DNA from: Yuukianura sp. NJ FZ-2021
Taxonomy: Eukaryota
NCBI GenBank assembly: GCA_046563655.1
Contig: CM102287.1
Coordinates: 5,952,001 to 6,016,000 of the forward strand
Direction of reading: 5' to 3'
DNA: 64,000 nt
This document shows, one piece after another, positions 1 to 64,000 of this stretch. Each line of letters starts with the position of its first letter. Position 1 is the first letter of the stretch. Below the pieces are notes generated by a model. That model ran no database searches, was not told where the DNA came from, and was given only the letters and a program-made list of their open reading frames with translations. The position numbers and the translations under genes were made by a program.

Positions 1-345
1 CAAACTTCAGTCTTCCATTGACTCATCCGTCACTTCTCGTGAACTTCTTGACACCCAGTTTCTGCACGATTTCCTCTAAACGCCAATCCGTTGAATCATT
101 GTTATGGTCGACTGACCTCAACTCTTTGTTTTGGGAAACAAAATGAATTAATTGTTTCCCAAAGCCTCGATTCATTTGTAGCCCCTTGAGTATGAATAGA
201 AATTAGAATCCGTCATAACTGTCCATTTCCTTCAATTTTGAATCCGCCCAAGCCCAAGCGCCGTGATGAAGTCGATGATCTGACATTTGATCCAACTGCA
301 TCTAAAACAGTTGGAAAGAGGAAGTGATTAGTGTCAAAAGTTAAC

Positions 346-927
346 ATGTATCGACAGGAAAGAGACCCTCTAAAAGACATTAGGTCAACGTCAACGTCGT
401 ACCGTAATCGGAATGTCCATGACCTGGTAAGTCTCTGGAGGCTTAGGGCGAATCAACCAAAGCGGAGCTGGAGAGACAAAGGAGAAAACCTGTGGATTTA
501 CTGTAAGATCAAGTTGATTATCAGATTCAATTTAAAATGATCTGCGAATCAATGTAATATTTCATATTTCTTCGCAGTGGGGCTAATCCTCATGTACTTG
601 ACGCTAATTGCCATAGTTATTCTTCTGATTGTTCTCTTGCTGCCGAAGCACAAGAAGGAAGATATCTCCGATGTCAAGAAACCGACCACTCCTATACCAA
701 ACTGTAAGCTCATTGTCCTTTACTCAAATAAAAACGCAGTTTTAATTTGATTGATACGTGTACTAGATGCTGATTCAATTGATCCGCGACGAAGGAACAG
801 CTTAGAGGTTGGTCCATCACAAGGGCAGGTCATGGATAGGGCACAGCACAACAGCAAATTCCGGGATTTCAGTAAACTTCCAGACGAAGTAGAACAAGAC
901 TTCTCCAGTCCCCCAGTATCAACGTGA
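346..927 (+). CDS. Small single-pass membrane protein, ~147 aa, 3 exons (346-502, 578-703, 767-927), unknown function
   Basis: GT-AG introns join in frame. Exon 2 encodes the hydrophobic helix LGLILMYLTLIAIVILLIVLLL followed by PKHKK. Stop TGA at 925-927. Confidence 0.65.
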
Positions 928-945
928 GTTAATCTGCTAGATCGC

Positions 946-1845
946 CTACTGCACCAATTCTCCGCCGTTTTCTATCCAGTCTACTATCCCCGGATACACG
1001 CTAAAAAGTCAAAATCAAAGATTGAATTAAATCCTGGCTTAGTAACCAATTTATATAGTAGTAGCCAACGTTGAGTTGAGAGCATGAAGTACTAAAATAT
1101 GGGATATTTAGACGGTGCTGACGAGGAAGCAATCAGAAAAATATAAGAACTTCATTTGCACCAAGAAGGAGAGACATACATGACATTCTGGAATCCTGAA
1201 TTCGATAGGGCCATGGCTCCTTTGGCAGCTCGAATTCCTAGTTTGCAATGCACAATCATCGTAGTAGTTGCTCCCGGTTTCTGGAATCCATATGTCTTTT
1301 CGAATTCCTCGTCTGATAGTCGGAAGGCGTCTTCTAATTTTCCGACTACAGAAATTGCAATTCAATCAATTAACAATCAGACTTTCGATACAGCATTTAA
1401 CGTTCTAGCAGAAAACAATGTCTGGATAAGTTGGGTTTACGGGGGATATTTTTGGCGTTTTGGGAGATCTTTCCATCTTTGACCAGTTCCTGAGGTTCTC
1501 GGACATCAATAACAACGGTGGTTGGTTTTGCAAGCTCTCGTTTCACTTGTTGAAAAGTCAGCTGGATTGGCACTCCTATCATAAAATAAAACCACAGGTA
1601 TAATCGATGATACAGTGGGAACTGGGAAGTTTCTTAAGGAATTAATCTACAAATACGTTAATCCGCTTCGCATGCACAAAGGTCAAGTTTCTGCCGATTA
1701 CGTAAATTAACTTACGCAGTTTCGGAGGCACAGCAGCTGCACTGTACAGGTGATATGGCACAGGCAATGTTCTCGTCGCTGATCGTGACGACAAGGTCAA
1801 GGTCACCGGAAGCCGGAAAATTGAGATCAAAAGATTCCGCAGCAT
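946..1845 (-). CDS. Single-domain rhodanese/thiosulfate sulfurtransferase (TSTD-like), probably mitochondrial, 161 aa, 4 exons (1845-1716, 1575-1441, 1345-1180, 1000-946)
   Basis: Spliced protein has VIDVREPQE, NIPL, active-site loop VHCKLGIRA and VYPGIVDW. The N-terminus is Arg/Ser/Leu-rich with no acidic residues (presequence-like). Confidence 0.88.
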
Positions 1846-2794
1846 TTCCGACTCTTTCAAAATTGACGATAAATTAATAAATTAATAAATAAAGTAAAGT
1901 TAATTTAATTAAGAAAGTCAAACAAAATCTAATTGCTTCTCTAATCAACTGAGATTACTCTAATTAATAACAAAATCAATTAAAGATTAAATATGAGATG
2001 ATGAAATTCACATGTACAAACTACCAAAACACAAGATTGACCTAGCCTTAACCTTATACTCTTGTAACCACCGTACACGTTCTATCCCTGTCGAATCTAA
2101 CTTCTAAATCCTTCAGGAAGTTATTCTTTGCTTATAATCAAATACTAATTTAAAATAAATGTTAACGTTATTCTATTAACATTATTGTAGCTACTATAAC
2201 AGTTAATAAAAACTAATTCTGGTTGTAGACTGTGGTTACCTTTATCAATCTGCACTTTCTTTCAACCCATTTTCATTTGTTTGCTCTGACTATTCCTCAT
2301 AATCCACCGATTTCTCGGTTTGATACTCAGCGTGCCCCAGTACCACCTTATTGACATGAATTTCTATTCCAAATATTCAGTCAAATCAACTGCACTTTAT
2401 GCATGACGCTCGAGTATCAGCGAGAATGTCAAAGGTCATGTGCCAAATGTTAGGCTAAATAAATACACACCATTATACTAGAAATACCGACATGATTGAG
2501 GAAAGAATTTCTCGGAAGAAGGTATTAAGGTGTTTACTTGTCTAAAATGGGGTTTAGAGTTTCCTGTAATTTAGAACAAAGGCGGCAGTGGATAATGTGA
2601 ACTGTGAATCCAATTTCCTGTAGAATTTACTCCAAATGCGTTGAAAATCCTGAATAATTCAACTGGTATCGATCTTGCTGTTCCAATTTTCAAATTCAAA
2701 ATAGGAAAAAATCATTTTCAGGGCTAAACCAACATAACCTTAGCCACGTACCAACGATTTTTCTTTTCTTATCCAAATTTGAAACGACAGAACA

Positions 2795-3653
2795 ATGGAA
2801 CCCAGGGCCATGAAACAATATGGCGCACTCGGTTTCGCCGGCTTTTCGGCTCTAGTTACCGTTTTAATTTACTTCGTCGGTTTCGGAGGAGAACAAACTA
2901 TGGTGCCAATTGAAGTGGATTTTGTGAGAATTCAAAAACTTTTTCCAAAAAACTTCCTTTTACTGACACTGAATTCAAAAATTCAAAGGTATTTTAAACT
3001 CACGATTTTTTGAATACTTTAGGGCATGGAGATGGATGCTACTGGCGGTCCAGCCATGCGTGTTTGGGCAAACACGCCGCTGCCGACCTTGATTAATGCA
3101 CGTCTCTTCAATATGTCGAAACGTGAAGAAGATGGTACGATAACCACAGGAGTGGACATGTTCGAGCTCATGCCGGTATTCAAACTGATTTTCAAAAAGA
3201 AAACAGAAGAATACACTTTAATAAAGTTACGGTATAATTTTATGATGCTAATTTCAGACCGATGACAATACAAACTACGGTATTGGCTTCAACTCGTTCG
3301 CAATGACCTTGATCCCTCCATCTGCCCAACCAGAACTCAACCTCACAATGAAGATGGTTCCGATGGTCTTCACAAGGGATGTAAGAAAAAGAAAATCCAA
3401 TGGTTAACGACCAAGGTGATCTCAGGACATGCGCAGTTTTACATTTTTCGGTATTACATAGGTGGAGGTGGGAAAATTTGTGACGGGCGTCATGTGGTTC
3501 ATGGCGTTTAGCCTCAAGAACTTCAGCGCCCTCTGTTGGGCCTTGATTTTGCAGAGTGTGGGGATTCTGGGGGCGGGGGTGGCTTTGATCATGAGGAACA
3601 AGAAGAAGGACTTGGATTCAGTCGTCACGCCAATAGTTCCCACCAAACAGTAG
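2795..3653 (+). CDS. 198-aa membrane protein with terminal TM segments and CD36/SR-B-like motifs, 4 exons (2795-2923, 3023-3175, 3258-3380, 3462-3653)
   Basis: All phase-0 GT-AG introns. N-terminal TM, then VWANTPLPTLINARLFNMS, then a C-terminal TM and a short basic tail. Confidence 0.7.
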
Positions 3654-3832
3654 AAGTTGAAGAGAAACAGAATGGAATCGCATGTCCAAAATTTTGAAAA
3701 TAAAATCTGTTCACTAACAACCAAAGGGCTCTTCAGTATGCAATTTGCTTACGGAAGAAATTCAAAATAATAGTGAGCTTAATAACTTTGGTTTCAACTT
3801 TATTCGAATTTTTTATCCAGTTCGTGTTAACT

Positions 3833-4429
3833 TTAAAGACATTTGCACATTCCGCCAATGAGTTCCGTGTAACTGATGCGCATGGCAGTAACGGGATCCG
3901 GGACGGTTAATTTCTTTTGAGCTACAAGCGCCTGCGCGAAATTGTCCATCGTGCAATCTTCTTGATCATCTTCAATCTTGCAACTGGAACCAGCTTCACA
4001 TTGTTCTATCAAAGTACCTTCTGTTGGAAGGCAGGTTGACCCCCGGACATACCTGCATTGACCGTTGACCTCTACTGCAGTAGCGTTGAAGGAAACGCCC
4101 GGCAGTTCTTTGAAGCAGCCACAAGTCCTTGTGTCCTCCTGGCACTGTAGAATCTTGCTTGTATCGCACAGAGCCTTGACGGACTTGGCGAAATCGGTAA
4201 TTGAACGGGCAATTTCCAACAACTCACTCACGTTAGTCATTCCCGACATTTTTTGGTGAATGTATTCCTCATTGGCAAAAGCTTGCTTCTGATCTTCATA
4301 GTCGCAGGCGTCACCGTAGTTGAGTGTAGCTTTCGCCACGGAACGCTCCACGGCAGTCGAGTATTCGCTGTAGACGGAGTTTCCATAGACCAAATTCAAA
4401 AGAGCGAGAAACAGAAGAATCTTCGACAT
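3833..4429 (-). CDS. Secreted cysteine-rich protein, 198 aa, intronless
   Basis: Signal peptide MSKILLFLALLNLVYG. Cys-rich C-terminal half (CGC...CRYVRGSTC...CEAGSSC...CKC). Confidence 0.8.
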   Translation of the reverse strand: MSKILLFLALLNLVYGNSVYSEYSTAVERSVAKATLNYGDACDYEDQKQAFANEEYIHQKMSGMTNVSELLEIARSITDFAKSVKALCDTSKILQCQEDTRTCGCFKELPGVSFNATAVEVNGQCRYVRGSTCLPTEGTLIEQCEAGSSCKIEDDQEDCTMDNFAQALVAQKKLTVPDPVTAMRISYTELIGGMCKCL

Positions 4430-5587
4430 TTTGAAACTTCTAAAAATGTATTTTAATCAAAATTGCTCCAAGGTTTAAAAATCCACTATTGTATTTTGAT
4501 GCTCCGAAAACTATCCGCTTTACACTTTGTTTTCAATTGATAATTTTAACTGATCGTGAGAATGAGTATAGTAGTTAAGTAGTTTCGACACAAACCTCCA
4601 ATAACAAAGAAAGAAAAGATAATTACCGGAAATTGTATTGTTATGCAAAAGTTAAAAAAACACTGTCGTTAAACGTGAAAGCCAAGGGCAAGTGCAATAG
4701 TCAGAGACTAGCAAATTCAAAGTCCAGGTTTATGTTTCCAAATTTCATATTGTACATATCTTTGTTGTAACAACGTTGACCTAACCTTTTTGTGTGAGTT
4801 AATTAAATTTTTACCTCCATTTTCTACTTGCACCGTCTGAATGTGCACAACCACAATTTATTTGAACTTGTAACTCAAAAAACCTTGTGTACAACATTGC
4901 GTTTTTTTTTTCATTTCTCGAACTTTTTGGCCGATGATTTTGCTAGGAAGCATTTTTAATTGTTATTCGATTAAACGACAAAAAAAAACCTCCCGTATTT
5001 CTTTATGTGATGTGTTTTCAGCGAAAAATCAAAAAACAAAAAGACTCCAATGCGACAATTCTTTCAATCTAAACTTTCTTGCAGCATAGCGTTTCCTACA
5101 CATATGTAGCCCCACATTTTTAAAAGTATGATATAAAATGCTGATTTTTATTTGAGCGGAAATATGAAAATTTTGTGTATTGTAACATTTTTGTTTGCAA
5201 CAATAATTGTGTATTCTTCAATACTTAATTTGAGTTTTACAACATAAGTGGAGACACGTTGTAATGCAAAATTCAAATATTTCATTGCCTTAGAACTCGG
5301 ATTATGAAGTTTTTGAGAACAGTCTTTTAAATTATTCGGCATGTGTGCTACAAGTGTTTTTTTCCTGAAATAGCGGATTACGTCAATACACTGTGAGTGA
5401 CAGTTGGAAAAAATCATTTTCTCGAGTTGACAAACATTTAGTAATGTATAACCTTGGCATTACGAAAAAACACCAGGCGGAACTTAAAATACTTTTATAT
5501 TTTGTCTATAAATACAAAATTCTCAACTTCTAAAATGAATTTAGGTTTCTCTACACTAATTTTGTTGAAAACGATTTTGAAAGTATC

Positions 5588-6154
5588 ATGGCTTCGTTTA
5601 TTTTGTCGCTTCTTGTGCTTATATGTCTGAGTCAATACGGTGAATCCTGCAACGCCAACGGTGGCAATAGTAAGCTTTTCTGATAAATAAAAGGCTGTGA
5701 CAAATTTTTTCAAAAAAATAATGCAGCTAATTAACAACGTAACTTATAGTTACTTTCTTAATCCAAAAATTGAATTATTGAAAGCACTTATAAAATTACT
5801 TTAAAAACTATATTTTTTGCGTTGCACTGTACAGAGTTTATTCCAATTGGACCTAAGTTGCCTAACTACCCGGCGTGTACTAAATGGCAGTGTCCACCGC
5901 CAGGGGGATGTACTACTTGTGTCCTATGTGATGCCGCAGTTACAACAACACCTGTCGATATCTGTGTCGACGCCACGCCTACTGCGACGGTAAAGGCCAA
6001 TGGAGCACCATGCAAAGCGACGGCCGCTGATCCCGACTGTTGTGGTGTCTTCCCTGCACCGTATCCTTGCACCACCAAAGCTCCGGTTTGTGTCATGGTT
6101 GCTGCTGATCCAGCCGCCGTGCCTCCAGTTTTGGGTAGTAAACCATGTCCATAG
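5588..6154 (+). CDS. Small secreted Cys/Pro-rich protein, copy 1, 133 aa (exons 5588-5669, 5835-6154)
   Basis: Signal peptide MASFILSLLVLICLSQYGES, phase-1 intron, CTKWQCPPPGGC motif. Paralogous to 8765-9351. Confidence 0.85.
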
Positions 6155-7155
6155 TTCCTCGAGTTAATTTCCTTTTTACTCAGTTTCATAACTGCGTAAG
6201 ACAAGAATAAATTTATAACTATTATTTAGTCTTAAAACCATTTGAATATGAAAAAATACTTGCGCGTAGTTCCTTGATTGCATAAAGCTCCCATTTTTGC
6301 TTGAATTTATTTTGGAATTTTGAACATTTTTAATAACTTATGTGTAAAATTATTAAGTGTAAAATGGAATATTAATAGGAAGGGAAAAAGCTGACGGTAG
6401 TACTGTGGTACTGTAGCCATGATGGTAGTGTCTGCTTACAGTACGAAAAAAGAGTAAGAGTAAGCTCCTCTTTTTTTTCAGACACGTCTCTGGATATTAC
6501 TGTACTGTAAGCTCACCGGATAAATGATGTAAATGGAGACCGTTTTTGGTGCTAAGGAACCTTTTTTATGCAAGTTGAGTTTTTTTTAACGAAATTTCGC
6601 TGTTTGGTTTAGATAAAAGTTTGCCACTTCTTGAACTTCTACTTTGATTAGTTTCAAATTATCCTCTCATTAGGACATGCAATCAAAGTCAATTAGTACA
6701 CTTACACGATTTAATTTTTTTGCACATGGAATTCCTCAACTACTGGGCACTCAAAACATTAAAAAAATTTGAGCATCTTCGTGGACATCGATTCGACAAT
6801 CATGAACCAGATTCTATAATCGGTTCCGCACTCTGTATACGCAATTTTTCCTTTCACAGAATTTGGTCCATAATGTTCTAGGGATCAGCCTTTTAAATTA
6901 GCATATAAATTGGAGCATGAAAGGTATTTTTTTCACGAAATTGCGGTTTGCGCCAATACTAATTGAGAGTCATAGTTGCCAATGTTAAAATTCTTCTCTT
7001 AAGTAATGAACATTTGTTCAAAATATGTAACGAAGAACGGCAATACTTTTAATCAGTTCTCCATAAATACAAACGTACATATTACATTCCGGCAGTATGT
7101 ACAAGTATTTTACTCACGAGAAAAAAATTTCTTTATAGCCAAACTGGAAAGTGTC

Positions 7156-7534
7156 ATGGCTTCGTTTATTAAGTAGTTTTAGCTACTATATAAAAGCCTT
7201 TTTGCCCGTCATCACGTTTTCCGTCTTGTCCCCATCAGGAAAGCCGGTCCGTCATCGCGTTTTCCGTCTTGGCATAGGGGGAAAGCATTGTCATCCGCGT
7301 TTTCCGTCTTGTCCATCAGGAGAGCTGGTCCGTACTGTAATGAAATGAACAGTAGCCGTCAAGTTTTCCATTAAAATTTCTGGTAATACTCATCCGGTCG
7401 ACTACCCACCATGTACAAGATGGCAGTGTCCACCCCCAGGGGGAAGCAGTACTTGTACCCATTGCAATCCTACAATTACGAGGACGCCAGTGAACATCTG
7501 TGTCGACATATTTGCTTCTCCGACTGCTCCCTAA
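7156..7534 (+). pseudogene. Copy 2 of the Cys/Pro-rich family, disrupted
   Basis: ATGGCTTCGTTTATT start followed by an in-frame TAG and foreign repetitive DNA. Exon 2 (from 7353) closely matches copy 3 but lacks ~150 nt. 3' flank homology extends to ~7660. Confidence 0.8.
7205..7335. repeat. Three imperfect ~40-bp tandem units (gtcatc-cgttttccgtcttg) within the pseudogene
   Basis: The core cgttttccgtcttg occurs three times. Confidence 0.7.
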
Positions 7535-7948
7535 GTTCATCTATACAAATGTTTTTTTCATTCAAATGACAATTATAAGATGATTGAATAGTAATAAATT
7601 TGTCTTATTGCGTGTAAAACTACAAAAATATACTCCCGTTTTGCATCGAATTTTATTCCGAAAAAAATGTGCCATTTATCAAGTCTTTGGCTAAAGTTTG
7701 ATATATTGTGGGTCACTGTACGACATACCTACGCTGACCAAAACCATTTTTGCATGGCGGTGTCACAGCGGTATTTTTACCCCCGTTTCCAGGGTATTCG
7801 TAAGGGTATTCGTAAATATTTGCGTCAAAATATTGAATATATTGAATATTTATTTATTTATTATTTATTTCGTAAAAATATTGAATATTTATGTGAACGC
7901 CAGAATATTGAAAACACTTAAAATATTGATAAAAAAAATATTTCTTTC

Positions 7949-8216
7949 AGAGAGGTCCCAGATTTGAAATTGATTCTGACTCTAGTAGAATCAGAATCAG
8001 AGTAAAATGGTGATGAGTTCCAGTTTTTTCTGATTCTGACTGTAGTTCACCCCGGGAAATTCAAAATTTGAATGCGGCTAACTGACGCACAATCAGAATC
8101 AGGTCCGGAGTTATGTTTTTAGAAAGCGTAAAACTGATTCTAGAAAATATTGTAACCGCCCCTTTTGAACCTAGAATCAGCTTTTAGAATCAGAATCACC
8201 AAATCTGAACCTCTCT
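7949..8216. mobile_element. MITE-like element with imperfect TIRs and AGAATC/GATTCT subrepeats
   Basis: Left end agagaggtcccagatttg and right end caaatctgaacctctct are near reverse complements. No clear TSD. Confidence 0.55.
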
Positions 8217-8764
8217 ATGACTTGGAATTCGTCAAATTCTTAACTTTTACTTATTAAAGTAAATGTCGAAAAAGGCTTTACTAAATTTAGGTAACTCAAA
8301 AATTTCAAAAAGACAAATAAAATAATAATTGCCAAGGATTTGTTTTTGTCACACATCTTCATAAAAATATTCGATAACCATGAACATGACCTTAGTAGGT
8401 AAGGGTTATTGTATTATTATAATTTCCTTAGAATATGGTTCGTATTTTTTTGGTGATCACGTTCAGACTTTTTAAATTATACGAAATGAGACTTACAAGT
8501 GTGCTTTTTATTTTCGAAATTTCGGTTTGCGTCAAGGCAAATTAAAGTCACAACTGTCAATGCTAAATTTGTTTTCCTGAGAAACATCCGTGCAACCTGC
8601 TGAATTTGTTCAAAAAAAAGCAACGAAAGGAACTACTTGAACATATTTCTAGCAATTCCTTTTTAAACATTTTTCATAATTCTGAAAACAAAAATTCTGA
8701 ATTTTCGGAGTAATATCCCCCCCAATGAAAAACAAAGTAAATTGAAAATTAATTTGAAAGGGCC

Positions 8765-9351
8765 ATGGCTTCGTATATCCTGTCCATTTTTGTTCTCATT
8801 TGTCTTAGCCGATACGGCCAATCCTGCAACGGTGGCAATAGTAAGTTTTCCCATTATGTAAGGAAACCTAAAATGGAATAATTCTTATATTACCTGAATA
8901 AAACAATTCTAAATACTCAAATCAAAGACAAAAGTCAAAAACAAAATTATTCATTTAGGTTAAGGCCAAGTATTGGAAGAGGGAAATTGCCATAATTCTA
9001 ATTCTTTTTATTAATCTGTAATTAACAGTAGCCGTCAAGTTTCCCATTAAAATTTCTGGTAATACTCAGCCGGTCGACTACCCACCATGTACAAGATGGC
9101 AGTGCCCACCCCCAGGGGGATGCAGTACTTGTACACATTGCAATCCTACAATTACGAGGACGTCACTCAACATCTGTGTCGACATATTTGCTTCTCCGAC
9201 TGCGACGTCCAATGGAGCACCGTGCCGAGGATCAGGCGAACCCGACTGTTGCCGAGACTTCTCGGCAGACTTTCCGTGCACCGAGAAAGCACCGGATTGC
9301 GTCACTTCCATTGCACCATATTATTATTCATTCCAGAATGCGTGTCCCCTA
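8765..9351 (+). CDS. Small secreted Cys/Pro-rich protein, copy 3, 132 aa (exons 8765-8840, 9029-9351)
   Basis: Signal peptide MASYILSIFVLICLSRYGQS. Same intron position and 13-Cys pattern as copy 1. Confidence 0.85.
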
Positions 9352-9752
9352 AATCCCTAGGTTCATCAATGCAACTGTTTTTTTCTTTAAAATGACTTGT
9401 ATAAAATGATTGAATTATAATAAATTTGTCTTATTGTGTAAAACTACAGAAATATCAAAGACATCATCCGTTCTGAATCGAATTTTATTCCGAAATTTTT
9501 TTCAAGTTTCAATAAAATTATTTTGGCAGAAAAAAAAACGATACGAAGTTACCCAGAAGATGAAGAAGCTTCTGCGTTACGTGGAGTGAAAGTGCGCATG
9601 GACACACTGCTCTGATTGGTTCTTCCGCTTGGCGCTTCTAAATCCAATTGGTTAATTTTGCAACACGGTAGAAGAAAAATGGGTGCAACGATTGCTGAAA
9701 AATGAACAAACAAAAACTTTTTATTGCATGAGTACTTGAGTATATTGTATTT

Positions 9753-12585
9753 TTACAATTCAGTTGTAGCAGTAGTGGTAGTAAGTGTAAGTGTTTTGGA
9801 ATCGCCTGCTTTTGAACTTGTAAGTGGAGTGTCGACGGCAATATTTTGTTGTGGGTTTGAATTGAGACTGCGCTTGTGTGAATTTGACTTGCCTCTGAGC
9901 GTCGAGTTTTTGCGACTCAAGTGAATCATGACCGATTTTTTGCAAACGAAGATGAGGAAGATGAGGATTCCTTGGACGATGTTGAAAAAGTCGGTGACCA
10001 TCCACTGGTAGCCAGGCGGTCGATAGATAGTGCAATTTTGTGCATCTCTTTCAGTCCGACCGTAGTCACTAAGGTACTCAATTACCTAAATTCCAAGAAA
10101 ATTCAGATTTTGAATTGGGTGAAAATATTTTCCTTTGTTTTTGTACCTCGACTGTCCAGGTGACGCCCATAACAATGAACAGTTTCGTGAACAAGTACAG
10201 GGTTTGCTTCTGCTTGGCAGCATTTTTGCGCGCCTTCTTGGTATTCTGATGGTACTGGAACATAATCCACATGGTTGTAAGGAAGAACAGAAGATTCGCA
10301 AGTAGTAGCAGAGCAACTGGTAGGAAGATGTAAACGCCCTGAGCAGTTCTGTTGGCAATGTAGCAATTGTCGACACCATACTCCGGAAGCACGATTCCTA
10401 CAGGACGCTTATGTTTCGGCAAACTAGAAAAATACAGAAAAGTTTTGAAGAAGTGAAATGAGAAAAAATAGGAATACACTAGACCAACACCACTTGTAAC
10501 CACTACCACCGTACTTATAAAATACTCAAAAACTACAATACCAAAATTGGTTATATTATCCGTTTTTTTTGTGTTAAAAAGTTTGAACAAGTGAAACTTA
10601 CTGCAAATAACTTCTGTCCAGAATGTATCCCACCAGAACAATTATGAATGGTAGGCCAAGGGAGAATGCGAGGTACATTCGAAATCTCACGATCCCTTTG
10701 GATTTTCCGATAGATGGTGCCAGTGTTCTGTGTGATTTAAATTAATGTTTTGAAAAATTACTTTTTTGTTTAAACTATACTCTCACCTAAATGTCCACCA
10801 CAAGTCAAACGAGAGACCTGCGTGTAAATTTTTAAAATTATTATTTTGGAAATAGAGGAATAATATTGTAGCATAGTTAATGTTAATTACATGTTAAAAG
10901 GCTGAATGTTGACAGGAAAAGAAAGTGAGCGGAAAGTCCTGAAATTTAAATTAACATAACGTAAAACATAATTGCTAACTTAAAAATATTGTATTCCATT
11001 TTGTATTCCCTTATATGTGCAGCTTTCATTAGCCCGGGGACAAACTTCGTACCTACGAAAATACAACGGCTTGAACCTGCGACTGTTTCACGTCCCTGTG
11101 TCATCACAATTAATCGAGCAGAACCAAGGAAAAACTGAAAACATATTGTCGAGGTCAAAGGTCAGCTTGACAATTCTCGGTTACGCCAGGCCAGGGTAGG
11201 TACTTATTTACTATTATTGTTTGTACCAGCATGAGTCCCATGGACACAGACAAGGAGAAGACGGTCCACCCGTGAATGTTCTGTTTGTCCCAAATAAGAA
11301 TGTAGACGATCACAGTAAGACAGAGGAAGAAGGCGGAAATGAACATCACAACGACGTATACCACGTCAATTCTACTTTTTTCCTACAAATAGTTCCATTC
11401 CACCACAATCAAAAAATTTTGGAAAAAAAAAATACTTCGACAGAGAACTGAATAAGTTTCTGAAAAATTCCTGATCATACCTCCTGGTACGGGTCCTGGT
11501 CGTAGGATTCACAAGTACAGACCATGGCAGCATGAAGCTTCACTTCCGTGTTTTCTTCTTCACTGTACAGTGCATCGATACAATAATCAGTTCTGGGCCA
11601 AGTCAACCCACTGTATACGTGTAAAGAGCCCTTTTTTGTAAATGCAAAACTGAAAACACCAAAAAACGTCAAAACTGACCCAGAAAATTTTTCAAAAAAG
11701 ATGTTGTGACGTACGGCATATCGTCGTAGGCTACTCGATCTAAACTGAAATTCTCTGCGCAGTCTTGAAACGTATTTTGGTAATGAAATACATCTTCCGG
11801 GAGTCCTTTATGGACGCAGTCAGGGCCTTCGTCACGTGACTGCAAGCACCGATTAGGATTGGTGGAATGATACAACGGTGGATCCCATTTGACTGCAGAT
11901 TCCTTCGGTGGACCACAGGTCACGTTACTATCGTTAAGGAAGTGTAGCACTTTGCCCCAACCGCAACATTTTGGGACACAAATTTTGTTACTGCGTGGAT
12001 CTGTACAGTTGATCTCACAAATACTGACGACGGCTTCAGTGAGACTCAAACTAATTTTTAAATTAATAAATTAGACAATTTCAGAATATTTTTAACAATT
12101 AACTTGCTTTGGCGGGAAAAAGTTTGTAGTTTGGCGTTTCAAAAAAATACAAATCGAAAGTTATGTTTTAACCTCTGTAGACAGTATTCATTTTTCCAGT
12201 AGTTCCCAATGTCGTACTTCAAAATTCCGTTAGACTCAAATGTTGCTTTCACACCCTCCTCTTCCTCATCGTTTAAAGCAAATGGCAGCGATACATTGTG
12301 TACAATCGAGGCACACGTCAGACTCTGCTCAAACAGCCTGAAAGTGCAAGTCCAAGCTTAAAAACGCAGCTACAAACATAGTTTCTTTAGTCATGTGCGC
12401 AGTTACCGAAACATTGTTGTATCTCCACTGGACATCAGAGTAGATGGGATCTCGATTTGTGCTGACTCAAAGTTTGTGGATCCCTGGCAAACAGGGAGCG
12501 ACTCCAAGCGTTGATTCGTCAGAGCTTGACTAGTCGAAGACGCTGACAAAGTTAAAATTAAAAATACACCCAAAGAGAAGGCCAT
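9753..12585 (-). CDS. Methuselah-like GPCR 1 (multi-exon; an extra 3' exon near 9550-9640 is possible)
   Basis: Signal peptide, Mth ectodomain motifs CVPKCC and DYCID, 7TM motifs QNIHGW, YGVDNCYI, KLFIVMGVTW, QGILIFLIFVCKK. Confidence 0.88.
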
Positions 12586-13177
12586 GTTGAACAAATTTGA
12601 ACAGATTTTCAAATTTTGATTAACTGCTGGAACGAGAAACAAGTTTTTGGGGATCACTCGCTTCGAAAGAAAAAAAGTTCTGAGGAAGTAAACTTGGAAT
12701 TGAATAAATGAAATAAATTTTCCAGAGGAAGCTAAAAAGTACTTCGCAATTAACTTCCTCATGCGGGTGAAAAACCTTGAAGAGACTTTAGAAGAATTCA
12801 TTAAGGTCGAATTGCTGTCAGTTTGGTTTTAAGCTGGAGGAAAACCACAAGTATTATTAATAATAACCAAAACAATTTACAGTTTCTTCGGAACAAATTT
12901 CAAATTTTATTTCGCACTTATACAACAATTTCGCTAATTAAATCAATTTGACAAAATTAAAACTTAAAAACTGATGAAATTTTGAAGCAGATCGAAACAA
13001 AGCCTGAATATGTTTGTCAATTCACTTTGTTTCGATTTTCACCATTACTACTGGTATTTTTTTGTGATCCGCAGATTAGCTTAGGAAAAAACGTCTTTTT
13101 TTTCTTTTTGAAAACGTTTTGTATGAGCCTGTTTTTACTGACAATTAAGGTAGTTTACTTTATGCTTTCAATTGACT

Positions 13178-14896
13178 TTATTTAATTCCCTGTGCTGCAA
13201 CTCTTTCAACCAAGTCGGCGGCTCGTGATTGGCTGTTTGATGACTGGATTCGTTTGGAAATACTGCGCATTCGTCTTTCTAGCATGTCATCTGCTAACAT
13301 TTTCTCGATTGTTGTTAACAGTTCCTCCTCGGTTACCGTGTAGGGGTAACACCGTCTACCATGTCCAGTCTCTTCTATCCGTTGTCCGTTGTCCAGTTGA
13401 TCCCATAGCAAAGGCAGAACCAAAACCCGCTTTCCGAAGTAGAATGACTCTGTGATTGTATTGTTTCCGCCATGCGTGATCACCAAATCCACCAGAGGCA
13501 GCACTTTCGTCTGCGGAACACTGCGTTCTCCCCACATGTTGTCAGCCAATTCAAATTCATCAGCACGCGGACCTAAAATTTCACAAAAAAAGCATCACGA
13601 ATTTGAAAATTTTGAAGATGTCGCTGCGTTTTCTTGCAAATTGTGTCACCTTTCGAGACGATGAATCTGTTTGGTGACTTGGCCAGAATTGAAATAAGTC
13701 TCTTCATTAGATCGACATCTACACATCCGATTGTACCCATTGAAAAATAAATCAGCTTTCCTTTTCCTCCGGCCAATTTCGACGGTATTTCAAAATCTCC
13801 TTCGCCATTTCTAACAAAAGTGTCGAATTGGTACCAGTTAGGTGGATTTGGTCGGAATGACGTGTAGTCCAATTCGAGAGGGTACATGTAGATGTTAGCC
13901 CACGGGGAATATTTGACCCAGAATGGGTACTGGATTGACATCTTCGGACCGCCATTGTTCACAACCCATTCGGTATAATCATCATAGAGATCTTTGTACA
14001 CACGCGCAACTTCGTCTCTAAAGTCCTTCCACAACTGACGGTCGCCATCCGTCGGATATCCCGAAAATGCTGGAGGCACGTTGACATCAGAGATGCCAAG
14101 CGGGTTGCAGGAGCAGGATAGAATATATGGCGTCCCTGTGTTAAGTTATTTCAAGGTTTGTTGACTAATTTTCTTTAGCAGGTTGGGTAATACCTCATGT
14201 TTTTTGATTTTTAAAAAAGTAACCTTACATTTCAGGGCATCTTAGTCATAACAATACAGCCGAATTTTTTAAATTTTACATACGAATTGGTACCATTTTT
14301 TGGAATGGTACTAAAATTGGTACCAATAATTATTGTTTTTGTTGTTTTTTTTGTCAACAAGCTAGGTAGTACGCAACCTGTTAAAGAAAATTCGCTTTTC
14401 GTTGTCAAGGAACCTTGGGTTTTGTTAAAGTTCATTATATTGCTCATGTTCCTTCTTAAATAGTTAAAGATTGGCACTTACCTTGATTCATAAATGATGG
14501 CAGTTGCGCCATATAGTCGATTACCAGGACGTCTGGTTTTACATTTTTCATGATTTCGCGGAATCTCGGCTCTTGGTGCTGTACTTGAACAAAGAACTCC
14601 TTATGCATTTCAAAATGCACTTTTGACTGGTGTTCAATGGACGGGAGCGGAATGGCTTGCATCGTTTTTGCAAGCATTTTAGCCCAGGGGTCGCCATCGG
14701 TTTCCAAGCTATGTTCAGTAACTGTGTACAATTCTTCGATGAATCCTAGGGCTTCGAGCCGACCTTTCCATGTGTTAGGAGTTGCAAAAACAACCTTGTG
14801 ACCTCTATCTCTCAACTGCTCTGCAATGCCAAGACATGCATTGACGTGACCCACTGCGTCAATCACGACAAAAAGAATAGTATACTTGGGAGCCAT
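13178..14896 (-). CDS. Cytosolic GT1 UDP-glycosyltransferase of the bacterial MGT/spider-mite type, 431 aa, 3 exons (14896-14482, 14135-13650, 13572-13178)
   Basis: GHVNA catalytic motif, RGHKVVF, GKLIYFSMGT and UGT signature VPQ...ITHGGNNTITES...PLLWDQ. No signal peptide and no C-terminal TM. Confidence 0.92.
14152..14417. mobile_element. CAAGG-terminated MITE family copy in UGT intron 1
   Basis: Termini caagg...ccttg. Subterminal inverted repeat ttcttta(g/a)caggttg shared with 18957-19184. Confidence 0.65.
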
Positions 14897-15005
14897 TTGA
14901 CCTTGACGATTTTGACCTTTCCTCTGCCTGTGCTCTACTGATGACCGTAGCTATTTAATGAAAATTACATTGATTCTTGCACGATATAAGTAGAGAAACG
15001 TTGAG

Positions 15006-15666
15006 CGTAGCAACCGATAATCGCCGAACCAAAAACCGCCGCTCCAATAACCGCCGCTCAATAATCGCCGAAAAAATAACCGCCGCTAGGCAAAAACCGC
15101 CGCCAGGAAAAATCGCCGCTACAATAACCGCCGCCACCCAAAAACCGCCGCCATTCAGAAACCGCCGCCACACAGAAAGGGTTCAATTCCAATTGGTTCG
15201 AAGGACCAGTTGGTTCAATGCCGATTAGTTTGACACAAAATTGTTTTATTTTCCCGCGGCGAAGGCGCGGTGTTAGGTTTGGTAAAAACCCGCAATGCTG
15301 ACGTCTGTAGGTTCTGTTTGGTTAAAATAGTTGGCGTGTTGCTATTGATGTTGGTGGGTGCAAATGTACCGGTCCGATGGGTACAATTGGTGGGTTCAAT
15401 TCCATCATCGGCACAAAAATTTGGACTGGTGGGTACTGTCTGGTCGCCCAAGATTACTTCGACCGATTTTTCAATGTGTGAATCCTGGCGGCGATTTTTC
15501 ATGGCGGCGGTTTTTGCCTAGCGGCGATTATTGTAGCGGCGGTTCTGCCTAGCGGCGGTTTTCGCCTAGCGGCGGTTTTTGCATGGCGGCGGTTATTTTT
15601 TCGGCGATTATTGAGCGGCGGTTATTGGAGCGGCGGTTTTTGGTTCGGCGGTTATGACATGGAACC
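15006..15666. mobile_element. Foldback/Mutator-like non-autonomous element with arms of (a/t)aaccgccg subrepeats
   Basis: Long inverted arms. 8-bp direct repeat acgttgag at 14998-15005 and 15667-15674 (TSD). Confidence 0.8.
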
Positions 15667-16068
15667 ACGTTGAGATATTAAACTTAAGCGAAAGCAAAGA
15701 GCAAAGAATTTAACACTTGAAATTAATCTATGAAGTACGTCGAAGGGCATCTCAAGCCACGAGGTTGAAGTGGTAGCCAAATTCTTCCACTCTTGTTAAC
15801 TCTAGCTGAAGAAAGTTACATTAAAACTACAATTCTGTACAACTATAGAACTACACTGCAACAATTCTACAAAATATTACAATTTTAAGAAATCGCCGCA
15901 AAAATTCAAAGTATTCAAAATTTTGAACTTTGCGTTGAACATCCCTTGGAATGCAATAGAATTTCGGTTTCTGTTTTAGGTCTTGGTCTTCGCTTTTTAG
16001 TACTAAAGTACATTGATGCTTCTGGAAAATTAAAAGTTCCATATTTTAAAAACTATTTAAAGTAAAAT

Positions 16069-18413
16069 TTACAATTTTAGTCGCTTACTTTTGACTGTTG
16101 GGTATCTCTGTTCTAAATTTCCCCAAGTTTGTTTTCGACAAACAAACACAATGAAGATGGCCAAACTTTGTGTAAAGTTCAGAAGGTCAATGAGGATCCA
16201 GTAGGCAATGGTTGTATCCCAACGAAAATTCCAAGCAATGAATTCTGTCATCCACAGAGACGATGACATCAGCAGAAGACTTGTGTAGATTCGAATTCTA
16301 AAAAGAAAGTTTGTTACAATTAAAAAAATTCACAAAATGTTGCAAATTTCTGCCAATCGTACAATCTCCACTGTAAATTGTTTTTTGAGTTTCCAGTTTT
16401 AAGTTGAGTAGTCAGTTCTTGGTAGAGCGAAATTCTGAAAATTGTGAACAGGAAAATGGATGCATTGAAAATGACGAGAATTCCGATGGGGTAGAACAAA
16501 TAAAAGCCTTCCGATCGTCTCGAAATCAAACAACGCCCAATGCCATATCCTGGACCAAACAAGTAAGGACTGGGTGCCATTCTAATACAAAATACGACCA
16601 TTCTAAAACTTTTTAAAAAACGAAACACTAATGTTATTTCCTCTTTATAGACGAATTTGTAGGTGTACCTGTTGACGCAATCTAAAATTAACCCGATGGA
16701 GACAACTACAACTGGAAACCCCCAAGCAGCAATTGAAAATTTCAGAAACCGCTTGAATCCGTGCCGTTGGATGGACAAAGAAGCGGAACTGATCAACGTT
16801 CTAAAAATTAAAAAACGTTAAAAACTTCAACAAGTTTCTTAAAGCACAAAAGTTGTTTCAAGAAGACAGCGTTAGTATATACCTGAATGTGACCCAAATG
16901 TTGAGATTAAGGAACGTGAGCCAGATAAATGTAGAGAGAATGAAGAGATGCGTTGCCGCACCGATGATAACGCAACTGATATTTCCCTGTACTGTGTCGT
17001 TGGTAGATGGCGACAGTTGACTCAGAATATTTGAAGTGCCGAAAAGCATGTTGAGCAGTAGGATGGAAATGATGTAGGAAGCGACCACCCACATGTGGAA
17101 CTTCTGCTTGTTTCTAAGCAGGAAATATACGAGGAGAGTCACGCCGAGTAGAGCGCATGAGCAGAACATCACAACGCCATATACAATTGGAATTGCTATC
17201 TGGACCTAAAATTTAAAATGTTAACACTTTCAAATCATTTTAGAACTACATTTTATAAACAATGTCTCACAACAGTTCTGGTTGATCGGTCGTTTTCGGA
17301 CGAATTTTGAGATTTCCGAAGTTCATTCGGACAAAATCGGACGACTTGGTCCCACAAGCTACCAGTGTAGAAAACATTCATTCCATAGTTTTGAACACCA
17401 TCAATGCAGAAGTTGGACTCGAGTAAGTTCCATTTGGAATCATTAAAAAACACAACAGAACTGTTTGACAAAAACCGAAATCTGAAAAAATATTACACAT
17501 ATTTTTTAAACTTTCATAATGTTGTTCATACATAGATTTAAAAAATTGAACTTACTGCATGTTTTGAAATCCGAAGCCAGTGAGGTTCCTCAGTGACCAT
17601 GTTACGATCTCCTTTTCAGAACAATTCAGACTGCGAAGTTCGAATTTGAAATTGAAACTGGTTGAATTTGCAACACGGACTGGCGTCTGTCCTGGCATAA
17701 CTAAAAGCTTTCCTGACCGCATGCGCAGTGTTCTTCCAGACGCCATTTGCGTATCCGCTTTATATAAAATCGGAGTCCAAGGGAGATCCGAGAATTGACA
17801 AGAGCCTGATTTACTGAATCCATCAATGACCTTATCCAATTCACAACACTTTGGAACACATACTGTGTCAAGGTCATCCCCACAGGGATGTCCACACAAC
17901 TCAAGTGTAACTCCATCTGAAGTAATTCTGCAAAACATTATTCTTTTCGAGTATTTCATTTAGTTTGAATTTTTTCAACAAAAAAAGCAAAACAAAAATT
18001 TTGAACAATTCCGAAATAACTTGCTTTTGAATACAGTAGTCGGTTACTGCATAATAAGAATTCCGCACGAGCAGATGCCCGTCTTTCAGAAAAAGTCCTG
18101 CGTCTCTCGAATTCCCACTGCTGCGACCCTCCGTCGTCACCAACTCCATTGTTTGCTTGTGTTTGCATTTGAGCGGCTCCACATTCAAACTAAAACAGTT
18201 CAAAATTTTCTAAAAAGAAAAGTTTGCAATTTGGAAAATCAAAATGAGATTTTCATACCCAAAACTAAGGGACCTTGAAGATGCTGATAGAATCGCTGGA
18301 AGCGATACTTTGACGCTCTCAAGATCCGAACAAGTATTGAGACTCACTTGCATTTCTGCATTACAGATTAAAAGACAAACAACGCCAAGTATTTCTCTTA
18401 CGTATTTAAGCAT
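16069..18413 (-). CDS. Methuselah-like GPCR 2 (last exon probably extends toward ~15720)
   Basis: Signal-like N-terminus, DYCIQ, CVPKCC, NFCIDG, and 7TM exons with AWGFP, YGIGRCLI, QSLAIFIVFVCRK. Confidence 0.85.
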
Positions 18414-18726
18414 TTCCGACTGTAAATTTTGTCTCGAAATCAAACTCAAGCTGAAAGTTTATTTTGATTTTTGGAATTTCTTTAACAGTACAAGTTGTAA
18501 TGCTGTGTCTCTTAAGTTCCTACCTGGCTGTATCCGTTCTAGGTTGCATTGTGTGACACATACCTCTACAGCTATCATCACATCCGTTGTGAACCGCAAC
18601 CAAAATCCCGCTAAACTCACTCACCATTTCCGCTCATAGACTTCCCAGTTAAATATTAAATCTGACATGGCTGGGACGGGTTAAACTGTATTACACTGAT
18701 TAATTAATTATATTTAAAACTAGCGC

Positions 18727-21700
18727 CTAAAATTTTGTTGACTTCTGTCCAAGCAGTGGAGTTGCACTTTTTGGAGGTGTGGTCAAGCTCCTGTTTGAAG
18801 ATTCTGCTTTGGTAGACTTGGTTGTGCCGCTGGGACAGTGGGTGAGGGCGTATGGACGTCCAGGGTCATTTTCTGAAAATAAAATTAGGTAATTGAGGTG
18901 TATTTAGTAGTTTTATTCGGTATAACCTATTAGCTACAATCCAATAATGTAAACACCAAGGTTCCTTGGCAACGAAAAGTTAATCTTCTTTAACAGGTTG
19001 GGTACTACCTCGCTTGTTCACAGAAAAACGAAAGACAAAACAAAAATTCGCTACCAATTCGTATGCAAAATTTGAAACATTCGACTGTATTTGCCCTGAC
19101 ATAAAAAAAAACACTTTTTGCAAAATCAAAAGGACATGTGGTATTACCCAACCTGTTAAAGAAAATCAAACTCAACAAGTCTTGGTAAACACTGCCAAAA
19201 TATACTCTTTTAGTGAGTCTAATAATTCGGTATGTAAACCAAATGTAAGTTGAAACTTGTATAACTGCTTATTGAAAATGCATTGTGTTGAGTGTATGGA
19301 TTGATATGTTTGACCATTCTTTGTTTACATAACTACTTATTTCCAAAAATTACCTGAATCTACTGTGAGAACAGTTGCATTTCTGGCACCACAGGCTTTT
19401 GATGAGAAGCATGGGATGAAGCCGGAAAGGTTTAGACAAGTATCTGAAATTAAAAAACAATTGAAATTTAAAATTAATATTTGAAAATAGTAATTTTAAA
19501 CAAGGATTTCTTTTCTCAATTTCACCATCAAGCCATGGAAATTTGGAGCGTAGGGAGTTGAGAATGTCCCTTTTGCAAACAAAGAAGATGAAGATGATGA
19601 TGCCCTGTGAATGATTCATGAGATCAATCACCATCCAGTACCAGGGAACATAGTTACTTCCAACATCTCCTGGACTTGCCAACGCAGGAGCAGCAGAAAT
19701 CACCTTTTCGTGAAATTATACAATTCAAGTTCAAAATTTTCAAAAAAGCAAAAGCAAAACAATGCTTTGTATGAAAATACCTCAAAGACCCATGGGATGC
19801 CCATGACACAGATGAGTTTAGCGATGAGTGTCACCCTGAAATGACCAGAGACAATAAAATTGAGCGGCATGAGCCGCTGACCTCGACTGACCTCATCAGT
19901 TTGTAATCCGGCACAAACTACATACGATTGTCTCCGATTTGGCGAATTCTTCATCCCTGTCGGCGTACTCCTCCTAGCAAGCTTTGTTCCTTCATTTGCT
20001 TCCTTTAGAGCACAAACTGTGCTAACGAAAAAGAAGATGTTGACGAGAAGAAACGCCGTCTGGGGGCCAACAACATAGGGCAGTCGAGCCTGTGGGTTGC
20101 TGATGTAGCACTTTCGTTTAGCATAGTCTGGTACAATCAAAGTACGCTCGTAAGGCATGGCTTCCCTAAACAACAAATAGGCTACGTTAGGTTATGTTAC
20201 GAAATTGAAAGGGTTAACTTTTGCTGAAGTTAGGCCTAAACTAACGAACACTCAAAAATTCGCGCAAGTGCAATATTGCCTATTTTATGAAAATGCTTGC
20301 CCAAAGATGAGATCAAGCGACAATGCAACGGAGACGATAAGCGACGGTAATCCAACTGCAAAAGCAAGGTATTTCAAGTAGTGCTTCACTCCTCTCCCGG
20401 ACGTCAAACTGGATTTCAACGTTCTAAAAATTGTTTGAAAAATTTTCGTTGAACAATATTAAAAAGTTGACATAAGAAACATTTTTACTCCTAAAAAAGG
20501 CAAAATGCTAACCTGAACGTACACCATAGGTCAAAATTTACTGAAAAACAGAAGAAATATTTTCAATCCACAAAGTTTTGTAGGGTAGTTTGGAGATTTT
20601 GTGCGACTTTTACCGATGGTCATCCAAGCGAATGCATGTAAAAGTGCGAAATGTGCGAAAACTGCGAAAAAGGTGCACTTGAAGGATATGCGCATATTGT
20701 TGCCTTCGAATGTACTGACTTCAGACAAGATGAAAACAGATACATAACCCAGTTGCATGAGGAACAGCGCCACGAAGTATGAAAGAAGGCTGAAACCATG
20801 GATCGTATGCTTCTCCCACAGTAGAACGTAGATGATAATGGTCAGGAAGAGGAAAAAGGCGGACACTAGCATCAACGAGTAGTACCACTTAGACAGAGTG
20901 TACTAAACATAAATTATTTAATACAACATTATACACATTTATTATATTAAACATTATATTTGCAACTTTCTTACGTCTGCTCCTGCAGAGACCTCGTCCC
21001 TTGGAAAACAGTTCAGAATGACCGTATCATTTTCAAACCCGGAAAATTGCCCGTCGTGGTCTGCTGTTCCGTCAATACAAAATTTTCCGCGAAGTTTGCG
21101 CCAATACAGATTCATTCCTCGGTACATCACTTCCCCATTCGTTAGAAGTCGAAAACTTCAGAATTTAAAACACATTTTGAAAATACTGAGAAGTTTTAAA
21201 AATTGATTTTTTTTAACTTCCTTACTCAACCTTGAGCGGTCCCTTGTACGTGTAGAGCGCGATACGGTGACACTCTGACATATTCCACTCTCCTACAACT
21301 TCCAACCGAATGTGAACCGGGTAATTTGCATCTCCATGTCCAATCTGAGTGTCCAGGTTGTGGTACACTATTGGCCGCCATGTTGATGTTCCCTTTACGG
21401 CAACACAGTTTTGATGCACAGTTCCGTTCGGCAGGGTCTTGATATCAAGTACTTCGTTGAGTAAACAACATTTTGGAATGCATGCCATCCGCTCTGTACA
21501 CGTCGGTTTGCAAATCCGGATTTTCAGACTCTCTTCATTCGTAGGTGGCCTAACACAAAAAGTTTCGAAAATTGCCTAAATTTTATGAAGATTTTGTCTC
21601 CGAGTATTGCGCTAATCGCTTTCTTTTTCTTTTTCTTTTTTTTTTTTTTAGAGATTTAAGTAACGTAGGCATTAAAAATTTCGAAAACTTATACAAGTTT

Positions 21701-22667
21701 ATCAAAGCAAAAGCTGTAGAAGTTAAGTTTTAAATACGCTTACACCAAAACGCAGAAGTCTTGTGGTGCGTAGTAAGATTCCTGGTACCGAAGGTGCCCA
21801 GTGTTTGTAATGGCGGGAACATCAACATAATCGTAGTCCGAGTCATCTTGACCAATGAGCTCAGGGCCGTCAATTTCGAAGATGACTTCCTCCTCCTCAC
21901 AAAGTGGCAGGTAAGTCTCAAATCTAAAATAGGAAATAATTCAACAAACAAACATCTGCAAATCTACACCATCTTTAGCAAAAAAAATATAACTTATGCC
22001 AAAAATGGTCGCTCAATTTGCAAATTCTTGCAAGTGGAACGTAAAGCTCAAAGTTGGAGAAACAAATCCTGTAATCTTAGAATCTGCTAAACTTTTGCCA
22101 AAACATGTTTCCTTTGCTGTGCGATTAACGTGTGGCATAATTTATGGTAACGTGGTATTTAAAAATAAATTGGCACCACACTTGTTCTAAATTTTCAAAA
22201 ACTTGTATACTCTCTTTCTCGTGTTTGAATTTTTCAATTTGACAGCGAGCCAAGAACTGATCATCAAAATGATATGTGAGATTGAAATTGAGAATTGAAA
22301 TATCAAAACCTAACGATGAAGCGTCAAACAAATTCACTGAATCCCTTCATCCTCTTTTAAGCAAACAGAAACTTTTGGCACACTTTTCAAATTAACTTGG
22401 AAAAAATAAATTGCAAAACAAGCTTCTAACAATAAGTTGTTTGTTCAATCTAAATTGGGCAGAAAATTACCTAAAGTTTTTCAGTGTCGCATTTCTTTCC
22501 AATTGAAACTCTTCTCCACTCTGAATGAGTTTTATGCATTGTCCATTTTCGTAGGTGCTGGGTACCTGGCAACAGGAATTTAGTGTGACGATGTCTGAAA
22601 TTGAAGGAGGGGTGACTAAAACTAGGAAAAGTGGGATCAGGATGCAAAAGTGATTGATGCACTTCAT
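18727..22667 (-). CDS. Methuselah-like GPCR 3 (3' end approximate)
   Basis: Signal peptide then NSCC, CIPKCC, HTIHG, YAKRKCYI, KLICVMGIPWVFE, QGIIIFIFFVCKR. Confidence 0.85.
18957..19184. mobile_element. CAAGG-terminated MITE (P/hAT-type, 8-bp TSD)
   Basis: Perfect TSD gtaaacac at 18949-18956 and 19185-19192. Internal inverted repeat ttctttaacaggttgggta. Confidence 0.8.
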
Positions 22668-22877
22668 CTCTCTGTTTGAATAAAAAATGAAAAATGATAA
22701 ACTGGCTTATACTTTTCCACCTTCGATTGTTTTGACTAAGAATATCAACTGATGCGGGACGAAGACAAACTGAAACTGAGCAGGAACAGATACAAGTGGA
22801 TTCGCCAAAAAAACATTTTTTTTTTTTTGCAAAAGTGGAAAATCTTTGGTAAAGCTCAGATATTATACCAAAAGCGT

Positions 22878-23176
22878 ACACCGTGTATCAAAAACCATTA
22901 CTTTTAAACCATACTCCATTAGTTTTGGCGAAACGGCGTCTTTTCAATGTGGAACACACTGTACATTTTATTTTACATTCCCTGTCCGGGCCAAAGCGTG
23001 TTTTACTTTTACAGCATAAGCTCCTGTTGAGTGCAGACTTTTTTCAAAAATTTGTCGGTTGTTGGTGGTCTTTTAAAAAAAGCCAAAAATATCTTTCGTT
23101 TCCGTCTGATTCTTTCCGCCTGAACTGTGGCGGGAGTTGGCCAGTTTCCCACAGAAATTATGAGACACCAGGGTAA
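22878..23176. mobile_element. Possible degenerate Tc1/mariner-type MITE
   Basis: Ends tacaccgtgtatcaaaa and ttatgagacaccagggta are loosely inverted with TA flanks. Confidence 0.3.
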
Positions 23177-24239
23177 ATATTAGTGGGATCATGCAGATCA
23201 TCCATGCACTTCACACCTTCCGAAAGCACCATCTCCGGATGAAGCGTTTGTCTTGTGCCAACGAAGAAATCCAATGCCACAAATCACTTCCCAACACAAC
23301 AAAACCAAAGTTCGCGTAAACGACAATACATCTGTCAACTCCCGGGTTTTTCCAACATTGTTTTTATAGCAAAATGTTTTTTGGCAAGTTTTAGCCACAT
23401 TTAAATTCAGGAAATAAGAAAAATGTGTTACAGTTTATCGGTGGGACGAATTGACTCCCGACATAAAATCGATACGGAGAGGATGTTACCCGGAATTCAG
23501 AATTTCTATGCCAAGTCCTCCATTCAGCGGATTAACTTTGACGCACATTTGAAACAACTTCTAAATTCTAGCAATAAAATAAAAATATGAAAAATTTTGA
23601 CGCAACTGATGTTTTGACGAGATTTTGACGAAACTCTAATGTTAGAGAAACTCTGGTGATAGAGAAAATCTAATTGCAACGATTGTGTTTTTATATAGTT
23701 TGTCACATCCACGATACAAATTTAATCAAAATTAAATGCAGTAAGAAATTTTGATATAGTACAAAAGAAATTGGTCGTTCGGCCAAAGTGTAAAATATTT
23801 TAAAGGCTTATGCATTGAGGGCGATGGTAGCCTGTTCTATAGTTAATAATAATAACTAAAAATATTCCCTCTAAATAGAACTAATAATAAAAAAACGCAC
23901 TGTAGACTTAATTAAACTGAATTAATTAAAATTAAACTTAATTAGACAAACTCGGCAATTTTAAACTTGTTTATCGTTCAGTTTGCAATGCTGCAACCTT
24001 TTATAAATGAGTTTGGAAAGTAGACTTCAAGTCATTTCCAGGAATTTCAAGCTTAACTCGTTCGTTCAACTTATGGTTTGTACTAACGTGATTTCATTTG
24101 CTATACGATTTCTGTATAAAACGTTGATGTATTCCATACACTGTACTTAAATTAATGTTGTAGTGATGGATACTTGTGTAACCAAGTAAAGTAAGTTGCA
24201 AATATCAGCGGTATGTAATAGCTTCATTCCCCAGTGGAC

Positions 24240-27102
24240 TTAAGCCGCCTTGACCTTCTTCCTACTTCCAAAGTAAGCTCGGTAGAAGAAGTGGGCGAAA
24301 AGTAGGAAGTACGAGGCATACATGGCCAGTCCCAAGTGAAGATGGTGATGCGTCACGTGACATTCCAGTTCAGCCACTTTGGCAAAGTAGGCGTAACCAT
24401 TCACTGTTACACCAACGACCTGTCCAAAACAGTTCAAAATTTTAGAATCCTCGTACCAACTGAAAAGAAAATTGACTAAATTTAACAGTGTTACCATTTG
24501 TGACAATTGTAGAATTGTGATGGTCATGGCGATGGGTCGCGGTACCCAGATACCGACTGACCTCAGAGCATAGTAGGAGTACATCAAAGAATGGATGAAG
24601 TAATTGATCACAATGAACCAGCGCGCAGGCGAAATCTGGTCAGCATAAAAGTACCAACAGTACAACAGGACAGTCACGTGATGATACCTGAAATTTTAAA
24701 AAATCGTTGAAAATTTTAGGTTTGCTTTTGAAAAACATCAGAAACCTCGGACTTTCACGTCCTCTTTTCAAAGTTTAGCTAAAACTCAAAGTAATTTCAA
24801 AATTCAAAATAGTAATATTTCAAATTCGATTTCAAATTACTAATTTGAAACAGTACTTGAATAAAAGTGAAAAGTTTCAAAACCATGTCGTTTTGGTTTT
24901 AAAAGTTAAACGTTTACATTTTTTACGCATCACTTTGTGAGGTAGCGTTGTGGACGCCAATTTGATTTTAGAAAGTGAAACTAATCGTCCGAATTATTGC
25001 GTCAAATGATGCATACCTTTAAGACACAAATGGAAATGGAATGCTTTTTGCAACTAGTGTGTCACACATTCCAAGTGCGTTTGAAAGTGCGAAAGTATGA
25101 AATTGCCTAACTTAAGAACAATGCGGACTTACCAATGCAGGAAGATGAGCTGCCTCTTCCTGAGTACAATGAAAACAGTATCCACGAGTTCAGCCAATTT
25201 CGACATACAGAACATCCATCCCCAGAATACTGCTGAATCGCTAATTTCAGTACTGCAAAAATTTAAAAATCATAAAATTAGTTAAAAACAACTTCCAGGT
25301 TCCAGCATATCCTCTGTTTCAGGACATAAAGTTGAAATTGGACAAGGATGCGGATTATTTTAAATTCAACTCCAAGTCTGGAGGAAGCTTTTTCATCCTC
25401 AAAAACCAGTTTTGCCTTCCAATTCAATTTTCAAATTTTGACAAAAAAGGAAACAGGACCTTGCTAAAATGGTTTGCAAATTGGAATAGACAATAGGATT
25501 TGTTTGGACTTGTTTACGGAAGGTTAGTAACAAAAACGAAGTTGAAATGAATTAATTTCCTTCTGTTTTGGAAATAATTATAGTGGATCTTTGCCAAGTT
25601 TGATGTTTTTCCAGTGAGTCAATTCTTTCTTGGATTTAAATGACGATTTAAGAAAACAAAACTTTGCTGCGCCACGATTTGAAGCTGACCTTGAGGATTT
25701 TTGGTATACTGAACTAAACCAAGGTTTTTCGACAACCTAAATACAACAAATTGTATTTCCTACAACAGGTTGTCCAATACCTCAGTGTTTCCAAAAATCT
25801 TACTTCAAACCAATTTTGCAGAAATGCAGAAATCAATTTTGTGGACCAATCCTATTTACATTACATGCAAAAAAATTACCACAGAAGAGTAGATTTTGTT
25901 TCAAACAAATTTTAAAACTTCCAGTTATTGGACAACCTGGTGTAGAAAAAGTTTTTTGTATACAAACCTTGAAGTAAACTTACCACGAAGCACAAACTGA
26001 GTTATGGAATCCATTCAGCGGTCCCCGGCTAGTAAAGATTGCTATAAATTCCGGCAGGACCACAGCCGATCCAGCGATCGAAAACGCTGCAAGCACAAAG
26101 TTCCAAACGGCCATGACACGATGGAGGTCCAATGGCTTCCTATTGCGCATGTACTCTTGTCCAAGACATATGAACAAAACGTACGCTACGACTCCGTATA
26201 GGCTCACAGTCCAGTTCTTTTCCATCCAGTTGACATGTTCGTAACGATCAAAGTCACTCAGCAGTCCAAACAGACTCCCATTGTCTGGCATCTACAAAAT
26301 TTAAACAACATGAATTAGTATGAATGATCAATTAAAGTTGTAATTAATCTCAAGTTTGTAACGTGTTAATCATCTTCTGTTGCATGGTTAGCCATTGGGA
26401 AATTACATTGCTCAACAAACCAACGCACAATAAGGTGAAGGTGAAGCACTATGGAAGGGATAAGTCACTTTGTTGGCTAATTTGGCAACAAATTTGGCCA
26501 ATTGCGAATATTTCGAGCACATGATAACCATTTTCAAACTGGTTTTGGCGTGTTGGGGAAATTTAAATTAGGGGGAATGTCATTTGACCTTGACCGACCC
26601 GATGAAGTGACAATGACCAGACAAAGTGCTTAAATTCAAAAAGCGACGTTCATCAAAACATTTTTTTGGGTTTCGTTTTGCAATGAGTTTTTGCGTAGCG
26701 CTTAGCGCAGTAACGTTTGAATAGTCAAAATTTAAAAATTACAACGCGATGTAGTGTAGAGGTAGACTCAACTCATCCAAAAACCAGGATTTTTGGCGTT
26801 TTTGAGTTTCTTCGTACTGCATTAAATTTTAAAAATTTACAAATTACATTGTATTAAAGTAGTGTAAAGTCAGACGACTTTTAAAATGTTGTTTGACAAG
26901 GAATCGGAAGGAGGGCAAACGAGGAAGAAGAAGCCAAAAAAATTAACAGGTATGCGCAGGCGTCGTGACCCAAAAAGAAAAGCAGACCACCAGACCCAAA
27001 TGTACACATTTCAGTGAAATCGAATCTCTCCGTAAAATATTTATCAGTAATTCAAATAATAGAATTAAGTAGAACTCTCACCTTGACGCGTTGAACTTCC
27101 AT
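24240..27102 (-). CDS. ELOVL6: Very-long-chain fatty acid elongase, ELOVL3/6 (baldspot) type
   Basis: [23 protein letters not shown] histidine box, [34 protein letters not shown], basic C-terminal tail. First coding exon is MEVQRVK. Confidence 0.9.
25720..25971. mobile_element. CAAGG-terminated MITE copy in an ELOVL intron
   Basis: caagg...ccttg termini. Flanks aactaaac/aagtaaac form a 7/8 TSD. Confidence 0.65.
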
Positions 27103-28564
27103 TGTTGCACTTTCTTTAAGTTTTTAGTGAAAACGAACCAGTTTCAAAAATGCTTTCAAAAAATTACGGTGATAGGACAACTTTCGGTTGTAGCAGCGTC
27201 GAAAGCAAGCCGGATTCAGCGCAACAGCAAATTACGATCCGCTTAACCGTTGTCGCTTTCATCCAAAACTGAAATTGGCTTCCCCAAAAATTTCAAAATG
27301 AAACAGAGACGCTATTTGCAGTTTCTCTAGTCACAATTTGACACGTTCGAGTGCAGTACTACTGCTGAGTGGTGGATTCTACTTCTTCAACTGAGCTCCA
27401 ATTCGCCATGAGCATCCCCTTAATAAAGACTTGCAGATCAAGTCTCCTTTCTAAATGGACTTTGATCATTAAGAAAAACTCACTTGATCAGTTCTTTTTG
27501 CAGAGATGAAGATAATTGTTGAGAAAGATCACAAAATAATGAAAGAAAATGGGCGGGGCAGGGGGATGAAAAAGTTTTTAGCGCGACAACAACCTCCCTA
27601 ACACAAACAACATTCTACTACGTCTGACGTCGACTTCGCACTAACTTTACCGCAGGCGAGAATCAGTAGGATAATCGTATGAAAAATTACGCTAATCCGA
27701 TTGACTTAACGCGACAAGACGCATAGTTTATGGGAAACTCGCGATTATGTCTGGAAATCAATGCGGCAAAAATCACACCTTGATTATTCAACCGTTTAAC
27801 GACTTTTTCTGCATAAAAATGCTGGAATTTCTGGAACTTGCGACATTAGGATTGCTACGAACAAAACGAGTTAACCGATTAAATCAGTTTCATAAATTGG
27901 CATAAAACTCGTTGTTGGTAGTACCAACTTGGTACTAGACTTGACCAGGATGCGGATACTCCAGGGTGCGTTCGTAAGCGTGCCAAATCAGGATGACAAA
28001 AGTGACTCTTCACATATAGTGGAATGTCGCCTTCTCGGTGTCTCCGTACTCCGTGACCTCACGCTATTACTACAGAAAGTGACACAATCCACCCGTCATT
28101 GGAGAAACCCATAAATGTTAGCCCAGTCTGGAAGATGTGGTTTTTCCAAGCTGGATTTCCATTGTTATGATAGACCTGGATCTCTGGAACTTCGGCAAGA
28201 TGTAATAGTACAGGAATCCTGCAAAGTAAAAACAAGTTAAATGCTTAATTCATTTCGTGTTAAGAATACGAAAAAACTCGTTTTTACTTTCATAGAACGT
28301 TACCTTTAGTAGGATTCCCCAGCCACTCCATTCCAAAAACAACAAAGGAAGATGATAAATCCAGTAATTTGGTAGTTTGGCGGGCATGACGCTCTTCCTC
28401 GGCCATGACGCACTTCATGCATGACAAATTGACATGAGCAGGGCAGTAGCCTTTGAGAAGTGTTTCGTAGATTTCCATCTTGCTCAGCTTCCTGGTCATT
28501 GCATGTCAATACCGAAACCTTTCATCCCGAAAGATCTTGATGAATAAGATCAAGTGTATGGGAG

Positions 28565-28815
28565 CACGCCATTATTTCGAAAAGATTGTTTCGAATGCGA
28601 ATTGTTTCAAAAAATAATTGTTTCGAAAAACAAAGTGTTTATGGTTTAAAGTTTAGCTTTAGATTAATTTGGATTAGATGAGTCTAGTTTAGGTAAGTTA
28701 GCATTATTTTAGGTTACATTAAGTTAAGTTTAGGCATAAAAATTAGCGGTTCGAAACTTATTATTTTTCGAAACAATTCAATTCGAAACATTTCTAATCG
28801 AAGAAATGGCATTGA
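28565..28815. repeat. Degenerate foldback element with ttcgaa subrepeats and a ttagg-like core
   Basis: Inverted arrays gccattatttcgaa...tcgaagaaatggc. No TSD seen. Confidence 0.5.
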
Positions 28816-29193
28816 CCGAAAGCTCACTGAACCCATGTCTTGAAAAATTACCATTGTTGCTTTTTCTTCAAGACGTGCTGGAAAGGTGAACAACTTCTGA
28901 GCCACAGGTCAGGTGAGGTGGTGACTGATTTACAAGTTGTCCGTGAGTGCAGAGAAGCTGAAAGCTTCTTGAAAGCCTTTATTAACGTAGTAATTAAACA
29001 TAAATTGGTGGTTATGGTTATGTTTTTGGTAAATTGGTGACGGTGAGTGGCAGGCAGAGTCTGGAACCTCCCAGTGACTCCTCCCCCATTTGGACTAGAA
29101 CTGAATTTATAACTTTGTTACTTTAGCTTAGTTAGCAAGACTTGGAAAAATGTGACTTCAGAGAGCACTGATCCTCCGGTCAAAAGTGCGGAT

Positions 29194-32100
29194 TTATGGA
29201 GAAACACCAAGCGTCACAACTTCTTTAATCGGAAAATCCTTGTTCCCCTCCCATTTGATGTTCGTGTATTCTCGACCAATTTCAAAGCATTTCTGCTGGG
29301 CTTGAATTCGCTGCGACGACATTTCGACATAGTAAAGGAGAGCCAAATATACAAATTGGTATCTAAAAAAATAAAATCGTGTTTAGATAAATTCATTCAA
29401 CTAGATTTTTCTATTCAGTTTTGTAAAATGTGAAACTTACTGGGCTTCTGTCTGGACCTAAAAAGTTCATTAAACAAACGTTTTACTTACGAAAACATTT
29501 TACTAAACCAAATCAAAGTTCGGAACAGATCAAGCGAAAAGCTGAGTTGAGTGATAGTTACTCACCATTCCAGATCGCTGCGAACGCACCATTTGTATAG
29601 TCCGTCTGACGTCAATATCTGTGTGGAGACCGTGTCTCCGAATTTGATCCACAATCAGATCTATCACGATAAATGTTCCTGTCCGACCAATACCAGCAGA
29701 ACAATGCACAACGATCGGTCCAGCTTTGTCTATGCTTTCTTGACGTAGGTTGATTTCTGACAAAAAGTTTAGAACGCATCCCGGGTCATCTGGGCAACCA
29801 TGATCGGGCCAAGCCTAAAAATGGACACAAAACATTAGAGCAAAATTGGAAAAAACCCCCCAACATTTCTTCGGATCAGTCGATCAAATATGAAGTTTTC
29901 CTCAGAAGAGTCAAAAAAATTCTGACAACGATTTCCTTACACTGAAATGAAATTGGTAAATGATTCGTTGCTCTCCTTCTCTGCATAAAGAAAATTCGCG
30001 AAGCGTGAAGTCGGCATTGGATGTCTCTTTCATATGTGTGAGTGTCATGCCACCATCCAGTGTTTTGGATTCTCCAGCATCCGGCCAATAGTGGGCACAT
30101 TTGCTCTACAAAACAGGATTTTATTTTAATTAACTGAATTATAATACTCGTTGAATTAATTACCTTGCTCCTCTCAATGTCTTTCGTAGTGGATACAATG
30201 AGACGAGAGTTCTCCTGCCAGATCATAAACCAAAAATCGGAAACTGTTGAAGGCAAGCAGCCCTGTGTCGCTATATAGCATTTCTTGCAATCTTCAAATA
30301 TTTCTCCTTCCGGCTACAACAGTTGGAGTTGAGGAAAAGAAAGTTATCGATCAGACAATCAAAAGGAAACAAACTAGAAGGAATGGAAACCAGTTTACCT
30401 TGATATAATTGGCATTGATGTAATCATGTGGCCATGGTTCTCTCAAAATAACCCGAGTGTGGTCAAATGGTAGGATGTTCTTGTATCTATTCTTGTAACG
30501 ATTTGCTGCTTTCTGACCTTCCTTCCTTGAGAACAAATGCTTCATTTCCTGTTGTTGGAGAGACTCAAACTCTTCCCAGAATCCAGCCTTCTTTCCGTTT
30601 TCACGTTGCAGTTCTTTGACGCGGACGTCAATACCCGATGCAGGAATTCTCGTAGCATTTAGCGGTTGTTTCAAATGAACAATCGTTCCAGTTGTATCGA
30701 CCATTGGATTTACCTGGAAGACAGAACAAGTTTTAGCAGAGAACATTTGGAGATGACGATGAATTTGAAATCCCAATCACTCCAGGATTAAAAACGCAAA
30801 AACGAACAATCAGAGTCAGAGCCACAAGAAAAGTGAGGTAACACTGAGCGGCCAGAGTCAAAAACTGAATCTCTAAATTCTAAGAATCTCGGGAAATACT
30901 ATACATCTACAAACCTTGCTTAATGTCATCCAAAGTCAAGGTTCAAGACTTAATCGTATGAAGGTTAGTTATCAAGTTATCGTATCAGATAGAAAGGCAA
31001 TCTCTGACTGGAAGTCGTCTTTACCTTCTCAATACAACCAACAATGTTAACGAGATAACGTTAACGTTGTGGGTTGGAAGAGATGACGATCAACCAATGG
31101 CCATTGTCCACGGCTCAGGGAAGAAATATGTAGAGCCCTGACTCTGGCATTGACACAAGGTCATGATAAAAATAGGTGACCTTGTATGATTATAATTTAC
31201 CTTGCAATGTTCAATGAGGTCGCTTAGAGATTCAAATTTTTCTCCACCGCCAACGTCATATTTTCCGTTCTGCAATTACCAATAAATTGAAATTGAGCAA
31301 TTAAGTTATAACTTCGATCGTAAGAAGTGACGTGAATACCATGCAGCGAATTTTCACATGGGTGACAACGTTGTCAGTTCGAACAGAAAGAACAAAATGT
31401 CCGGGTTGGGACTGAGATTCTCTGACCTTGAACGAAAAACACACCGAAAAAAAGATCAATAAAACAGAAAAATACATTTAACTATAATTATTGTAGAGTT
31501 TAGTATTGTGTCTGATTCTTACAAGGAATGATCCTGGTTTTGCCTTTTCTGTGATACCTTTCTCCGTTGGCTTTCCGAGTGTATCCCCTCTGAAAAAGTA
31601 AAACGTGTCTGTCACTTACCATACCAAACTAATCAAATTACTAATACAATACATTACTGCTGAAAACTCACCGACGAGAGCGATCATCTAGAAGAAGGCG
31701 TTCTGCTTCTAAACCGGAGATATTTGAATGGAACCATCGTTCATTCGTTGGGTCGGCGCAGTAGAGTGGGAACTTGAGTTCAATTGGATCGCCATTTTTT
31801 TCTCGTAATTGACCCTGAAAAACAAAGCAGTAAACGCAAACGGTAGTTTTATTATTTAAATGTCTCTGCAGCTAAAGAAGTTTAGAACTTCAAAAAATAT
31901 CGAACCTGGTTCTCCGTATAAAATTGAATTAGTTCCGAAAGGGTTGCAAATTTTTCTCCACCGTACCTAAAAAAACAACAATTCCACATAAATCAGATTT
32001 CGAATTCGCATTTAATAATAAGGATTAACGGAAGAGCCTCACAGATCATAAAAGTCTCCAGTATTTTGTATCTTCACGTGAGTCACGTTGCCTTGTTTCC

Positions 32101-32323
32101 TATGAACGCTAAGAGTAAAGTCACCCGGAGATGACCTCGACGGTCGTGCAAGATAGCTACCTTCTACGCCACGTTCAAGTAGAAGTCTTTCAGCTTCCAG
32201 GCCCGAAATATTTGGATGAAACCATCTAAATCACAGCAGAGAAGATAGTAAGTATTAACACTCTAGCTAGGTAAGTTTCAGTTAAATCAGATAGGTACGA
32301 ACTCACCTTCGATACGAACTCAT
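29194..32323 (-). CDS. csw: Corkscrew / SHP2 (PTPN11) tyrosine phosphatase
   Basis: Two SH2 domains ([16 protein letters not shown]), [34 protein letters not shown] and tail GREYTNIK. Confidence 0.95.
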
Positions 32324-34913
32324 GATTTTGCGATTAAGATTGGGTCATAAATTGAATGCTTTTGACGAAGTTCCAAGATTTCTCCTATAAGTAGCTCACT
32401 GCGAACCTGCAGGTCATGAAATCTTGCCTCCTTCCTTCCTGAAACCAAATACCATGTGCTGAACGCTTCCTGAAAATGAAATAAGTAACACAATATGAAT
32501 TCTGCACTGCAAGCAAAAAGTAAACTGTGACGAGCGTCCACCAACCTTTGACGCAAGGTGAGACTCAAATTCTTCAAGATGTCAGCAGTAAAAAAGACGA
32601 CAACACAAAACTTGAGTCTTCGGTTTATGAGAACACGCGCAGTGAACCTTCACGTAAACTTTCACTTCTTAAAAGTGAAATTGTGGTCAATTATTCTATC
32701 CTTGTTTCATGGTTAGTTCGATGTTCTCAAAGTGTTTATGAATACGCGAAGACGCGACCTAGAGTCACAAGTTTTACGTTCGTACAACCGTCTAGGTTCA
32801 TTTCACGATGATGTAAACGCTGAACTCATTGGAGACGGACACTGTGTAGCGATCAGCGGTGCGTTAAACGTGTGCAGCACATCCACAGCTGATTGAGTCA
32901 ACACCTCAAAGCTGCAACTGACACTGACAGAGAACTTCCTGATTCCTGCAAAGGTTTCCAAATTGTTAGTCATTCAACAAACGCTTATTCCAACCCAGTG
33001 TTTAACTTAATCTTACAACAAGAGGGTGTGAATAAGATAAGTAATCAACACAACTTACAATTATTCAGTGATTCAGCTCGTAATGGAGTTGTTAATTTCT
33101 TCCTAACTTCATACAAGTCAATCTTCCCCTCCCTTTTGTTGTTAACTACCAACGTAGGATTTAAATGACCAAATGATGAGATGAAGGTTGACTGACGAAC
33201 ACTCCAAGGACATGAACAACGAAGTGGGAAGTGGCTTTATTGATGTTGACATGACGTACGAATTATGCAAATACTGAGCAGCTGTGAATGAGTTCTTCCT
33301 TAGATCTCCCACGCGCCAAAATTAAGTGCTCACACCACATTGCACTCAATTCAGAACCAAAACTTTTAAAGGAAAACTCCACGCCCTGCTGTTTTTTTTT
33401 AATAAAATGGGTAGTCTTTTTTTTCTAAATACATTGGATTTTTAAAAGTTATTTTAGGCACCTCTCATGCATCACTTTGGACATGGAGTGCAAATTGAAT
33501 TTTTTTGTTATATGGCTCTTCATGTGAGATGTGATGTTGAGACAACAGTTAGTTAAGCGTGTACCGTTAACCGTTTTTCCAGATTTAGCATAAACTCGAG
33601 GAATAGATGGATACTTTTCGAGGTTTAACGATTCAAAAACAACGATTAAGGTTTGATAATAGTCACGAAGCTTAAAAGTTCTAACGATTGATAAAAACTT
33701 GAGGCACATTTTGAATCTGTGAACATTTGAAAATGTCAAAAAACCGTTAATGAGGTTTTTGACCTCGTGTCATCATAATGTAGTAATTCACACGAAACAA
33801 ATTGTATTTTGCCTTTTAGAACTGTGTGAAGCTGTAATATTAAAAGCTTTTGCCTCCAGCAACTTTTCGTTCTGTCACTTCAATTTTGAGGGTAAATTCC
33901 ATTTTCCAAAGTCATGAATCCTATTGTACATGTTTAAAATTTTTAAAACAAGTTGAAACTTCCAACATGGAAGGATAGTGTGATGTTAGAATTTTGGAGT
34001 TTATTTATAATTTGACTGTTTGAGATTTATTTTGGGGAGCATTGTTCTTGTGAATTCCTTTGTTTTGGTCAGTATGCAGTGCAGTAGTGGAATTTGAGCA
34101 TGTTTTTCTCACCCTCGAGCTGAATCAACCCCCTACCCCCTTGGACAAACGCGTGGACCCCTTTGCTCCATGGCATCCCTTCATGCCATTCTGTGTGAGT
34201 GAGTGTCCGCTACTTGGCAATTGGCATTGGATACCCTCTCAAGGCTACCACCGATCCGAATAGTCGAAAACAACAAGCATCCTACTCAGACAGTAGTCAG
34301 TCACCCAAGTATTCACGGCAGTTACCACTAATTAATTAGTCTGTCTTCAAATTACTCAACACTGTTTTTCGACATCTTTTGTGCTTATGAACTAAAAACG
34401 TTAACGAGAAAAGCCGACGCTTAAAATAGTCGAGGGACATCGGGGGATCGCTGTTTAGTCTACTTGATCATACGGTAAGCGGATTTTTGTGTACTTTTGA
34501 AATGTAATCACTAGATTGCCATCAACTTACGTCTTGAAGTAAGTTGTAAGCACTATGAAGGGCAACGGCAAGGACATCGACCTGACTGAAAGTTGATTGT
34601 TAACTGGCAGGGCACGTGGGAATTTAATCAGTTATCAGTACAAATTTACTAAGTCACCTCTGTTCAAAAGTCGCCGATGATAAGCCGACGCTTAAGAGTT
34701 TGATGACAAATTTGACGAAAACGTAAATGTCACAGTCGATGTTAAATTCGTAATTTTGTGTTCTAGAGAAGGCAGCCCGATTCGTTTCAAGCGTTCCCTA
34801 GGAAGTATGCTGGTGTCTCCGTGATTCAAATTCACAACTTCCTGCGCCACTTGCTACCGGCGACAGCAGAACCGTCGACTATCTCTACTTACTGAAGAAG
34901 GAACTGCAAGGTT

Positions 34914-37883
34914 ATGTTCGATTCCAGCACATCCGTCCGAGTACATTTGCCACATCAACCGGAGAAATTAGACCAGCAGTCGGTGGGTAGCCTCAGCGAG
35001 AAACTCAAACTGCACCTCCAGTCGAAAGCCCACCTCCAGTCCGAATTAAAAATGGAATCCAAAAGCGAACTTCCGCCGCCAACCAGTTCTCCGCAGCTCG
35101 GCTCATCTCCGGCCCATTTTACTCAAAACTTCCCGCATTTTGGTCAATCCATTCATTTCTTGCCTCCTCCACAACAGAATCAATTTTCACCAATTCAATT
35201 TGACGATGGAAGAATGTCTGCGAGAATCATCAAAGACAAGAATTCAGGAGATCCACCGTCAGAAATCTTAGATTTGGATTCGAATCGGGTTCACCTCTAT
35301 AACATTCAACAGGAACAGAACTTCTACCGTCCGTATTTCATGGCTCAAGGTTCTCCAGCTATTCCTCTAACCGGAAATGGGTGGTCGCCGCAACCACCTC
35401 CTGATGCACATTATGCTTCCAGTCCATTTTCACAAGAAATTTACACTCGCAACCCTGCTCCGCCACCACCACCGCAGTCGAATCTAGGCTACAACAATTA
35501 CGTTGCCGAAGCTGCATACGCTCCACCACCGCCTCAAGTCACTGAATCAGTTCCAAGTCTGACATTTCAAGCTCTCACACAGCCGCCTCAGCCTAGGCCA
35601 ATTGCACAACTTCAGCCGCGCCAAATTTCGCAAGTATCTCCAGCACCTCCAGTACACGCTAATGCAGTTAAAAAAGAAATCAGACCTGGCGAAACTCCGA
35701 TTACTCCGGAAATGATGCGTGGTAAAGGGAAAGGCGGAGCATGCAAACGCCCTAAGGCATACGAATGTACAACTTGCAATAAGTGGTTCACCAGTTCAGG
35801 TCACTTGAAACGCCATTACGGAACTACTCTCCACAAGGTAATTGCTAAATTAAGTTAACTAAAAGTTTAAAAAAAGTTAAGTGAGTGCTCCATGTGCGGA
35901 TAAGCTTAAACTCGCGACTTGCATACAAGCTTGAATGCAAGCTGTTGAGTAGCTAACAGCATTTCAAAGTTTTTTGAACCCTATTGTTATCCTAATCCTA
36001 AATATCATCACGCGTTATCGATACTTATAGTTTCAATAACACGTGATGAGAGATAAGACGCTCGATAGTTATCGCACGTGTCAGATAATGAGAAGATAAC
36101 AGGATAGTTAATCAGTCATATGGCTGTTTGTTAGCTTTTAAGTATGTAATTTGCATGCAAGAAGTTCAAACGTAATCTAATCGTTTAGAATCACGAAATT
36201 TTAATTCGAAAAGTATTAAAAGACTAGAATCTTCGGTGGCCTACGGCCACCGAAAGATTCTAGACTGTAGCGTACGTACCAGTTTGACTGACTAATCGCA
36301 CAAAAAACGATTACACAATAGTTAAATTTAGGAAAACACGGGCCAAAAACAAATGTTGGGTGCAATTATCCAATATTTAGTTTATTTCAACCGTTGTTTG
36401 TACAAAATTGTCATGCGCGCAGCGGAGGGTAGATTCGCTATTGGGAGAGTAAATGAGGAGAGTGGATAAGAAGACCACTACTATGACATATAGCTTGTTT
36501 TCCTCGTGTGCTTGAGTGAGAGTTAACTGTTTATGTTTTGCTCCTGTTCACACAAAGTGAATAAGAGAGCCAGGAGTTAACTCTCATTTCACTCACACAC
36601 AGAGGACAGGAGGACTGTGTTAGAGATGCTGTAATATGTGTATGATGATTTCGTTTTTTTTTAAGAATTCGGCGCAACAAAACGGCACGGAAGGAATGGA
36701 GCCAGCAATTGGTCCTGGACGGGGAAAGGGCAAGAAAAATAAGAAAATCAAGCTGGATACTGACAACGGAAGTTCAGACGCTGGACCGTTAAACTCTCCG
36801 CGACCATTGTCAGCTTCAAGCGATCTTGACCGACCTAAAAACGGAATCAACGGTATCACCAACGAGCTTCCACCACAACCTTCTCTGCCATTCGCACCTC
36901 CAGTTACTATTCAGCACCAAGGCCCACCCGCAGCCTATCTATACATTGGAGAATCTCAGCTCCCTCAGCTACTGGCGTCGCAGCAGCATCAGCCTCAATT
37001 TCTTCCAAATTTTGACCCGACTGGAACAATTTACAGCAATCCGCATTCTATTCAATTGCCCGGAATTTACAATGCTGTTGGCTATCCTGTCATGGAAGTT
37101 TCACTTCCGCCGTTCAATTCACATCCTCCTGTGTCCGCCGCCCAATACATTGCAGGGATTGCAGCCTACCAACATCAAAACGGAAGTAATGGAACTACTG
37201 GCAATGGGATTAGCACTAACGGAAACAGCCCAGAACCGACCGTGAAGAAGGAAGAACCGGAAGAGAGTCCTGAAGTTGGCCGAGGAGCATCGCCTGGAAC
37301 TACTGCCAATCCCTGGCTTAGTCCAGCCCAGCACGACCACACGTCGCCAGAGGACAGCCAATCTTCCCAGTCAAGCGGACAGGAACCGACGGAGTCGTTC
37401 GCAGGGTTAGCCAGCACATTGCTGGAAGACGCTTCTGTAGAAGGTAAGAAGAAACTGATCCAATGTCCAATTTGTGCCAAGACTTTTACTCGAGCTTGCT
37501 ATCTTACTCAGCATAAGAACACTCAACACTCCAGTACCGAAGGACAGTTCAAGTGCCATGTTTGTGGCAAGAAGTTCCAGGAAGAACCAGCTCTTTTAGA
37601 ACATATCTCAAAACATGGCGGAAACAAACCATTCCAGTGCATCCTCTGCCCCAAGAACTTCAACCATAAATCGGATCTGCGCAGACATGTTTGTCAACAT
37701 ACCGGGACTTATGAAAATATTTGCTCAGACTGTGGAAAAGGCTTTACGCGGAAGGACCATATGCTCAAGCATGCAGAAACTCATAAAAAGAATTCCCCCA
37801 ATCGATTCCAGCATCCCCCAGCACACGAAATGCATGCACTCGCTTCCAGCCCCCCACCCCCTATGCTGACTCCTTACGAATGA
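34914..37883 (+). CDS. C2H2 zinc-finger transcription factor, ~713 aa (exons 34914-35837, 36666-37883)
   Basis: Pro/Gln-rich regions, one isolated finger CTTCNKWFTSSGHLKRHYGTTLH, and four C-terminal C2H2 fingers. In-frame GT-AG intron. Confidence 0.9.
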
Positions 37884-38641
37884 GATGCGTAGGATCGTGA
37901 TTTCTGTCGCAACGCAGCAGTAGCAAGCTGCTTATCTCAAGCTCATACTGATGATGCCATAACTAAACAATTTACCTTGATATTTACCTTTTGCAGATTA
38001 GTACCTCAATTTGTGTACCTTATTTTAGGAGACTTTTAGTCTTAAAAGACTAATTTAGTCTAATAGTACTTTTTAGTACTTACGAAGAGAGTATTGATGA
38101 CAATGGAGAAAAAATGACAAAACGAAAGTTCCTTAAACTGATCACAAATTGCAATTATTCTTTGTTTAGAAAAGAATAAGTTAAACCTATAAAAATAAGT
38201 AAAGTGCCTTACTATTTTATAATACTCTACTCCTTATTGCTTTCTTATGTTATGTAAATATTCTTAGCGGTAAACTTTAGTTCCTAAAATTGAAATGTTT
38301 TCACTCGAAATATATTATTATAAGTATAAATCGATTTATATAATAATATATAAATATAATAAGACAAGATAGAAGTAAGTGCCAGAATACCAGAGCTACT
38401 CAAGGGGTCTCAAAGAATTACTCCGTCCACTGGGTCGTGATGGAGCTGATCTCTGGAAAAGACAAAACACAAATTGATTGATAAATTTGCTCAGTATTTC
38501 TCTGTCTTAATTACCTAAAATCTTAATTTTTTAAAAATTTTGTTCCATCATTCTTACTTACTTTTTTAAACGAATTTTTGTTACGTTACTTTCTAATGCA
38601 ATACTTCTGTTACTAACTACTGCTGAAAGTAAATCTTACTC

Positions 38642-40829
38642 TTACACGTGTTTGAAAACTGCTGAAATCGTTTTCTTGTAGTTATTCACGAGGTCATCCT
38701 TGTACTTCGAAATTGTGTTGTCCATGACCATGACATTCTTGAGGCATTCGATGTTGTCACAGTCGTAGAATTCAGATCCTTTGACGGGGCCGTTACAATG
38801 TCGATGAATGTCCTTGTAATGCTGTAGTTAATCAAAATATTTTTTTAGGTTTTTGAAAAAAGTGATTTAAAAAAACCGAAAGTGGCAGCTTCAGAACTTA
38901 CCTGCAGTTGAACTTCCGTTTCGTTTAAGTGGAACTTGGCACAGGAATTGGGGAAACAGGCGAATGGAAAGTGATTGAAAACTTCGAGGACTCGGTTAGG
39001 CACAAAGAAAGCTTTCGTCCCAACACCAAATGGTTGATGTTCTTTGGGCGGAATCTTGTAGATGTGCTGGAGCATGTGCATTTGTGGTGGAATTCCGGGC
39101 AGCGATTGTCGCTTGATGCCATCGAAGAAGCAACCGGTTTGTTTCACTTGGTACGAACTTGGATTGCTTGGATGTTTGGTGATATTATCTTGACGAGCGG
39201 CATCCAACACTTCATTCCAAGTTTTGTACTTGATTGGAACAATCACCTGTAAAATTCGAAAATATTTTTTTATATTTTTTTCAAAATTCGAGTATTTTCA
39301 ACACTTTGTATAAAAAAAAAGAATTTGGTCACCTCGTCGATGTCGAGAAGCACAATGTACTTGTATCGGTACATCCCGTGGTAAAAACAATCGTTGTATG
39401 GCATAATTTCAAGGCATCGCTTCCGATTTCTGTTGCGACGGAAATAAGTGTGTCGAGCAATAGGGTCATTCGTTAGTGTTCCAGGCAATGTTAGAGGTCG
39501 AAGGTCAACTATTCCTTTGAAATGGTAATACTCCAGCACTTTTTGGACATTTGGATGCACAGCGTAGAGGTAAGTGTGGATTTTGTCAGCTCCCAGCAGC
39601 TTGAGTAGTTCAATCCATTCGATCAAACGTGAACTGATGTCAGGTTCCGGGAAATCCAGCCCCTTGACGCAGACGCCGAAGTTTAATGAAGGTTTCTGTT
39701 GAGGTGGATTGTGAATAACTTTGAGTTTGTTCGTAGCAAGGTCACACTTTTTCCGTACAACAGATACTGCAAATGGAATCAACTTCTGCAAAAGATAAAA
39801 ATTATAAATGAAATCAGTTTTCAAAAAATAAGTTTCTTCTACTGACAAAATTGTACTGTGATTGTGCTTGGCTTTACCTTGATCGGGCCCTTAAGTGGAC
39901 AATTTATAGCATAAGTGAATTCTATCGAAGGGCATTTCTGTTTGTCTTTCTTCCAAGCCCAAACTATTCGTGGAGTGGCTTTAGTGACCTTTGCTTTATG
40001 AAATTCCGTAAACCAAAATTGGCAGAAGAACGTTCCGTTCTCAACGCTGGACGGTGTTGCTACTCCTAGAATTCTGATTTCTGGGTTCTTTCGATGCTGG
40101 CGGTTGTCGTAGAAGGCATTGTACAAGTAAAATGTTCCATTCAACGTCTTGAGAACCTGTGAATCGAACAAAATTGACGTTTGAATTAGAAAAATTCAAG
40201 CAACACAACTGAAATATAACTTTAGTCTGACAATAAATTTTCAATCACCTGCCAGTAGACATTGCTGATCTTCAGCTTCTTGTTACTTGGATAGCGTATG
40301 AGGCATTTTGTTGGAAGTTCTTCATTCCTAAATGAAAAATTGGCGGGGTCGGCCTCAACAATGTTGGTTTGGAAGTTCAGCGTAGAAATTGAAGAATTGG
40401 AGTGATGCATGGCGGTGGTACTTTTCTTTTTGAAAAACGACGAATTTTTAGCCGGTTCGTGGAATTCCAGATCCTTCCTAAGAAGAAAATCAAAATAAAA
40501 CTAGAGTTTTTGATCACTCTCGACCCAATTTTTGTGTGTACTTACTCCATGTGTATTGAGTCACCATTCGGCTCAGCATCCAAAACATCTCGGCTTGCTG
40601 TTTGATTCACCTTCTTATGCGACTTGGGGATATGCTGGATGTGTCTTGGTTGCCGTCTGGAAAAGTCCTGAGCCGGGACCGGAACCTCTTTGATTTCACT
40701 CCTCTGGAATTCTGGAGTCGGACGAAACATGGTTCGACGATCACTGAGAAACTGAAATACTATGTAAAAGTTATACACGAGCATAATAACTATAAACATG
40801 CAAATCAATTTATGACTTGCAAATTCCAT
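38642..40829 (-). CDS. Glycosyltransferase family 92 (DUF23) type II membrane protein (a final exon to ~38410 is possible)
   Basis: N-terminal TM, YLYNAFYD, GVCVKGL, LIEWIELLKLLGA, YNDCFY, LLDIDE (DxD), LQHY. Confidence 0.88.
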
Positions 40830-41219
40830 TCTAAACACTCAAATTGCCCTAAGTTGAATTTCACAATAAGAAGTCATGAAATCTTTTTATGAAAACCGAC
40901 GACACAACTGAAAAAAATCTAAAAAGCATCTTTTATCCAACAAGCACAACACCAGTCTTTCGACACAAAGCCGAAGCAAATCTCCAACAGCAACCGCGTT
41001 ATCCAGTGAAACTGAAACAACGCAGAGCAGTACTTTGTCAAAAACTGAGAATCAGATGAATGATCTAAAAGATGCTATAATTTGACCGTGAAGGAATATA
41101 TTCTTCTCGCTCCGACTCTAAATCATGACTAGAAATTTTAATGGTTCGATTTTAAAAGTATTTCGCTTACAGTGTCTGGTACCAGCCCAGTTACGTTCAT
41201 AAATTGATTGACCTAGAAT

Positions 41220-41883
41220 TAGAGCTTCAACGTTCGAACTGTTCGGTTCGAACAGTTCGGTTCGAACGCCTCTTTTTTTTAGTGTTCGATGTTCGAACTA
41301 TTTGGCTAACTGTTCGAACAGTAAGTCATAAAATTAGACCAAATTGAACTTTCTTTAACAAGTTAGGCAATCGCTCAGGTTTTCAAAAAGATTGAGTGAA
41401 ACAATGTCTTTCTACTTTTTTCGTTTTTCTAGCATGAATTTGCCAATTCAAACGCCATTTCTCTCAATTTTTTAATTCCATTTACCATACCAACGCAGAA
41501 TGAAACAGGGTGAATTCAGTTTTTTAAATTTTGTACAAAAAAGTTAAAACTCGAGTTATTGACGAAACTGTTAAAGAAAAAGTATTTTTGTTTATCAACA
41601 TTGGGGGTAACGGTGGACAGGCTTTGCCTGCTTCGTTCTCATTTTCAGATTTACGATGTCTACCTAGATAAGCAACCTAATTAAATCAACCCGAATAAGC
41701 GTATTTTGAATATTTTCAACTACACTACAAGTGCTGTTCGATTTTCACAATATACGGTAATGAAGGGGTACATAGAAAATAAGATGACCTCAAGTGTTCG
41801 AAGCTTCGAACTTTTTGTTTTAAAGTTCGAACAAATGTTCGTTATTCGAACATCACCAAAACCGTTCGAACATTGAAGCTCTA
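41220..41883. mobile_element. hAT-type MITE with gttcgaac subrepeats, containing a nested remnant of the CAAGG MITE family (~41350-41581)
   Basis: TIR tagagcttcaa...ttgaagctcta. Perfect 8-bp TSD cctagaat at 41212-41219 and 41884-41891. Confidence 0.85.
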
Positions 41884-41901
41884 CCTAGAATCCGGGTATC
41901 A

Positions 41902-43849
41902 TCATCTGCTGCCAGTGTTTTCCCAAGCATCCCAATACTCTTTCGTTTGCATTTCACTCAGCCGTGACAGAGCTCGTTCAAAGGCAAATAATTCCTCTTC
42001 TCCAGTAAAAATAGAAGCTTTGGCTCCATCCGACTGAAAATTGATACCAAGATCATCCATCAACTTTCGATTGTCATCGGAGTCCAGAGTACTCCTTTCA
42101 TCCGCGGTGTCTTGGAACAACTGCCGCAGCGGAACTTCCGCGGAAATTACCAGTCTAACCTGCAACAAGAAAAGAAACCAGCGCGGTAATTACATATTCT
42201 TATCCTTAACCGGAAGTATTTGTACTTGCAAGTATCTGTAATCCGATGTACATTTGCTGTTTATAAACTTATACCTACCCTGTTATCGTATAGGGTGTCA
42301 ATAAGTGTAATAAATCGTCTAGCTTGTGACTTCAGCTTCAAATTCAATTGAGGGACGTCTCGCAGGATGAACACATGAAAATATTGGGCCATTGTAAGAT
42401 AATCTGATGCTCCCAGAGGCTGTTTCATGGAAACAAAGAAGTTAATCTCAAGACATGAGCCGTCGTTTGAAAAGATTGTACTGCTATTCAGTTTGAAAAG
42501 TCTTACCCGGTCACATAGTTCTGAAAAACCAGCGTCTATTACTTGACCACAAGTTTTTGAAAAAGTAACGTTGCGGCCCTTGATGGTGAGCGTTTTTGGA
42601 CGAACGGAGTCATTCTCTTTTGAACACAAGAATTTAAAGACCTTATCCAGTTCTTGGTCAGCATCACACTCCAATTTGCTATTAAAAGTCAAGGGAACAC
42701 TATATGTACTTTTAACAAAAAAAAAAAAGAAGACAGTTCATGATAGTAACTCCGAGAATATTTACCAGAAATACTTTGTCTCTTGAGCTCCTGGCAGTCG
42801 TCTTTGTCTGTAATCGATTCCAGAGTCCAAACTGACGATGTTGCAGTTATTTTTTAAAATTTGAATGAACGGTACGAAATTGGATCTCTGAAGTCCATTT
42901 TTATAAAGCTCATCCGGAGGGCGGTTTGAAGTGGCAACAACGACTACACCTTGTTCGAAAAGTGACGTAAAAAGTCGTTTGAGAATCATTGCATCGCCAA
43001 TATCGGTAACCTGGAAGATTAACAGACATAGGTACTATTCAATTGGCATACTGCAATTCGAGTTTGCCAAACTTTCAAAAACATGCATAAGTTGAATGGA
43101 AGAGTTGTCGTTTACCTGAAATTCATCGAAACAGAGAAGCCAGGCTTCGTTGGAAATACTTACAGCTACTGGTGGTATAGGGTCATATACTTGTGGTTTT
43201 GTACCGGTTTTTGAATCAAACGCTGTCGCTTTCTTCACGTTATGAATTCGTGAATGAACGTCAGACATGAATGCGTGAAAGTGAACTCTTTTCTTTAACT
43301 TGACAGGAGAAATTGAATAAAATAGATCCATCAGCATTGTCTGAAATATTCGAAACCAAACTATTAATAGATGAACTGCTTAAGTTAATTTAGTAATGCT
43401 TTTGCATTGCTTGTGCTGACCTTGCCCCCGCCAACAGCACCGTGAATATAAACACCTTTAGGAATTTTTGACTTCTTGACTTTCGAATTCCCGGAGAGTA
43501 TTTTGCCGAAAAATTTCCCAAGTTGGCTAGCAGCAGAATTCCTAGGTGCTTCATAGTTCTTTAGAGATCGATGAAGATCATCGAACTTCTGAAGTACCTT
43601 GAGCTGGTAATCGTCCTTAACAATTTTGCCTTTCTGGACAAGAGACATGTATTTCTCGGATGGAAGCACTTCCGTCACACTGTCTGGCGGAGCAGAAGCT
43701 GTGGTACACCATCTTGGACGAAACGGATAACGTAGACCAAATCGCTGTATTTCCGCCATACCAAGCCACGACACTGGTATCTTATTACACGATTGCCATA
43801 TTGTATATTTTTTGTGTCGCACAAATTCCCTTGCGACATTGGTGTGCAT
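41902..43849 (-). CDS. AFG1L: AFG1-like mitochondrial ATPase (LACE1)
   Basis: Walker [69 protein letters not shown]. Confidence 0.95.
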
Positions 43850-45059
43850 TTTTCATGTGCCTCGATCCTCCTGTCCTGTTAGTAGTTAGTTATACTAATC
43901 CTTGTTCTATCTGGCTGAATTTCTTCCCAAACCGGAGTTTACTTCGAAGTTCAAACAAAGCTGAAATAGGAGCGAAGATTAAGCAATCGTATGTACCGGT
44001 TAGGGTTGGAGTTTGAGCTCGAACACACACAGAGTACATGGACAGGAAAGGTAAAGGTCACAGGTCAGGTGTTGTTTGTGAACGTGGTGGAATGGCGACT
44101 GCACCGAGACTGTGGACCCACCCTTGATGGGTTCAGGTTCCAGGAGGGGGTCAAGTCCACTGCCGGAGCTGACGCTTAGGCTTTCTACGTCTTTCTGTCA
44201 AATTAAAATAGGCTAATTAGTATAGAAATTCAGTGCTACCTAGCTCTTAAGAAATTACTAAAAGTCAGTTTAAGATAATAAAGCTGCACTGACCAACTGA
44301 CCTGTCGCTGTTGTTTTCTTTGTCAGCGGTGGTAGCCCTTGTCACTTAAATGTCACTCCAGTAGTGTTCGTATCAGAAAAATCATACTCACAAGTCACAA
44401 CTCCAGCTGATCTCTTCATTTGATTTTTTTTTGAAACCCTACTCACTCAAGGGTGAATTTTCGGGATGGAGCGGAGGGAGGATGGCATGGGCGGGGCAAG
44501 GTGCAACCGATAAAACCGAAGTTTTGCATCTTTAATGCACCTTGAAAAAGCAAAAAAATGCATTTTTTTGGCAAAATTTAAAAAATACGTATATACACTC
44601 TGCTACTTCACTTACCTTGCAATTTTCACTTTTGAATAACCACTCCGCATTCCGCCATTTGCACATTCGACAATACGATTTTGGAAACTGAGGAGCATTT
44701 CTTGAAATTGACATTCGACGGCTCGCTAAAATTAGGTCAATTTCATCTCCCATTTTTCGAACAACCTTGCAGAAATGCAAAGTTTTATCAAGATCAAGCT
44801 AAAAAGATTTCAACTCTACCGAATATCTCGAATTATTGCCTTAGCAACGCCTGTTTAGGTTTGATGTTTGCTACTACTGGTGATGAAGATGATGCGGAAG
44901 CTTGAAACTCTTTACGAGTTTTCAGATTGGAAGCAGGAAACAAACGACGGACGCACGCACGCGACGCGGACGCGACAAATTTGTTCTCCAAATTTTTCAA
45001 ATACTGACACTTCAAATCTTCTGTTGACTGGGCTTGGACAAACTAAATTCGAAATCAAT

Positions 45060-45823
45060 ATGGCCGCCATCAACCCTTGCTGCTGCTACGACATCAAGAC
45101 GGGAGTCATTGTGATGACATTTTTGTGGCTCGTAAGCAAGGTCACATGTTATTCGTACTGGAGGTGGCGGTCAAACATTCCTACGACTTCATCTTATTGC
45201 AGATTGCAGATTCTTTTGCGCTTCTCCTGAATGCGGCCTGCTTGGCCTTTGTACAGGACGGGTCATCGCAATGCGTTGTATATGTCAACCTCGGCAAATA
45301 TACTTTCACTTTAACAACAATTCTGGGAATCTGGTTTGATCTTGCTAACGTGATAATGTGCATCGTCGTGCAAATTGGCGCCATCAAAGTGAGTGCTTGC
45401 TTCCTCCAACTAATTTTCTATAATGTTTACAATTAAGTGAGGTCTTTTTTTCCGTAGGAGAATGCTGGATTGATCAAACTCTGGTACCCGTATCTAATTC
45501 TGCACTTCTACTACTTCGCTGTAAAGTCTGTGAGAGCAGCCAACGAGAAGAGTGACGTCGACATCCTCTCGCCAGTTGTGAACGTCACGTTGACCGGCTA
45601 CCTGTTCTGGGTTGCGCAGGCCCTCATCAATAAGATCAACGCAGACAAGTGTAAGAATGAATTTGACCTTGTCAGCGCTCAGAGTTTCAGTCACCTCCAG
45701 CCAGTCAATGACGAAATCCCGCCACAATCAGCTCCTGCATCGGATCTCAACCAGCAGCAGCAGGGTCAACCGTCCAGCAGCATCTTCCGTCGCACTGGAG
45801 CCACCCAAGGCAACGACGGCTGA
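45060..45823 (+). CDS. Small four-TM protein (LAPTM/DUF4728-like), 3 exons
   Basis: N-terminal CCCYDIKTG motif, four hydrophobic segments, polar C-terminal tail. Confidence 0.7.
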
Positions 45824-46176
45824 AAAACCTTCAAATTCCTTCAACCGCTTCACCTCAACCTCAAATTCTAAGTTAAAAGTCTCGACTAAATCTTAAATTG
45901 ACATTATTTCAGTAACATTGATACAATGTGGCCTCATGTAGACAGACAAAGACTTTACGATTAAAAGATAAAAATTTAACCTTTAATGAAAAAGAAATAT
46001 AATTCTACTAATCATTCTAAATTCCGTATTCAGTTAAGTTCTAAAAATATTTATAAGGAGTGTTTGTTTAGTTATAGGTTATTTAGAAGAGCAGGATGCA
46101 TAAGGTATCATAAGTACACATTGACTCGACAAAAAATAACGAACGCTACGCTACAGCATGCGCTTCAACTGGAACC

Positions 46177-49100
46177 TTATTCTATAAAGAGTTCAATGTA
46201 ACGACTTCCCATCATCTCCCTGTGCTTGTGCAAGGCTTCGTTCTGATCCTGGGGACTTGCAAAGAAGGCTCGCGCAGAACCTGACAAAAATGTCCAAAAA
46301 TTATTAGTCTGGCTTTAAAATACTTAGTAAGTACAGTCCGCTTATTGTCACCAAAGTGACAAGCAAAAATGTCGCTCCACAGCGACACCCCTGAATTCTT
46401 GATCTAAAAATCTGAGCGTCCATGCCAGCTTCGGCTGAAGGGTTTCGCACCTTTTGGTGGCTGTAGGTGACATTTCCTCGCAAAATGTCGCCAGTACGCT
46501 GCGACATTCAGGAAAATCCTATATTTTGGGAACAATACGAGGTCACTGACCCCTCTATGGCTGTTGTGACCCCAGTATGCCCCCCATTTTTTTTTGTAAT
46601 TTTGGTAGGAGGGTGTCATAAAGTAAAGTTAGCAACAAAGTAAACGTAGTAATGGCCGCCGCCGCCATCTTGGATTCTGCGAAGAGTCCCCTGAGCCGGA
46701 TTTCCTTGGAATTTTTTTACAGTTCCTTGGAAATTCTATCGAATGGTGACATGTGGTGAGTGGGGGGGAACTATCCACAACAATGGCCGCGGCGGCCATC
46801 TTGGATTCCGCGAAGAGTCCCCTGGGCTGGATTTCCTTGGAATTTTTTCACAATTCCTTGGAAATACTGTCCAATGGTGACATGTGGTGAGTTGGGGGTA
46901 CTCCTGGCTCCAGCAATGGCCGCAGCCGCCATCTTGGATTTGCCGAAGACTCTCTTGGGCTGGATTTCCTTGGAATTTTTCCACAATTCCTTGGAGACAT
47001 TGTCGAATGGTGACATGCGGTGAGTTAGGGACAGAACTGACCCCAGTAATGGCCGCCGTCGCCATCTTGGATTTTGCGAAGAGTCATTTTTTGCATGATT
47101 TTCCTGGAATTTTTTTAAGCTACTTGAAGATGTATCTGAATACACACATAAGCTATGCTTGCAAGCAAATAGGTGCGGTAATATGGCCTCTGCTGCCATC
47201 TTTGAAGAAATTGAAACTTTACGTTTTCGGTTTACCAATATTCAAAATGGCGAGGAGTTGACTCACCACATGTACTTCCACCATATTTGGAAGTATTTCC
47301 AAGGAATTCGAAAAAACTGGCGAAGAGTCCACCCCAATGGACTCTTCGGCAAATCCAAGATGGCGGCCGCGGCCATTGTTCGGGTCAGTTGTTTCCCCAA
47401 CTCACCGCGTGTCACCATTTGACAGTATTTCCAAGGAACTGTGAAAAAATTCCAAGGAAATCCAGCCCGAGAGAGTCTTCGGTAAATCCAAGATGGCGGC
47501 CGCGGCCATTGTTGTGGACAGTTGCACCCCCAACTCATCACATGCCATCACTCGACAGTGTCTCCAAGGAATTGTAAAAAAATTCCAAGGAAATCCAGCC
47601 CGAGAGAGTCTTCGGTAAATCCAAGATGGCGGCCGCGGCCATTGTTGTGGACAGTTGCACCCCCAACTCATCACATGCCATCACTCGACAGTGTCTCCAA
47701 GGAATTGTAAAAAAATTCCAAGGAAATCCTGCCCAAGGGACTCTTCGCCAAATCCAAGATGGCGGCCGACGACCATTACCTTACGTTTTATGTCGCCCGT
47801 CTTACCTATTGATGCATTTCGATCACATCTCCAAGGAATTTCAAAATAATTCCAAAAAAAATTGGCACTGGATGGTCTCCGCAGAATCCAAGATGGCGGC
47901 GGTCACCGTCGGGCGACATTGTCGGACTCCTACACTGACGTTGTACCTTCTGGCTATCAATTTGGAATGGCAATTCGACAAATTCTTAGGAGAACTTGGC
48001 CCTAAGTGGTCTCCGCCATGTTTCAAGATGGCGGCGGTGACATTAGGGTGGCGGAATACATGTCGTTCAGCGACAAAAAGTGTTTCCCAAATTTAGGAAT
48101 TTTTTTGGGTGGCAATGGTTTAGCTGTCATAGCGGCATAAACGATTTTTTATCAGAAAGACAGTGTTGTCACTTTGGTGACGTTAAAAGACGGCACGTTA
48201 TTCCTGAACATACAGGGGCTCAAGTGTTAGTTGATTATTCTTGATAACTGCCGTTGCATTAAAAACTTGGAAAATATCTAACCCGAAGGTCTGTTGGTTT
48301 CATCAAATATGATTTGGACTCCTCTCGTGTGCAACGGAGAAAAGAAACTCCGGATGTCGCCCTCAGTTGCAGACCATGGTAGCCCACGCATGAGAACAGC
48401 ATAGTCTCCCCCACCACCGCCACCAGCGGAAGGCCCCATCATTCTCTGACTCCCTTTGAGGCCTGAAAAGAATAAAGCGACATTCACATTAACTTGTTTT
48501 AACTTGGAGACAAACCATGCACTCATCTATCAAGTTCAACGACTAAAAAAATTACCGGGCAGGAGTGGCCGTGGACCTGGTTTCAGTGACTGTGAACTTC
48601 CACCAGTGCCGATATCCCATGAATTCTCAACTCTGTTTGCGTAGTCACTCCAAGTACTTTGATTTCCGCCAGAAGAATGGCCGTAACCTGCAACAAAAAA
48701 TTATAACACTGTACACGAGCATTGAAACGAGATTGGTTGGATATTTTTTACACACCTCCACCCCCTCCACCATTACCGTTGCTCCCCATGTTGCTTCTAC
48801 CGCCGAAGTAGCGATTTGGGCCGGCTCCTCCTGATCTTTGATTTCCCATCTGCATCTGATATCTGCCCGTAGCGGGTCGTTGCTCTCGATTTGGTGGACG
48901 ATCATATGGAGTTGGTCTGTTTCCATACGAGTACTGCCGATTGTTACGCTGACCCATGCCGCTGTTCATCGAATTCCTTAGCTCCGTATTGGTCACACGG
49001 AATATTTCAACATATCTAGAAGTTCAGAGAAAAAGTATTTAGAAACTCACAAGTTGGCGACAAATAGTAAGTCCCCCCTCCCAGTCCCAGTTCCCACCCA

Positions 49101-50648
49101 CGAGAGGGGAACCGAACCGCCCATGACACGGCAGATGGGAGACATTGGTGACCAAAAACAAAAAATATGGTGTAAGTAGTAAACCTGTGTCCGATACATT
49201 CCCGATCCCTCTGCAGTGCCATCTCTGCCCCCTGTAGAAGGAACAAATACCGTATTCGTCAACATCTTTGTACTTGCATAAGTCTTTCGAAAGTCCCGGA
49301 CCGAGATACACACAAAACAAGACGCAAGGTCGTCAACTTTTCATCATGTACTGCGCAACACCAGTAACTGTTCATCGCGATCTGTGTTAATTCTCGGCTT
49401 TAGATCTCGATCCAGGGTCAGGTCAAGGAATAGGACGTGGGACATAGAAACCCAAGTATACAAAATATAACACTGTTTAGGAAATTTTGAAACCCAGTCA
49501 TTGTGTCGACCATCGAACTGAACTCTAGAAACTTTAGACTGAAAACGTATTTTAACAGAAATCATTTTTGCGCAGTACACAACGCGTAATACATAGTACT
49601 GTTACAATTATATCTGAAGGAAACTGACAACTTACAGCTCGAGTTTGAAACTGACAGTAAGCTTCTCCTGTAACTTTCCCACCCGAATCCACGATCAATT
49701 GTACTCCATCCGGTGCTATCGCCAGTCCTATGCCACCACCCATTTCAGCATTTAAATTAACGTCAAACACAAATGACTCTAGAACTGAATTCCCTTACCC
49801 ATTTACCCCTGAGCCCTCCCGAACTTGCAACGAAATACCACAAACCCGACATGCATAACTTAATGTTAAGTAAAGCTTATGATTACCAGAGAAAAATTGC
49901 TCAATGTCCTCAACAGTGCATTCGTATGGGAGGCCTCTCAAACGCACGTAAGTTTCAGCTTCACCTCCAGAAAAGCCGTAGCCGCTGCCACCGGAGCTAT
50001 GAGTGGCTCTTCCCCGGTATTGAGAAGCCGAACCGTTGGGAATTTCGTCAGGTCGAGATCGCTTCAAAATCCACTCCATCTCTACTTTTTTGACTTTGTA
50101 TACCTGTAACAGATTTGAAAAGTTAGTTTAGACTTTGTTTTAGAAACACGTTAAGTAAACGATTTCTCGCGTTTTGTCGTAGAACATAAAAGCGAAGTAT
50201 ACTTACTTCAATATAACGATGGCCCATACTCTCATGATCCTTTGTCAAAGCCTGTTCGACGTCCCTTTCGGTAAGCATTTCCACAAAACACTCTCCAGTG
50301 GCTCGACCTTCGCTTGTCTTTACCAAGTGGACACCTTCCCTATCTCCCATTATCTGACATTCAGCTGTAAAATAACAACAAAATTAACATCTTAACTGTA
50401 AATGAAATGACTTCTATTAGTAAACAATGCATACGGCCAAAGAAGTCTACGACATCGTCGACTGTCATTGCCCAAGGACATCCTCGCATTTTGACGACGT
50501 ACTCCATTTCTTCAGACTGGAATCCTTCCAGTCCTGCAGAAGCCGGGGGCATCAGCTGTTGAGTAGTATCAACGTCAAATAAACTTGGAGGTCGTCCTTG
50601 ACCCATGAAATTCTGCCCCAACGATGGGTCACTGTGTAGGTGATTCAT
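46177..50648 (-). CDS. glo: Glorund / hnRNP F/H family protein, three qRRMs
   Basis: VVKMRGCPW, VRLRGLPY, VLMRGLPW, GHRYIEV/GHRYVEIF/GSRYIELF repeats, Gly-rich linker with RPTPYDRP. Last exon 46281-46177. Confidence 0.92.
46334..48197. mobile_element. ~1.85-kb foldback element with inverted arrays of a 133-bp unit, in the last glorund intron
   Basis: gtcaccaaagtgacaa (46347) is inverted at 48166-48181. Left-arm units carry gccatcttggatt and right-arm units aatccaagatggc. Units starting at 47461 and 47594 are identical. Confidence 0.85.
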
Positions 50649-51663
50649 TGAGCCACAAACTACAGTAATACGTGTACTATATAATCGAAAATAACTTTTT
50701 AGTTAATCGATTAATTAAATGAAGAATTACACTGAGAATGAATCAAATTAAAATTTAAACCACTTCCAGCAAATAAATGGACCAAATCAAATCTGACCGG
50801 ATTTTTTTTTTCGGAATTTCATGTTTTTTTTTTTACTAAAAGAAAATTTTTTTTGAAAAAGGATTAAATCACCGCCTTTTATTGTAGCGTTATGCACACC
50901 TTACACAATCGAAAAGCAAATCGATTAAAAAAATATTTTCGAATTCCTTTATTATACGAATTCTCCATAGTTTCTCCACTTTTTTGATTTTATATTGAAA
51001 ACTGAATTAATATCACCTTAATTACTAACTTAATAAATGGAATCTTTAATGTCCGTCAGATAATTAGTAGACTGTGACCTGGAGATTTGAAATTCAATGG
51101 CTCAAACCTTATGTCGTTGCGATAATCTATATAGAATCCGTGAAATCAACTGCAATTTGAAAATTTTATAAACTGGAAATTGCAAGACGGCAAGAAAAGT
51201 GGAACTGCCAACAGTTCAATCCGAACTGTAAAACTAGTTTCCTTAATTTGCTGACGACAATAATTGTTCCATAAATGACTTTGAATTGAGCAAGTACATT
51301 TTTGAATGATAAATTTGAATCGAAGATGCGTGGGAGTTTTTGTAATTATTGTAGTACTTCATAATCATAATTCATAAGTAAGTATACACTAGTAATTAAC
51401 TCATAAATCTTGTCTCTTCTGGAGTCTGGAAGTCTGGACTGTTGGACATTATGCGAGTACTTATGTAAGTTTTACACTGGATTTCGTAACCTTAAACCTA
51501 GTGAAAGGACTTTTAGTTTTACATTTAGTTTCACAGTTCTGTAACTGGCAGATAACCTCTCTTCATTTGTCCGCTGCCACTTTACGTTCATCGTACTGAG
51601 GATACTGTAAGCGTAACTTTACCAGCGTAACTGTACTAACACAGTTACGCTGAAATAATTAAT

Positions 51664-52981
51664 ATGACTGAAAAACCCCATACCGTCAATTCTGGCATAC
51701 CTTATGGTAACTAACCGTATACTAATCGAACTAAAAAATTATAAGTGCTCTATATCAATGTATGGACTTATTTTAAAAATTGATGCTTTTTTATTTCTAT
51801 ATTGTTTTTTAAATTCCAAATTATAGCCAGCTCGTTACTAAAAATTCCTCCAATACTTGACACCGAGGTCAAACGGAGAGCTGACATACTGGTAGCAAGC
51901 AAAAGCCATCTTGTTTCTGGGGACCATCGTGCTGCCTGGCTACTTCGAGCTGTAACATGCATTGACCTCACTACTCTTGCTGGTAGAGTTACTTTTTTCA
52001 AAATTTCGAAAATTGAATCTCTGGAATCATTTTTTTTTGTTATAAGGGGACGACACGGAGTCTAACGTAGTTCGTCTGTGTGCCAAAGCGCTGAATCCAA
52101 TTCGAAAAGACATTTTGAAGGAACTAGAACTACCAGACGATTTCAATTTGACATGCGGAGCAGTTTGTGTTTATCCAAATCGTGTCAACGAAGCCGTCAC
52201 TGCCCTTGCTGGACAACTTCCAGTAGCTTCCGGTAGGTATGAATGCTAGTTCGCAACAAGTTAAGAAAACATATAACCTTTAGTGACCTTACTGTATCTT
52301 GTGACAGTTGCAACGGGATTCCCTGCTGGACAAACGCCTTTGGAAGCTCGTTTAGGCGAAATTCGATATGCAGTGGACAACGGAGCAACTGAAATTGACA
52401 TCGTGATTAATAGAGAGCAAGCAATTGCTGCAGCATGGGAAGCCATGTATGACGAGGTTCGACAAATGCGTACTGCTTGCGGCAGTGCACATATGAAAGC
52501 GATTCTTGCAGTCGGAGAGCTACCGGACTTCACTTACGTGTACAAAGCTGCTATGACTTGCATGATGGCCGGAGCTGACTTTGTCAAAACTTCGACCGGT
52601 AACATAAACCAACATGAACTCTAAAAATACCGTTTTTTTCTTCTAATTTTCGGTACTAAAATTAACATGTACACTTCTGATTCTCCAGGAAAAGAGGCTG
52701 TCAATGCTACAATTCCTGTTGGTGTGGTCATGTGCCGTGCCATTCGCAACTATTACACCGAAACCGGAATCCGAATTGGCCTCAAACCTGCTGGAGGAAT
52801 TCGTGTAGCCCAAGACGCCATTAATTGGCTAATTCTTGTTAAGGAAGAACTCGGAATGGAATGGCTCAACAAAGATCTGTTTCGAATTGGAGCATCCGGA
52901 CTTTTAGCAGACATTGAACAAAAACTATACGTTCACGCCTACGGTCGCAGTCCACCACCAAATCTACTACAAGCCATCTAA
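51664..52981 (+). CDS. DERA: Deoxyribose-phosphate aldolase
   Basis: CIDLTTLAGDD, VATGFPAGQ, GATEIDIVI, ADFVKTSTGKE, GLKPAGGIR, FRIGAS. Confidence 0.96.
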
Positions 52982-53705
52982 AAACCGAAATGGAAACAGA
53001 GTGATTATTTTTGTCAAAATTTTGAAAAGAAAGAATTTCACTTTTCAATTTATTGCACCATTTAGGTGCAATAACCTGAAAAACCAGATTCTGGTGAGAT
53101 TGGTAAGACAAAAAAAGTAAAGTTTGTGACTGGAATTGCCCAGAAACAGTCAATGTTCCGGATCCTGAACTGCTTTTTTTTCTTTCATTGTTTTCAACAA
53201 ACGGCATTCTATTCCATTGTCTTACAATTGTTGAGGTGAGGGTGATGATTTAATTTAGGCCAATTTTTCCGTAACCCCAACATTTTGCGTGTCCAATTGA
53301 GCCCTGAAGGCTCAAAGTTACTACTTAAGGAGTTTGATTAATTGCCCATTTCCTGCGTCTTAAGATCAAATGAAGGCGGAGGTTAGTGGCCGATTTGTTA
53401 TCCTCAATTTCTGTTCTGGGTCCAGAATTGGCGAAGGACGTGAGGTGCCAACTGATCGCTAAGTTATTAACTTAGGTCTGTGTTGGCTGCAAGCTATTAG
53501 TTGGACTCCGATACTGTTTAGGAAACGAAATAACAGGATTCGACGCCTTTCCTCCCCCGTGTGAAGTGCTGCTTAGCCCAGAATAAAAGCTCAAGAAATT
53601 CAAACGCAGTGACTCAGTTGGTACACAGTAATCGATTCAAGAAGGATCCAAGTATTTCAGAGACCAACGAAGATTAGTTGCCGAGTGAAACAATTAATTG
53701 AGACA

Positions 53706-54581
53706 ATGGGCGGTATTCAATTGATTAGGATCTTGACACTTGTGGTGCTGTCGACAAGGGCACAGGGTACTGGGCTTGGTCTCCCCCAGTACTACGTTCG
53801 TCACCCAGGGAGCTTTCACACCTTCAAGGTAGAAACGCCTATCGGAAGAAACAAAGACACCAATTAATCAATCCCAATCTCTAATTATTTCTAAACTTTA
53901 TGAACATAAATCAATCACAAACTTACCTTTCAGGACTTGAGTGTCACTTCGGCAGCTCCAATCTCCAAGGCCTATGACATTGAACTTGTGAAACCAGTGT
54001 CACAAATGCCACAAAGGAAAAGAGTTCCACTTTTCTTGGTTCCACAGACTTCCGTTCATGTTTATCCAGCTACTGCGAAGCATCTTCCCGCAATTGAAAT
54101 TCCGCTGGATGAACCGATGATCCTCACCGCTCCGACACCGGAAGTCACTGCACCAATGGGATTCAACGTCCTCTGTCGTGGTAACTTGTTGCCATTCTAC
54201 ACAGTTGCTTTACTTGCTCCTATTCCTCCAGGAACTCACATCTCCCGCGATACTCCAGTTATCATAAACATGGTCTACGCCATTTCCAAAATGCCGCAAG
54301 CACCTTCCTACCACAAACTAAAAACACAAAATCCAGTTACTCAAACCACTACTACAGAAAAGTACCCATCAAACGCAATAGGAGGTCCGTTACACGACAT
54401 GATTTCTCTGGACGCTGACACTGTCAGCGTTCCTCTACAGATTGAAGAAAACGATCAAGTTCCATTTGACAATGCCAAAGAATCCCCAGTTCTGCTGGAA
54501 CTCCGTTTAGAGGCACTGCAGAGACAAGTCCAACAGCTTCAAGCTCAAATCCTCAGACTTAAGCGGCTAAGAGGTCCTTAA
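53706..54581 (+). CDS. Secreted Pro/Thr-rich protein with a C-terminal coiled coil, 2 exons, unknown function
   Basis: Signal peptide MGGIQLIRILTLVVLSTRAQG, in-frame intron, heptad LEALQRQVQQLQAQILRL. Confidence 0.7.
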
Positions 54582-54892
54582 ACCTGCACTTCCGTCGATT
54601 ACTCCATTAAGATTAATCGTACTGAATAAATTATGTATTTACCACTCATTAAATCATTATCTCTTCGCTAATTGACAAAACCCGGGGCATTTTCTCGCAT
54701 CAAAGAAATTTCTCACTCTAACCCGTAAATGGCTTCCTTAATTGCTGCAAATCGTGAGAAAAATGTACCGTTTCCAACGATATTGCAAAGAAATCCTTAA
54801 ATCACCGCTAAAAATAAATTAAATAAATGATAATCCACAATACAGTATTAAGTCGCCCATTTGAAATAGTAACTCTTTAATTTCAAAATATG

Positions 54893-63920
<9,028 letters not shown>

Positions 63921-64000
63921 TCTGAATAAACGTCTAAAAATCGTTATAAAAAAAAGTTTCAAATATGGGCGTCAATCAGAGCGAATATAGATTTATTACA

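Follow-up and report, generated by a model that had tools for sequence, protein, structure and literature searches.

The window, i.e., the whole 64,000-nt stretch of DNA analyzed here, carries a three-exon gene for a UDP-glycosyltransferase (UGT), whose features are listed in Table 1. It is flanked on both sides by paralogous 7tm_2 GPCR genes, which lie on the same strand as the UGT. Genes for ELO, a tyrosine phosphatase and C2H2 zinc-finger proteins are also neighbors, as are those for GT92, AFG1, DeoC, BTB/Kelch and POLR3B. The original prediction had placed the UGT among ordinary animal genes, and the GPCR paralogs, ELO, POLR3B and the others agree with this. There was no second copy of the UGT in the 64,000 nt.

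Table 1. Coordinates within the window of the UGT gene, its exons and its introns
Feature	Coordinates	Strand	Description
UGT gene	14896..13178	minus	431-aa product; 3 exons and 2 GT-AG introns (346 and 77 nt)
Exon 1	14482..14896	minus	ATG at 14896; codons 1-138 and base 1 of codon 139; Rossmann-like N-terminal domain; catalytic residues His17 (in GHVNACLG) and Asp127 (in VIDYM)
Intron 1	14136..14481	minus	346 nt; GTAAGT...ACACAG; phase 1, within Gly codon 139
Exon 2	13650..14135	minus	Remainder of codon 139 to first base of codon 301; end of N-terminal (acceptor) domain, linker and start of C-terminal domain
Intron 2	13573..13649	minus	77 nt; GTGACA...TTTTAG; phase 1, within Gly codon 301
Exon 3	13178..13572	minus	Remainder of codon 301 to codon 431; stop at 13178-13180; UDP-sugar-binding C-terminal domain with ITHGGNNT...DQ signature

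Gene model and protein family

The spliced product contains 431 amino acids, with an N-terminus that reads MAPKYTILFVVIDAVGHVNACLG. Every motif listed in the original prediction is present, i.e., GHVNACLG, NPLGISDVNVPP, IYMYPLELDY, GKLIYFSMG, SPNRFIVSKGP (which straddles the joint between exons 2 and 3) and DNMWG. The stretch ITHGGNNTITESFYFGKRVLVLPLLWDQ, at residues 332-359, matches the regular expression ..THGG..T..E......P....P...DQ, which we take to be the PROSITE UDP-sugar pattern.

Residues 1-431 were collinear from end to end with uninterrupted relatives of 433-450 amino acids, and both exon joints fell within continuous alignment to homologs. In all three of the closest relatives that are full-length, the start is no more than one residue away from M1 of the UGT, and there is an in-frame stop 18 codons 5' of the ATG. 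As judged from the alignments and the reading frame, the gene model is complete. A complete 431-residue GT1 enzyme starting at the first β strand had been predicted, as had the two GT-AG introns (both of which proved to be in phase 1), and the end-to-end alignment and the upstream stop bear this out. An upstream exon encoding a signal peptide was neither seen nor, given the in-frame stop and the start sites of the relatives, needed.

The only stretch exceeding 1.6 on the Kyte-Doolittle scale comprised residues 7-25 (value 1.98), which align with the first strand and the catalytic-histidine loop of crystallized TuUGT203A2 from the spider mite Tetranychus urticae. On the basis of this alignment to a crystal structure, residues 7-25 probably represent strand β1 rather than a signal peptide. 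The C-terminal 40 residues are hydrophilic, with no hydrophobic stretch. Thus, the hydropathy scan and the structural alignment both uphold the claim that signal peptide and transmembrane anchor are absent.

Exon 3 on its own matched the Pfam UDPGT family (PF00201) with 39.7 bits against a gathering cut-off of 19.5, the match being confined to 84 C-terminal residues of the protein. With exon 1, the match to the Glyco_transf_28 N-terminal domain was below the cut-off (1e-4). The nearest curated model was NCBIfam TIGR01426 ("MGT"), which matched exon 1 at 3.5e-8 (32.9 bits) and exon 3 at 2.7e-21 (76 bits); exon 2 alone had no match in Pfam or NCBIfam. Scores against TIGR01426 were about 101-105 bits for the close relatives P0004, P0292 and P0007 (full-length), 112-116 for mites and 125.6 for the nearest bacterium measured (P0204). 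Because all of these are below the curated cut-off of 260 bits, they lie outside the curated macrolide glycosyltransferase subfamily.

A profile search of the PDB placed two spider-mite enzymes at the top, i.e., TuUGT203A2 (7lvy; 1.6e-110, 373 bits, query 5-426 of 432 profile positions) and TuUGT202A2 (6pnt; 8.7e-89, full length). Matches to Bacillus YjiC (8.7e-23) and human UGT2B (about 5e-11) were partial and covered the C-terminal part only. A GT-B fold with two Rossmann-like domains is suggested by the solved TuUGT structures, which match over the full length. In the alignment to these structures, His17 and Asp127 of the window UGT coincide with His25 and Asp140, which form the catalytic dyad of TuUGT202A2 according to the available text of PMC10731231. 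A search with exon 2 yielded 60 matches, of which 24 carried the name of an organism; all 24 were from acariform mites, and there was no insect or vertebrate UGT among them. Together with the PDB matches, this supports the assignment to a bacterial MGT-like type of GT1 made in the original prediction.

Host and genomic setting

The POLR3B exon in the window was 71% identical to Folsomia and Orchesella, 66-68% to insects and 63% to a tick. In a POLR3B tree, the window sequence and three Collembola formed a four-row clade (SH-aLRT 100); this placement is that of one gene with a long branch (0.45), in a tree without Protura or Diplura. Because the window POLR3B groups with Collembola, we regard the host as a springtail-like hexapod rather than a mite. 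The original prediction had proposed identifying the host by way of this gene, and the answer was a hexapod-like animal on the side of the Collembola, not an acariform mite.

The UGT coding sequence has a GC content of 0.459 and a GC3 of 0.477, with GC3 of 0.40-0.56 in the host exons and a codon-use cosine between the two of 0.935. In four of the five bacterial homologs measured, GC3 was 0.88-0.97. Data from another study, on material about 9% diverged (run X5), yielded a contig of 3919 nt that bridges positions 11050-13508, running from the neighboring gene to within UGT exon 3, along with another contig over 13550-14197. Read cover in run X5 was zero over 14516-15017, which overlaps exon 1, although this is not evidence of absence. 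The UGT is host-like in composition and is physically linked to animal genes.

Two repeats lie close to the coding sequence. Intron 1 carries, at about 14165-14420, a high-copy repeat with inverted ends of 29 nt (inverted repeat I7), over which the depth in run X1 was 32,000-66,000, compared with a few hundred alongside. In the window haplotype, there is also a 669-nt MITE-like insertion about 105 nt 5' of the UGT ATG, which is missing from another allele and which could disturb the UGT promoter.

Relatives, phylogeny and intron positions

Identity to the window protein was 32-44% for mites (41-44% for the best of them), 39-42% for the closest bacteria and 35% for a protein of the bdelloid rotifer Adineta steineri (P0327). 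When P0004, the nearest relative of the window gene, was compared with actinobacterial MGT-like proteins, identity was 38-48% over the best segment, which mostly spanned nearly the whole length.

Maximum-likelihood trees were built by careful search from 65 rows, including 25 bacteria taken from the best 80 of at least 599, and without canonical insect UGTs. The bacterial set, which was dominated by actinobacteria, was split from the other 40 rows with support of 100/99. An arthropod-type group of 39 rows, in which the window UGT falls, stood apart from the 25 bacteria and the rotifer (100/97), and this is the outcome of the phylogeny with bacteria and mites that the original prediction had called for. 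The window gene formed a clade (100/99) with four metagenome sequences, i.e., P0004, P0007, P0009 and P0292 (referred to below as the window clade); the rows nearest to it were P0296 and P0297. A single branch (88/97) separated 20 named mite rows from the window clade, the bacteria and the rotifer, so that the window clade is not nested within the acariform radiation. The rotifer protein branched beside the bacteria, apart from the arthropod group (100/97).

Cluster look-ups of 30 related proteins returned the names Medioppia, Oppiella, Oppia, Blomia, Dermatophagoides, Adineta and Limnocylindrales, with no springtail among them, and the 50% clusters of the window gene held no NCBI-named protein. 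A profile search with 16 sequences gave mostly freshwater actinobacterial proteins and no springtail among the 120 matches listed, and an ESM Atlas search with P0007 returned bacterial MGT-type clusters only, with no eukaryotic relatives. The window clade, with its own introns, appears to be absent from the annotated springtail proteomes at NCBI.

All 15 loci for which the window clade was the best reference came from metagenomes. An intron at codon 139, with the same position and phase as in the window gene, was found in eight of the nine metagenomic relatives tested, and the intron at codon 301 was likewise shared by all six tested. Four other relatives could be read through codon 301 without a break; L081 copy 2, L089, L104 and L112 each gave a single long HSP and may or may not have introns, and in L101 the codon-139 junction had no solution (score 6). 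Mite-like loci, by contrast, are broken at about codon 164, unlike codons 139 and 301. Two of the metagenomic relatives, L081 and L106, carry the gene in tandem copies.

Predicted function and origin

Spider mites offer a standard example of adaptive horizontal transfer in their soluble bacterial-type UGTs, the substrates of which include plant toxins and acaricides. The window UGT resembles the T. urticae UGT201-207 enzymes (TuUGT203A2, 7lvy; TuUGT202A2, 6pnt/8gkn) and the UGTs of oribatid and astigmatid mites in being about 430 residues long and collinear over its full length. Like them, it has the UDP-sugar motif and a His-Asp dyad but neither a signal peptide nor a membrane anchor. It differs in its springtail-like host, its level of identity to them (32-44%), its position outside the named mite rows (88/97) and its introns at codons 139 and 301 rather than at about 164. 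Actinobacterial MGT-like GT1 proteins (from Streptosporangiaceae, Nanopelagicales, Mycolicibacterium, Ilumatobacteraceae and others) match it in length and motifs, but their genes are intronless, with GC3 mostly at 0.88-0.97, whereas the window gene has introns and a GC3 of 0.477. Another animal, A. steineri, has a protein related to this bacterial group, although that protein is only 35% identical and branches beside the bacteria. Canonical metazoan UGTs (insect UGT33/40 and others; human UGT1/2) share with the window UGT the GT1 family, the UDP-sugar signature and a presumed phase II role. However, similarity to them is limited to the C-terminal domain, and the N-terminal signal peptide and C-terminal membrane anchor that they are described as having (PMC10731231, available text) are both lacking here.

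The window gene is very probably a host-integrated and apparently functional one, encoding a soluble UDP-glycosyltransferase of GT-B fold (CAZy GT1) and of bacterial MGT-like, actinobacterial-type descent, which belongs to the arthropod family of bacterial-type UGTs, known for its expansion in acariform mites, and within it to a separate clade with its own conserved introns in a springtail-like host. The gene is predicted to be expressed, and its product to act in the cytosol in detoxification. In the mechanism that we propose, His17, polarized by Asp127, would take a proton from the hydroxyl of a small lipophilic acceptor, and the deprotonated hydroxyl would then attack the UDP-sugar at C1. 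This donor, most probably UDP-glucose, would be bound through the ITHGG...DQ motif of the C-terminal domain. The reaction would yield a more soluble glycoside in the cytosol, i.e., a phase II conjugate of a xenobiotic or an endogenous compound. Mite enzymes of the bacterial-type family are described as glucosylating flavonoids and 1-naphthol (PMC10731231, available text), and pyrene in springtails is converted to glucosides, not glucuronides (PMC2688526). The window clade provides candidate enzymes for the glucoside conjugation known from springtail ecotoxicology.

Other accounts of the locus fare less well. That the UGT comes from a co-assembled bacterium or mite, through contamination or a chimeric assembly, might be suggested by the fact that the nearest named proteins are all from mites, and oribatid mites and springtails have habitats in common. 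Yet the best mite identity is only 41-44%, two spliceosomal introns interrupt the gene, its GC and codon use resemble those of the host, it sits between same-strand GPCR paralogs in a window whose POLR3B groups with Collembola, and the neighboring gene is joined to exon 3 on a contig from another study. The introns, composition, flanking genes and second-study contig contradict contamination, which we consider extremely improbable. Equally hard to credit is a canonical animal ER-type UGT that no longer has a signal peptide or membrane anchor. Pfam UDPGT does match the C-terminal domain, as do the C-terminal domains of human UGT2B (about 5e-11), but likeness to canonical UGTs is limited to about 85-140 C-terminal residues, the alignment with relatives from mites and bacteria extends over all 431, and none of the 24 organism-named matches to exon 2 was canonical. 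An intact-looking copy that is silent or decaying, i.e., one of many paralogs without present function, would fit the transposon-like insertion about 105 nt 5' of the ATG, the high-copy repeat in intron 1 and the tandem copies in L081 and L106. This too is improbable, if less so: the frame is open over its 431 codons, the introns have consensus splice sites, both the UDP-sugar motif and the catalytic dyad are preserved, and exons 2 and 3 are still covered by contigs in the ~9%-diverged organism B.

The acquisition of a functional, host-integrated UGT of bacterial descent may have been shared with mites or independent, the two options named in the original prediction. The trees favor a single origin for the window and mite genes. 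One bacterium-to-arthropod transfer, followed by passage between mites and springtails before the present introns were gained, would account for the single arthropod-type group (100/97) set against the 25 closest bacteria (from the best 80 of at least 599), with no sampled bacterium separating the mites from the window clade. Springtails and mites are both soil animals, a point argued likewise in the available text of PMC9113151. Against this, the introns of the window clade (codons 139 and 301) and those of mite-like loci (about 164) differ in position, so that the two have no eukaryotic hallmark in common. In addition, the near-base rows P0296, P0297 and P0346 could be bacterial, and the surrounding backbone has weak support (54-82). 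We regard a shared origin with secondary transfer as plausible but somewhat doubtful. The fuller scenario, in which a single bacterial gene entered one soil microarthropod, became the ancestor of the entire acariform UGT radiation as well as of the springtail-type clade, and was passed between arthropods before the introns arose, with the window clade as its hexapod branch, is a tentative suggestion and on the unlikely side. Two independent acquisitions, by springtail-like hexapods and by acariform mites, each from related but unsampled or extinct Actinomycetota-like soil bacteria, would explain the different intron sets and the position of the window clade outside the named mites (88/97). The closest bacteria (39-42%) and mites (41-44%) also show much the same level of identity to the window protein, and the Adineta homolog branches separately, beside the bacteria, from which it follows that bacterial-type UGTs enter animals repeatedly. 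However, no sampled bacterial lineage is sister to either arthropod clade, and the monophyly of the arthropod group (100/97) also speaks against it. Independent acquisition is a serious contender, although it falls somewhat short of an even chance.

UGTs of oribatid and astigmatid mites have been described as products of bacterial horizontal transfer (Ahn et al., 2014, as cited in PMC4943190; Xiong et al., 2022, PMC9113151; available text in each case). In its available text, Xiong et al. (2022) reports springtail (Folsomia) homologs of the horizontally acquired acariform UGTs, listed in its table S32. These are bacterial-type Collembola UGTs that cluster with Acariformes, rotifers and bacteria, and are the same in kind as the window UGT. 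PMC10087712 remarks on an "independent origin" of the Folsomia UGTs. In the literature, we found passing statements in the available text of these two papers, but no paper dedicated to springtail bacterial-type UGTs. The novelty that the original prediction had implied for a bacterial-type UGT in a hexapod was lost, since springtail homologs were already in print (PMC9113151), and because that 2022 paper already mentions them, the window UGT opens no new category. The present analysis shows the bacterial-type family in a springtail-like hexapod, as a clade that has diversified and carries introns, lying beside rather than within the mite radiation and having different introns. It constitutes a data point on independent acquisition versus exchange among soil microarthropods.

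Gene model and enzyme family

The original prediction had described an intron-containing GT1 UDP-glycosyltransferase (UGT) gene, and its coordinates and description proved correct: the gene lies on the minus strand, with three exons, two GT..AG introns and a spliced product of 431 amino acids, in which all six of the quoted motifs were found. The model is complete: residues 1-431 align end to end with uninterrupted relatives of 433-450 amino acids (both exon joints falling inside continuous alignment), all three full-length nearest relatives begin within one residue of M1, and an in-frame stop codon lies 18 codons upstream of the ATG. The C-terminus is hydrophilic. Only residues 7-25 are hydrophobic (Kyte-Doolittle 1.98), and in the alignment with crystallised TuUGT203A2, from the spider mite Tetranychus urticae, they fall on strand beta-1 and the loop that carries the catalytic His. 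No second UGT copy was found within the window.

Features of the window
Feature	Position	Strand	Details
UGT exon 1	14896-14482	minus	ATG at 14896
UGT intron 1	between 14482 and 14135	minus	346 nt, GT..AG, phase 1
UGT exon 2	14135-13650	minus	
UGT intron 2	between exons 2 and 3	minus	77 nt, GT..AG, phase 1
UGT exon 3	13572-13178	minus	stop codon included
High-copy repeat	14165-14420		very high copy, within UGT intron 1; 29-nt inverted ends 14167-14195 and 14364-14392
MITE-like element	15001-15669		about 105 nt upstream of UGT start codon; terminal inverted repeats 96 nt, 94% complementary
7tm_2 GPCR paralogues (three, tandem)	9753-12070, 16320-17959, 19350-21575	minus	UGT between first and second
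Cysteine-rich open frames (two)	5774-6154, 9022-9360	plus	common motif ..T[KR]WQCPPPGGC[TS]TC..
Overlapping long open frames	46736-48096	both	repeated peptide units ..SKMAAAAI.., ..FQGNPAQ..

A profile that combined the window exons with their closest relatives matched the spider-mite enzymes UGT203A2 (7lvy; 1.6e-110) and UGT202A2 (6pnt; 8.7e-89) over the full length. It also matched Bacillus YjiC (8.7e-23) and the C-terminal domains of human UGT2B (about 5e-11). Exon 3 passed Pfam UDPGT (39.7 bits, cut-off 19.5). Against the NCBIfam MGT model (cut-off 260), exons 1 and 3 scored 32.9 and 76 bits; the full-length relatives, like the mite UGTs and the closest bacterium, reached 101-126 bits. This places the whole group, as judged by profile scores, as MGT-like yet outside the curated macrolide-GT subfamily; the database names "MGT family" and "YjiC-like" on mite UGTs and their closest bacterial relative (P0204, P0318 and P0035, 112-126 bits) overstate membership.

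The catalytic dyad given for TuUGT202A2 in a passage of PMC10731231, His25/Asp140, corresponds to His17/Asp127 in the window protein, and the sugar-donor motif (ITHGG...DQ) is intact, which argues that an inverting GT-B mechanism is likely. His17, polarised by Asp127, would activate an acceptor hydroxyl, which would then attack C1 of the UDP-sugar. By analogy with the mite enzymes, and with the reported conjugation of pyrene in springtails as a glucoside rather than a glucuronide (PMC2688526), the donor may be UDP-glucose and the acceptors small and lipophilic.

Relatives and their introns

A search with exon 2 gave 188 candidates, 60 of them significant; of these 60, the 24 that carried an organism name all came from acariform mites (13 from Oppia, three each from Oppiella, Medioppia and Tetranychus, and one each from Panonychus and Brevipalpus). 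The nearest sequences to the whole protein were JGI proteins (53-57% full-length identity; fragments up to 67%), followed by one NCBI protein (44%), oribatids (41-44%), probable bacteria (39-42%) and T. urticae (32-37%). An exhaustive representative search returned 424 clusters at E <= 1e-30; with the cluster of the JGI protein P0007 set aside, the top identity was 44%. Among 30 proteins looked up by cluster, the names were of oribatid and astigmatid mites, the rotifer Adineta steineri and Limnocylindrales, with no springtail; the mite proteins included D. farinae DERF_011775, which, to judge by its name, seems to be Xiong et al.'s representative gene. Relatives are encoded by at least 599 stretches of GTDB species genomes. 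The top 80 (38-48% identity to P0004, another of the JGI proteins, over the best segment) came overwhelmingly from Actinomycetota (Streptosporangiaceae, Mycolicibacterium, Nanopelagicales, Ilumatobacteraceae), joined by a few from Chloroflexota, Acidobacteriota and Verrucomicrobiota.

The maximum-likelihood phylogeny called for by the original prediction was built twice, as a quick 97-row tree and a careful 65-row tree (LG+G4, ultrafast bootstrap/SH-aLRT), which agreed. Both were made without a canonical arthropod UGT; of the 80 bacterial loci 23 were used, and tandem-fusion proteins and fragments of <400 amino acids were left out. In the 65-row tree, 25 bacterial rows split from 40 others (100/99), and the 39 rows remaining after bacteria and rotifer formed an arthropod-type group (100/97). 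Within this group, along with the mites, lay a clade of the window gene plus four JGI proteins (the window clade, 100/99) at a weakly resolved place (54-82), and a branch at 88/97 separated 20 named mite rows from window clade, bacteria and rotifer. These branches place the window gene in the mite-type family, in a lineage of its own next to that of the mites. In both trees the rotifer homologue (A. steineri, P0327) stood next to the bacteria, between the two groups, a position consistent with the separate transfer into rotifers cited in a passage of PMC9113151.

A JGI metagenome scan yielded 32 loci, whose best references were the window clade (15), Nanopelagicales (9), Oppiella (mite-like, 5) and the homologue P0296 (3). 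In window-clade loci, tblastn alignments were interrupted near residues 139 and 301, and a splice-site search found GT..AG phase-1 introns in the identical Gly codon 139 at eight of nine loci tested (the exception being L101) and in Gly codon 301 at all six tested; four copies read through codon 301 uninterrupted, and another four were single long alignments. Mite-like loci, in tblastn alignments only, break instead at residue about 164 (L098 and L107 being continuous through 139 and 301, and L093 and L094 beginning at about 164). The window clade thus stands as an old, multi-copy eukaryotic gene family with introns of its own, at identities of 40-74% and including the tandem copies of L081. 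The nearest JGI proteins lie on contigs of 1.4-1.6 kb, too short for the codon-139 and codon-301 introns, and would fit processed transcripts.

Metagenomic relatives of the window clade and of the mite-like clade alike form tandem arrays, a pattern also reported for the UGTs of mites: L081 holds two copies on one strand, L106 two on opposite strands, and L098 and L107 two to three.

Host, integration and origin

The POLR3B exon in the same window (55723-57168, 482 amino acids), from which the original prediction had proposed to identify the host, shared 71% identity with both Orchesella dallaii and Folsomia candida, 70% with O. cincta, 68% with a barnacle, 66-68% with insects and 63% with a tick; on this scale Folsomia and Orchesella are 81-82% identical, and acariform mites were absent among the 120 matches listed. 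In a single-gene tree (26 rows, five exon blocks, without Protura or Diplura) the window and the three Collembola made up a clade of four (SH-aLRT 100), the window's branch being long (0.45). This one-gene comparison points to a fast-evolving springtail or close entognathan relative.

The UGT is flanked by 7tm_2 GPCR paralogues on the same strand, and other window genes include ELO, tyrosine phosphatase, zinc fingers, GT92, AFG1, DeoC and BTB/Kelch. Its GC (0.459) and GC3 (0.477) are within the host-exon range, with a codon-use cosine to host exons of 0.935; GC3 was 0.88-0.97 in four of five bacterial homologues measured. Contigs from four sequencing runs were placed along 10500-18000. In X5, a run from a separate study with a different organism code and about 9% diverged, a single 3919-nt contig covers 11050-13508, from the neighbouring gene through to UGT exon 3, and another spans 13550-14197. 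Contamination or chimerism of the locus is therefore very unlikely. The gene as first described was borne out, and its reading as a probable domesticated bacterial-type UGT found support.

That the arthropod sequences are monophyletic relative to the bacteria sampled speaks for a common source, and the intron differences put the separation of the two arthropod lineages before the gain of introns. Two acquisitions, both from one unsampled bacterial lineage, and a single acquisition followed by arthropod-to-arthropod transfer are about equally likely, each somewhat short of an even chance and the former only marginally ahead. Vertical descent, which would call for massive loss, seems unlikely.

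The bacterial origin of spider-mite UGTs dates to Ahn et al. (2014), as cited in a passage of PMC4943190, and was extended to all Acariformes by Xiong et al. (2022; PMC9113151), who remark in passing that UGT and chitinase 2 "have homologs from springtail species"; with that remark in print, novelty is modest. Luan et al. (2022; PMC10087712) described Folsomia UGT clades of "independent origin" relative to Drosophila, and a literature search found no dedicated study of springtail bacterial-type UGTs. New here are the separate clade, its conserved introns, unlike those of mite-like genes, and the apparent absence from named NCBI springtail proteins.

Repeats and neighbouring features

The MITE-like element is composed of AACCGCCGC-type sub-repeats between long terminal inverted repeats. 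Contigs of runs X1-X3 connect 15000 straight to 15670, which makes this a polymorphic insertion. In X1, depth across 15018-15519 was about 11,600-19,100, versus a few hundred alongside. The intron-1 repeat, with a summed contig depth of 32,000-66,000 in X1 and many variant joints across runs, is probably another small transposon family.

The three GPCR paralogues are of the secretin family, with a cysteine-rich N-terminal exon (..CVPKCC..), and are reminiscent of Methuselah-like receptors. The two cysteine-rich open frames may be paralogues that encode small secreted proteins; a Pfam scan of one (5774-6151) gave no match. The overlapping long frames resemble a block of tandem or inverted repeats more than a gene.
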